Positions 1 through 64,000 of a stretch of DNA of 64,000 nt are shown here, one piece after another; within the stretch, counting starts at the first letter, position 1, and each line of letters opens with the position of its first letter. The position numbers were made by a program, and so were the translations under genes. Origin of the DNA: Lepidodermella squamata (Eukaryota > Animalia > Gastrotricha); contig JBLDXI010000029.1 in assembly GCA_047495785.1 (NCBI GenBank), forward strand, positions 3,224,001 through 3,288,000, given 5' to 3'. Under the pieces are notes generated by a model. It worked only from the letters and a program-made list of their open reading frames with translations, was not told where the DNA came from and did not search any database.

Positions 1-630
1 AGACTCTCCTTAATCAAAATTATAAAAATCAATTGTTTCGAGCAGAGTTCCTTGTAGTGCTTAGCAGTTACGAAACTCAAGTTACAGTTGCCAAGTAGTT
101 AGCTACAGATTGTCTTATTAGTAACGCAATCGTGGCTACTGAATTACCTATCGTCAGTACTTACATTGGAGAAAACAGAAAACCCGAAAAAACCCGATTT
201 TCGGTTTCTACCCGGTTCCAGAGAAAAGCGAAGTACCGAAGTACCGAATTACCGCTAGGGATCGTAGGGATCATCCCTAGGAGTTCCATCGGTCCGCAAT
301 GTGAACTCGGTCAAAGACCAAATGGGGACCCTTATATGTCGATTCGGCTTATCCTTGCCAGTTCTGCTGTCCTACTACGCTCTATGCCCGGTTCGATTAT
401 TCCCGATCACAATCTCCAAACTTTCTGAGCTTTTTGATACATCTCTTCGGTATGGCCTGGTCTAAATGGAAAAACTCTAACGATATATTCCATAGAACTT
501 TAATCATAAGGTGGCAAAATCGTATTTATTCATTTGGAAGAAATTAGCGAAGCCATGCTCGCAACATAGGAAGCTCTATTAATTGTCTAAACTAAGGAAG
601 TCTTTCTTTTGCATCAATTTGATAGATTTA

Positions 631-2582
631 CTAATGTTCCTCAGGATGCCAGACGAACGATTTCGTCGGTTTCATCGTTGATCGAGACTTGTTAGCTTGC
701 GACGGCATAGGTTTAAGATCGCTGAGTGCAATTGCAGCTCCCTCAGTTTCCGTTCCTTCGTCGATGAACTGGTGAACAGCAGCACGCGGGGCTTCGACAA
801 CGCCGAGGGGTAGGATCTCGCGTTGATACACGTCGTTGATGATCTCGGACATGCCGGTGTAGAGCGCGCATAGACCGCATAAGACACCATCGGAGCCTGC
901 GATGATCTTGACAACACGGGATGCTTCTTTTTCTTCACGATAAGCCAAAAAGTCTGCGACCGCAAGCAGGACAAACAGAATCTGTGAAAACGAAAGCAAT
1001 TATTGAATTTTGAAATCGAACTGAGAAGAAGAACGAAACATAGAAATATGCTAAGAAGTGTCTCATAACAAACCGAAAAGTTAATTCCAGTAAAAATGGT
1101 ATTGCTCTGAAACGTTCTCATGGCCAAATTGTATTTGTCAACAATTCTAAGGGGTTCAGGGGATGCAGATCAAGATTTTGAATCCTGTTTGTCGCTATAG
1201 CTCTCGTCTTTAAGACCGTGCGGAAATAGGTTAAAATAGACCTATTCTCCCAGCTGAATTCAGCCGATAACCGATAAGTAACCTAAGTTCTGTATCCCAT
1301 ACTTTCAACCTTGAATTCTATGAAAGTTCCTGAACTATCCTAACTCCCAACCAACCAATATTAGAACCCTGAACCTAGGATTTTTTATTTTAGCTACAAG
1401 GTGTCCTAAGCTACGTAGAATAATTATCGATGCTGGGTTCCAAGACGGCTGATATCGGGAAAATCACTGATTGGTAAAATCGATACTTTGAATCGATATC
1501 GACTCTATAGGATGAAGTATAATTCGTAAACTGACCGCTCATAGCTCGGATTACCCGTAATATGACCGTCTATCGGTTTGGCAAGATAACAAAAAATGTG
1601 AGATTCTAGTGAAGACTAGAAGCTCGATGAATAAAAACCAGACCCGATTAGGAATTTTTTTCTGGTAGTCTATTTTTCGACCGATATTAATACCCACGCT
1701 GAACATTGGATTCTTCATTTTCACTTTATGTTGCCCTAAGCTATGTGGAAAAATTATCGACGATAGGTTCCAAGCCGTTTGATATCGGAATTGATACTTG
1801 GAATCGATACGCGTTATGTTGCGATCGATCGGTTAGGCATGATAATACCAAAGTAATTGACAATTGACAAAATGACAAAATGAAACTCGAAGCTCCATAT
1901 TTGGGAGTTTCAGTGTCTCAAATTTAGACTTGGAACCCTGAGATCAGCTTTTTCAAGCCACGTAAATTCGAGATTTCTTGGTGAAAATATTCAAATAAGC
2001 TTATGCGAAAATGGCAATGATAAATGATAAATTTAAATATCCAGAGTCTCTGTTAAATTTAGGAACAATATAGGAATATGGGATATAAGGCGATTCCGAA
2101 ATAATTGTTTTTTTTTCAGACTTACATCGACTGTGATAAAGGTCAGTCGAAGTGACCAGGTAGATTTTGGCCGCCAGATGCAGACAGTCATGCATATGCT
2201 AAACAGCAGCCAAACCATTAGGTACAATCCAACTGCTAGAGGATTCGGCCCAGGTATCTAAATAATGACAAAAAATCCAGTTAAAAATTCAAATAATTCA
2301 AACAAAAATTCTCAAATTTACCGGCGTAGTCGGCGGTTGGAGGTAGAACAAAAGCACGTAGGACAGCCAGAAAAACGCGTAGCCGAAAAAGGCGATTGAA
2401 GCGAGCAGTTGCTTCTGAAACAGAGCGATAAACGCGCCAACAGCCTGCATGCAAAATCCAAGCGCGAAGCCCATGGCGAGGTTCATTGAATTCAGCGGGA
2501 ATACGGTACAATTGGCGAGATTCAGTACAACAGTTGCCAGGCCAAAGCCGAGCAGGCCGAATGGGCCGGCAATTATAGCCAT
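631..2582 (-). CDS. satP: GPR1/FUN34/YaaH (SatP/AceTr) family acetate/succinate channel, 3 exons (2582-2322, 2257-2126, 981-631), ~247 aa
   Basis: Exons join in phase 0 at GT-AG sites: MAIIAGPFGLLGFGLATVVLNLANCTVFPLNSMNLAMG...FGYAFFWL...|IPGPNPLAVGLYLMVW...LTFITVD|ILFVLLAV...IAGSDGVLCGLCALYTGMSEIINDVYQREILPLG. This is colinear with E. coli YaaH as recalled ([21 protein letters not shown]...SYGSFWL...LFALLAI...AGWIGLICGASAIYLAMGEVLNEQFGRTVLPIG). Six hydrophobic segments. Confidence 0.92.
1370..1830. repeat. Two tandem copies of a dispersed repeat in satP intron 2; further copies at ~3480-3630 (inverted), ~9190-9235 and ~24665-24740
   Basis: Shared core aattatcga..ggttccaag..g.tgatatcgg..aaatcactga...atcgatacttggaatcgata. 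Confidence 0.6.
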
Positions 2583-4179
2583 TTTTTTCTAATTAAATTC
2601 TTCAAATTTAAAAACTAATTAACCTAAATTTCTGTAATAATTTAAAAAATTTAAACTAAATTTTGAATTTTTTTTAAAATAATTATTACGATTAATTACA
2701 TATTTATTACATATTTATGAATTATTTTTTTATTGTTAAGGTATATATTTATTAGAGATACTTTTTTCAAGATAATAAAGAATAGTTACCCATTACTGTG
2801 GAAAATTCTAGGTAGTGGGTCAATTTTGAAGGTAACCGGGTGCTAAAACTGAAAACCGACACAGTCACGTCGTGCTATGTGGTATTCAAGTTTCATTTGT
2901 AAAGTTTTTCATCCAGCTCATATTATTACGTATATTCCTATACTACTGCTATACTACTACTATACAACTCGTGCGCGTAAATAAAATAATAGTATTTGTA
3001 ATTACGCAGTAGTATTATCATTATTTTTGTATTTATTTTTCAATACATACGCAAAGGTATGAATAGGTAAATAACCTGCGTTCTGGAATTGTATTGGTGG
3101 ATGTGTCAAAAGCGAGGACTGGCCACGTCAAAAGCTGCATTTAGTTTGAATAGAATTACAATGAGACAGCGGTAGATATTGTTGCGGCTATAATAATTGA
3201 CCTAGGTCGCGACACACTTTTTTGCGTGGGGACATAATCACGCTGAAAAATTGAAAATTCAGAAAGATTGATGAGGAATAAAATAATTTAACTGAAAAAA
3301 ATGGAAAATGACTATAATTTAATACCTGATATAAGAGCTACTTCGGAATCCGACCATTTCAGGCCAAACCGGTAAAAAAATTAATTCGGGTTTTTTTCAG
3401 GAATTTTTCAGGGAAATTGTACCGAGAAGTGATCTGTCAACCTAAGTTTAAGGTTCCAGAACTAAACAGCCGATAGATCTCCATATTACGATATCGGCGA
3501 GCCTGAAGAGCCGATATCGATTCCAAGTATCGATTTTACAAATCACTGATTTTTCCGATATCAAACGGCTTGGAATCTATTTTCGAAGATTTTTCTATAT
3601 AGCTAAAAGGAATCCTAGGTTCAGGGATGGTATCAGTATGGGAATTATAACCGAAATCGCTAAGAATTCGAAAATTATTAAATCCCAGGGTGCTCAATTA
3701 TGGGACCGATGGAACCTCAGTTTTAGACCCGGACTAGATTTCAATAAATTCCAGGTTTTGTCCTCGACTATGATTAATTTATGGGATAAATCAATAAATT
3801 TTAGACTCATTTTTAAAAGACGAAAAACTCGAAATGAAAAATAAATTTTCGCATATCGATGAAAATATTTATTTAATTTTTCTCACGAAATCACTCCAAG
3901 CATGCGAAAAAAACAAGCTGATATATAGCACGTCCACAATAATTTTAACAAGACAGCAACAGCTGCAGCCTCGGAATTTCAAAAATCACAAAAATAACGA
4001 AAAATAATATCGAATTATCAGCCTCTTCAAAATTTGGATTCAGTTTAATATAAAATTCCAAAAGAAATTCATTTCATTTTCATGTTTTAAGAAAGGCTGT
4101 TGAGCTTGAGTTTTTTCAGTTCATGCCTCGGCGTTGTACTGGGTGGGGCAGCTTGTCCAATGTTGCGTTACATTTTTGT

Positions 4180-6419
4180 TCAATTTTCGCAGCTTGTTGG
4201 CTTTATCTGGCCGGTTGTCACCTCGCCGTGTCGCGTCAGTTTGTGACTCCGCAAACAGTGCGCCTGTCGAAACCTCCGACCGCACACATTGCACGAGTAC
4301 GGAAAAATTCCTGCGCAAAAATCGATGATTTTTTTAATTTTTCATGCCGAGAAAAAATTCGAAAAAATCTCACCCGCGTGGATGTACATGTGCATCGTCA
4401 AGCTTGAAAAAAAATAAAAATAAAATAATTAAATAAAATAAAAAAATAACTAAAAAATTAGACAAAATTTAAAAAATTTCATAACTTCAAATTTTTCATA
4501 ATTTAATATTTTTAATTTTAATTTAATCGAGTCCGAATCCCTGGATAGCTTTGTAGATCTTCATCAAGTTTAAATTAAGACTAGTGAGTCCCCTAGTTAA
4601 TTATCCTCAGCATGTTTATAACCATATATTGGCTGGTTTCCGGCTCGAATGTTGTGACCTACCTCCACTTAATATTATGTAAATTATGACATTAATATAT
4701 GAGCAGTACCAGTACCGTTAATAAACAAATTTTGGTGCGAAAACATGATTTAAGTGCTTGACCTACATTTTCTTTTTCAACAATTGCTAATAATAATTTA
4801 TAATTTATAAATGATTGATTGAAAAACATATAAAATATTGAAGTTAAAATTTTTTATCTAGAACACGAGCCGTATTATCAAGGAGTTTTTATAGCGGGAT
4901 AAATCTTAACATAGGAACCAATGAATCCACAATTTGGTTCAAATTCAAAATTGTTCCTTTCAAATATTCTAGAACTCAAACTGAGCAAGACGGATTGGTT
5001 ACAATTTGGCCTTGTGAATCTACTGTTGCAAAATGATATTTCTGGTTGATTTTATCGCAAGATTCGAACCCTCTCAAAGCTTACTGACCTTTCTAAAAGG
5101 TTCCACTTACACTTGCCAAGTTTCCTATGTCCATCGATACGTTCAACATATAATTTTAAAATAAATCCAATAGATTCCCTATATTAATTTGCAAGCTTAT
5201 ACTTGGATTTGAGCTTCAGACTGGTCAAATTAAACTTCGAATTCGCAAACATTTGTGACCACTTTTTACTATGTTCATGACTTCTCCAAATAAAAGCATT
5301 GAAGTAAAAAAAATTAGAACGCGCAAGTGGCTACACGATGAACCGAAGAAACCGAAAATTGAAGCTTCGAATGTTGTCCAAATAAAGTTGGAATGCATCA
5401 TCATAGTTCGGCTTTTGAGTTTCAATAACTTGGTTAGATTCCAAGCTTCGATTTTTATGAATTTAGAAAATTAGAGGTTCCAAGGTTCAAGAAACCTAAA
5501 AGGTTCCAAGCTTAAAATAGAAAGAGATGGAAAAGACCAAAACTGAATTCTGGGTTTCGACAAACAGCCAAAATAGCTGGAATATACCGACCCTAACTTC
5601 AATTCAATATATGAAGATCTAGGCATACTAGCCATGGCTTTGAAATGTCTAATGAGCTTCAGGTTTGATTAAATTTGCTCAAATTCGAATGGAAGATTGA
5701 ATTAAAAATCAAATTATGTCACTGAAATAAGGTTAAATTGTTTTCAACCAGCTAATTTTCGAAACTTGTTTATTTCTAAAATTGCGATAATATAATGTAT
5801 TAAAAATGGGAAAATTCGGAATTTTAATGAGTTTTATTTTTGAATTTTTTCTAATTTATATTTTTTTATAAAGGGCTCACTTGAATTTTCTGGCGAATTT
5901 TCGGCCACAGGTTTCACAGACGTGCGGCTGGTTGGTCGGGTCGTGCGTCATCATGTGATCCTTGAGGTGAATTTTCTGCTTGAAACCAGCACCGCACGTT
6001 CCGCACCGATGCGGTCGAATGGCCGCGTCGTCGAACTGCCGCCGCCTGCTGTTATTACCTTGCGTTGTCCCAGAATTAGCCGCAGCCGGCTCTGACGGCA
6101 CTGAATTATCGCTGTTATTCGAAACGCTCAACTCCTCGCTCGACAGACACATTGGCATTTCCATCGACTCGCAATCGGGCGATGAAGTTACCGATTCGGC
6201 CGGTTGGTTATGCAATTTTTCCATAATTTTCAGAAATTCGCCGAAAATATCAGCCGGGCCCAGGCCGTGTTGCTGAAGGCTGATAAAGACGTGTTGGAAA
6301 AGTAGTGGCAGTGGCAAATTTTCCGGAATCGTCACGCTTGAATGAACCTCGGCGGCATGGCTCCGCAATTCGGCAAAATTGTCAAAAAACAGCCCACAAT
6401 CTCGGCAGATGACTTCCAT
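4180..6419 (-). CDS. C2H2 zinc-finger protein (one N-terminal finger plus three C-terminal fingers), 3 exons (~6419-5881, ~4403-4375, ~4310-4180)
   Basis: Fingers CRDC..H..EVH, HRCGTCGAGFKQKIHLKDHMMTH, HVCETCGRKFARKF|NLTMHMYIHAG|IFPYSCNVCGRRFRQAHCLRSHKLTRH. Splicing at GTGAG donors completes fingers 3 and 4. Stop TGA at 4182-4180. Confidence 0.88.
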
Positions 6420-7298
6420 TTTTTATATATTTAATAAGTTGCTATAATATATTAGGAATAAATTTTCGAAAATATTGTTATTTACCGCGCTGGGTTAATT
6501 TTCGGGTTTAAAAGCGAGTTTTAACCTCGAACCAGGTACAACGCTTTTCTTTCTTTTATTATTGCTATAAACAATGCGCTTTAGTGCGTTCACTTTTAAC
6601 GCTGGCTGATGTTGAGAAAAAAAACAAACATGCATTACGCTGGACGGTGATTTAAATTTATTATTGTTTTTGCATGATGCTGCAGCGAAAGCGCTTTTAC
6701 ATCACCGCTTTTAAAAATAATAATAATAGAAAAATTGTAAAGCGAAATTTTTTTCTATTCTTATAATAAATGAGCGGTGTTGCAGGTAACGTAACGGCGC
6801 TGGTGACGTTGCGCAGCCTTGTGTATATGACGTTATTTTATTTAAGGCTTAAAACCTGGCCAAAACTGGGTAACAGTGCAGAAAAAATGGAAATTTGGCC
6901 TCGAAAATGTTTATTAAACTTCCCGTTTTAAATTGATGGAATTTAATTGTCAGGGTCAATTGTACGCAATGTTAAATCAGGTCAAGTTAATGAAAAATAA
7001 AAATGAAAAAATGCAAAAAATGAAAATAAACAAAACCCGAAAAATCACGCGTTAAATTAAGGAGGAATTTTTTTAATTGTCTTGTTAGCTTCGGCACTTC
7101 GGCGCAATATCAAGAATGAGCTCGAATCAATATTAATTTTTTAAAGTAAATCATCTCCAATAAAAAATTTGATTTTTAATGATTTTCCGATCATTTATAA
7201 TAGCAAAATTAATACGGTGTCCTAATTTTAGCGAAATATTTATATTAGGATTAGGGACATTTCGGCCTGCCTCAGAATTTATTTGATTTATTTCAATC

Positions 7299-7738
7299 CG
7301 TGTTCAGACTTTTTAGCAGTGACAGTTCAGCAAATGAGGGTCAAATCAGTCAGTAAAAAATTCATTAAAATCAACTCTTATTGTTTAGTTAGGTAAATAA
7401 TGAGTGACCAGTGACATTTCAGCAGTGACAAATGAGCAAGTGACACTTTATCAATTTTTATTTGTTAACCTCGGGCATTGAACTTCAATTATTGAGCTTA
7501 ACGTTAATGCAGCGCATAGTCCCCTGAATACGGCTGGAATTCTGCTGATATAATGCCTCTGCTGAAATGTCACTGCGCAAATGTCACTGAGATGAAAATA
7601 AATAAATTCGAAAAAAGTTCAGGATAAATTAAGAAAAATCACTGCTAACATGGCATTGATGATTTTTCACTGCGCAAATGTCGCAGATGATTTGACCCTC
7701 ATTTGCTGAAATGTCACTGCTGAAAAGTCGTACAACCA
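7299..7738. mobile_element. MITE with ~50-bp TIRs and 9-bp TSD (Mutator-like)
   Basis: Left end gactttttagcagtgacagttcagcaaatgagggtcaaatca is the inverse of right end tgatttgaccctcatttgctgaaatgtcactgctgaaaagtc. Internal cagtgaca subrepeats. atttcaatc on both flanks. Confidence 0.75.
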
Positions 7739-9692
7739 TTTCAATCCGCCTTCATCTATGAATTATCGAACCAAGTTATTGGTTGAACTGCTCGGGTTAA
7801 ATTCAAAATTTTACAAATTCCAACAGTGAACTGAAAAAAATTGAAAATAAAACAAAATAAATTGCCAGCAAAAGTTGGTGAAACATCAACAACAACAAAT
7901 AATATTAGTTACATGAGAGCGTATTAAATGGTTAATTAATAAAAAATTCCTGATTTCATTTCTCGGCAACCGGAACGAAAATCGCCACAGCAGCTCCAGA
8001 CCTGCAGGGCTTGAAATCTATCAAAAAACATGCTGCGATTTATTAATAAAAATGAAAAAATATATAAATAAATATAAAAATGAAAATTATCAATTCAGTC
8101 AAAATACCGGAGCCTGGAAATTCGAAACGCGTCCTTTCTGAATTTTTGCTGCACAGGATCAAACAGCATTGAGTTACCTGCTCATATACCTGTTATTATA
8201 ATCTGATACACATATGTATGATGGTTGAACATGTCATCATAATAATATTATTATTGACACGGGGAGGTGAATGTCGTGGAAATAAGAAAAATCAGCGGCA
8301 CTGCGCTGCGCCCGCCTACCTTCGATTGCCATAATTGACCTCGATAATTAGCTCGCTTCATGCCGTTCTATCCTATAAGTGAAGCAAACGCCCAAGCGTT
8401 CAATTGCCGGTATTTAATTTCTTTATTGTTCTATTATTTTTCAATGATAAATTCCGGCAGTTTTTCTCGATTTTTTATCACGGCACGCTGGTGATGAATT
8501 TCAGGTTAAATTTAAATTTTTCGGCGTGAGAATTAAATACGGCTGTTAAACGCGTGAAAATTATTACGTTCCAGAGTAATAAAGTAAAACTTGAGATTAA
8601 TATTACGTGGCTGTGATATTTCTAAAATAAAAAAATTGCGTTAAAATTAAACACGTCATAAGCCTTGGAAGAGGGCTGTTATTATATTTTTTTATTGCTT
8701 TTCGTTCTACAGCGTGTGGACAAAATAATAATGGAAAAGCGTATTTCTGGAAAATTCGCTCTTTTAGAATATGAATAAAGGTAATACTTAGGTATAATTT
8801 ACGAAAAACTGACGAAAAATCAAGTTGGGATTTTTGGATCTCGATGAATCACGTGAAAAAATGGAATTTTTTCGGCTCCCGATTAAACGCACAAATTTTT
8901 GATATTTTACCACTAAACCGCGTTTTTTAGCGCTTGATATTTCAAATTCGATGTTAAATTATCGCTTAATTTTTGCTTTGGACACACCTGAGATTTTATC
9001 GGTAATAAAACTTGATTTGAGAATCCCAGCACTATAGATTTCTCCAAGATATCAAATTTCGAGTTCCACGAATTCACTAGGATCCCAATTTTTCGATATA
9101 ATAATGCCTAACCGATATATCTCCAACTTACGCATATGTTGCGCTTTTAGTGATAGGTTTATGAGTTATACTTCAACCTGTAGAGCCGAGGATATCGATT
9201 CCAAGTATCTATTTCACAAATCAGAGATTTTTAGGATGAATTTGAACTGAAAAAAAAACAATTTTTTGCGAAAATTCAATATTGGAGCTTGATATTTGGA
9301 GTTAGAACGTGGAATCCTAAATTTATTTTAAGACTTTTACAAGAATTCTTCAAATTTACAGCGCACTTTCCGCGCAATCAAATTTGACCCTGATGACCCA
9401 ATGACAAAATTGAGCACAAAATAGGCACGCAAAGGTCATAAAACCACTAATAAATGTCATTTAAATATTAAATTTTTATAAACAATTATTTTCAATTTTT
9501 ATCTGATTTTTTAATTAAAAATTCAGCAAAAAATTACTTATTTGTTCGAAAAATGGGACAAATGCTTTTTATTGAAGAGCGACCTTTCGCCTCCGAATTT
9601 TTCAAATATTTGAATCGCGTGCTCCGAAACCCTTGAGTTGATTCTCAACTTAATTCTCGAGATTATTTCATTTCAAAACAAGCAAAAAAATC

Positions 9693-10622
9693 ATGGCGCA
9701 TTTTATTTATTCAATTTTCTCAGTTATTTTAATTCAATTTCAATTGACAAAATCTTCAATTTTACTGTCAAATTTTACGAAACAGCAAATCGACCGCGGC
9801 CTGGCCGAGCAAGAACCGCATTCGGACGAGCCGAATTTACAGCATAAACACATTTATTTATTCGGGCAAATCAACGGCGTAACGACCGATCAATGCAAAC
9901 CATCCGGCCGGTTGGAAATTCGAAGCCGGCTGTCAAGCGAGCAAAACCTCAAATTACGGGCTCAGTTCGCGAATTGGCAGCGAAAATCGCGTAAAATCAT
10001 CATTTGCGCCCGCCAAATTTGGCCTAATTGCGGCGGTCAAATCACGCAGTGCTTGACCTCATTACGGCTGGAATTTGATTGCTACCGCGATGAGTCATCA
10101 ACCACATGTTCGATTTCGTCACGCTTGAGTGATAATCGATTGAAAAATATCGATAAAAATAATTGCCAATCATCGCTGAATTTGGTTGATTTCGATAATC
10201 GATACGCATTTTTCGATTCGCCGCGATTATTCGACTACAACTTCACGGTGGTCAATGAAGCGGATAGGTGGTTCCGGTCGAGGGATTACATGATGCTATC
10301 GAATTATCAACGACTGGAAGATTCGAACCACCGGCCGTTTTTCACGTGTTTAGGCAAAATTCACCTCGCCAGGTTGAATCATTCGATTTTGAAACGAATT
10401 TCGAATGCGGATGAGCCGAGTTTTGGCGTGTGGCCAATTTTGCTATTCACGGCTATCGTCACGCTTGGCGCGGGTGTTTTATTGGCTGTTTCGTTTTTCC
10501 TGCTGTGCCGATGCGTTCGGAGGCAGAAGTCGGCGAGTCTCAATATTACGAGCCCCATTTCACAGCTATCGCTTGCCGATATCATCTCAAGCCGCGACGA
10601 GCCGCACAATTTTTACGCCTAA
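9693..10622 (+). CDS. Intronless orphan single-pass (type I) membrane protein, 309 aa
   Basis: Long ORF, GC-richer than its flanks. N-terminal signal-like segment, Cys-containing ectodomain with N-glycosylation sequons (NFT, NHS), TM segment FGVWPILLFTAIVTLGAGVLLAVSFFLLC followed by basic RCVRR, short tail. Confidence 0.75.
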   Translation: MAHFIYSIFSVILIQFQLTKSSILLSNFTKQQIDRGLAEQEPHSDEPNLQHKHIYLFGQINGVTTDQCKPSGRLEIRSRLSSEQNLKLRAQFANWQRKSRKIIICARQIWPNCGGQITQCLTSLRLEFDCYRDESSTTCSISSRLSDNRLKNIDKNNCQSSLNLVDFDNRYAFFDSPRLFDYNFTVVNEADRWFRSRDYMMLSNYQRLEDSNHRPFFTCLGKIHLARLNHSILKRISNADEPSFGVWPILLFTAIVTLGAGVLLAVSFFLLCRCVRRQKSASLNITSPISQLSLADIISSRDEPHNFYA

Positions 10623-11064
10623 TTTTTTTTGAACTCGAAGATTATATTAACAGTGACATGAGAATCGTATTTCAAATGCTAAATAAAATTTTGATTTTTT
10701 TCTGAATTTTTCTTCTTGTTTAATTTTGTTTTTTTCACCAAAATTAGTGAGAAAAATCTATTTCTATTATTTTACACTGAAATTCTCGATTTTTAATTAT
10801 TGCGAATTATTTTCAGAGTGCCTTACCTTGCTTCCTCGCTCCCTTAGTTGAAGATCCTATAATAAAGCAGTACTAACCAATTAAAATTAAATTAAATTAA
10901 TGGAAATTGAGAAAACTCAGTTTGTCTGAAACTAGGTCAAATAGACTCACTTTTTCAACCAAGTGCGCTGGTACAACGGGAGTAGAGTCAAATTATCGTG
11001 AGTGAAAGTTGGTCAAAACTTCAGACTTACCGCTCGAAAAAGAAGAAAAAACGACTTCATAGTA

Positions 11065-11718
11065 CAGCTTGTCCCAGATAAACAGCGAAAATACGGGGAA
11101 AAGGCCTCAGAAACAATAAAATTATAGGCGTCTCATGGCCAGAAAAATCTTAGAAAAATCTTAAATACCATAAGAATAGTAATCAAGTATGTCTCTATGA
11201 ATGGGATTAAAAATTCCGAAGAAATTTGATCCAACCCGGTAAAAACCGAAAATAACCGAACCAGTTACCATCAGGGTTTTCAGGATTCTCTACCGTTAAT
11301 TGTTCATTTCTTCGGTAAAATCGTGGATAAAGAATGCAAGAGACTCTTTTTAGTGGGCTCAATTTCACAAAGTTTATTCAATTTTCTGTAAAAATTAGCA
11401 ATTAGTAATTTTCTGTAAATTACAAAATGGTCGCACAACTCATGGGACACCCTGCATATCTCATGGCTAAAAGAAAAATTAGAAAAAATTTAAAATGCAA
11501 CAAAAAATAGCAATCAAGCTTGGCAATGGGATTGAAAAATTCCGAGGAAATTTGGCGCAACTGGGTAAAATACCGAAAATTACCAAACCAGTTACCAGCG
11601 GGATTTCTCGGGTTTTCTCCGGTAATATTGTGGATAAATGATAGAAGATTCTCCCGATCAGTCGAATTTCCTACAAATGGTAGCGAAATTTAAAAAAGTG
11701 TTGCTATGGGACACGCTG
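11065..11718. mobile_element. Tc1/mariner-type MITE (CAGCGTGTCCCA TIR family) with internal tandem duplication
   Basis: ta|cagcttgtccca ... tgggacacgctg|ta, with an internal copy of the end at ~11440-11456. Same family as 19670-20038. Confidence 0.7.
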
Positions 11719-12157
11719 TAATAATAACATATTATCTGAAGTTCGAAAACCGGGCAAAGCCGAAGAGTTCTTTAGTAGAAAAATCCTAATTTTATTTAAT
11801 ATTTCTTTTTAAAAGTTTTCCATTATTTTCAAGATGTTCCCAAGCCAGAATCCTAGCTCTAGCTCAACTATTTCGCTGGCCGTGGGGATCTTTGCAATTG
11901 ATGATCCTAATTACGAACAAGGCCAGCTCAGCTTTTAGATTGCCCACGGCCGATCGAAACTTGGCAACATTTGGTCTTCCAACACGAACCTAAGGCAAAC
12001 AATCTATGGGAATGCCTGAAACTCAGAAATCAAGAAACTATTGATATACTTTGGGAAATACAAGTTTTTATTTGAATTCACGGAGTTTCTTAGCGAATAT
12101 AGCGTCATATACGTCCTTCATTTCCTGAAAAATTAGACATATTGAAGCTGATATTTG

Positions 12158-15106
12158 CTATTTGCATCCATCGGCTTCGCAAACTGAAACAAAATCAGAG
12201 CAAATTTTAGTTGCCTAGAAATTTGAAAAGATGTAATTCCGAAAGGGAATCGCAGCTTTATGTAGCAAGAATATTGTTGTCGTACCTTCAGCAACTGAAA
12301 ATAACTTGGATAGAAGTGAATTCTTCATAGGTAGCTACGGTGCTAACTTACGTTTTGAGCAGTCGGACCCGGTGAAACCCGCATCGCAGGCGCACGTGTT
12401 CGGGGCGACGCATTGGCCGCGCAGGAAACATCGCTTCTGGCATACAGCTTTAGCAGAAAAAATATAAAAATTATCAATAAAAAAATAAATCAGTAATTGG
12501 ATGAAACTATTTTTATGGCTAATATTAGGGATTCTGACTTCGGGTTTATTTTGAAATATTAATTTAAAATTGGGACAAAAATTAAACTAAACGGTAACAA
12601 GTGAGGTTTGGCGAGATTTATGACACTGTGAGATTTCGTTGCCCCTTTCAAGATCAAGTAACGAGGATTCGAACGATATCAAAAGGGGGTTTATAGTCAC
12701 CAGGGTTGCTGAGAAAATGGGCTGCAAAGTTTCGAAGCTTCAAATTTCCGAAAAATGCGGTCTCACAAAATTTGGTTTCTACATTGCATCGATAATTCGT
12801 CGCGCAATATATTCTGATGTTATTTACTACGCTTTTGTAGTATCAACCTAATTCTTCCACGTCAACCTAAATCTATAAGCCTTTTCGGCTTTGGGGTTCT
12901 CCCGTCTTTTGAGGAGGATGGGAGCCTCGTAGAGTCTCAATTTAGAAAACTCGGAATCCTCGAGAAAAACTGAGTAAGAACATTTAGAAATCCAAGAATC
13001 GTCCCTCTTCAAGTCAACAAACTGTTTGGCATTTGTTGGAACATGCGCCAAATCCCACTTTCCACTTGTTAATAATAAAAAGATACTGAATAATTCTACA
13101 AACGCGCTAAACAATCTGGTGGCTTCCAGTCTGACGTGCAGATGCATCGACCGGGGCGAACACACGTTCCGCCATTTGCACAACCAGCCGGGCATAAAGC
13201 TGCAGTGATACAAGTAACTGAATATCGTTCGACTACCTTATGACAATGAGAAATTACGTGTATCGCAACGTCCACCAGTCCATCCCGGAGCGCAGGTGCA
13301 TACGTCGACAGCCGAGCAGTTACCTCCGAGGCCACACGCTGGGCTACAAGCCGCTTTGAATTAAAAGCAGATTTTCAAACAATCCAGATACAGGAAGAAC
13401 CGTTCGAACTTACGCCTGCGGCAATCCCAACCAGTCCAACCTGCTTCGCACGTGCATTTGTAGCCACCGAGGCGGGACAGATCCCCAACACATGACTTAG
13501 GTTGGCAGTTTGGGGCGCACGTGATTTCTGTTAAATTTTCGTGCAAATAACAGTTAGAAGCATGAAGCATCCTCAAGAGTACTTTCAATTTGACCATAAA
13601 CAAGTGAAACGTGGGGTTTAGCGTTTAGCGTATTTTCTGTATTTTTCAGCGAATGGCACAAAATGTGTCGACTAGATAAGGGACGATTTTTGGATTCCTA
13701 AATGTTCTTACTCAATTTTCTCGAGGATTTCGAATTTTCAAAATGGAGGCTTCTATGAGGCTCCCATCCACCTAAAAGGACGGGTGCCACCAAAGTCTAG
13801 CCGAAAGACTCATCGATCTCGATTGACGGGGAAGCACTAGCTTGATTCCATACATTTTTTAGAATATCTAGCAAGATTCCTCGCCCGAGAGATTGGATCA
13901 AATAACATAAGAATGCGCGACGAAGAGTTAACGCAAAAGAATTGGCGCAAAAAACTTAATTTTTTAAGCGCGCATTCATGGAAATTTCCAATTTTCACCC
14001 GTAAATTCTGAAGCTTGTTTTCTCAGCTACCCTACCATGATGACTATCAGCCTCCTTTTGATATCGTTCGACTTCTCGTTCTATGATCTTGAAAGAGGCA
14101 TCAAAATCTCACGATGTCAAACATTTTGCCAAACCTCACGTTTCACTTGTTAACAGTCATTTTTGGTTCTTGGGGGTACAGTTAGTTTAACGAGAAGACC
14201 GAAGAATCCAAAAATGACTTATGAATCTGGGTAAAACAATTGCATTCAACCCTCTCATTGCATTAAAATGCATCCTCGTAAACCTCGGGGTTTGCCTTAC
14301 GATTGATAAGCTGGCACTGTTGTCTCAAAATTGCCATTTGTCCGAGGGATAACACAGCTTTGTGTACTGAAACACAGGCGTACTTCATGTTGAACGTATA
14401 AATGTCCCTATAGAAGACAATTGAGCATGTATTATATTCAACTATCAATCTTCATTCTTGATGAATTGATAGTTGCTAACCTTTTTCCTAACGTCAAAAG
14501 GGAGCTGGTTGAGGCTGGAGAGTTGCTGAAGCTTGGAGTGATTGCTGTGTCACAGACACCGTAAAACGATGAGTTTGCAGCGTTGTAAATCATCGCAACA
14601 AATTGCCACGCTGAGAAATCACACGCTATTTCCGTCCAGTTTACGTTTAGATTAGACACGTATAAAAAATTCGGTGTCTGATCCCCGTCAGCTTGTTTAC
14701 TATAACGCCATATATGACCTTTCGCATCTCCATTTGCGCTCCACTCGAAAATACCACTTTTACGTGGGGCGAAGACATAACCAGCTATTGTGAACGAAGA
14801 TGTGCCCATGTCTATTCTAGAATCGTTAACTTCGATCCAACTTGTAGTGTCAGCTTTGTTAGTCTCCCAAGCTGTATTCGGGGCTCCGAACGGTCCCTGA
14901 GCCAACACACCCATGCTTGTTCTGAAAGCAGCGTCCAGCGAAATGCCAGATGCGTCACGTGTGCCGAACAGCTCGTTAAATGGCCAAAACGCTACCAAAT
15001 TTGGAAAATTGAACGCTTGATTCGTTTTGAATTGAGCGACATAAGTCTGGCCATTCACTACTAATGAGTGGACCAGGCAAATGGCAGAAATTAAACTTGA
15101 TTTCAT
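12158..15106 (-). CDS. Secreted LamG/ConA-like (pentraxin/Laminin_G_3-type) domain + 4 EGF-like repeats, copy A (8 exons incl. 9-nt microexon 12286-12294)
   Basis: Signal peptide MKSSLISAICLVHSLVVNG. LVAFWPFNE..GTRDASG, SFTIAGYV and WQFVAMIYN are LamG3-like motifs. EGF exons CTCEAGWTGWDC, CTCAPGWTGGRC, CANGGTCVRPGRCIC, CACDAGFTGSDC. Ends VCEADGCK*. Confidence 0.85.
12596..13070. mobile_element. MITE (AACAAGTG...CACTTGTT TIR family), intronic
   Basis: Ends aacaagtgaggtttgg and cccactttccacttgtt. Body is the reverse complement of 13599-14151. Shorter relative at ~46675-46795. Confidence 0.7.
13599..14151. mobile_element. MITE (AACAAGTG TIR family), intronic, inverted relative to 12596-13070
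   Basis: aacaagtgaaacgtggggttt ... aaacctcacgtttcacttgtt. Shares the gatcttgaaagaggc/gatatcgttcga blocks with 12596-13070. Confidence 0.72.
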
Positions 15107-16293
15107 ATAACGCGAGAAATTATCGAATTCGTTGCACGGAAAGGCAGCTGTATGCAAAACAAGAATTTTACGCCGTGTGGGTAGAGAAATGTCGTGAATA
15201 ATGAATGAATGCGCGTTCACGCGTTCCGAGCAACAACAGCAGGATTTCGGTTAACGATCGACTATGATTAGAATGTCTCATCGAGCCGACGCCGCGCATA
15301 TCGGCGACACTTTTCGTGTTGGTTTATTCGATTTTCACGTGAGTTGGTCATGCTTTCCAAACTCAAACCAATATTTGTAAGCTGTTTTTCATAGTGAAAG
15401 ATTGGGTTGGCATTGTTAATCATAATGTATAAAAATGGTTGTACAGTAAGGTTATATCATTAAATCGTTCGTGGCACGGAAGAACCGGCGATTCAATCTA
15501 CACTGTCGAACCGAGCATTCATAAACGCGGGTCTGAGGGATCAGAGAAACGGTTCGAATGATGGATGTCGAATAAACGCGTCCTGTCGCAGCGCACGTGC
15601 GATTCGAACGCCTTAAGCATGTGCGACATGGCATTCGTAATATTAGTGAATCCAATTCGAAGTTTTAACTAAGTGAGTGTACACGTGTATCCAGCGTGAT
15701 GAAGTCAAAGTCACCTGCCTTCAGTTGCGTCATTGCATAGTTCGATTCCGCGTCATTAGAGTGAACGGCTTCAATCTAATTGGTCTAGAAGTCGCAGAGC
15801 CGAATTAGATCATTTTAATCAAATCTATGTTCATATAAAGGGAGTTCTCCGTCAAAGGGCCACAGTGGTAATTTAGGCTATAAACGAAACTAAGCGAAAG
15901 CGGGATCTTCGAGAAGTAAGGAAATTTTTGATATCAAAATAAGATTAATTTATTTTCTACTACAGTTCACTCATTCTCAGATCCGTAAAGGACGTCCGGC
16001 TGAAAATCAGGGTGCGAATTACAGGGTTGTCGTTTTTAGATGCCAAACACAAAAAGGCTGAAATTACCTAAGGCGGAATTCCTTGGTTTCTTCGACTAGG
16101 CACTAAAAAAGACCTCAGGTTACTTCTCGGAAACCGGACGTTCCTTACGTGTGTCGAATATAATTATGGTGCATTGTATAATGTATTGTCACAGAAGCTC
16201 CTTAATTCGCTCTGTAAAAATCCTCTGGTTGACCAGGCAATATTTAATAGACAGAATTGTAATATGCGTCGAAATCCAAAGAGTTGCCATTTG

Positions 16294-19008
16294 TTATTTA
16301 CATCCATCGACGTCACAAACTGAAACGAAAGTGGAGTAAATTTCAGTTTCCTCGAAATTCGAACAGCTCTTAAATGCCAAAGAAAAGGCTAGAGCTTTGC
16401 TGCCGTACCTTCTTCGGCTACTGAAATATACTTTGGATGAGTGAATTCTTCGTGGGTAGCTAAGGTGATAACTTACGTTTTGAGCAGTCGGACCCTGTGA
16501 AACCCGCATCGCAGACGCACGTGTTCGGGGCGATGCATTGGCCACGCAGGAAGCATCGCTTCTGGCAGACAGCTTTTTCAAAGAATAAAAATTGATCAGG
16601 AAAGCAATTACGAATTACATGCTAAGTGAGCTGGGGTTTTAGCTTGTGAATTCCCCTCAATTATCGCGTTCGGAGTACCCTATAATTCACCTATTTATAA
16701 ATGTTTACGGAATTCATCCTTAAAGGTGACCCTGATTCATTTACTCAGCCTAATTCATCCTAATTACTTGCACCTTATTTACACATGCTGCTTGTGTCTT
16801 CTCTATAGGACGATTTTTTCTGGTGTATTATTGTATTATTATCATCAGATTTTTATGAATAATCTTATAGTGGTTCAACTTGATGACACTTGAAACATCG
16901 AAATACGAAAATTATATACCTATTTTTTAATTTTGATGCAAATTTTTAAAACTACAGCTTCAATCGACGGAGTACTGTATATTAAAACTGAAAAAATCCA
17001 CAAACGTGTTAGACAATCTGGTGGCTTCCAGTCCGACGTGCAGAGGCATCGACCGGGGCGAACACACGTCCCGCCATTTGCACAACCGGCCGGGCATATA
17101 GCTGCAGTAGTACAAGTAAGATTGATCATCGTTCGATTACCTTATGACAATGAGAAATTACGTGTATCGCAACGTCCACCAGTCCACCCCGGAGCGCAGG
17201 TGCATACGTCGACAGCCGAACAATTGCCTCCGAGGCCACACGCTGGACTACAAGTCGCTTGATTTTCAAATAGATTTTCAAACAATCCATAATGGAAGAA
17301 CCGTTCGAACTTACGCCTGCGGCAATCCCAGCCGGTCCAGCCTGCTTGGCAAGTGCATTTGTAGCCACCAAGGCGGGACAGATCCCCAACACATGTCTCA
17401 GGTTTGCAATTTGGGGCGCACGTGATTTCTGTTCACATTTCGAGCAAACAGTTGGAAACATGGAGAATGAAGTGATAAGTATTACGATTAATCATCCTGA
17501 GTAATCTTAATTATTTTTAGGTATTCTTACGGATTCCGAAGCATTAGGGAGGCCGAAGAATGAAAAATGGCTAATGAATACCATATATACCGATTTATTG
17601 GGCTCTGCCTTGTAATTTTTTCAATCAACCCGCAACCCGCAACGAGACCTGCCCTTTATTTCGGCCCGGCCCTAATTTATTTAGCTGCTGTTGAACTTTG
17701 ATCTGATATATACCGATTTATTGGGCTCTGCCTTGTAATTGTTTCAATCAGCAACCCCTTTGCCCATTATTTCTGCCCCATATCTATTGAAGTGAAGCTC
17801 CAATGGTCGCCTTGTATGGGTCGATGTGCTACAAAAGGACGCGATTCTTTTAGCTACACAAATGTGGAACTGCTTATACCAAATAGCTGCTGTCATCACA
17901 TTCCGTAATGAACGATCCTTCCAGCTACAACACCCGTTACTATGAGCCGACAGTTCGAGTCTTAGCTATCGAGGTCCCGACCTTTGGAATCAACTGCCGA
18001 TTGCCGATGAATGTTCACCAGTCTGAGACAGCTCTGGCGCGGCGGGAAGCCACTCACTCGCACTTTTTTGAAAAAATTCTGCTGAATTCAAATAATTTCA
18101 TACGGTAATAATAAATAAATTCTAATTCTGAACATGAGATAAGTATATGTATCGAAAAAAATGCATTCAGCCCCCTCGAAAAACATCCTCTGGGTTTGCC
18201 TTACTATTGATGAGCTGGCACTGTTGTCTCAAAATCGCCATTTGTCCGACGGATAAAGCAGCTTTGTGAACTGAAACACAGGCGTACTTGTTGTTGACCG
18301 ATGAAGCTGAACTCACCCTGGGAGGCAATTATTCGTAACATTTCGAATATCATTCATAGCAAATTTGATTTGTGCAAACCTTCTTCCGAGGGTGAAAAGT
18401 GAGCTGGTTATGGAAAAAGAGTTGGTAACACTTGAGCTGAACGTTGTATTACAAACACCGTAAAGTGATGAGTTTGCAGCGTTGTAAATCATCGCAACGA
18501 ATTGCCACGATGCGTAATTACAGGCAACTTCAGTCCAACCTCCGTTGTTATTAGCGGCATGTAAAAAATTGGGCGTCGGATTCCCTTCATTCGCCATATT
18601 ATAACGACATAAATTGCCTTTCCATGTTCCAACTCCGCTCCATTCGAAAATATAAGCACTGACTGGGACAAAGACAAAGCCAGCGACTGTGAACGAAGAT
18701 GTGCCCATGTCGATTCTAGAATCGTTAACTTCAATCCAACTTGTTGTATCAGCTTTGTTCGTCTCCCAGGCTGTTTTCGGGGCGCCAAAGGGTCCCTGGG
18801 TCAAGACACCCACGTTTGTTTTGAAAACAGCGTCCAGCGAATTGCCCGATGCGTCGCGTGTGCCGAACAGCTCGTTGAGTGGCCAAAACGCAACGATATT
18901 CGGGAAATTAACGGCTTGATTCATCTTAAACTCTGCAATGTACGTCTGGCTATTCACCATTAGTGAGTGGACCAGTAGGCAAATGGCAGATATTAAACTT
19001 GATTTCAT
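16294..19008 (-). CDS. Secreted LamG/ConA-like + 4 EGF protein, copy B (8 exons incl. 12-nt microexon 16409-16420)
   Basis: Tandem paralog of 12158-15106 with the same exon structure. MKSSLISAICLLVHSLMVNS...IVAFWPLNELFGTRDASG. Ends VCDVDGCK*. Confidence 0.85.
17840..18070 (+). mobile_element. Degenerate 3' fragment of a CR1/L2-like LINE ORF2, intronic
   Basis: Similar to 50030-50326 (NDPSSYNTRYYEPT vs NEPSQYETRHFEPT; tatcgaggtcccgacctttggaatcaactgccg = YRGPDLWNQLP). Confidence 0.55.
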
Positions 19009-19669
19009 ATCAAGAAAATTACAAATCTTTTGCACGAAAAGCAAAATGCAAAATTAAATTAAGAATTGTGCGCCGTGTGGGTAGAGAAATTTCGTGAATA
19101 ATGAATGAATCAACGATCGTTCATGGGTTCCGGGCAACAACATTTCGTTTTGCGATCGACTATGATTAGAATGTCACATCTCGCCGACGCCTTGCGTGCG
19201 CTATGCTAGTCGATTGTTTCGATTTTCACGTGAGTCGCGCCTCACATTGTCTTTCATTAACTTGGGAGGTTTCAGTGTGTTCAAGGTTAAAGTTGAAAAA
19301 AGTTGCAAGCAGCTTGGTCAGTCAGTCGTACCCATGACCTGCGTTCTTTAATTATCTCGTCGAGATGAATCGTTTGATATCAAATTCGAGCAGTTTTTTT
19401 CGATTTATTCATGCGATTTTATGCTGGAGATTTCATAGTTCCTGAAGAAAATTCGACTCTCTCAAAAAATCTCACCTGAAGTTGCGGGAAAGTGCGGTAC
19501 TTGCTTGGGGTAATTCGCACCTGTCAGAAACTAGGTCAAACCTGGTACAGGTAGCAATTTAAAATTTCAGAAAGAATTCTGATAAATACACCGGTCCAAT
19601 TTCCTCTAACAGCCTTGAAAAGGCCAAATTCCTAACGTTAACAGGTGATTTCACTTCAATCAACATATA

Positions 19670-20038
19670 CAGCGTGTCCCATAGGTAACGGAAAAACAGG
19701 CGGAAATGCACGGAAAAGGGATCTGGAGATCTAGAGGGGAAATTATATCTTATGTTCAGAGAAATCTAAAAAATCTAAAGTGCCATAAGAATAGTAAGTC
19801 TAATTTGAATGGGATTAAATTGAATCCTAAAAGATTTGATCCAACAAGGTAAAAACCGAAAATTACCGAACCATCTACCATCGGGGTTTCGAGGGTTTTT
19901 TCCGGGAAATTTACAATTTCTTCGGTAAAATCGAGGATAAATGATGGCAGATTGGCTTCATTTATATAATTCGATTTAATTTCTTTAAAAAAATTGCAAA
20001 GAATTGCAAAATGGTTGCGCAACTTATGGGGCACGCTG
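19670..20038. mobile_element. Tc1/mariner-type MITE
   Basis: ta|cagcgtgtcccata ... tatggggcacgctg|ta. Body homologous to 11065-11718 and to a fragment at ~24950-25090. Confidence 0.75.
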
Positions 20039-20338
20039 TAGCTTGTTCGAAAAGACCATAGAGGCCAGGTTCGCCAGGGTTTTTGCCAGGTACGGTATCG
20101 AAACTACCGGAATAACATTCTGCTAGCCGGATTTTACTCACTAAACGCATTTAGGTCAAAAAATTATCAAATTATTATCAACAAATTGCACATATTTTAT
20201 TTGTTCAAAAGGCTGCAGGTGAAAAAAACACGGATATAAAAAAAGCAATATAAACCAGTAATTATAATATCGATCGTCGCGTGATAATAAAAAATAGCTC
20301 AATGCGCAAATGATTTCTGAACATTCAATCCAAAATCC

Positions 20339-22565
20339 TCAGTTCGGCCTATTAACAGTCACCGGGTAAATGCCGAACATAACAACCGGCGTGAAGCATA
20401 TACAGGCGAGGTAAAGCAGGCCAACCACGCGTTCGGTAACAACGGCTAAAAAGTGCCACTGAGCCTCGCGGTACGTTAAATTGTCGCTCCCTGTAAAAAC
20501 GCCGACAACATCGCCAACTTCCGCTTTCTGTCCTTCCCTCATTCGCCGGTCAGCCATGTTCGTTTTAGGCCTCGAATCGCCGCCGTTGATATCGTGAAAA
20601 TCCGTCCTATTCATGCCATTCATAACGCCTTTAACCCCATTCGCGACATTTTTCGAATTACCATTAAGGTGGTTTTCGTCCGATTTTTCGGTATTATTAT
20701 TACCGTTTTCGGTATTTTCGGGCGGAACTTTTCGGGTACTTCTCGGAATTTTTGAGCGAAGATTGACGACGGTTGCTACTACGCAAGTGACGCTGAATAA
20801 CCAATTTGGCATTCGAGTTGCTGTAGATTCGTTGTTTTCTTCAATCATGCTCAGAGCGTAGAGCGCAAAACCTTCGCCCAACTGAGGAAAAAATCTGGAA
20901 AAATCGGAAAAAATTCCAGAAAATTACCGAAAATTTACCATCGATATTGAGATAAAAGCCATTTGTAGATTAATGTAAATCGATAGCAAAGGTATATGCT
21001 GACTGGATCTAAAAATCGAAATAATATTTCCAAATTCAAGTCAAGATACCTTTGAAATTCGAAAATTGAAAATTCGGTGAAATTGAAAATTTTGGAAAAA
21101 TTGGCAAATTGATATTCAAGTCAAAAAAAATTGAACTTGATATTTGAAATTGAAAAAAATTGAAAAAATTAAATTTTAGGAATTTTGAATAATTTTGGAA
21201 AATTGAAACAATTTAAATGTGAAAAATACGAAAATTTGAAAATAATTGAATGCGTTTCTGTAAATTCTCACCTTGGCAAATCGCCAACAACCATTAGCTG
21301 GAATACGGAATAGGCTAGTAGGCACGTGAATGAAATTTCGACCTTTTCGACATGTCCCACTGGAACGCCGAAATTCGCAAGGTGAGCAATAGAAATAAGG
21401 CAACTGGGTATGACCACGTTCATCCTAAAATAATAAAAAATGCAGAGAAAATTCTTAGATTTTCAATTTTTTTACATGTAATATTCGATTTTTCGCTTCA
21501 CGGTGAAATGAAATTCAAGATGGTCGAACGAGGCGCTAGGATCGGCATAGGTAACATTGACCTTGGTCTGGGTTGTTGCTATCAAGTCCCATTGTTCATT
21601 TTCTTTGAAATATTTTTTCGACACATTGCCAACAAAATACAGCGACATGAATTGCCTCGTATATCGCCAACTAATTATTTTTAAAAAATCACAAAAAAAT
21701 AAAAAACATCGCGCAATACCTTTCCAGCTCTAAGGAACAGGTCTGGAAAATTTAGAAAAAATTCAAAATTTTAATTATTGAATATTTGAATTATTTACCT
21801 GAGTATCGAATGGGAAAAGCGTCAAATCCAATTCGCAATAGACCGAAAATGTCCCACCAGGGCTGTATAAAATGTAACCATTCGAGTAAACTCGAACTTT
21901 TTCATCGTCTTTCCCCATCAGGATGTAACGACTTTCAGAATTCATCTAAAAATATGAGAAATTCTGAATTTTAAAGGAATTATTTTTAAATAATTACCTG
22001 AGCTATGTCTGGCAGCCAAACTTCGTCAGCAGGGAGTACTAAAAAATTAATAAAAAAAATTCAAATATTGAAAAATTTAAATTTCAACTACGAACCAACA
22101 TATTCAACGCAATTGTATGGAAAGTCTTTAATCCAATATCTGAAATGATCCTCCCATCTCTGAAATAATGAAATTTCATTGAATTTCAAAAATTTCAATT
22201 TTTTTTATATTTTACCACACTCAGATATCCGGTAATTTTCATAATTCGCTCTCTCTCAATCTAAAACAAAATTTTGAATTTCAAAAAAAAATTAAACAAA
22301 ATTAATATCTTACGACGTCGTTGATTTGGGACACGCCAAAGGTGAGGTAAACATCAACAGAGTCATTAGCGTTCAACCTTGGCCGTTGCCATTTTCCATA
22401 TGGAGTAAAATATTTATCCGCAACTTGTTGCTCTGTAACCGCAGATTCAGGATTTTCACGCTTGCAACCAGCCGCTTTTGTTTTCGGCGGGCCAAATGGC
22501 TGTTGGCAGCGAGCCAAAATTATTAAATTAATCAGCAATAAATTAATTTTTATAAAATTCGACAT
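20339..22565 (-). CDS. Cys-loop ligand-gated ion channel subunit (nAChR-like, non-alpha), paralog 2, ~10 exons
   Basis: Signal peptide, RPRLNANDSVDVYLTF, WLPDIAQ, Cys-loop CELDLTLFPFDTQ|TC, SWRY, M1 NVVIPSCLIS, M2 EKVEISFTCLLAYSVFQLMV, M3 IPLLSIY, and REAQWHFLAVVTER leading into M4. Confidence 0.92.
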
Positions 22566-22635
22566 TTTTCAGAAATTTCTAAAAAATTTGAAAAATTTGA
22601 AAAAATTATTTCAATTTTTTTAAATGGATTTTTTT

Positions 22636-25626
22636 TTATAAAGCAACGCTTGGGTAAATATTGAACATGACTATAGGTGTTATGACAATACATAGAATGT
22701 ATAAAATGGCGCCGAGTCTTTCAATAACACGGGCTACAAATCGCCACTGCTCCTCGCGGAACTCGAGTTCCGCCTCGCGGTACGCCGAATTTCCGCCAAA
22801 AATGACGTCATCGATCGAACTTTTCGATTTTCTCCCCATAGAATTCGGCCCATAATCGTGGATTCCAATGATAATTGAAGATATACCGAATTTGTACGTA
22901 GAATTGTCTTTCGGAATTTTCGAACCGAGCCCAATGGCGTGGCCAATGAAGCGGAACGTGTTGTAGGCGCATGGCGAAATTTGAACTTTACTGCCGCCGT
23001 TGTCTTCTACCATACTTAATGCGTATAATGCGCCGCCCTCGATTAGCTAAAATTAAAAGATTAATTTAGAAATCGATATCAGACGTGTTTTTTTGAGACG
23101 GAAACCATTGAGAGGGCAATATAGGCCATTTGAAGATCGATGTAGATTAACAGAAGAGGAATGTTGTCACTTGATCTGATGGGGAGAAAAAAATCGCAAT
23201 TTTGAGTCACGCAAATTCCGAGCCGCGTTACAGATTTTTTCGACCTAATACCTTGGCATATCGGCGACGACCATGCGTTGAAACACGGAATAGGCCAATA
23301 GGCATGTGAAGGAAATTTCGACTTTTTCAATATGGCCGACTGGAACGCCGAAGTTAGCCATGTGGGCGATTGAAATTAAAACGCTTGGAATGATCACATT
23401 GAGCCTAGTTGAAAAAAAATCAATTTTCAAATTCAAAAATTCAAAAATTTGAAAGTTATTCAACAATTTTTTTTATTCTAATATATTATTTGTTAATTTT
23501 TCAGTTTTTTTATTAATCATGAATTTTTCAATTTTGTTGAAATTTTGAAATTTTACTTGAATTTTGGAATGTTTTCGAAATGCCCAATAATTCTTGAAAT
23601 TTTTCAAATTTTCCTGAAATTTGAAAACTTCAATTATTAAACGGCATAAAAACTCACATGTAATATTGGATTTTTCGTTTGATTTTGAAGTGGAATTCAA
23701 GGTGGTCGAAGGATACGCTTGGGTCGGCGTACGACACGTCAATTTTGGATTGGGACAATGAGACGAGTTGCCACTGTTCATTTTCCTTGAAATATGTTCT
23801 CGAAATATTCCCGACAAAATTTAGCGACATGTATTGCCGAGCATAGCGCCAACTGGAATAAGAAAAAATTAAAAAAAAAAACAATTTTTCAGTATTTATT
23901 CACCTTTCCAGCTCCAACGAGCATGTCTGGAAAAATGTGCATTTTTTAAAATTATGAACATTTAAAAAAAATTGTTTTACCTGTGTATCGAATGGGAAAA
24001 GAGCTAGGTTATATTCGCAATAAATTTCAATGGTACCACCTGGGCTGAAAATGGAGTAGCCATTTGAGTAGACGCGAACTTTCTCGTCATCGCGGCCCAT
24101 CAAAGTGTAACGGCCTTCTGAATTCATCTAAAACAAAGTTGACAAAAAATCAATTAAAAATGGAACGGTGGCAGGCGAATGACGCAAATAAAAGCTGCAA
24201 AATAATGGAAATTTTCGATAAAGTCCCAACGGTATATAGAAACGCCAACTGCTATTTGTGAGTTTTCATTCGATAATTAGAGGTTGATTTGTCTGGGAAT
24301 GAAAAAAATACCTGAGCGAGATCTGGAAGCCAGACAATAGTCGATGGAACGACTGGGAAAGTTTTACCAAAATTAAATTCCAAGAAAATGAAAAGTGCAG
24401 ATATTACCGACGTAGTCGATGCAACTCAGAGGGAAGTCTTCTCGCCAAGCTCTTAGTTCATCCACCCATCGCTGAAAAAAATGGAAATTAAAAATTAAAA
24501 TCAAATGTAAAATATGTAAAATTATTTTGTTCAAATTTTTAAGTGATGTAATTAAATTACTAGATTTCATGTATTTAAAAATTTTAAAAAATGTGGATGA
24601 AGTCCAAAATAAATCCGAGAGTCAAATTATAGGCTCCATCATTCAAGCAATCAGTGATTGATTTTGAGTATCGGAAAAATCACTGAATTGTATAATCGAT
24701 ACTTGAAATCGATATGGAATCTGAAGGCAGGATAATAACGCGTATACTTTCCGCTGATAGCAAATAATACGAAGATTTACTACTCCAACCCATTGGTTCT
24801 AATTTAATTTGATTTTGCCAATAAATCCTATCGGTTTTATAAATCAATCACTTCAAATCGAATTCCGATAATTCATTGTTTAAATAAAAAAATTGAATTA
24901 CATATTATAGTCTAAACAAAAACTATGCGTGCTCTTCAGATCCGCAGAGAAATTTGGTCCGATCTAGTAAATTACCGAAAATTATCGCATGTGTTGCCAT
25001 CGGGTTTTCCCGGGTTATTTCGGTAATTTTCCCACGTTTTCGGTAAAAATACGACAGGATGATGGGATCCTCACAGCTTTTTCAATTTCGAACTTCGGGA
25101 CGCCCAGTATTCAGGATTCCACGAGGCTGTGGTTTCAGTTGAGGTTTGCAATCCCATTCGGTATCAGGAAGCTTCGAAAGCTTCATTTTCGAGAATATCT
25201 CCCTTCATTGTAACGAGGGACTTGGAACCTTATTTTTGGGTAAAATTCCAGAGCTGAAGCTTCAAATTCAGTACTTCAACCCCAAAAAGGTTATGTATCA
25301 GAACAATTTTAGGGATTAAAATGGCTAACCACACTGAGGTATCCGGAAATTCTCATAATTCGATACCGCTCGATAACGTCGTTGATCTGCGAAAATCCGA
25401 ACGTTAAAAACACCTCGACGGTATCATTGCCGTTCAATTTCGGCCGTTGCCAATTGCCGTATGGGTCGAAATATTTCCGCGATATTTGCTGCTCGGATGC
25501 CCTAACCGAATCATTGTAGGGCATTGAACACCCTGGCGCGGGTGAAGAGGGTGGCCCAAATGGCTGTTGCCCGATCGTCATTCCAAAAAATGTCCAAAAA
25601 ACGAGAACATGAAGTAGTGGTAACAT
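22636..25626 (-). CDS. Cys-loop ligand-gated ion channel subunit (nAChR-like, non-alpha), paralog 1, ~9 exons
   Basis: Signal MLPLLHVLVFWTFFGMTIG, RPKLNGNDTVEV, RWVDELRAW, VWLPDLAQ, CEYNLALFPFDTQ|TC, ENEQWQLV, FKIKRKIQYYM|LNVIIP, M2 EKVEISFTCLLAYSVFQRMV, EEQWRFVARVIER and M4. Confidence 0.92.
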
Positions 25627-28150
25627 TTCGATAAAATTAGGACCTATAACCATAAATCTAGATAAAAATAACAGGTATAATGCCTCGCGGGGCGAATAAT
25701 CCAAGTTTTTTGCGATAGTAGCGATGCACCTTGGGATTTCTAGCAATTCGAGTCATGCGATGTAATAAGATTGTTGCTAAGATGCCGCCCGGACGTCTCA
25801 GCCCCAGGTGGCGGCAAATACGCAGTTGAAATGTTTATTTTAAACATGCACTGGAGTCGATAATAAATAAAAATGAATAATTTCAGGTTGAATTGAATAT
25901 TTTTTCAAATTTTTTTATGAAGATTAGCGTTGATTGAATATAATTTTTTACAGGTGATTCCGGAACAATTTTTTCGCCTCGATGCTTAATTATTAGTCTA
26001 TAATATTATTCACTATATAATAACAGGTGTGAAAATATGAAATCAATTTAGTATCGATCGATTGCCGGTATAGAAAACGCATTCATTACAATTTCTGTTG
26101 ACGGGAAATAGAATTTATATAATATACATAAGTATGCTACTTAAGTACTTATATAATCGTAATAATTCAAAATTACCTTGAGTGAATTTCCGATAGATTT
26201 GTTGTTTTTTCCTTTCTCGGTAGGTGTGCCTAATTAACCTCTTTAATGTTGCGTTCCAGTTCTAGAATACCTACGAATGTGATTTTTCAATATGCGTGCG
26301 GCCACGATTTGACCGATTATTGTTAATGTAGCGATTTTCAATACGTTATTTTTATGTGAGAAACCCAAAAATCACAATTTAATGTGATCAATCATCACCC
26401 GAATCGAAGAAATCAATCGCTGATAATCGATAATCGATACTCGATATCACGTGTACAATTTCAAGACGGGTCGGGGGTAACAGAGACTTAAAAGTAATTG
26501 AAACTTGAAAGTATCGACTCAAAATGAGGGAAAAATTGCTAACGAACGGTTTAGTATGGGTTTCCAAGGCGATGGGTTCTGAGGCTATGGCATATAGCGA
26601 AGTAGGACCGCGGAACTAGTAGAGATAATAACAAACATCGACATTAGGGTCCCCCCTTTGGTCTTTGACTGAGCTCACAGCCAACCCTACGGACCGATGG
26701 AACTGGCCTCTACTTTGCAACCTATGAGTTGCAAAGGTTTTAATTTGGAAAAATAAAAGATCCAACCTAAATTCAGCTTCTCGCAATTTTTAAATCAAAC
26801 GGTCATTTTACGATTTTCGTTTTGATGTTCACTCGGTTTTTTCGATTTTTTATCGAATCTTCGCGATAAACGTCGAGAACGTTCTCTATGTGCTGGAGCT
26901 ATTTGAACTATCGGCTCGTCAAATCAACTTTACTCGATGAGTTAACCTCGGCTCGTCGCCGATCTGATCAATCGATTTTCAAGCTCAATCGTGTTGTCGA
27001 TCGGGTTCCAAGAAGACAGTGCCTTTGAACCAGTTCGAGCCAGTAACTAAGGCTGATGGAATACATGGCACGACATCCGTTATGGTAATTTCCAGGAAGA
27101 AAGCTGCCGGGATTTTGCGATTGTCTCAGAGGAGCTCTGTGTTTGAGGTGAGGCTGAGGGCTGCTCGATCCTCGAGCCGTGCCAGTTTTAGCACGAGCTG
27201 ATTTGAATAATGAAGCTATTTAGCGATGCTCGGGTATCTTCGTTTTCATATTGAAATAGACAACTGTCCAATGTTGCTTAAAACTTGAAACCACAGTGCA
27301 TTGCAAATAAACCAAATTCGGGTCTTTCATGGTTAATGCAGATTCGGTCGTTCCAATTAGGAGTCCAACTTTACGAGTTACATCCACTTCAAACTTTCAT
27401 TAAGTGTCAACGGCCTTTCAAACAATGATTTTCAAGATGTTATCCTGCTTTTGATCCACCACGCATTGAGTTAGAAGAAATTCTATATCTTGAAATAATT
27501 AGCAGCATAAGACATGGCTGTATTCTTAGTGAATCACTTCGACAAAATTAGCCCACTCTGACGCACTCAAGGCGAACATTTAATCAAATAGCAAGTAGGT
27601 GTTTTAGGTGTAATGATCAAAATGCCTGGTGAGTGTTTGTTGGGGCCCGAGTCCGAATTCTGCTTGTACGCGTTCGGGCAGGCCCGTATGCGACCGGGCA
27701 GCAGCACTTTACGAATCAGGCTAGGCCCCAACCTGATCACTTGGGAATTTTATCCGACAAGCTATTACGACCGACTTAGGTCAATCGATTGCCTTGCCTT
27801 GTTAAATCAAATCTTTCCCTCTGTTCGCGATATTTCCTCTGTGAAGTCGACGTTTACATCGAGATTTAGATCATTGCAACATGAATAAGGATTGTATTTA
27901 ATCCGCTACTGAGATACTTCTTTTATATCCATATTATTTCACGCGTGTCATCGCGGTTGGAAGCGTTGAACAAATTAACCAGCAGACATTATCGTGCTAA
28001 TTAGCCCATGCAAGTAATTTCTAAGACACGCGCAATGCGCATTATTAATAAAAGTACAAAGAAAGATCACCTGTCGTGCATGCGACACATTTGGCATGGC
28101 TTCAATTAAAGCAGGAACATGTTGCGCGGCTTTGTTGTTCGATTTACAGG

Positions 28151-28160
28151 CCTATAAAAG
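28151..28160 (+). promoter_or_regulatory. Putative TATA box of the class C GPCR gene
   Basis: cctataaaag about 75 bp upstream of the ATG at 28229. Confidence 0.35.
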
Positions 28161-28228
28161 TTCTCAAAATCGGCTATAACAACTATCTATTTTTCCATAG
28201 ATAGTCAAACTTTTTGAAGCTTCAAATC

Positions 28229-31200
28229 ATGCTTTATCGGTACATTTTAATGGCTGTGATAAGCTTTTCATTTGTTAAAGCTGATACTCTCAAAATCTTA
28301 CTACCTGTCCTACTTCCAATGACAGGCGACGATTCTCGAAACGGTGAAGGATGCCGAGCTGGCGTTGATGTAGCTATTGATGCTTTTAACGCTGGACGCG
28401 CGAGAGGCTACAACGTCGAGCCGATCTACTTGGACGAGGCAGGCGGTGCACTGCAGGCTGCGAAGCGACTAGCGGAATTCACAAGGCGCGGCCTAGGCCC
28501 ATCGGAACAGCTCGCACCAGTTGTTGTCGGGCCCTACTTTACCGGTGGATGCAAGGCAGTGGCGACGTTCGTGCACCACCTTAATATGGTTCAGGTAATA
28601 CAACATGTGTTTCTTTGAGGATTCAAGGGGTCAATTAACCGAACAACGACCAGACCCAGGATGTCTAAACTTGATACGCCTTTTTGCTTAAGGCATCAGG
28701 AATTTAGGGGAGTTTGATACTATGAAGTGATGGTGATGGCTATAGCACCTAAACTCAGTGTGCGAAGTATGATCCGGGAGCTGGGAGTGCTTTCGCGACA
28801 CCCCAGCACCCCTGTACTTCGCAAGGGGCAAGGGGCTCGTTCTTGTAACATGAAAAAGCAGCCACCTTGAAGGGGAGTTTGGGTGACTTTGGTCTTACTG
28901 GATCCACCTCTTGGAAGTTTCTAACCCTCAAGTTTCTGTTAAGTTCCTATGAGCCTAACTAGGTAGCGCAGTGCCGTTCTATGGGGGAAAAATTCCAAAC
29001 TTTCAGTATATAGCCTCCAAAAATCTTCGATCACCCTGGCAGAGGATGAGCATTGCTGTCACACCAAGCAACCATGCAACCTGGTCACATGACTTTGGGC
29101 AATTAGGATCTCCACAAATTAACCACAAGATAACAAAGATCAACATTACAAACGTCTAGGACTTCCGGATACGTTCATTGTGCCGTGGTAATAGGGGGTA
29201 GGGGGTATCGTACCCCCCCCCCCCTCCCTTCTAGTCTGCATGGCGAAGGTGGAAAACCGCAAAAAAACCCTGAAGGACCTTTCGGTCCGAGAATTTGGGG
29301 GTCTAGTTCAAGGGTCTTAGTACTTCGCCTTTAAGTTTCGAAGGATTCATTGTTTCACCCCTATAAACATGACCTTATTTTGCTGATTTTTTTTCTAAAG
29401 GTTGCCATGAGTTGTGGCGCCCCTGCTATGACAGCACAGCGACGTCTGCTGCCAAATTTCTACCGCATTCGTTCCGCTGGCGATATCTCCGTCTTCGCCA
29501 CGCTCCATCTCGTCAAAAATATCGGCAAGTGGCAACGAATCGCGATTCTGACATGGGCTGGCAACGTCTACAACTACCAAATCGCCTCGATTCTACAACA
29601 AGAATCACTGAAGCAAAACATTTCAGTGCCATTTTTCGAAATTGTCGCCGATGTGGATGAAGAAATCATGAGTCATCTTAAAAAATCCGACCTCAGAATT
29701 ATTGCCTACCCAGTCGCCGAAAATTCGATGATCAACAAGTTTCTTTGTCTTACCTATAAAATGGGCATGACCGGATCGCGGTACCTTTTCATACTGTCTT
29801 ACGTTGGCTATGCTGACCCAGACAGCTTGCCGTTGAACATTTCAGACGGTTGTACGAGGGATGTGATAAAAACTCAGTATTTGATCTCGAAATGGACCGG
29901 CGGCCAGTTGGAGGCCGATAATGCGACGAGAGTTTCAGAACTCGGCTACAATTTAACAACTTTCGATGATCTTTACATCCGCAAAATCGGCTTATCAAAA
30001 CAGGTATGTGTTGTCTGATGACATTTTTCAAGCAGCAAAATTTGCGAAAATTTCAAGAATTTCAATTTCAAATTCAAATTCAAATTCAAACTTGAAAATG
30101 GGAAATTGCGAATTTAGCCTGCGAATTTATCCCTCGATCTTGCTCATTTCCGTGACTAGTCCGAAGTTTTCTTATACTCTTTCCCATTTATAGAAACCCG
30201 CCGATCATATAAAACGCGTGCTATGTCACGATGCTGCACTGAAAGGCCTGTTAATCCTGGACGATACTCAGAAATCGCTGTTACGCCTCAACATGAGCCT
30301 CCAAAGCTACGCAACACAGCCTCGACAAATCGCTGCAATAGCTAACCAATCTGCTGCTAAGGTTGCTTACACTGGACTGAGAGCTGGCTGGTTGCAATAT
30401 TCCAGCCGCCTCGAGCTCGATAAGGACCCCCAGGTCGTTGTACAGTGGACGCCGCAATACGGCCCGAAAGTCGAATACAAAACAGTTTTGAAGCCGGGCG
30501 ATAAGAAGGATCCTTACTCCTACAGCGCTTACAATTTCGAAATTATCGACCCTGTTAGTTGGAACACGAAAAACGGCGAACCTCCGCTGCAGAATCGAAT
30601 AATACTGAAGATTACTGAGGACATTCCTCTAACCTTCCTATACTCAATGTAAAGTTTAGCAATCGTATCTTTACTAGTCCAAATCATTCTATCAATATAC
30701 TTAAGGAAATTTTCCCTCATAGTTATAACTGGTCTCTTGTTGAATGCGTCCTGTATCGCGTTTTCTGTCCCAACATCGATTTCACCATCTGTGGTATGCG
30801 TTATTCGCCCTGTTTTCATTGTGCTATCATTCGCAATACTTCACATTGTCATCATATCTCAGCTTATCAATCTTAAAGGCTCTCAAGGTAGTAGAGCGAT
30901 TTACAAAGCTCATGCCGCGACAACAACGTTCCACACAATCGACAATAGGCAGCCGTCTCCTAGAGGCGATAACGTTTTTCTAGAATTACCGCCAACGGTT
31001 TCGATAAAATCAGCTAAGAAATGCAATAGATATATTGTTATGATACCTGTCCTTCTTGATGTTGCAATTCTAATCATTTGGCTGTGTGCCGACCCGGTTA
31101 AATCTAACATTGCTACATCCTCGCTGCCTGTTTATGATCTAATTTCGGACACACTTCAATTTAGCGAAACTGTTGTTTGCTCGTCTAATAATTATACGGC

Positions 31201-31468
31201 ATGGCTATTGACTCTGGCGCTTAGCAACGCCTTGAAGTTGATCTTCGAAGGCGTGTTGGTCTTTTTGATTGGCACATCAACGGCGATGAGGTCTCTGAGT
31301 GAGTTTCGAGCGGCGCGTGTTATTGTTGTTAATAGCGCATCACTGTTTTTCGGATCGTTGCTCCTCATTGTAGCGCTGCAAACTGCGACAGGCCAGCTCG
31401 AGGCGCTAGCCATTGCGACGTTTCTACTGTCAGGCGTTTTAACATGTGTTTTTGCTCATTTCCGGTAG
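28229..31468 (+). pseudogene. Class C GPCR, GABA-B-receptor-like (Venus-flytrap/ANF_receptor domain + 7TM), exons 28229-28594, 29401-30003, 30194-31468; in-frame TAA at 30650-30652
   Basis: Signal peptide, LLPMTG..GEGCRAGVDVAIDAFN, VVGPYFTGGC, NMVQ|VAMSCGAPAMT...PNFYRIRS, KWQRIAIL, CLTYKMGMTGSRYLFIL. 7TM carries C..RP and LIIWLCADP...VVCSS. The ORFs 30218-30652 and 30737-31468 share a frame and are separated only by the TAA and a hydrophobic TM1/TM2 stretch. Confidence 0.82.
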
Positions 31469-31838
31469 TTCGATGTGTCAATGGTTTATCTGAAGTCTGA
31501 GGTTAAATATAAAATATAAATCAATTGAAAAATATGATTGTTATCGTATAGCGGCAACCTTGGCAGCTTCCTGTGTGGGGTGCTTATACTGTTAAAGGAC
31601 CCTTGGAGCCTAATTATTCATGCTGGATGTCAAATCTAACCTCACCAAAGTTTTTATTATTTAATGAAATCTCTTAGATAGATGATTGTAACGATTTTAG
31701 CTCATCATGACTTTGGTTAATTTCCTTCGGCTATGAATAATGAAACACTTCCTCGACGGCTGTGACAAAGAACAGCATGGTTCACAAATGCACCGCACAC
31801 GAAATTCTCAGGGTATATATAGCCGTCTCAGACAATCA

Positions 31839-32871
31839 TCACACAAGTTGACAAGTCTCAAAGCCCGTAACGCCATATGCGATGCCGTCGGTATCAAACG
31901 CTAAACCATCCTGCACGATAAGCCCGCAACACTTTTGGTAGGTTTCAGCAACGAAAGTATTAGGCGGTGCTGTGGTCTAAACAAGAAAATAACTATTACA
32001 ATGAGCAAAAACATTTCAGTCCAAAATCTACCGGTCCAGAGGTGACAGCAACACCGTCCGGATAATATGCGGTGTAAGGGAAGCGAATACATTTTCCATT
32101 CCGGGTATTAGCACGGTTACCGTTTATTTTGTACGCCTTATCGGTGTCGACTGTACCGATGCAAGCCAATACAGGTGGAGAGCCAGGAACAATCTCGTAT
32201 ATCAGAGAATTAGTTCCTTGCGCTGCTGTGCAACATTCAGCGAAAGAGCTGAAAGTTTTCTTCGGAGCCGTCGATGCCTGATGAAAGGAAACCGTCTGTT
32301 AAATTTCAGTTGAATCAGTTAATTCTTACAGTTGTTCCTGTTAAAAGAACAGAATCACATGCTCCAGCATTCGCTGTGCAGAATGGCACATTCGGCTTTG
32401 TGATTGTTGCATCACCGCCTTGCGTCGTGGTTATCAAACACAGCTTGTAGGTGAGCTGATGGTGAATGAAAATTCACGGGCGATTAACGTTTCAGAAAAT
32501 GGCTATGAATTCAAGCTTACAGGGCTCGCGCAGGTTTGTCCTGACGGGCATTGAGTTGCTGACGTTGCGATGCAATTATTCGACGATTTATCGCAAACAT
32601 TGGCGGCAGGCGTGCAGGTTTGGCCGCTCGGGCACAAAGATGAAGCAGCTTTTGTCACACAGCTGTTCGCCGTTGTATCGCATACAACACAGGTAGATCC
32701 AGGGCTACAGGCGTTGGCTGTAGCATAACAGGCCTGGCCATTAGGGCAGGTTCCGGGATATTCCGTGACTGTTGCTGACCTCGGGCAAGACGTTGTCGAG
32801 GCAGGGCACGCAGTGACAGTGGCACAGACGGTGGCCAGTAGAGCAAAGGCTAAAGTTTCAAGTTTTGACAT
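31839..32871 (-). CDS. Secreted Cys/Thr/Ser-rich protein, cluster family, divergent member 1 (4 exons)
   Basis: Signal peptide + ACPAS, Cys repeats. Exon 2 LTYKLCL...FCTANAGAC, exon 3 TFSSFAECC...GKCIRFP, exon 4 TYQKCC...YGVTGFETCQLV*. Same phase-0 exon layout as the copies at 43-62 kb. Confidence 0.8.
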
Positions 32872-33639
32872 AATTCTCAAGTAATTACGTCGTAAGCAGC
32901 TTCATCCCGTTAAAATTATCTGTTTTTTTTCCTCCAAGAATGGCCGACGAAATTCTGCCAGGGCATGCTCCCGTTCTGGTGCCGTATATTGTTGCGCACG
33001 GCCGCTGCACCTGGCCGCATTCTGAGGTTGGCGTCGAGAAAACTTGGTGGAAAAGTACGCATCATAATATATAGGAGTCGTATATGCTGCAAAATGATCT
33101 TCAACTGCGCGCGGCGGCATCTATCTAGTGCTAATGTGTTGATGTTATTATATCAAAAACAACACCAGCGGCATTGATACGACGAATATGTATAACATCG
33201 CGTTGCCAGAACTAGCAATGGCTTGGATATCTATTTAACGTATCAGAAGTGGTCGGCCTGACGATCGTAATACATGCTGTGAGCGGCCAAGCTAAGGAAA
33301 GAAACTTAACAACTGGGGCTGCAAAATTAAGACGAACGCGAGTTTTACTAATGGCACTGCTATTGCGATATCTGATCTATATCTGATTTTCTAGAGTTTT
33401 GTATTCATTGACGCTATCGCGTTCCAGCCATCATAGCAGCCTGGTCCGGCCGACGATTTCCAATGCGATATATGCGGCGGAAAATTCAAGAACAACCACG
33501 GTCTCGGAACAAGCAACGAGGGAAGAAGGCACAATGGTGCTTGTTAGAGACGTGATTTACGACGTCGATTTCGACGAAATCTACGTCGATATCACACCGC
33601 AAACCGATGAACAACCCATAGAGATGATAGTTTTGAGGT

Positions 33640-34420
33640 GGAGGAAACTGGCCAGCCTACCCCTCATGCCTTCGAACGGCTGGAGGTAAAACGACATCTC
33701 CGAGTTGACCGCAGACAGCCTAATTGGTTTGGTTTCTCTAAACTCGACGAGCCTGATTCCGACGTCTATCTCAACAAGCGGGATAACGCCACCGAGGTGG
33801 AGCATGCAGCTATTTCGGCCGAAAACAATGATCCCGTCACCTACGAGCAAGCCATGGCAAGTCCTGATCGTCTTCAATGGCAAAGAGCTGTCGAGGAGGA
33901 AATGAGAGCGCTAAGACGAAACAATACCTTTGCGGTAGTGCCACGTCCGAAAGACAAGAAGGTCCTCGGTAGTCGTTTGTATTCAAACGTAAACGTGACC
34001 GAAACGGCCAGGTAGTCACCTGGAAAGCGTGTTTTGTATGTCAAGGTAACAGACAGCGCCCCGGAGTCCCCGGAATCTCCTACGACATCGACCATGTGTA
34101 TGCTGCTGTTGCGAAAACTACGACCGTCCGACTGGTACTAGCCATCGCAGCTATAAATTCCTGGCCCGTGTACCAACTCGACGTGTGTTCGGCTTACCTT
34201 CAGTCTTCGCCGATCCAGGAGGAGCTTTACGCCGAGGCTCCTCCGCACATGAGAAAAAAGGGTGAAAACTCGATTTGCCTAAAATTGTTCAAGGCGCTCT
34301 ACGGCTGCAAACAGGGCGCCGTTGCATGGCAATCTACGGTTCACCAGTTCATGACCAGCACCGGTTGGTTGCAAAGTTCGGCTGATCCTTGCCTCTATTA
34401 CCGACGTGATGGAGACAAGA
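33640..34420 (+). mobile_element. Degenerate Ty1/copia LTR-retrotransposon reverse transcriptase (RVT_2) fragment
   Basis: DPVTYEQAM...WQRAVEEEMRALRRNNTF.VVPRPKDKKVLGSR, then YAAVAKTTTVRLVLAIAA..WPVYQLDVCSAYLQ..IQEELY...LFKALYGCKQ..W...SADPCLY. Frameshifts/stop near 33980-34090. Confidence 0.88.
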
Positions 34421-35207
34421 TAGCTCTCGAACGCCGAGCCGCAGTCGCCAGCAACACGAAAGCGATGATCAACAACACCACGACAGCGGCTTTTTCCCCC
34501 TTGGTCCATTCTTCCTTCGAGGTGGGCACCACGGCAGGGAGAAAACCATTGACGACCGGTTCTCGCGGTGGGATGGGGACAATGGTGTTAGCTAGAAAAA
34601 GAACGCTGATTCGGTTGACCGGTTTCCCTAACTCGGTGGCGTGATCCTAAAGGAGTTTTCTAGTAGCGCACAACTTATGCGGTCGAAGGATCGGCTATTT
34701 CGGACTTTAACCCCGTGATATATAAACTGAAATGAAGAAATAATAAAATTACTGTTTTTGGAGCACTTCAAACGCGTCGTAAATCACGTCTCTAACAGTG
34801 CTAGTCAGCTGAACCAGCCGGTGTAGCGTATTAATCGGCCCCCTCAGTAACTGTTCCCCTCCACAAACAAACATACAGTAGCCACAGGTGTTAATGGCCT
34901 ACCCAGGCGATAAGGCCCTTACCCCCAGAACGATCTATCCCCCTACATTCAGGTGAATGATGCAGGTGTAAAAGTTGACACGTTTGTACGAAAAACAATG
35001 AACAAATAAATGGGTGAATGCGCGCGTAATTTTGACGGTGTCACTTGATAAGCGCCGCACGACTTGTCGCGTTGAGGGTCGAAGGCGGCGGTAGGAGCGC
35101 GCGAATGATCAAAGCGTTACCTTTGCGTGACTCTAGACGGGAAAATCTTACACCGGTACCAAATTTCATTTAATTCAATACCTAACCATTTTATTCGTTT
35201 TTTAACT

Positions 35208-35298
35208 GGTTAGGGTTAGGGTTAGGGTTAGGGTTAGGGTTAGGGTTAGGGTTAGGGTTAGGGTTTGGTTAGGGTTAGGTTAGGGTTAGGTTAGGGTT
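35208..35298 (+). repeat. Interstitial telomeric-type repeat (TTAGGG)n, ~15 units, degenerating to TTAGG at the 3' end
   Basis: Direct reading of the sequence. Confidence 0.95.
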
Positions 35299-36716
35299 GA
35301 AGACTGGGTCTTCAAATTGGGAATTTGGAACTGTTTGGAATAATTTGGTACGGAATTCAATGATGTTTGGTACTGAATTCAATAATTTGGTAATGATTTC
35401 ACTATATCCCGTGACAACTAAGTCGCGCTTGTCTCGAGTGCGGTGGATCCCGCGTTTATTCTTCTCGCCACTTTTGACGTTTAATTTCACGACTAATCTT
35501 AAAACAACAACCTACAATTGCTATATGTCTGAATCTATAGTGAAGAAATCGAGCAATCATTCCAGGAGGCTTTTATTTTAGGGAGGCAATTATTAAAACG
35601 AAAACGTCGTATCATCACTTTGGTTGATATGAGCAGTCTTGAAAAGGCAAGCCGTACTAAGTAAAATTTCGATTCAGAATCCCCCTGTCCACGTGATTCT
35701 CCTGGTTTTGCGCTGTTTTTTCAGCCGCTATTATTCGAGGCGGGTTGTTTTTAACCCACTACTTATATGTATGAAATATATGTGACACGACCTGTCCAAC
35801 GTAAAAATTGACCACGTGACAGTAAAGCAATAAATTTATTACACCCCCTAATTATCTCCTGATCTATGATGACTGCGAAAATTCTGAAAAAAGAAACGGA
35901 TTCAGCGTATGAAATTTACTCCTCGATTTCAATCGATTTCAATCACATGAAAATTTAGTTTTTTTCTTTCATTTTGTGTTTCCATGATCGCGATACATGT
36001 TTCTAGGGTAACTTTTTACGAGGAATTCAATGGCGCAGTCCATTTTTCGATATTGATTTTTCCTGTATCGATTTTCGACCATCGATTTATTGATTATTGA
36101 TTATTGGCTGATCGATCGATTTTAGACTTTTAACCCCCTTCCAGTGTTAGTAGATTTATGCTGGAAGGGCACGACTTAGTTTAACTACACGTTTACAGGT
36201 AAATTTCATGTTTTTATACCAATCTATATATCTTCGAGTCATATTGGCTTCAACACATTCTTGAACCATTTTTCTGCCACCAGGGGGGTAAGCTCACCCC
36301 CTCAACCGTCAGCCGCCTGTGCTAGGGGTGGGCATTTTCCCCCCTTCCTCCCCCCCGGAGTCGGAACACTGCCCGGACGATATTGATGCTGCGGCAACGG
36401 CCTTTTTCTGCCTTCTAATCGACTGCTGGTTCGATTGCTTTAATGGCGAAATGTGAAAGCTCGAGTGGCGGTTGCCTCACTGAGTATCAAAGTCGCGCGG
36501 CAGTTGAAGAAAAGTGCCTTCGAGAAGTCTCGGCAGTCCAGCATGCATCGTGTTCATTTGCCCAGCCATCTCACATTCGACCACAACACCATCGCATGGG
36601 TAGGCGGATTTATCACGAAAAAACTGGGCCTCAAACCGACCGAGGCGTACCACAGTGACTACTTAAAATCCGAAAAATCAAGGAATTAAAACGGAATTAA
36701 AAGGAATTAAGACGAA

Positions 36717-37545
36717 TTGGATCTGAAGGAAATAAGCGATTTGAATGAAGTAAAAGATCAGGAAAATATTCAAAAGTTCTGGCAAAAAATTAAGAAATTG
36801 ATGGGTAAGAAAAATGATCGAGATAACCAAGCTCTGCAGGACACAGATGGTACCATGTACACCGAGCCAGATAAAATTATGGACATCGCAAGAAACTATT
36901 TTAAAGACTTGCTAGACGGCGAGGAAACAATTACAATAACAAACCCAATTCTAGTGCAAACGAAAAACCCATTTATGGGCAATAAATTGAAGCCTATCAC
37001 TAACGCAGAAATAAAGAATGCCCTAGGTCATATGAAGTCAGGAAAGGCCGGCGGCATTGACGATATAAAACCCGAAATGATTAAAGTACTCGACGAAATG
37101 GGCATCGAGTGGCTCAGCGTACTAATGAATGAAGCTTGGCACACTAAAACCATACCTGAAGACTGGTCCACTGCGATAATAGCACCCATTTACAAAAACA
37201 AAGGGTCGAAAAGCAAATGCGAAAATTACCGCGCCATTAGTCTACTAAGCGTCGTAGGTAAATTATACGCTGTAATTCTTGAACGAAAATTACGCGACCA
37301 TCTGGTAGGAAAATTGTCCAGCCGTCAATTTGGCTTCCAAAAAGGCAAACGGACACGAGACTGTATTTTTATTCTTAGGCAAATTATAGAAAAAACCCTT
37401 GAGTATAATCGAGAGTTACACCTGGTGTTCTTAGACCTGGAAAAAGCGTACGACCTCGTCAATAGAGAAAAAGTCTGGGACGCACTGAAAAAATTCGAAA
37501 TCCCGACTGATCTGATAGAAGCAGTACAAAGTTTCTACCATAGAC
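36717..37545 (+). mobile_element. Non-LTR retrotransposon (RTE-like) ORF2 fragment, N-terminal half of the RT domain
   Basis: KAGGIDDI.PE, IPEDWSTAIIAPIYKNKG...CENYRAISLLSVVGKLYA, QFGFQKG, FILRQIIEK, LVFLDLEKAYDLVNRE. Truncated before the YADD motif. Confidence 0.92.
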
Positions 37546-37546
37546 A

Positions 37547-37974
37547 TGATACCTGTCTTACTTGATATTGCAATTCTAATAATTTGGCTTTGTTCTGACC
37601 CGGTAAAATCTAACATTGCTACATCCTCACCGCCTGTTTATGACCTAACTTCGGACACACTTCATTTTAGTGAAACCGTTGTTTGCTCGTCTAACAACTA
37701 TACAGCATGGCTTTTAACTCTAGCTCTTAGCAACGCGTTGAAGTTGGTCTTCGAAGGCGTGTTGGTCTTTTTGATTGGTACGACAACGGCGATGAGGTCT
37801 TTGAGTGATTTTCGAGCGGCGCGTATCGTTGTTGCTAACAGCGCTTCACTGTTTTTCGGATCGTTGCTCCTCATTGTTGCATTGCAAACAGCTACAAGTC
37901 AGCTTTTGGCGCTGGCCATTGCGACTTTCATCCTTTCAGGTGTTTTGACCTGTGTTTTCGCTCATTTTCGGTAG
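37547..37974 (+). pseudogene. 3' fragment (TM4-TM7) of a paralog of the class C GPCR at 28229-31468
   Basis: MIPVLLDIAILIIWLCSDPVKSNIATSS...CVFAHFR* is near-identical to 31040-31468. No 5' part; it abuts the RT fragment directly. Confidence 0.88.
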
Positions 37975-38015
37975 TCTGAAATATCAACCTGTGGCTACTT
38001 GTATAAATAATAATA

Positions 38016-38635
38016 TCTCTCCGTTGAGCATTTTTGCTCAATTGCACAACTTGTGCTTAAAGTGCTCAATCCGTGCTCAATCCGTGCTCAATCTGTGCTC
38101 AATCTGTGCACAATCTGTGCTTAAAGGTTGCTCAACGAGATTCCAACTGCTCAACGTCCTGCACAACATTATGTCTGACCAGCATAAAGCACCCAAACAT
38201 TTTAAAAAACTGCGGCAACATTTAATTTTAATTTGTCATAAAAACTCTAATTTGAAAATAAAGTTTGATCTTTATTAAAATGCATTTTTATTGCGAATTT
38301 TGAGTGAGAAGCCAAGCTAAAAATTTAGACGCTGTGGATAGGGTAAAAAAATCAAATTTTCGATGAGCTGAAAACAATTTCTAGTTTGTAAATTATCATT
38401 GGGTGCTCAATGGGGTGCTCAACAGGTGCTTAACGAGTGCTTTACGAGTGCCCAACGAGTGCTTGATGGCTGCTTGAAGAAGCTCAATGTGCTCAATGAG
38501 AATGCTCAATTCGCGCTCAACGTGCTCAACGTTGCTGAATGAGGTGCTTAATCGCGCTCAACGAAATGCTTAACAATGCTCAACGGAATCAAGCATTCCA
38601 CCAAACCGGTGCTTAATGCGTGCTCAACGGAGAGA
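38016..38635. mobile_element. MITE, TIR TCTCTCCGTTGAGCA, TA-flanked, many internal GTGCTCAA subrepeats
   Basis: ta|tctctccgttgagca ... tgctcaacggagaga|ta. Confidence 0.8.
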
Positions 38636-38897
38636 TAAATTGACAAATATGATCAGTTCTGAATTCATTTTTCGACATTCAAAGTCTAGTCCTGCTATAG
38701 ATCTCAAATCTAATGTAGACCAAGCCATACACTGTGGTCGGAAACAAGAGAGCGAAGTAGGACAGCCGAACTTTTTAGGATAAAGAAAATCGACATAAGG
38801 GTCCTCCTTTGGTCTTTGACTGAGTTCACCTTGCGAACAGATTGAACTACTAGTGAAGAATGCGGATTTCTTCAAATCATTCCATTTTCATATAGGT

Positions 38898-41832
38898 TAG
38901 AGATGCCGCGGTTAAATTTGTTGGACGGAACCGAACCGACGGTTCGGTTTCGTCCTTTCAGCCAACCGGACCGCGGTTCCACGCGGTTTAACCGCGGTTA
39001 ACCGCGGACTTGTATATTTTCAGGAATGAAGCTATGTGTGTTTGAGAGAAAGCAAAAGCATGGAAGTTAAGCTTGGTCTTTCATTTTATTCATTTGGAGC
39101 CTCTCATCACGTAATTTGAAATATTACCATCACAGCTCTTATCACAACCAAGTTTCTTCATTGAAGCCAATTCATCCTAAGCTTCATTAATGCGTCCGCC
39201 AGTTTAGCCTTAGTTCGGCTTTTGGAGGGATTCAACACGATCTTGAGTTGAGAAAAAAATTGTTCGACACCAGTCGATGTTGCTGGGGTAGACAAAATTT
39301 TAACAGCCGCTTTAGCCAGAGGCAAAAGAGCGTGACCAGGAGTCGTGCTGATTCCAACCCATGCTGATTGCCATGGGAACTGATGCGTTAGAAGATGACA
39401 CCTCGGGACTCATCTCTTCATTAGTTTTTCTAACTAAATACGAAACGGCCCGACCGCGATCACTGTCATTCAATGATTTCAGCTTTCTTTTGTGCGGATT
39501 CAGTGCGTAAGCTGCGACGTGGATATCTGACAATTTCCAGGTGGCAGCGATTTCATTATAAAGAGCGGAACTGACGAGTATCCACTCAGACGGCAATCCT
39601 TCGATTTCGTTAAACAACGTGGCCAGTTCATTCCTTGCGGTAACGACGCGATGGATAGTTGGAACAGAAGAAGCCCCCAAGATCTGAGACCATTGCCTGA
39701 TGGGCTCCAATAGCCTGATAGCAACTTCCATGTCCGGTCGAAAACTTGTTAACTCGGCAAGAAGGCTGTATTCAGTTCGCTCTGACAACAAAGACGTAAC
39801 GGCGTCAAATGCTTGCAAAATACTCTCGATCATTGTCAAAGCCGAGTTCCAACGGACGCCGACTTGTTTTTTCAAGGATTTGCAACCTAAGAAAAATAAC
39901 AAAAAAAATTCAATCAATCAATCAATAGTTATCGATTTTCATCGAATTCGATAATAACTACGTGAAATCCGATTTCAAATTCGGAATCTACGCAAAAAAG
40001 TACCCCCTGGGCGTCTTGCTAATGCATCTTGTGTATACATTTGAGGTTCCAATGCCACTTCCTGTTTTTACTTTCAGCACTTCCGGTTATACCCTTTAAT
40101 TAATTTAATTTCAGAAAAATATGATAAGAAACGCTGAAAAGCGTCTTTTTGGCTCGAAATCCCCCCTAAAACCCCCGAAGGGGTAAAAAAACCGAGAGAA
40201 ATCGATTCGTGAAAACAAAATTTCGATATCTCTTACCGTTTTAGAGATAGCAATTAGCTTAATTAGTGAAATTAGGGTAATAAAGCAATAAACTTTGAAA
40301 ATAATAAAATTAGTCTGACGTATGTGTCTAGGTCAATTTTTTGCGCTGATTTCGAATATGGAATCAGTTTTAATAAATAAATCACTTACCTTTAGCTTTC
40401 AGTTGGTTATTGATGTCCGTCCGTTTGGCGTGGTCAACCAGTCGGTTGCAAAACGCCAGAAGAGACAGGAATGGTTCCATTTTATACACAAACGACACAA
40501 TGTTATGTAGGCGATGATTGGCACAATGTACGTGCTCTTGGTCGTCGAATGCCAAAATATTGGACGAAGCTCTATCGGTAACGGCTCTGACGCTTTTTAC
40601 ATTCTTCACGCCGTTCGAAGTCAGCATTTCGTCGATTCGACGTTTGGTCTCAGCACCTATGCAATTAACAATTTTAGAGAATTTCTAGATCAACTTAGAA
40701 TTAAATACCTTTTGTTGTGTCAACCTCGACCGAGCCAACGTTTTTCATCTCAAGTCTAGCGACGCCTTCTAACACTGTTACCATCGGAGCCAGGACCGAA
40801 AGAATCTCGCGCCCGTCGTCGGATTTCCAGTGATCACAAACAATGCAACATTTATCACACAATTTAACCCCTGCGCCGGTTGCTAATTGCAAGATATGGT
40901 CAGTGACTGCCGTTCGCCCAGACAGCAAATCTTTAAAATTGTCCTCGCTAACTGGACCCCTTCTGGCGCCGATTTGATAAATTTCAAACATCAGACTTCG
41001 AAAATACTTATCCTCGACAATTGAGATTGGACGAAGCTTGTCGACGACAAAGCGGACGAGAGCATTTCTGATTTGCGTTATCTCCGCCTTCGTAAATTTG
41101 ATCGCCTGAGTAGGTGCAAAAAAAGAATTGACACTCGTCTCAGATTGAGTGGAATTGACCGAGGCACCAGGAGTTTTCGGAGCATCATCGCTCTTCGCCG
41201 CAGCAGCTTTGTGGCAAGGGTGCTTCGAGATAGTACCGGTTCCTTCGCGTGCCTTATGCGTGTACACCGTGAGATGAGGACACTTCTCAGCAGTACACTT
41301 AACGAAATTAGTTGAGACGCCATCAAGAAGAATGCGTCGATAGACAAAGTGCTCAAGTTTTTCAGCAAGTTTGATTCGTTCTGAATTATCTGCGATCAAC
41401 TTGACAACCTGAGCTTTGCTTGGGGCAGATACTGGTGTTGAAACAGCAGTTGAACAGCGAAGGGGAGTTGTGATTGATAGAGACGATACACTATCTTCAG
41501 CGAAGCTTATCGAAAAAGATGACGAGTCCATTTTTGAAAAAATCAAATATTAACCTTTTATCAAAAAGCACAAATGAATTCTTCTCAGCAGCTCACTGCT
41601 GCATTTTTTTCCAGTTGAGCACGTGCCATCGCGTGCGAGTAAAAAATCAATGAACGTGAAAAAACCAATGAAAAGAATGAAATTAATGGGATGATATAAT
41701 GGCTTAAATATAGTGCGGTTCTTTCGGTTAAACCGGCGGTTCCAGCTCCAAAGGAACCGGACCGCGGCGGTTAGAACCGAACCGTCGGTTAACCGCGGTT
41801 TTGCGGTTATTTTTTTAACCGCGGCATCTCTA
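38898..41832 (-). mobile_element. hAT DNA transposon, 2.9 kb, with TIRs and 8-bp TSD
   Basis: TIR tagagatgccgcggtt / aaccgcggcatctcta. TSD atataggt at 38890-38897 and 41833-41840. Subterminal aaccgcggtt repeats at both ends. Confidence 0.95.
39158..41531 (-). pseudogene. hAT transposase, 3 exons, frameshifted before the dimerisation domain
   Basis: BED-like C..C...H, RPISIVED..FR, CDHWKS (first catalytic D), VTDRASSN, HVHCANHRLH, VRWNSALTMIES, AYALNPH. The C-terminal ILSTPATSTGVEQFFS lies in a different frame after ~39370. Confidence 0.85.
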
Positions 41833-43164
41833 ATATAGGTAATGCTCACGCCGCTGAGTTGTAGAAAAATTGACTTCAAGTGACTGGTAATTAGGCATTA
41901 GGCTCCCAGTGTTATGACAAATTTCAGTAAATTACAAACGGGGAAAGTTGACGTAAAACGGCATTGCCATGCAACACCCTTGCAACTTTGATGTTTTCGC
42001 CGGTCAAGCCAACTCGGCGCCCAAACTGCAACATATTCAAAGACTCAAAGAACACAATAAACCAAATGATGTTTGAATGCGAACGGGTTTTATTTTCAAA
42101 GTTCAGCACTAAAATTCCAATAATGACTCGGAGAGGGTTACAAGGTGCGACATTTGCCCCTAGCGCCTGCACTTTGAATTTCTGCAAGAGCAGGATGCGA
42201 TCTTGGACCCCGGAGCTGCCAGGGATGGAAAATTGTGTTGTTTTTGCCATTATGACTTCTTAGTCATTTCAGGTAAAAAGCGAACGAATCGAGAACATTT
42301 TGAAGAATCATCCCTAAATGTGATCCCCCATCCCCCTGAAATTCGCACACTGCATACTACGAATATCGAACTTTCCCAAAGTGGCTATATTCACAAATTG
42401 AGCCGCATTCACATTTTGGTTCATAAGGCATTTTCACCTTCTGTAACTTCGAAGTGCATTAAGGCTTTTACAGCTGAGCTTTCTAACTCACTATGCAAGA
42501 ATGACTCATAAATAAAGGCTATGAAAGAAGCGTGTGCATTAAGGCTAAGTAAGCATATAGTATAATTCATAGCCATGAATCCGTGTATAATTATTGCTAG
42601 GTATACAATGATTAAACATCAAAATAGCGATAATATATACATATTGTTATGTGATCAATTGCGAAAAAATGTCCATTTCGATGCAAAAATTTTTGAAAAA
42701 ATATTAAAATATCCTTTTCAAGGCGACGGGTGACAAATTAAAAGCGGCATTTTTTTAATTTTTTTATTTTGCGAATGCTTGGCGCCCTCGCGCGGTCATA
42801 TTATGAAAAACCGGAAGAGAAAACAAAACAATCATGTTGTTGTACATATTGTTATATTTAATTCAACTAATTTTTACGAGTTTAACTTATTATTTTCCGC
42901 CAGCACTTGAACATTTGAATTTGGACCTGACCTATTTCTCGAAAATGATGAAATATAGACAAGCGTAGTGGCGCCTCCTTCCACCCTGCCATCAACATGC
43001 GAAAAACTCGAAAAAAAATAATAAGTGTTTGCATGTATGTGTATTTTACTTTCCAACTTCAAATAATGGAACGGAGAAATTCAAATCACGCGAAACAAAT
43101 TGCTATAACGTTAAAACATCTGTCCATGAATCGATGCAAGATTCAAGACGTTGATCAAAGCTCT

Positions 43165-44098
43165 TTAGGAAGTGCCGCAAGTCTCAACTGTCAATCCATA
43201 GAGTGCAACAGTTGTAGGATTTAAGATATCTCGATTGTTGCCAATGTTGTAGCAGCATGTAGCATAACTGGCAAATTCTGATATTGGAGATCTTTTGGTC
43301 TTTTAAAGTAATTACGGTTAATAATGTGAAGAAATCACAGTCTTAAAATCATCTTACAAAAGAGGGATTTGAATTCACGACGTCGCTTGGCGCTGCAGCC
43401 GTGAGTGGGAAGCGTACGCAGTTACCCTGTGTAGCTGTGTTACCAGGAGCTGGGCCTGTTAGCAAATAGGGAAATACGGGCGCTCCGACACAAATTGCTG
43501 TATAGATTGGGGGAGATCCTGTAGTAACAGCTGGGTCGTAATAGACATTAGACCCCGTTTGTGCGCAGCACAAGGCGAATGTGCTGAATGTGTTTGGCGA
43601 CCCCGAAAATTGCTATTGAACATAAAATTAAGCAGTATCAAATAAACGTGAATGGCTTTACAGTGCCACCGGTCAACGTGTTGCAGGCTCCGGCGTTGGC
43701 GAGGCAGAATTTTGTTCCAGGCGTGCCAACTCCTGAACCGCCAATCGTATCGATTTGACACGGGTTGAAAACAGGCTACATTGCAGAAAAACAATTAGAA
43801 TTCCTCGTAAAAGGTTCCCAAAATATCAGATGATCCTCACCGTGGTTATACATGATTTAGTCGCATCAGTGCAGGCCTGAGCTGACGTAACACACACGTT
43901 TGGCGATGAGCAAGTGTTGGCTGAAGTAACACAGCTTGAACCAGGCGAGCATGTTGGCGAAGAGCTACCCGAGTTGGATGCTGGTACAGAAGGGCATGGC
44001 GTTGTAGTAGTTGTTGTTGTTGCTATTGTCGATGATGCTGGGCAAGCGATGCCACCTGCCAATATGGCCAGAAATACGGCACAACTAAGAATGAACAT
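43165..44098 (-). CDS. Secreted Cys/Thr/Ser-rich protein, cluster family member 2 (4 exons)
   Basis: MFILSCAVFLAILAGGIACPASS-polyThr-PCPS...CITT|PVFNPCQIDTIGG..KFCLANAGACNTLTGGT|QFSGSPNTFSTFALCCAQTG...CVRFP...|TKRSPISEFASYATCC...LYGLTVETCGTS*. Confidence 0.88.
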
Positions 44099-44160
44099 TC
44101 GCAGAATGAAGTTTGGAGTTTAGATAGGCAGAAACGAGAAGATGTTGAAGAAGGAAAAAC

Positions 44161-45310
44161 GAGGCTGCTTTTATAGGCAAAGTCAGCATGCTTCTGTCGA
44201 CCGCAGTAATTCGTATTCCGTCAACTGAGTCTCGACAATTCAGAAAACGACAACTCAGCCATGACTTTTCAGCCTGCGACAACTCAGCCTTTCAAATATT
44301 TATTTTAATTTACGACATCTCAGGCTGCGACAACTCAGCCTTTTCCTAATTCTAATAATTTCGCGACAACTTAGCCCACGACAACTCAGCCTTTATTCAA
44401 TTGTGAAAATACCTAGCCATATTACCATGCGAGCGGAGCGGAGCATGTGAGCCGGACTAAGTAGTTTAAAGTTTAAAGGCTGGGTTGTCGTGGGCTGAGT
44501 TGTCGCGAAATTATTAGAATTAGGAAAAGGCTGAGTTGTCGCAGCCTGAGATGTCGTAAATTAAAATAAATATTTGAAAGGCTGAGTTGTCGCAGGCTGA
44601 AAAGTCATGGCTGAGTTGTCGTGGCTGAGTTGTCAAGGACTCAAATGTCTGTGGACCCAGTAATTACTACCGTATCATACACAGTTAGAAGAATACAGCT
44701 AGATGCCAATCAATTCATTTGCATAAGCCTTATCGGATGAAACTAACTGTGTCTCTCACAATGAGATGACTCACTATCGGAATTCATCGGTTTCCTTCCA
44801 GAGGCGGCTACCTTGAGGTCTTATCGAGTAAATACGCCTCGGAAAATGGCCGAGCGCGTTGCCTATCTGTGCCATTAGAGCCAAAGAGGAGGTAAGCATA
44901 ATACTATCATATCAATGAACTCTACGCTAATTATCTGCGTTTTTTCTTGGGGCCGCAGAGAACGTAGTGACTCGAGGCCTGCCACAGCCACCGGCGTTTG
45001 ACGATGAAGCCTGGGTGTATTAACGGGCGAAACTAATCGGTTTGCTCGTTGCTTTGACGCAGGCCACACAACGCGGTTGCCGTTAACGTTACGTGACTAC
45101 AAAGCCTACGCCGTTTTCCTGCGCCTTTCACATCACATCACCGGCCGAGGCGAAACAGTGTTCAAGTTTGCCGGCGGGGTGGAACAGTGCTCAAAGCATG
45201 CGTGCTTAATTATATCAAACGCTTTTTTTCCATTCGTGTGTGGCAGACTGCTTACACTGTTTCACTCTTAGGTTAGCTGGCTTTTTCTTCACCCTCACAG
45301 GTTTGGAGAG
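44161..45310 (-). promoter_or_regulatory. Conserved ~0.7-kb upstream block (interrupted here by a MITE) with TATA box (gcctataaaa on the minus strand), repeated upstream of the Cys-rich genes
   Basis: Homologous blocks at 52600-53310, 56380-57090 and 62065-62650. Partial copies at 49125-49710 and 57780-57905. Confidence 0.6.
44212..44657. mobile_element. MITE with long inverted arms (CGACAACTCAGCC subrepeats), 8-bp TSD, inserted in the promoter of member 2
   Basis: cagtaatt duplicated at 44204-44211 and 44658-44665. Paralogous promoters (e.g. 62100-62125) carry the empty site. Confidence 0.85.
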
Positions 45311-45760
45311 TGTTTTATACGCTTTTCTTTCCATCTGGCGTTCTTGGTTAAATAATTATCCAGCCTAAAGTTCAAAAAGATGAAATCGTTTGTCAAAATG
45401 TGCACTTTCATGCAGCCGTCTGCCAATCAATGTTGGCTCGGTTCGAAGCTTGAAAATCAACGAAATTGTAATGAAAGTGAAAAAACAAAGCTTGTCTTCC
45501 ATTTCAAAGTTTAGAGTTTGAAAAGGCTCAGCTTTCTAATAGGTCTATTGAATGCTCAGAACTGCTTCATAACTCATTAAAGGTCAGGAACCTAATGGAT
45601 ATTGTTAAATCACCTTTCTCAGTACCAACTGGACCTTATACCAGCCTAAGAATGAACTTCGAATGAAATTCATGTAAAATCAGATCATTAAGCAAGTAAT
45701 TAATAATATCAAGATACATCGAGTTATTCTATTTATCAGTCGATGCAAGATGTTGTTCAA

Positions 45761-45870
45761 CTAGCCGCCAGCGTTGCATCTTTCAATAGTCAGTCCGTAA
45801 AAAGAAATAGTTGACGTTGGGTTATAATTTGGATTTGCACCAATAGAGTAGCAGCAGCCAACAAATCTTC
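45761..45870 (-). pseudogene. Orphan last exon of a deleted Cys-rich family member
   Basis: GCCYSIGANPNYNPTSTISFYGLTIERCNAGG* matches exon 4 of the 55336-56318 gene. No upstream exons present. Confidence 0.75.
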
Positions 45871-47333
45871 ACATTTCCTAGCATCGCTCGTTTTTGAGTT
45901 GGTTTAGTTTGGTTTGGTTAAAATCAATAGCCATTTCGGCAAATACATCAATAATATTTTCTATCCCTTGCAGTACTAGGATCCAAGATCGCACCCTGCG
46001 ATAAGATCTAATGACTAGATACGGCCTGTTCAGCCATTCAGCTCGGCGATGAGGTCTTTCAGTGAGTTTCCGGCGGCGCGTTTTGCTGCTGCTTGGGCCC
46101 GAAAATAAACCCCCAGCTCGAGTATCGTACTTCACACATTGTTGGGTTTATTTTACTCAATGAAACCAAACGATGCTTGAACTCATTGATGAATAAAAAG
46201 AAGAGATCTGACACTGTAGTACTATCATGTTTGCCGAAATGATTCATCACCGTAGCGTGAATACTACTATGGAACAGGTGTGCACGAAATTTTAATAGCA
46301 GAGGTTTGTCAACAGGGGTTTTCCTTTATCGTTTTACCCATCCTCTTTGAAAGTCTCACTCGCGGTCATCTAGATGCGTGGAGTAGGAAGATCCGAGGTT
46401 TCATTGGTCGAATTCGCCCATTAATTCTAGGTTATTCAGATAGATTCAAATAGATAGATAGATTGCTTTCAAAGCTTAGAGAACGAAAGCCGAGTAATCT
46501 TCCATACAATGCGAACGATGAGTTTTCAAGGTCATTTTATTTGATTCGCATGCAATCAATGCTTTGGATACAACATTGCAGGGGAGTTCGACGCATTGTC
46601 TAGCAAGGCTCGAATTTTGACTTCACACCATGAGAAGAATAAGGAAGGATCGCATATCTATACGACCGATAAGTTACCAAGTGAAAAGTGGGGTTTTGCG
46701 CAATTTTTGTATTTTCCAGCAAAGGACAAAAAGTGCGTTGACTTGAGAGAAGCATCAAAATTTCTTGGGTCTCAAACCCCACTTTTCACTTGTTAACGTT
46801 CCTATGAGATATTAATGCAGAAATGTTGATTTTGGATTACATGTACAAGAGGAATTATTCACAGCAGTAACGAAGCCTAGAGGAAATCGATACTAAGAAC
46901 GTGTAATTCCAACTTCATAAACGGCAGCCACACGCTTGAAAGCAATATTTTCAAGAGTGTCAAGCAAAGAGTCTTACGAAAATATTAGAAATATTAAGTG
47001 TGTTTATAGGCTTTGAATAATTGTATCTCTAAGCACCGGGAGCTAAATCAATTGCCGCAGGTGTCGACTGTGAAACCGGGGAAGAGAGCACCACTGGTCG
47101 AGTAGGTGACTGGATCGCCACTTGGAGAAGCGGCGCAGCAGGCCGAGTAACTGGAAAAGGCTGATGTCGGCCAAGAAGGCTATACAAATCGAAGATTGAA
47201 TTATCAGACGCTGAAAATTCAAATCAGTGACTCACAATTGCACCACCAGGTGAGATGAGGCTATCTTGCCCTGACGTGAGACAGGCGTTAGGAAAGCGAA
47301 TACAGCGGCCATTCCCAGTACCGCCAGCACATA

Positions 47334-48379
47334 CCGTAAATTGGGGCAAAATGGCCGCGGGAAAAAAATGACCCCCTGTTTTTTTCGCATTTTTACACGT
47401 TTCAGAGGGTCCTGATTCCGATTTTATAGGAAGCTCATTTTGCCCCAGGTTTGGGGCAAATTGGACAGGTGTTTTGGGGCTAATTGGCCACCCTTATCCT
47501 TATAATGGGTTTTTAATATTTGATGATTGTGAGGGTTGAATGGTCGAGTGGTTGTGATGCGTCATCAGAGCTTGCGAGTGATCTGATGAGCGACGGTTCG
47601 AATCCTCATAAAGTAGCATTTTTTTTGCTACGCATTTAATTTTTAATTTTTTGGTTTCAATTGTCCATTTTACTAATAATTTTTAATTAGTTTCTCCGTT
47701 TTTTCTGATAGTTTTACTGCTGAGCAACTTTTAAACGCCTCCCGAACAAAAGAAATGCCCGGGATACGTGGTGTTAGTAGAATAATTAAAATGGAAAATT
47801 AACAGAAAAAATTAAAAAATTAAATGCGTAGCAAAAAAAATGCTACTTTATGAGGATTCGAACCGTCGCTCATCAGATCACTCGCAAGCTCTGATGACGC
47901 ATCACAACCACTCGACCATTCAACCCTCACAATCATCAAATATTAAAAACCCATTATAAGGATAAGGGTGGCCAATTAGCCCCCATCATTGAGTTTTCCA
48001 TGGGGTAATTTGGCCACAATCACCTAGCCATACCTGTGCATCGCCTGGGGTCGCGGTTTTTTTTGCTGTCATCTACGACGAAAATGGTCGAAGGAAAAAA
48101 TTTCATCTGAACATCAAACCTCGTGATTGGCTCCAGGTAATTCAATTTAGAGGAGTCGTTTTTACCTCCCCAAACTCACCTTTAAACAACAACATGCTGT
48201 GACCTCATTCCGGGACATACCTGGCTGAAAATTTACAGGCTTGTAAAAGGCTTGTTGATAATCGTCCCCGTAAATTTTTGTGAAGTTTTATCTTGTAGTT
48301 TTTGAGCTATCGATAAAAATGTGAAAACCTCAATTTTTGGCCAATTAGCCCCAAAGGTTCATTTTGCCCCAAATGACGG
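47334..48379. mobile_element. Non-autonomous Tc1/mariner/pogo-type DNA transposon (TA TSD) carrying an internal ~175-bp inverted repeat
   Basis: ta|ccgtaaattggggcaaaatg ... cattttgccccaaatgacgg|ta. Internal arms 47476-~47651 and ~47807-47983. Confidence 0.9.
47530..47626 (+). ncRNA. tRNA-like (SINE-head-like) Pol III unit; mirror copy on the minus strand at ~47833-47929
   Basis: A box TGGTCGAGTGG (47541-47551), B box GGTTCGAATCC (47595-47605), stem tcatcaga/tctgatga between them, T8 terminator at 47619-47626. Confidence 0.55.
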
Positions 48380-50029
48380 TACTTTGTACGGGTTGGCATC
48401 GGCAGCTCCGAAGCAGTACAACGATGGGCTCGGGGCGCTCGAGGCCTTGTAGCCGTCATACACGGTCGTCGTAGCTCCGATACCTGTGCAACAATCTGCA
48501 AATGAGTTGAATGTTGTCGTCGTGACACCGGTTGCGGCCTGATAAGGAATAGATAAACGAGTGTTAAATCAAATAAAATCGGCTTTCTTTTCTTACCACT
48601 CCTGGTGGTATGACATTACAGGCAGCGCCGGCTGTTGAGCTGCAGTACTTGATAGTTTTCGCTACAGCGGGTCCTTTACCGGGGGTTGTGACCTGGCACA
48701 TCGTGAATTGATTCTGAAAATTAATAAAATTAATGAGGTTTATTATAGTAGATTCGTTAATGCATTACGTTGTCCAGGCAAGATTGCGACGAAGAACAGG
48801 CCGTAGCCGCACAGCTAGCTCCTGTGGCGCAGGTCGGCGCTGATGGGCAAGGAGTCGATGTTGACGAGGAGGGGCATGCGCTCGACAGGGCTACGAACAA
48901 GCTGAGAACAACAACAACAACAAAGGCGGTCGACATTTCAACGCGAAGATGAATTAGCTTGGAAGAAAACTAAATATGCAAGCAAACTTTGAGTTGCTTA
49001 AAAAGGTGATTATGATGAACTGACTCTGGGCGGTTGATACCACCGGCGCAACCAGCTTGCGATAGATGAACGCGTTGGTTGTACCTAGGTTTTTCTTGAG
49101 TTCGTAGTGTTTGAGGGAGTTGGGTTGGCATGCTTCTGTCGAACGCAGTTAATTGTTACCGTATATCTTGTTCAACTCTAATGCTGCAGTTCGAGCCATA
49201 GGAATCCTTCGCGTATTCAACATCAAACGAAACTAGCCATAATCAACTAAAGTGTTACATTAGAAGTATTCACTGCCTCCTGAGTGAAAATGATCGGTGT
49301 CCTTCGAGGCTGCCTTGAGATTTTGTCGAGTAAATACGCCTCGAAAATATGGCCGAACGCGTTGACAACGAGGTAGGCATAATATCAAATCGATGGGTTG
49401 TACGCTTATTACCTGAGTTTTTTCGTGAGGCCATAGTAAACGTAGGGAGCCTACTACAGCCACCGGCGTTGCTGCGCTGACTATCAGTGCCTAAATGGCT
49501 AAAGAAGAGGTAAGCATAATACTATCATATCAATGAACTCTACGTTAATTATCTGAATTTTTTCTCGACGCCTGCCACAGCCACCGGTGTTTGATGCGGT
49601 AGGAGCGAGTGTATTAACTAACGATAATAAACGGTTTGCTCGTTGATGCGACACAGGCAACACATAACGGTTGCCACTGAAGCTACGTAGCTATAGAGCC
49701 TGCGCCGCCTCGGTAAAACAACCAATATTGCTGGGGCACAGTGGTGCTATGAGTTCAAGGTTGTGTGTTGAAGAAGATGAGCGACGCCGTTTCCCGCCTT
49801 CCTTAGCTGACTTTTTTTCTTCATTCATTTCTTCTTGTTATGCGGCAATCGCCGTCCACAGTTCAATAGTTAGCCCATTTCCCACCACTGAAATACTCTG
49901 CGATGAATCCGTAAAATAATCTGATTGGTAAACAATACCAAATTGTGGTTAAACTATTTGGAATTGTTCACTTTTACCGTCTCATCGGCTCCAATCAACT
50001 CAAGATTGCGCCGTTCGAATCAATGCGAT

Positions 50030-50326
50030 GCAGCTCCTCGCCTCGGTTGGGTCAGATTGTATCAGAAGCATGCAATTCATTCGGCAACTTTCGTATGGAA
50101 ATGCCTCAACGGTCAAGCCCAAGCAGCGATGCAGGCCATGTTCCAGCTCAATGAACCGAGCCAGTATGAAACGCGTCACTTCGAACCGACCTTCTATTCT
50201 CTGCGCGGGACGTTGAGTCTGGGTTACCGAGGGCCCGATTTGGGGAACCAACTTCCTGTGGAGTCGCAACAAGCTGAATCCGCCGCGGAATGTCGCGAAG
50301 CTGTCTATCAGTGCAATCGTGGATAA
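50030..50326 (+). mobile_element. 5'-truncated CR1/L2-like LINE, C-terminal ORF2 fragment
   Basis: LGW..L.........FVWKCLNG...MF......YETR......SLGYRGPDLGNQLP.....AES pattern typical of CR1/L2 ORF2 C-termini. Confidence 0.7.
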
Positions 50327-50952
50327 AATGCTGCTAAATTATCTCAGTGTTCAATAATGTTGAATGTGTTTTACTACTTATTCTATTGTTTTGATTTTAC
50401 TTTGTCTATGACCTCATAATTCTCTGTTACGGCTATAATCAATCCTCTATAACTCTGTCTTCTCCTACTATGCCTTTCATGTCCTAACCGAATCTGTCCC
50501 ACTGCAATTATATGTTGTTTTTCTCAAAACTGTCGAGCTTAAAAGTAAATAGTTAAATAATACAAATTAACGTAAAAATGCAACGTCTAAGCATTGACTT
50601 TCGGCTTTCACAGGTGTTTTGGAAAACTGCAGTGAAAAAGGGCACCCTGGCTAGCCAATGGGCGAAAAACTTCCAAGATCCAATGCTGAACGTCAATGCA
50701 GAGAAACAGGCACTTTTCGGAAGCAACACATTGATGCTCATAAAACTGAGGAAATTTGCATTAAAAATTATGACTAAAGTTGATTGCCAGCTGAAAAGTA
50801 TTTCATGATCATCTTTGAATCACCTCAGGTCACGGACCCTACATCGCACACTGTTTACGACTTCAAGTTATTATTTACCGCAAGCACTTGAACATTTGAA
50901 TTTAGACCTGACATTTTTCTCGATCTCATTGACTTTTACCTCCTGGTGAGAT

Positions 50953-51317
50953 CATAGAGAAAAAAGCGAACAGAGTAAGCACTCAAGCCTAATTTTGATC
51001 TGCATTATTTAATCGAGTGCTTTCTCAAGACGGATATCTCCGTTTTTTACCAAATTCAGCATGCATATAGAACTCTAGCTCCTCTTTCACGTGCTCAGTC
51101 TTCATCTCATCAAAATAAATGAAGCAATAGTGAAAACGAGGGTTTTGTATCGTAACAACGGTTGGGTTGTCCACCTCAAATCTTATGCGTTCTATAAGCA
51201 TGCAAAATTTGGTAGAAAAACGGAGATATCGCAGTTTTGAGAAATTCAACTTTGAATACAAATGAAGATTTTGAAATTTTAGCTTGAGTGCTTACTCAGG
51301 TCATTTTTTTCTCCATG
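50953..51317. mobile_element. MITE with CAT...ATG ends and 8-bp TSD (P-element-like)
   Basis: ggtgagat|catagagaaaaaa...gagtaagcactcaagc ... gcttgagtgcttactc...tttttctccatg|ggtgagat. Confidence 0.78.
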
Positions 51318-51612
51318 GGTGAGATAGAAACAAGCGCCTTCTTACTTGCTGCCAATATGTTGAAAAAAACAACGCCACGATTTTTGCATGTTTGCGTATT
51401 TTATTTTCCAAATTCAAGTAATCGAACGGAGAAATTCAGAATGAAACAAATTGCTATAATGTGAATTCTGTATATATTTCTGCAGTATTCGCTTCAAACT
51501 GAAATTCTGTTGAGAAATCTCCAGTCTCATTTCGATAAATTGTTGAGAAATTCTATTATTTCTTATCGGGTGAAAAAATTGCGATAAGTGAAAACAGTTG
51601 ATCAAAGCTTTC

Positions 51613-52537
51613 TCAGGTAGTGCTGCATTTTTCAATTGTCAGTCCATAGAGGGAAACAGTTGCAGGTATCTGGGCATTCCGAATGCCGCTAAGGGAATAG
51701 CAGCAGGAAGCATAATTGGAATACCTTGCTGATGGAATTCTCATTGACTATTAAAGCAATTACGGTAATTAATGCGAAGATATCAGCTAACAGTCTCAAA
51801 ATAATCTCACCGAGGTAAATGAAGGATTTGCGTTTTCGACGTCTGTTGGCGTTGAAGCCGTGATTGGGAACCGTATGCAGGTTCCAGAGGTACCAGGAGC
51901 TGGGCCTGTTAGCAAATAAGGAGTAGTGGGCGTTGCCCCGACACAAATTGTAGTATATGCTGGAGGAGATCCCGTAATAACAGCAGGGTCGTAATAGACA
52001 TTAGGCCCCGTTTGTGCGCAGCACAAATCGAAGGTGGAGAATGTGTTTGGCGACCCCGAAGCTTGCTACGAAGGATAAAATTAGGCAGTACCAACTAAAC
52101 ATGAATGGATTTACAGTGCCGCCAGTCAACAGGTTGCAGGCTCCGGCGTTGGCGAGGCAAAATTTTGTTCCAGGCGTGCCAACTCCTGGACCGCCAATCG
52201 TATCGATTTGACATAAGTTGAAAACAGTCTACATTGCAGAAAAACAATTGGAATTCCACGTAAAAAGGTTCCCGAAATATCAGATGATCCTCACCGTGGT
52301 TACGCATGATTTAGTCGCGTCGGTACAGGCCTGGGCTGACGTAACACACACGTTTGGCGATGAGCAAGTGTTGGCTGAAGTAACACAGCTTGAACCAGGC
52401 GAGCATGTTGGCGAAGAGCTACCCGAGTTGGATGCTGGTACAGAAGGGCATGGCGTTGTAGTTGTTGTTGATGACGCTGGGCAAGCGCTGCCATCTGCCA
52501 AGATGGCCAGGAGAATGGCGCAACTGAAAACGAACAT
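51613..52537 (-). CDS. Secreted Cys/Thr/Ser-rich protein, cluster family member 4 (4 exons)
   Basis: Same four-exon model as member 2: MFVFSCAILLAILADGSACPASS...CCAQTGPNVYYDP...CIRFP...CC...GLTIEKCSTT*. Confidence 0.86.
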
Positions 52538-53696
52538 TCGCAGAGGAATAAACTGTAGAGTGTATATGAGCAGAAAAGAGAAGATGTTGAAGAAGGAAAA
52601 ATGAGGCTGCTTTTATAGGCAACTCAGCATGCTTCTGTCGACCGCAGGATTTTACTGCCGTATATTGTACAATTCGGGTAATGCAGCTAGATGCCAAACA
52701 ATTCATTCGCATTGACCCCATCGAAGGAAACTAGCTGCATGTGTTACGAAGTAAAGACTCACTAAATCCTAAACGGAATTCTTCGGTTTCCTTCCACAAG
52801 CGGCTACCTTGAGGTCTTATCGAGTGAATACGCCTTGGAAAATGGCCGAGCGCGTTGCCTATCTGTGCCATTAGAGCCAAAGAGGAGGTACGCCTAATAC
52901 TATCATATCAATGAACTCTACGCTAATTATCTGCGTTTTTTCTTGTGGCTACAGAGAACGTAGTGACTCGAGGCCTGCCACAGCCACCGGCGTTTGATGT
53001 TGTAACCCGAGTGTATTAACTGGGGAAATTAATCGGTTTGCTCGTTGCTTCGACGCAGGCCACAAAACGCGGTTGCCGTTAACGTTACGTGTCATTCGCC
53101 GTTTTCCTGCGCCTTCACATCACATCACACGCCGGCATGAAAAAGTGTTTAATATATCGCCGCGTTCGAGCAGTGTTCACTTATGCCGGCGGGCTGGAAC
53201 AGTGTTCATTGCATGGATGCTATCAACAATTTTTGTATTCGTGTGTTTTGTATTCACTGTTTCACTCTTAGGTTAGCTGGTATGTTTCTTCACCCTTGCA
53301 GGGTGGGAAAGTTTTTCGGATCGTTTCTTTCAAAGGGGACAAAACTCGGTCGGGTTTTTTTCATTTACCGTGGGGCCGCAGCTGACTTTTATCCAGCGAC
53401 TTCGGTCGGCCGCTGTCGTGAGCACCAATTCATGCGTAGATGCGGGTGTTGAGCCTGTGCCTTACTAACATTCTAGCACTAGCATGCCCAATGCTAGTCG
53501 CGTATCCACTAGGCCACTGCGCTCGCTGTGCTGTTTCAGAGAGGGAAAAATGGGATTTCTTTACGGCAAAACAATGAAAATACACATAAAAGAGTTCGGA
53601 AAAACTAAAATGAGAGACGAAGTCACTTTTCATGGCCAGAAAATATTTAGAAAAATTCAAAAAACCACAAGTATTACTTGGTAGTGGGATTAAATA

Positions 53697-54085
53697 CCGT
53701 AAACTACAGTATAAAGGCCGCGGCGACTAATTTTCCTGATTTGTGCTGAAAAAAGGTAAAAAGTGCGGCGATTATTAGAGCGCGGTCTTAATTTTCTTCA
53801 ATTTTTCAAAACTCTTCGTGAGCAAATTGAATCAACCAAATTCAGGCATCAATAATTCCCTCATTATCAACGGGTCTTCAATGATATCGTTTTCCTCGTC
53901 AAGTTTTCGATTCCTGTTTGACAAAATTGCTGATATATAAAATTAATAATTAATAATGAAAGAATTGCTTGGATGAAGCTCTGCGCAGCAGCGTGCCCGG
54001 GTGGCTGTTGATTCCGTGCTTAGATGCGGTGATTATTCGCGCGCGGCCTTTATTCAGGATGCGTCCTTTCTACTGTAGTGTACGG
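53697..54085. mobile_element. Tc1/mariner/pogo-type MITE (TA TSD)
   Basis: ta|ccgtaaactacagta ... tactgtagtgtacgg|ta, with subterminal ataaaggccgcg / cgcggcctttat. Confidence 0.75.
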
Positions 54086-54266
54086 TAAGTCAGGAGGAAT
54101 TTGCTCCAGCCGAGTAAATAACTTGAAATTACCGTGAACCCCTGATTCGAGCCTCTTACTGCGCGCAGTGTTGGGAAATTTATTAGAAATTCCGTGAAAC
54201 AAAACGATGGCTTCACAAGGCGTGTTTTAATTCAAACGACGCTATACTTACGCTCATTGATGAATA

Positions 54267-54272
<6 letters not shown>

Positions 54273-54335
<63 letters not shown>
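54273..54335 (+). repeat. (AG)n microsatellite, ~31 units
   Basis: Direct reading of the sequence. Confidence 0.97.
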
Positions 54336-54338
<3 letters not shown>

Positions 54339-55335
54339 ACGCAGTACTTTCATGTGTGCCGAAACGATTCGTAGCGTGCATACTTACTATGATGCACGTA
54401 AATTTAATAGTTGAGCTTTTTCAACAAACTTTTTTCGCAAGAAATAAACTCGAATCCACCGTGTATACCGTTTCGCTCAAGCTATAATCAAGATATGCAA
54501 GATAGTCCCCGCGCTCTACACCTTTCCGAGGCTGGTGAGTGCAGTGTTGGAAAAGGTCCGGTCGACCGGCGCCGTTCCCGGTTTGAGTCTAAATAAAGAC
54601 CGGGAGAAGTCGAATTTTCAACTTCAGGTTAACCCAGGTTAACTGCCAGCAAATGAGCAGCGGTATATATGCGAAGCATTGAATTCACGGAGTATTTAAG
54701 TTGTGGTAGTGACGAGCAAGAAACAAACCATAAGACCCAATTTTCATTCATTGGATTCGAGTTCCGAAGGAAAAAATTGGTTGATTGAATCTGGATTTGT
54801 TCTGGCTTCGATCAAAGCTCAAGTTATTAGTATAATCAAATTCGCTATATATGCTTTCAGTATTTTCAATGCATTGTAAAGGACTTCCAAGACTCAGCTC
54901 GGAACCCTTGCCGAGGCCGGAATCCAGCGAATTCCAATGCGAATAGGACGATTTCTGCTAGTTTTTGTACAGCCTTAACACGGTGATAGATCACGCGTTC
55001 AACATTTTTCTGGTGAAAAATTCTCCAAAAGACACAATTTTCCAATCAGAACTCAGAACTCATTGTTCGCTCAAAATTCATTGAAAAATCACTCTTTCTG
55101 GTTTCGCAAAATGCAAATTCGGTTCCGCTACAGTAACTTTGGTTCCTCTAACAATTATTCTTAAATTTTCGCGCGTTCTATTTTTGTTGAGACCGACTAG
55201 TCAATTGATCACCTGGTGGTAAATTTTATTTCAGGGGAAAGGCCGACTTCGCTCTGTTGGCGTCATCACAATAAAAGCTAATCGCCTTGGAGTTATTCAG
55301 TTTATCAGTTGATGAAGATGTTGCTCGAAGCTCCA

Positions 55336-56318
55336 CTAAGAGCCAGCGTTGCATTTTTCCAAAGTCAGTCCGTAAAGAGAAACAAATGAAGGCGACTCAT
55401 AATTTGGATTAGCACCAATAGAGAAGCAGCAGCCAGCGAAGCTTCCATATGCCAAGCCACCGAGTGCTCTGGGCTGTTAAAGAAATTCCGGTTAGCAATG
55501 GCGAGGTATCAGGATTAGAATCATCTTACAAAATAATCATTTGTGACAGCGTTATCCGCTGGTGCTGCAGCCGTGAGTGGAAAGCGCAAGCAGTAGCCTG
55601 ATGTAGCTTTAGCCGCCGGAGTACTGGACATTATCTTGAACGGTGAAGCGTCGGATGTTCCAACGCAAATCATCGTATAAGTGGGAGTAGGGATTCCTGT
55701 AATAACGGCTACATCGTAAAATTTACCAGCACCCGTTTGAGCGCAACACAAGTCGAATGTGCCGAATGTGTTTGGCGAACCCGATGCTGGCTATGGTACG
55801 AAAAATGAGGCCTTATATGAAAATAACAACATGAATGGATTTACTGAGCCGCCGGTCAACGTGCTGCAGGCCGCGGCGTTGGCCAGGCAATATTTTATTC
55901 CAGACGTGCCAACTCCTGGACCGCCAATCGTATTGATTTGGCATAGGTTGTAAACAGGCTATACATTGCAAAAAATAAGATTGTGACTTTGAATTAGGTT
56001 CCAGATCCTCACCGTGGTTACGCATGATTTAGTTGCATCGGTACAGGCCTGGGCTGACGTAACACACACGTTTGGTGATGAGCAGCTGTTGGCTGCAGGA
56101 ACACACACGCTCGGCGATGAGCAAGTGTTGGCTGAAGTAACACAGCTTGAACCAGGGGAGCATGTTGGTGACGGGCTAGGCGAGTTGGATGCTGGAACAG
56201 AAGGGCAAGGAGTTATAGTAGTGGTTGTTGTTGTTGTTGTTGCTGTTGTTGATGATGCTGGGCAAGCACTGCCATCGGCCAATATGGCCAGAAATACGGC
56301 ACAGCTGAGAAAGAGCAT
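55336..56318 (-). CDS. Secreted Cys/Thr/Ser-rich protein, cluster family member 5 (4 exons; extra 13-aa Cys repeat)
   Basis: MLFLSCAVFLAILADGSACPASS-T-rich-...CVTSANTCSSPSVCVPAANSCSSPNVC...CCAQTG...CLRFP...YGLTLEKCNAGS*. Confidence 0.86.
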
Positions 56319-58433
56319 TCTTCAGAACAATGGCTCAGAATTTAAAGAGACAGAAAAGAAAAGATGATGAAGAAGGAAAAGGGAGGCTGCTTTTATAGGC
56401 AAAGCCAGCGTGCTTCTGTCGACCGCAGTAATTACTACCGTATCGTCCGATTATCCTATTAATGCAGCTGGATGCAAAACAATTGATTTGCAAAGGCCTT
56501 ATCGACGGACACTAGCTGAATGTGCTTAGATGGGATGATTCACCGTCTCCTGAGCGGAATTTATCGGTTCCCATGAAGACGCGGATACCTTGAGGTTTTA
56601 TCGAGTGAATACGCCTGGAAAATTCTCGAACGCGTTGACTATCTTCTGTGACATTAAAGCCAAAGCCGGGGCGTGCATATTACTCTCATATCAATGAGCA
56701 CTGTTCGCTAATTATCTCATTTTTTTCTTGAGGCCACAGAGAACACAGTGCATACGCTTGATGCCTGCCACAGCCACCGGCGTTTGATGATGAAACAGGA
56801 GTGTATTAACTGGCGAAACTAATCGGTTCGCTCGTTGCTTTGACGCAGGCCATATACAAGGCTTTTGCAGCTAACGTTGCGTGACTATAGAGCCTACGCC
56901 ATTATCACTTGCCGGGGTGAAACACTGTTCAATATTGCCGCGTTCAAACAGTGTCCAAATGTGCCGGCAGGGCGAAACAGTGTTCAAAGCGCGCGTGCTC
57001 AGGTATATCACACGTTTTTTCATTCACGTGTGGCAGATGATGACTTTACACTCGCTGTTTCACTCTTTGGTTAGCTGGCTTTTCTCCTCATCCTAAGGGT
57101 CCCCTCACACAAGTGATGTTAAAAATGTTAATTCAAATTCAAATTTCTCAGATGGATATCTCCGTTGTTCACTATATTTTGAATATAGTTTGTATACAAT
57201 ATCTGGGAGCTTTGTAGCGGATAGCGCCAGCTGTGGAGACCTGAGGCGCAGCCGAAGGCCGGAATAGCGGCCTGAAGGCCGTTCAAGCTTAGAAGTCAAG
57301 CTGCTAATGCGCAAGAAGAATTCCCAGTCGACCAGCCAGTCACCTAGCGATGGCAGCGAAACGATCTCGGCTTGCGACTTGTTTGCTGTAGCATTCTTTT
57401 GGATCTTGGCGCCACACCGATCCTCGAGTTGATCTCAGCCCGCTCCAGCCGGAGCAAGAACGAGTGCAAGTTGCGGCTGGCTCAAGCTTCTAAGCAATCG
57501 GCAATAATTCTCGGTTCCGGTGGATCTTCCGCTTAATCGAATATCGAATCTGATCCAACGACCAAAATGGCTTGGTCCGCTTGTTCCCGTGTCTTTGCGG
57601 CAATTCCTCCAACCCTGTTAATTTTCTCGTTACTACAAAATAATAAAATTTAGGGGTTGCAGGGGTTTCAGCGCCTCAGTATTTATGTGACTTGTTTCCG
57701 TGCTCAAAGAAATCGAAAATAGGGGTGAATGCTGCTGAGTTTAAACTCAGCTCATCTCTCGAAATTTCTTAGTGGAGCGGGGTGAAACAGTGTTCAAAGC
57801 ATGCGTGCTAACAAGCAATTTTTGATTCTGTGTGGAGACACTCACTGTTTCACTCTTAGGTTAGCTGGCATGCATCTTCACCCTCACAGGGTTGGAAAGT
57901 GTTTTAGGCGATCGAATGGCTCTTTTCTTTCAATGAGGAGTTCTACAGGGTGTTTGTTTTGTGTACACGATGTTTATAACGAAACTGATGATGAGTTTTT
58001 ATGACGAAACTGCCCGCGTTATCGAAACTACTTGTTGGCCACCCACTCCCCAACACTGACCACCGCGCACCCGCCGTGAAGCGTTTGCTGGTCGATGGTC
58101 TCGTTGCGGTGAACATTGTACCATTTTACAATTTTCGCCGCATCGATGCGAGATCCAAGCTCAGCAAACACCGTCCCACCACCCTCTTCGACATGGTTCA
58201 CAGGTACAGTTGTAACGTCACACCTTGATCATATCAAATGACTCGATACTGCCTGTTCCGCCTATCAGCTCTTTCAACGTGAACGGTGGAACGGCGGAAC
58301 TAATTTAAGTTATTTGATCTGATCAGCGTGCGATCTTGAAATCTAGAGCTGCCAGCGATGGACAAATGTTTTTACTGCATTAGCGATAATGAGAAGTGAT
58401 TTTGAAGATTTTCCACCAAATCACGCTCGGGAA

Positions 58434-59075
58434 GCCGTAAGGTATTCCGGGATAGCCCCAATGTATAGTATACATCGTGTATAGCGCGCACTTGTATACT
58501 ATACAACCGTATACTATACAGCGTGTATACTATACATGTATACTATACAAGCTGCGGATGCGTGCGCGCACTTGTATACCATACAAGTACGTCAAAAATA
58601 CGGCCGTTTTCAAACCTTAAATGCAGATCAAGTTGGTAGAAGTATGACCCCCTGCTTAACATTCGAATTTAGATAAATCGGTAGTTGCTCTAGGCTCTAT
58701 GAACAAGCGTTCAGCATTCAGCTTCCGGAAAATTAGGTATGAATTTTACAGCCAAATTGAATTGTGGCCAGTCTGTGGAATGAGGGACATGTCTAGAAGA
58801 GTAATTATTTGATTGGCTCGAAAATATTCAACTTCAGGAGCTTTAAAAAGCTGTTTCTTGTGTAGAGTGCGTGTAGATTGCATAGAAGCGCGCTCAAGAA
58901 GTTGCAACTTGTATAGTATACATGTATGGTATACAAGCACCTAGTGCGCACTCCATGGTTGTATAGTATACATGTATAGTATACACGCTGTATAGTATAC
59001 GGTTGTATAGTATACAAGTGCGCGCTATACACGATGTATACTATACATTGGGGCTATCCCGGAATACCTTACGGC
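58434..59075. mobile_element. MITE with ~115-bp near-perfect TIRs (GTATACTATACA subrepeats), 8-bp TSD
   Basis: ctcgggaa|gccgtaaggtattccgggatagcccc ... ggggctatcccggaataccttacggc|ctcgggaa. Confidence 0.9.
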
Positions 59076-59196
59076 CTCGGGAACCTCTCATATTTTCTGC
59101 AGCTCATGTGCAGAGACTTTTAGATCGTTCGAAAAATATTCGAACCAACGGAACTTCTTACACCCTAAGGAGCAGATTCATTGAATGACATGTATG

Positions 59197-59597
59197 TGTC
59201 GTATATAATGTCGACTTTTATGTAATGTTAACTTTACATAGCAAAAGTGCCCTATGTAATAATGATTTTCATCCCGATTTTTGGAAGCCCTTGGGATCCC
59301 AAGTTGACCACAAATTGGAGTCGGCATCGAGGAATTCGAAAATGAATTTATTTGTTCACTCGGGTGAAAAATAGCCGATGATATCGCCTAAATTCGAAAA
59401 GTCGATCGGAATCGATTTTGGAAAGTCGATCATTTTGGGAGTTTGGGTGATCTTTCAAAATATCAGATTCGAATTCCTCGATGCCGTCAACTTGGGATCC
59501 CAAGGGCTTCCAAAAATCGGGATGAAAATCAACATTACATAGGGCACTTTTGCTATGTAAAGTTAACATTACATAAAAGTCGACATTATATACGACA
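59197..59597. mobile_element. Foldback/MITE with ~130-bp inverted arms
   Basis: tgtcgtatataatgtcgacttttatgtaatg...gggatcccaagttgac mirrored at 59486-59597. Confidence 0.8.
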
Positions 59598-61074
59598 TAT
59601 GCATTGCATACAGTGAAGAGTTTTCAGCGATGCGTATTGACTTTGCTTACAGGGCCCGAAAATAAATCCCCCGGTTCGAGGGTCCAACTGCGAGCAGTGT
59701 TATGTAATTTATTGACAACTCAATTAAACAAAACGATGGCTTTCATTCAAACGGCGCCAGCTCATACTTTCATTGATAAATAAAAAGAAGAGATCTAACA
59801 CTGTAGTATACTATCATGTGTGCCGAAACGATTCATCACCGTAGCGTGCATACTACTATGAAACTTGTGTGCACGAAATTTTAATAGCAGAGGTTTGTCA
59901 ATATATGTGTTTTTTCCATAATCAAATAAGAATCCAATATCAAAGAAGGAAGCTCGACAATAAAAAGGATGTGCAGCCGCAGTAGAGTAGTCAGAGTGGC
60001 CTGATAGTTTCAGTTCAGATCAGGTACCCAAAACCCCTCACCGTTGGCAAAACCGCGTGTTAATTTCTCTGGTCTGGCCGAGCTGAAAGTCGCATACTAC
60101 GGAGCGTACTGAGTGTCTTCAACTCAATCAGCGTCCGCGGTTCCAGGGCCGATCAAAGATAGTGGCAGAGATCTGAAGTGGACATTTTAGAGCTTCGCGC
60201 CCTTATTTGAGATGCACGCCAAGAAAAGGGCAGATGTTGAAGTTTTCCTCTTTTTGAAAAAGAGCAACAGCTGATGCATCTTTCCAGAGCTACCGCCCCG
60301 GCCACGCCTAGAAGAACCTCGACCACTCCTGGCGTTCGCTTGGTCGACGGCAAGCGTATGACCATGTCGTGGTGATCGGCCTGGATTTCCTCTTAGAACC
60401 ATAGGTATTAACTCTGGAGATGGTTGGGAATGAACTAAAATCAAGCCTGTGCGCTATGAGAATATTTAGTAGGCATACTTATTGGAAAATGAATCTAACA
60501 GCAGGCAATATTTCCGTAACAAAATGGCGTGTTCCGATGGATAATGATTGTTTTATATAAACTTCAATTCGAAAGTTTTGAAAATAATGATGTATTTCCG
60601 ATGGTTAAAAACGTGAAACGAAAGTTATTATTGTTCCGACGAAAAGATGTGGATACCGAATAGCTATTGCTCTATTTTGTGTCAACATTCAAATACGTGT
60701 GGATATCCAGACTGAAACGTGAAATTTGAGCTTGAATTTAAAAAGGCTGCTCATTGCGAGAACAATTTAAACTCTTTAAAGTTACATGTACTAGCAGTCT
60801 AGCAGTCTAGCAAAATTTACAGCATTTCAATAACTCCATCGATATTCAACATTTACTTTCCATTTATCGGATTCAAAAGCATGGTGAATTCGTCACGTTG
60901 TCAGCTCTAAAAATCTTAGTAATATTCGGACGTTTTTGGGCAATCAACATGGGGTGTTAGGGTATATTTTATTCAAGGGGAAAAACCGACATCACTCTCG
61001 GCGTCATCACAATATAGTAGCTAATATGAAGTTATCCAGTTCATCAATGGATGGAAAGGTTTTCCGAAGCTCTT

Positions 61075-62002
61075 CTAAGGGCCCGCGTTGCATTTATCTA
61101 TAGTCAGTCCGTAAAGCGAAACCCTTGATGGTACTCCGGCATTTGTATTTCCGCCAATGGAAAGGCAGCAGCCAGAAAAAGTGGTGTATGCCAAAAAACC
61201 AAGTGCCCTGCGCTGTTAAAGTAATTCCGGTTAGCAATGGGAGGGTATTCGGGTTCGAATCATCTTACAAAACTCTGATTTGTGACAGCGTCATCGGTTG
61301 GTGTTGCAGCCGTGAGTGGGAAGCGCAGGCAGTAACCTGTTGTAGCTGAGGCCGCAGGAGTACTGGATAATATTAAGTATGGCGATGTGACGGCTGCCCC
61401 GACGCAAATCGTCGTATAAGTTGGAGGAGATCCATTAATAACAGCTAGATCGTAAAATGTATTAGCTCCCGTTTGAGCGCAACACAGGTCGAAAGTGGAG
61501 AATGTGTTTGGCGAACCCGAAGCTTGCTATAGAGCATGAAATTAAGCAGTATCAAATAAACGTGAATGGCTTTACAGTGCCACCGGTCAACGTGTTGCAG
61601 GCTCCGGCATTGGCCAGACAATATTTCGTTCCAGGCGTGCCAACCGTGCTTGGAGCGCCTATTGTATCGATTTGGCATAGATTGTATACAGGCTATAAAT
61701 TGCAAAATAAGATTAGGATTTTGATCTTGGCTCCAGATCCTCACCGTGGTTATACATGATTTAGTCGCCTCGGTACAGGTCTGGGCTGACGTAACACACA
61801 CGTTTGGTGATGAGCAAGTGTTGGCTGTTGTAACGCAGCTTGAACCAGGCGAGCATGTTGGCGACGGGCTTGGCGAGTTGGATGCTGGTACAGAAGGGCA
61901 TGGCGTTGTAGCAGTTGTTGTTGTTGCTATTGTCGATGATGCTGGGCAAGCGCTGCCACCCGCCAGTATGGCCATGAAAACGGCGCAACTGAGAATGAAC
62001 AT
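61075..62002 (-). CDS. Secreted Cys/Thr/Ser-rich protein, cluster family member 6 (4 exons)
   Basis: MFILSCAVFMAILAGGSACPASS...|PVYNLCQIDTIGAPSTVGTPGTKYCLANAGAC..|..TFSTFDLCCAQTG...CLRFP..|..CC..LYGLTIDKCNAGP*. Confidence 0.86.
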
Positions 62003-64000
62003 TCGCAGTATAAAGTTTTGAGTTGAGAGAGACAGAAAAGAAAAGATGGTGAAGAAGGAAAAATTAGGCTGCTTTTATAGGCAAAGGCAGCATGCTTCTG
62101 TCGACCACAGTAATTACTACCGTATCATGCACAGTTAGAAGAATGCAGCTAGATGCCAATCAATTCATTTGCATAGGCCTTATCGGAAGAAACTAACTGT
62201 GTCTCTCACAATGAGATGACTCACTATCTCCTGAACGGAATTCATCGGTTTCCTTCCAGAGGCGGCTACCTCGAGGTCTTATCGAGTAAATACGAAAATG
62301 GCCGAACGCGTTGGCTATCTGTGCCAACTCTTAGAGAGGAGGTAAGCATAATACTATCATATCAATGAACTTTACGCTAATTATCTGTGTTTTTTCTTGT
62401 GGCTACAGAGAATGACTCGAGGCCTGCCACAGCCACCGACGTTTGATAATGTAGCCTGGGTGTATTAACTGGCGAAACTAATCGGTTTGCTCGTTGCTTC
62501 GACGCAGGCCACACGACGCAGCTAACGTTACGTGACTGCAGAGCCTTCGCCGTTTTCCTGTGCCCTTCACATCGCATCACCGTGTCCGAGGCGAAACAGT
62601 GTTCAATTTTGCCGGCGGGGTGGAACAGTGCTCAAAGCATGCGTGCTTAGATATCGTTCGTGTTGCGACGTAAGGGACCGCCAGTACTAGCGCATATTTC
62701 TATATATCATTATACCGCTATATTGCGGTTGCATCCAAATTACTATCTTTGGTTCAAGGGCTATAAAATTGCCATTAGCTGCGATTGCTATAGTGCGTTC
62801 TTGGACTCTTGAAGAGATAAGAGAAATTCAGCTTTTTCGCCTATATTTCATCTAAGTTTTCCCGCGTTCTTCTGGAATTCTTTGATTGCAGATTTTACAG
62901 GTGGAAAAACGAGCTGCCGTGACCAATGAAAAACTATTACTATCCGTGACTCGGTGCCGTAAATCTTTATTTTCAATGCAGCGAAATAATTGAAAACGAA
63001 CCAAGGAAATGAAACTAAGAGAATAATTCATCACACTTTGTTTAACAGAAATGGCGATAACAGGTTGAATATATCGAAAGAGCCAGCACTCTGCAATAGT
63101 TTAGTGGCGACCTTATGCCGGAATTTTCCTTTTCCGATTCCCAATCAATATCCAATATCCAATCTTTATCCGATCAGCTATAACTTGAGTGCCGAATTCG
63201 AGTAAAAGTTGAGGTATCCCTATCAACAATGCAGAATTTATAATTTAATACAGCAGCTAATAGGATGTACTTTGCTACTTTAATAGCTGCGAGAGAAAGT
63301 GCAACGAGCCATTCTAAATTTAAAGGTCCTCTGATTTCTACGAAAAATTATAGAATGATATACATGCACATGCAATGTTATTGAAAGTAGATCTCGCCCC
63401 AGGAAATTTCGGCGGATAAATCTTTGAATTAGGAAACAAGAGGTCTTTAGAGTTTTCTGAAAATGTATCACTTAAAACCGAAATGAACTAACACTTTTCA
63501 AGAATCGATGACGGTGATACTCCATTGGTTAACTAATTAACTATAACTAACGATAACTAAATTGATAAGCCACAAATATGGGAGCGTTAGCGTCGTTGAA
63601 TAACTCTGATTTTGGCAAGTTTACGTCAGTGACAAGTAAAAGGTGATAGCAGAGTTTTTATGTGAACGAAGAGCGAAGCAAACTTGTCACCCGTCAACTG
63701 TCTGTAACTGACGTGAACAAGCCCAAATCTGAGTTGTATTCAACGACGCTAACGACTACGGTACGACTACGGCGCAGTGATAGCGGTCCATTTTGCTTTG
63801 ACAGCTTTGGTTTAGCTTTTTTCTTCCATTTAAAAACAAAGAATGTCTATATCTATTGGATACCAATTAAGTGTTGAATTTCAATACCTAGAGCAGATAA
63901 GATTTGACTCTAAAAAGCTGCGCTTTGATTTAGGATTTAGCCTTGACAAGGAGAACGAATTGCTCCATTGCTTCAGAAATCTACCCCCAAGTCGTTCTCA

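Follow-up and report, generated by a model that had tools for sequence, protein, structure and literature searches.

Animals normally move short carboxylates by MCT (SLC16) and SLC5 carriers. The genome of the gastrotrich Lepidodermella squamata raises the question of how an animal came to hold a gene for a carboxylate channel of bacterial appearance, and of whether that gene is a working part of the host genome. In the first-pass annotation, the locus was regarded as a bacterial gene that had been acquired and intronised, and its family (AceTr, or GPR1-FUN34-YaaH) was described as not a standard animal family. The latter description is dated. A paper of June 2026 (PMC13316224, iScience 2026) revises the older view that AceTr proteins are absent from Metazoa. 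By hmmsearch, it reports a protostomian clade of short single-domain AceTr proteins and a vertebrate clade of very divergent proteins of about 900 residues, in which three domains are fused to Sua5/YciO/YrdC.

An AceTr gene in a protostome is no longer new. The new aspects of the present locus are that its only close relatives are found on giant-virus DNA and in a eukaryote, and that tandem triplication has recurred within this AceTr subfamily. No report tying AceTr genes to giant viruses or rotifers was found in literature searches.

Structure, expression and genomic setting of the gene

The AceTr gene lies on the minus strand at positions 631-2582 of the window, the whole 64-kb stretch of DNA analysed here. 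It consists of three exons, all in phase 0, separated by two GT-AG introns. Joining 2322-2582, 2126-2257 and 631-981 gives 744 nt, in which the sole stop codon is terminal, and a product of 247 residues. The parts of the gene are as follows.

Exon 1, 2322-2582, minus strand: 261 nt, residues 1-87; ATG at 2582-2580; TM1-TM3; includes the degenerate signature IAGPFGL, F13 of the pore (2546-2544), and Y68 (2381-2379) within GYAFFW
Intron 1, 2258-2321, minus strand: 64 nt, GT-AG, phase 0, 19% GC, in the TM3-TM4 loop
Exon 2, 2126-2257, minus strand: 132 nt, residues 88-131; TM4 plus the first part of TM5; ends in V130-D131 (2131-2126), V130 standing where SatP has L131, the Leu of its FLY constriction
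Intron 2, 982-2125, minus strand: 1144 nt, GT-AG, phase 0, 36.5% GC; contains a high-copy host repeat
Exon 3, 631-981, minus strand: 351 nt, residues 132-247; the rest of TM5, and TM6; conserved LPLGVVEAP end, 52-residue hydrophilic tail, A170 (867-865) matching SatP A164; TAG at 633-631

In the minus-strand reading of 600-2620, the donors are GCCG/GTAAAT and TCGAT/GTAAGT, and the acceptors are TTATTTAG/ATACC and TTTCACAG/ATTCTG. The gene model confirms that the protein begins at the signature helix without an N-terminal extension of the fungal type. The C-terminal tail, previously given as about 60 residues rich in Ser, Thr and Lys, is in fact 52 residues long and only mildly enriched, with Ser, Thr and Lys together making up 25%. 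No other AceTr domain was detected in the 64-kb window by tblastn with three AceTr proteins as queries. A further domain past the start of the window is unlikely, because a contig from public data (run X2, described below) runs unspliced across 669-960 and the open reading frame stops at 631.

Two public runs contain this stretch. Run X1 (2024) covers the full stretch in the manner of genomic DNA. Run X2 (2015, from a separate study) contains about one quarter of the sampled words and is only guessed to be RNA; spliced contigs are hard to explain otherwise. Both exon joints, 981/2126 and 2257/2322, are present exactly in contigs of the independent run X2, with CT..AC on the plus strand corresponding to GT..AG on the gene strand; the shorter side of joint 2257/2322 measures 80 letters in its contig. 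Neither joint is present in X1. Other X2 contigs cover 2322-2401 and 2372-2568 in exon 1, and 669-960 without a break in exon 3. Over positions 1-5000 of the window, the X2 contigs cover exons and have zero depth over most of intron 2 and over 2673-3340, the sole intron signal being low depth in the repeat-bearing portion of intron 2. The contigs end at 2568 and 669, where the graph probably branches, and these ends do not define the ends of the mRNA. An AG situated 7 nt ahead of the start codon is a possible trans-splice acceptor. The three-exon gene proposed earlier from its GT-AG signals is thus a spliced one, in what appears to be RNA.

A second variant of the gene, either a copy or an allele, is seen in X1 at about half depth and is present in the X2 contigs as well. 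All 13 readable differences between the two variants are synonymous (codons 15, 19, 20, 30 with two changes, 39, 40, 44, 64, 69, 70, 163 and 170), which points strongly to purifying selection acting on both. Together with the spliced X2 contigs, this marks the AceTr gene as expressed and under purifying selection.

The gene is also integrated in host DNA, as its introns, host repeat, host-like composition and host neighbours indicate. The presence of a host repeat in an intron, noted in the first-pass annotation, was borne out: the repeat of intron 2 (about 1409-1613 and 1739-1790) recurs in the window at 3507-3604, 9073-9231 and 24669-24761, and its depth in X1 reaches thousands against a background of about 40-85. 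The coding sequence has 51.6% GC and 57% GC3, and the corresponding values of the C2H2 gene located 3.3 kb away are 51.6% and 58.6%. The neighbours identified in the window are listed below.

C2H2 zinc finger, 5880-6422: neighbouring gene
EGF-like cysteine exons, 12.3-13.6 kb and 16.9-17.4 kb: found by motif screen
ANF_receptor exon, 29335-30015: neighbouring exon

Among the animal genes named before as neighbours, the C2H2 and EGF-like exons were recovered, but no Cys-loop channel exons were found by a crude motif screen of the window. Reverse transcriptases of two kinds also lie among the neighbours in the window.

Family assignment and predicted pore

The product is a member of the AceTr / GPR1-FUN34-YaaH family (PF01184, TC 2.A.96), and the match covers the entire six-helix domain. 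The Pfam model PF01184 scores 29.4 bits on exon 1 and 26.1 bits on exon 2, with a cut-off of 25. The NCBIfam model AceTr_1 scores 62.4 bits on exon 1 (cut-off 50, model positions 3-79) and 43.4 bits on exon 3 (model positions 126-176), in colinear order. Compared with an HMM of 187 positions constructed from seven Clostridia-type AceTr proteins, the spliced product reaches 138.8 bits, the match spanning positions 13-187 (175 of 187). The SatP equivalog model NF007941 gives only 46.4 bits on exon 1 and 32.5 bits on exon 3 against a cut-off of 297; the product is an AceTr protein and not a SatP ortholog. A Kyte-Doolittle profile contains six hydrophobic segments (about residues 7-30, 35-56, 59-81, 92-116, 121-146 and 154-175), colinear with the SatP helices.

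The NPAPLGL motif is reported to be essential for uptake in yeast Ato1. The column of this signature, NPAPLGL(M/S), reads IAGPFGL in the window protein, with three of seven residues identical (P, G and L), and (A/G)GPFGL is found throughout the subclade. Candida Ato7 deviates from NPAPLGL at four positions out of seven and Ato8 at three, yet both are filed in the AceTr family. In the SY(F)GFW motif of TM3, which reads GYAFFW here, Y, F and W are kept, while S is replaced by G and G by A.

The protein was aligned to the solved SatP structures, PDB 5ZUG and 5YS3, from bacterial SatP/YaaH (E. coli, Citrobacter koseri). In this alignment F13 corresponds to F17, Y68 to Y72, and A170 to A164. The FLY constriction (SatP F17, L131 and Y72) reads FVY: the Leu column is occupied by V130, followed by D131 at the boundary of exons 2 and 3. 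Val at the Leu position also occurs naturally in P0004, an orphan metagenome protein, and in a protein of the ciliate Halteria.

Bacterial SatP/YaaH of E. coli and C. koseri, as well as AceTr_1, resemble the window protein in consisting of one six-helix domain of about 190 residues without an N-terminal extension. The F and Y of FLY, the equivalent of A164, and the LPxG C-terminal end of bacterial SatP are also kept. They differ in sequence (about 36% identity) and in a number of characters: in the window gene, NPAPLGL is changed to IAGPFGL, L131 to Val, and the Glu of the E-x-KKGNTF stretch is absent; a two-residue insertion after TM4, a longer TM5-TM6 loop, the 52-residue tail and two spliceosomal introns are present. 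Fungal Ato1/Ady2 and Gpr1 belong to the same family and share its pore logic. Unlike the window protein, they have a long N-terminal extension, a conserved NPAPLGL and E144, a Glu for which the window protein has no equivalent.

SatP and Ato1 form hexamers that act as anion channels, and each pore has four acetate sites along its length; L131V in SatP and L219V in Ato1 raise lactate transport, and smaller residues at this position admit succinate (PMC8379382). By homology with SatP and Ato1, the window protein would most likely form a hexamer in which each subunit has its own anion pore. Through this pore, acetate and comparable short carboxylates would move down their electrochemical gradient, and F13, V130 and Y68 would form the central hydrophobic constriction. 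In both E. coli SatP and yeast Ato1, a change from Leu to Val at this site broadens specificity toward lactate; besides acetate, lactate or propionate may therefore pass. The direction of transport would be set by gradients, so that the channel may serve either to release acids from fermentation or to take up acids made by microbes. By analogy, the protein is predicted to be a passive carboxylate channel, with acetate as the expected substrate and lactate or propionate as probable ones.

Closest relatives and the DNA that carries them

An exhaustive HMMER search with exon 1 covered 1.84 billion representative proteins, and the best 150 matches were examined. One match was strong: P0001, a metagenome protein of 631 residues with three tandem AceTr domains (E 1.7e-61). 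All other matches had E values of 1e-13 or weaker and 35-47% identity. In full-length comparison, identity with the window protein is about 47% for P0152 and for every domain of P0001, P0151, P0181 and P0182, and 42% for P0004 and P0014; the value for a Porphyridium transcript from MMETSP is 42%. When a profile made from the alignment of the clade was used for searching, the top matches outside the clade came from Porphyridium (MMETSP), from Blabericola, a gregarine, and from two ciliates, Halteria and Stylonychia. Among those of the best 150 exhaustive matches that could be named, none was fungal.

Derived characters are shared between the window protein and its close group: the start at (A/G)GPFGL, an insertion of two residues (W[KR]PKS), a longer loop between TM5 and TM6, and LPLGVVE(A)P at the end. 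These are found in the triple-domain AceTr proteins of giant-virus-like contigs, namely P0001, P0151, P0181, P0182 and that of L084. Those proteins differ from the window protein in having three tandem domains (614-650 residues), encoded without introns on dense AT-rich DNA of viral type, and Leu at the FLY position, whereas the window gene encodes one domain, is split by two introns and has Val there.

A scan of JGI metagenomes yielded 79 loci, of which only L084 belongs to the clade; the other loci that were placed in trees fall among mostly bacterial sequences, with 39-49% identity on exon 1. L084 is a JGI contig of 42 kb with 34% GC, and L001 is syntenic with it (GC range 34-37%). On both, the triple-domain AceTr gene is a single intronless open reading frame among densely packed intronless frames. 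Among those of L084 are frames for an AP endonuclease, for two methyltransferases (cap guanine-N2 and FtsJ-like) and for a C2H2 protein, and L001 carries the same two methyltransferases and a C2H2 protein. In the Atlas, neighbours of the AP endonuclease lie in clusters that are 96-100% Nucleocytoviricota, and the structural neighbours of an adjacent orphan frame of 449 residues are 95-100% viral, nearly all Nucleocytoviricota. L084 and L001 are concluded to be giant-virus contigs or viral insertions, a conclusion drawn from gene content and Atlas neighbours only, as scans of IMG/VR with P0001 and with the clade alignment returned no match.

The third type of carrier is L003, an ENA metagenome contig with 47% GC, with a YL1 gene nearby and faint TPR matches in its 20-kb context. 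Its triple-domain AceTr gene has GT-AG introns at identical places in all three domains, and on account of these introns L003 is eukaryotic. Contigs that carry these relatives include Ga0326727_10004431, Ga0643848_0009799 and ERZ25039486:contig_138413. Transfer of a whole block of genes was considered and rejected: the neighbourhoods of the viral and eukaryotic loci share with the window the AceTr gene alone.

Phylogeny and origin of the gene

Two careful trees and a quick tree are compared here, all without the protostome AceTr sequences reported in PMC13316224. In the first careful tree (IQ-TREE, LG+C20 PMSF, 84 rows), L003, the viral domains and the window protein form one group at 99/93, P0004 joins next at 100/97, and a protist set then joins at 99/92. 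The members of this set are the Porphyridium transcript, Blabericola, and three unnamed proteins that carry an N-terminal extension. The second careful tree (76 rows) contained more protist-type sequences added from the profile search, Halteria and Stylonychia among them; here the window protein, L003 and the viral domains group at 99/95, and a clade of 15 rows that includes P0004 has 100/98, but the link of this clade to a ciliate-type group has only 95/58. In the quick tree of 106 rows the clade stands in a polytomy and the protist link is absent. The branch of the window protein is long, about 1.0-1.2 substitutions per site. Membership in a clade with the viral and L003 sequences is solid. 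The trees do not agree on the deep branch, and they do not single out a deeper donor.

The results favour, with moderate probability, the following account. The locus is a functional nuclear host gene for a single-domain AceTr protein, and it would be an old acquisition from a protist/giant-virus gene pool, which is likelier than direct acquisition from a bacterium. The acquired copy would then have undergone full compositional adaptation, intron gain and purifying selection. Here the donor and the timing of the acquisition are what we infer.

A more specific form of this account is tentative and, in our estimate, rather improbable: the AceTr subfamily may circulate between giant viruses and eukaryotic hosts, and the animal copy may have come from that pool, possibly by way of a giant virus. 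The six-helix domain would have been fused three-in-one in viruses and in L003. In the trees, the three domains of L003 form a cluster of their own, separate from the three lineages of viral domains, and for this reason the triplication in L003 was either independent or has been homogenised.

An unlikely alternative is vertical inheritance, in which an old eukaryotic or animal AceTr gene was kept in a few protostome lineages and lost elsewhere, and giant viruses captured a host copy. Single-domain AceTr proteins occur in protostomes (PMC13316224); judged by their description, these ATO proteins are like the window protein in being products of animal genes, single-domain and prokaryote-like. 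Rotifera is the commonest known phylum in the Atlas cluster nearest to exon 1, the composition of the gene is fully host-like, and the viral copies are intronless, as expected of genes captured from mRNA. Intron 1 of the window gene and one intron of L003 are both in phase 0, follow a Pro codon, and stand nine residues before the G(W/L)YL of TM4. This intron match, however, hinges on the placement of the loop gap: MAFFT places it otherwise, and the same two introns are then seven columns apart. A common intron position is suggestive only. Intron 2 of the window gene is missing in L003, and L003 has extra introns that the window gene lacks. Vertical inheritance is further opposed by the lack of any named animal protein among the best 150 exhaustive matches or the best 120 profile matches, and by the patchy distribution of AceTr in animals, where the vertebrate forms are very divergent. 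The window gene does not have the organisation of the vertebrate-type ATO: it has one AceTr domain rather than three fused to Sua5, and its reading frame stops 52 residues past that domain.

Direct transfer from a bacterium to the animal, followed by intron gain, is improbable. It would leave the viral and eukaryotic relatives as products of the same or a parallel bacterial transfer. The short bacterial architecture without an N-terminal extension agrees with it, and exon 1 by itself suffices for the bacterial model AceTr_1 to exceed its cut-off. The clade arises in all trees from a mostly bacterial bush, and when it was forced together with a mostly Bacillota group of 11 rows in an AU test, this placement was not rejected (delta lnL 14.6, p 0.225). 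However, the best bacterial proteins reach only about 36-39% full-length identity, and when 185,579 species genomes of bacteria and archaea were searched for eight-residue stretches of exon 1, none of the 246 pattern matches was confirmed as a relative. All of the closest relatives are eukaryotic or viral and carry indels that bacteria lack, protists make up the group best supported as its neighbour in the careful trees, and one intron position may be common with the eukaryotic L003. The earlier proposal therefore holds in one part: this is a real, intron-bearing and expressed AceTr gene of short, bacterial-like architecture. Its other part, a bacterial donor, finds no visible candidate, the closest sequences at about 47% being those of giant-virus-like contigs and an intron-bearing eukaryote, compared with about 36% for bacteria. 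The trees, a check of the kind proposed, join the protein to the viral and L003 sequences at 99-100%, but their support for the wider donor group is not robust.

Contamination or an assembly chimera, in which a gene of a microbe or food organism was misjoined to host DNA, is very unlikely: nothing specific speaks for it except that linkage to host genes comes from the assembly, the run contigs being short, while two spliceosomal introns are removed in independent 2015 data, intron 2 contains a repeat present thousands of times in the host genome, the X1 depth over the gene equals that of its flanks with the second variant at about half, and the composition is the same as in neighbouring host genes.

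Biological meaning

A predicted SatP-like anion channel that has been kept, expressed and selected in an animal is a different solution from the MCT and SLC5 carriers. The locus is also a clean example that a gene of bacterial appearance need not be from bacteria.

The triple-domain genes of the viral contigs and of L003 are possibly the third and fourth instances of AceTr domain triplication. If the subfamily does circulate as suggested above, the three-in-one fusion would be a parallel to the triplication of the vertebrate ATO and would imply a pore ring built as a dimer of trimers. In that case a carboxylate channel would be encoded by giant viruses, perhaps managing acetate or pH in infected cells. 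With this gene, a membrane channel joins the genes for which exchange among giant viruses, protists and small animals is possible.

AceTr gene of the window and its surroundings

The genomic run X1 (2024) contains a second variant of the AceTr (GPR1/FUN34/YaaH family) gene, at roughly half depth. The variant was also present in the RNA-like run X2 (2015), and it was seen over these segments:

window:2372-2568 and 865-886, second AceTr variant (X1 and X2)

All 13 differences from the window gene that could be read are synonymous; the variant could represent a paralog, a homeolog or simply another allele. Intron 2 of the gene houses one copy of a short, dispersed repeat of very high copy number, possibly a MITE, at which X1 depth reaches tens of thousands:

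window:1409-1613, 1739-1790, 3507-3604, 9073-9231 and 24669-24761, high-copy repeat copies (X1 depth)

Upstream of the AceTr gene, 1.3 kb from its start, contigs from X2 cover window:3883-4309 and differ from the window by several mismatches and small indels. No joint between these contigs and the AceTr exons was found among the joints listed; the segment is possibly a repeat that is transcribed, or else a transcript that lacks annotation. Farther along, two near-duplicate exon sets suggest tandem duplication of an EGF-repeat gene:

window:12338-13624 and 16923-17432, both on the minus strand, cysteine-rich exons of EGF-like type, with sequences such as CTCEAGWTGWDC

Triple-domain AceTr genes

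Three giant-virus-like contigs carry genes encoding proteins of 645-650 aa with three AceTr domains in tandem:

L084:5998-7935 (JGI Ga0326727_10004431), triple AceTr gene
L001:5001-6953, triple AceTr gene
L002:2769-3973, triple AceTr gene

These contigs have a GC content of 34-37%, and their ORFs are intronless and densely packed. Besides an AP endonuclease and a cap methyltransferase, they include an orphan ORF whose neighbours in Atlas are Nucleocytoviricota. The literature search turned up no account of giant viruses with an AceTr channel. A further triple-domain gene is eukaryotic:

L003:141-2860 (ENA ERZ25039486 contig_138413), triple-domain AceTr gene with introns

Its GT-AG introns occupy identical positions across the domains, except for one displaced by 5 nt in domain 3. 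Because its three domains group with each other, and not with the three viral domain lineages, the sequences suggest independent triplication or concerted evolution, and this triplication parallels that in the vertebrate ATO proteins.

Follow-up and report, generated by a model that had tools for sequence, protein, structure and literature searches.

Does a SatP-type channel of an animal natively carry the Leu-to-Val change that is known from laboratory alleles at the pore constriction, followed by an aspartate, and if so what does this pair of residues say about the solutes that the channel conducts? The question is raised by a gene in a stretch of 64,000 nucleotides from Lepidodermella squamata (the whole of this stretch is called the window here). 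The original prediction, which was made from the letters of the sequence, had placed Val and Asp at the equivalents of Leu131 and Thr132 of Escherichia coli SatP and had read them as the mark of a substrate range retuned after transfer. By reading and translating the sequence we obtained an AceTr/SatP-type gene on the minus strand, the three exons of which encode a GPR1/FUN34/YaaH protein of 247 amino acids. Its features are as follows.

Exon 1, 2582-2322, minus strand: 87 amino acids, with the start codon, the IAGPFGL signature and TM1-TM3
Exon 1 codons, minus strand: F13 (SatP F17) at 2546-2544, A53 (SatP E57) at 2426-2424, Y68 (SatP Y72) at 2381-2379
Intron 1, 2321-2258, minus strand: 64 nt, GT-AG, phase 0
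Exon 2, 2257-2126, minus strand: 44 amino acids, with TM4 and the first half of TM5, the C-terminal end reading TFITVD
Val-Asp codons, 2131-2126, minus strand: Val130, GTC, at 2131-2129; Asp131, GAT, at 2128-2126, the final codon of exon 2
Intron 2, 2125-982, minus strand: 1144 nt, GT-AG, phase 0, lying exactly between the equivalents of SatP residues 132 and 133
Exon 3, 981-631, minus strand: 116 amino acids and the stop codon, starting with ILFVLLAV (the second half of TM5) and containing TM6
Exon 3 parts, minus strand: the codon of A170 (SatP A164) at 867-865, and a tail of about 57 residues beyond the aligned domain

Because the Val-Asp site falls at an exon-exon junction, transcript support was sought for it in two runs, X1 (RNA by guess) and X2 (DNA). 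The X1 contigs map to the three exons only (covering 2322-2583 over exon 1 and 669-960 over exon 3), and the DNA run X2 covers the introns as well. The X1 contigs join 981 to 2126 (1144 nt skipped) and 2257 to 2322 (64 nt skipped), both with CT..AC on the plus strand, and neither joint was found in the DNA run X2. Two X1 contigs span the joint 981/2126, one of them identical to the window and the other bearing the three variants present in exon 2 of a second gene copy, indicating that both gene copies are transcribed and spliced alike. In the spliced X1 contigs the mRNA across the exon 2/3 junction encodes T-V-D followed by I-L-F, and no variants were found at the Val-Asp codons (2126-2131) in X1 or X2. 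With X1 taken as RNA, which is a guess, the gene is transcribed and correctly spliced.

The second copy lies in the same assembly, on contig C46 (about 22470-24708; L003:5470-7708, minus strand), and may represent either a paralogue or a divergent haplotype. Its homology to the window extends from window position 1 to about 3604, a point some 1 kb upstream of the start codon; across introns and flanks the two copies show 83-91% identity. The encoded protein is 100% identical: all 25 coding differences are synonymous and none is non-synonymous (dN 0, dS 0.152; probability of all 25 being synonymous under neutrality, 5e-16), and the Val-Asp codons are the same in both copies. The protein, with Val-Asp included, is therefore under purifying selection, given a dN of 0 at a dS of 0.15; the same ratio, together with the expression of both copies, led us to reject a pseudogene or a gene in decay. 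Purifying selection tells us that the protein matters; an adaptive value of Val or of Asp does not follow from it.

The stretch around the exon 2/3 junction contains no intron in any of the eight units of related proteins examined (L004, L005 and L007), and so intron 2 was probably gained in the window lineage, or else lost in every other. This intron carries two copies of a 93-nt unit, 77% identical and 330 nt apart (1366-1458 and 1696-1788); the summed X2 contig depth over 1408-1491 is about 64,000, as against about 40-100 elsewhere, pointing to a very high-copy family for this repeat, probably a small mobile element. Other open reading frames in the window encode an RVT_1 reverse transcriptase (36717-37565, plus strand), C2H2 zinc fingers (5877-6419, minus strand) and an ANF_receptor ligand-binding region (29350-30018, plus strand; probably an exon of a receptor gene), and are consistent with an animal genomic context.

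Membership of the family was assessed exon by exon. Against PF01184 (gathering cut-off 25 bits), exon 1 by itself reached 29.4 bits, and exon 2 by itself, at profile positions 116-150, reached 26.1 bits. In phmmer comparisons with SatP structures, exon 1 aligned to 5ZUG_A with an E value of 1.3e-7 and no gaps over residues 6-80, and exon 3 aligned to 5YS3_A with an E value of 3.9e-5 over residues 20-62, matching SatP TM6. A hydropathy scan located six hydrophobic 19-mers (about 2-28, 37-55, 59-81, 96-114, 119-143 and 154-172), collinear with those of SatP. The diagnostic motifs are kept in part. At the start of TM1, where the family signature is NPAPLGL(M/S), the window has IAGPFGL and retains only P11, G13 and L14; the F-L-Y constriction (SatP F17, L131 and Y72) reads F-V-Y, with F and Y present and Leu replaced by Val; the TM3 motif SY(F)GFW reads GYAFFW, in which Y, F and W are conserved while G and A stand in place of S and G; and Glu57 of the S1 acetate site is Ala. 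On this evidence the predicted product is a single-domain, six-helix member of the AceTr channel family (GPR1/FUN34/YaaH, SatP/Ato; PF01184, TC 2.A.96). An Atlas search returned generic family matches only, and one candidate relative (P0002, 1628 aa with 12 matched stretches) was ruled out as a low-complexity repeat protein.

The reading of the constriction depends on the register of the alignment, which we determined against E. coli K-12 SatP from its RefSeq record (L006:932-1495, minus strand) with three aligners: MAFFT (with the exons as separate references), hmmalign (against a profile made from the 119 canonical members and not the window), and Smith-Waterman. All three methods agree that V130, D131 and I132 of the window protein correspond to L131, T132 and V133 of SatP, and that F13, Y68 and A170 correspond to F17, Y72 and A164; the alignment to SatP is free of gaps at the exon junction, and the identity is 58/175 (33%) over SatP residues of about 6-185. 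Phmmer against the PDB entries 5ZUG and 5YS3 likewise placed exons 1 and 3 in this register, and a published mutagenesis primer, which spells the SatP sequence as V-F-F-S-[L131]-T-V-L-F-A-L, supports this register independently (PMC8379382). The SatP sequence that the original prediction had aligned by hand agrees with the RefSeq record, the formal alignments kept Val at the 131 site with no shift of register, and the placement of Asp at T132, the retention of F17, Y72 and Ala164 and the change of the signature to IAGPFGL are all confirmed. From here on we use SatP numbering and refer to the two residues as Val131 and Asp132.

The significance attached to Val131 derives from mutants. SatP transports more lactate when it carries L131V or A164G, and Ato1 (Ady2) when it carries L219V, the effects of L131V and L219V being those that the original prediction had correctly cited; the side chain at 131 goes with the substrate, Leu with acetate, Val with acetate and lactate, and Ala, Gly or Ser also with succinate (PMC8379382). 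We asked how often Val occurs at this position in nature, using two samples: an exhaustive exon 1 search, from which we took 100 representatives that share at most 50% identity with one another (101 rows with the window), and a profile search that supplied 118 canonical members, most of them prokaryotic (119 rows with E. coli). In the first sample position 131 is Leu in 70 rows, Val in 12 (the window included) and a gap in 12; in the second it is Leu in 117/119 and Val in 2/119. Val131 is thus a minority natural state, with 14 occurrences among the 220 sampled sequences (the window counted in), and the state requires at least six changes on a tree of 79 rows. It occurs natively in proteins of the trypanosomatid group (Leishmania, Trypanosoma and Leptomonas), in a protein of the ciliate Stylonychia and in a protein from a Spirochaetia metagenome-assembled genome. 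CjAto5, a characterised broad-range yeast transporter, also has a native Val (V210) at the constriction Leu (PMC8779868; also PMC13316224). Given these relatives and CjAto5, a native 'L131V' was already known, and as a distinctive feature of the window gene it does not hold; as far as this sampling reaches, Val131 counts among the normal alternatives that occur naturally in the family, and it is a recurrent one.

The placement of the gene bears on when Val131 arose. The window protein groups with two metagenomic proteins, P0001 and P0151, with a third (P0004) as the next outgroup (support 95-100); these nearest relatives, all from metagenomes, are 49-56% identical to it, and the terminal branch of the window lineage is long (1.2-1.4 substitutions per site). 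Searching with a profile seeded by the clade plus the window exons yielded no close members other than P0151 and P0004. By these trees, the gene is in a small, fast-evolving, uncharacterised branch of the AceTr family. P0004 reads TFITV, as the window does, and a sister grouping of the two is not rejected (p-AU 0.086), so that Val may have been inherited rather than newly acquired; Val131 may predate the window lineage, and parsimony does not decide the matter.

The relatives also bear on the supposed transfer. P0001 (L004:176-2071) is an uninterrupted open reading frame of 631 aa with three tandem AceTr units on a metagenome contig, L005:2769-3780 holds at least two AceTr units, the second with an in-frame stop, and L007:130-2450 holds at least three units with introns. 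Their contigs look eukaryotic (tandem arrays, introns in L007, and YL1, XPG and AP2 neighbours), and a bacterial donor is therefore not shown by these data. The XPG-family protein encoded by L008, one of the relatives' contigs, shares only 38% identity with its best match in the window genome, and that contig is therefore not from a close relative.

A change at a single site is informative about substrate to the extent that the rest of the pathway is canonical, and here the window protein departs from the family at several other sites that the original prediction had missed. At positions that are invariant in 119/119 canonical members, N8 is Ile, P9 is Ala, E57 is Ala and F64 is Leu; in addition, N62 (116/119) is Gln and T63 (115/119) is Leu. 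E57 is part of the S1 acetate site on the cytoplasmic side. Its change to Ala (E57A) abolishes the transport of acetate by SatP_Ck, and the equivalent change in Ato1 (E140A) causes loss of function though the protein still reaches the membrane (PMC8379382). An entry in the reference list of the same paper describes the signature motif as essential for uptake (PMC8379382). With invariant N8, P9, E57 and F64 lost, extrapolation from canonical L131V at a single site is weak and unsafe. Seen in the alignment, the entry pathway (N8, P9, E57, N62, T63 and F64) is remodelled and the substrate is unreadable from position 131 alone; the other changes (N8I, P9A, E57A and F64L) look heavier than Val131.

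Some of these losses are not private to the window. An (I/L)AGPFGL-type signature is found in P0001 and P0151 (P0004 still has NPAPFGL), and E57 is absent in P0001, P0151 and P0004 as it is in the window. The signature change and the loss of E57, being common to the nearest relatives, are therefore clade traits and not changes made in the window genome, and the signature cannot be placed after a transfer.

An adaptive retuning after transfer that mimics the laboratory L131V, with enhanced transport of lactate or larger carboxylates, is thus improbable in our estimation. Its appeal lies in the lactate phenotypes of SatP L131V and Ato1 L219V (PMC8379382), in the broad substrate range that goes with the natural V210 of CjAto5 (PMC8779868) and in the retention of F17, Y72 and A164. 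Set against these are a Val that may be inherited (shared with P0004, with the sister grouping at p-AU 0.086), a signature change and an E57 loss that are clade-wide, a background without E57, N8 and P9, which canonical transport needs, and nearest relatives on eukaryote-like contigs, which put even the direction and timing of any transfer in doubt. Of the original prediction, then, the alignment, the retained residues, the signature and the mutant literature stand, and the step from these to a retuning after transfer toward lactate or an altered charge selectivity is not established, with Val a recurrent state in the family and perhaps inherited, the signature and E57 changes clade-wide, invariant residues lost and Asp132 alone specific to the lineage.

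Asp132 is different. Among about 208 other sequences with a residue at this position (89 in the first sample and 119 in the second), none has Asp, and Glu occurs in a single sampled sequence (P0031). The family norm is T, A, S or V (T in 101, A in 65, S in 15 and V in 13), and in each of the eight units from the nearest relatives L at 131 is followed by T, S or V. In these samples Asp132 is the only lineage-specific element; Val, the signature change and the E57 loss have parallels.

Where the Asp would sit was estimated from the pattern of conservation along TM5. It lies at the centre of the most hydrophobic 19-mer, in the fifth segment of the hydropathy scan. The conservation moment of TM5 is centred at +17 degrees from residue 131, on a face made up of residues 128, 131, 135 and 138; residue 132 is at +100 degrees, about 80 degrees off this most conserved face, on a stripe of small residues (132 T/A/S/V and 139 Ala), and the opposite flank of TM5 has a matching small stripe (123 Ala and 130 S/T). 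This geometry suggests that residue 132 lies beside the pore, where helices are in tight contact, and does not point along the pore axis; we infer the orientation and the pKa of the Asp from helical periodicity and family conservation alone.

Two further observations concern the surroundings of these sites. The constriction residues of SatP are flanked by G16/G18, S71/G73 and S130/T132. A rule that Gly follows the constriction residue (G18 and G73), transferred to 132 by pseudo-symmetry, was dropped, because an hhalign comparison of the TM1-2, TM3-4 and TM5-6 profiles for an internal three-fold repeat gave no significant alignment. A second Asp, in TM6 (AGSDG), was considered as a novelty and found to be canonical: its equivalent is position 156, where 116/119 canonical members have Glu. 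At this position the window (D162, codon at about 891-889) retains an acidic residue, the nearest relatives have Val or Ile, and E. coli, with Ile, is atypical.

The main rival to a functional role for Asp132 is that the residue is structurally silent, protonated or hydrogen bonded at a helix-helix contact, so that Val-Asp has no effect on selectivity and it is the whole protein, rather than the Val-Asp pair specifically, that is conserved. Position 132 is of the small-residue packing type on the flank of TM5, Asp takes up about as much space as Thr, the position is more variable than its neighbour (entropy 1.98 bits at 132 versus 0.63 bits at 131), and many substitutions will have accumulated on so long a branch. 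Countering this, the single Glu and the lack of any other Asp in the samples indicate that charge is normally excluded at 132, and Asp has been retained in both gene copies across a dS of 0.15. We regard a silent Asp as possible but less likely than not.

The explanation that we prefer, to which we would assign about an even chance of being right as a whole, is an expressed and selected AceTr channel with an F-V-Y constriction in which Asp132 acts as a titratable group and confers pH- or proton-dependent conduction of small carboxylic acids. By analogy with the SatP and Ato1 mutants, Val would widen the constriction slightly and admit monocarboxylates of the size of lactate. Asp, similar to Thr in size, would fit sterically and, as the most likely mechanism, would place a titratable carboxyl beside the constriction, so that small carboxylic acids would still be conducted, in a manner that depends on pH or protons. 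The Asp may in this way partly replace the lost vestibule glutamate, E57, rather than simply give 'more lactate'. Two considerations tell against the titratable Asp: if buried, protonated and hydrogen bonded to a neighbouring helix, it would leave selectivity unaffected; and E57 and the N-P of the signature, each reported to be essential to characterised family members, are lost, so that the movement of carboxylates could be gone altogether.

Alternatively, selectivity might have shifted from carboxylate anions to small neutral or cationic solutes (such as ammonia or ammonium), or the protein might be a non-conducting sensor or regulatory subunit. The loss of E57, N62, T63, F64 and the signature N-P, coupled with the gain of an acidic residue in mid-membrane, is in keeping with such a change, and published work suggests that some proteins of the family in which the pore is blocked or altered may act in signalling instead of transport (PMC13316224). 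The proposal is purely inferential, canonical features persist in the hydrophobic F/Y constriction, in A164 and in an acidic residue at 156, and the cited AceTr literature contains no direct evidence for a non-carboxylate substrate; we consider it highly improbable. A more ambitious version of either idea, in which the conserved mid-membrane Asp beside a Val-widened constriction, with Glu57 and the signature N-P gone, makes of the window gene a new functional class of AceTr pore in an animal (a proton-relay, pH-gated acid channel whose titratable group has shifted from vestibule to constriction, or a pore whose selectivity has passed from anions to small neutral or cationic solutes), also seems to us a slim prospect.

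We compared the window protein with the systems known in the family. It resembles SatP (YaaH) of E. coli and Citrobacter koseri (PDB 5ZUG, 5YS3 and 5YS8) in its PF01184 domain, six collinear segments and F17/Y72/A164, and differs from it in L131 (Val), T132 (Asp), N8-P9 (I-A), E57 (Ala), N62/T63/F64 (Q/L/L) and G73 (Ala), in an extra C-terminal tail of about 57 residues and in its spliceosomal introns. The laboratory alleles Ato1/Ady2 L219V and SatP L131V have the identical residue change at the identical constriction position, but as single changes in a canonical background, whereas that of the window is native and occurs without E140/E57 and the signature N-P; the Asp of the window is without counterpart in Ato1, which has Ala there (primer sequence, PMC8379382). 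Cyberlindnera jadinii Ato5 is like the window in combining a native Val at the constriction Leu with an altered signature motif, and it transports a broad range of mono-, di- and tricarboxylates (PMC8779868). It is unlike the window in having a Y-to-F change at the constriction and no reported acidic residue at +1 (PMC8779868), and as a fungal Ato it is not close to the clade.

Within the clade itself, P0001, P0151 and P0004 all lack E57, P0001 and P0151 share the signature type of the window, and P0004 shares TFITV. P0001, P0151 and the L005 and L007 units differ in retaining Leu at 131, followed by T, S or V, and in being organised as tandem arrays or fusions, whereas the window protein consists of one unit, sits on a long branch and carries an Asp132 that occurs in none of the clade relatives. 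The bilaterian and vertebrate ATO proteins described in 2026 have three tandem AceTr domains, often fused to Sua5, and are about 900 aa long (PMC13316224); AceTr genes in animals and the triplication of the domain were thus already published in that year (PMC13316224). None of these proteins is among the best 150 representatives for exon 1, and they are therefore not close relatives of the single-domain gene in the window. The tandem AceTr arrays of its nearest relatives mirror the triplicated domains of vertebrate ATO (PMC13316224).

Taken at the level of residues, the finding is a modest variant in a divergent branch of a known channel family, and not a new system: Val has precedents and Asp is new. 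The F-L-Y constriction is the target of laboratory evolution and engineering for organic-acid specificity (for example, for the import and export of lactate and succinate in cell factories), and the window gene provides a natural, selected instance of the engineered Leu-to-Val change, with a neighbouring acidic residue at +1 that is not among the substitutions reported in the cited AceTr papers. As a single-domain AceTr gene in an animal, it could also give a first functional entry to a group that the literature has recognised only since 2026. Its background, from which residues thought to be essential for acetate transport are absent, bears on how far single-site rules can be transferred between branches of the family.
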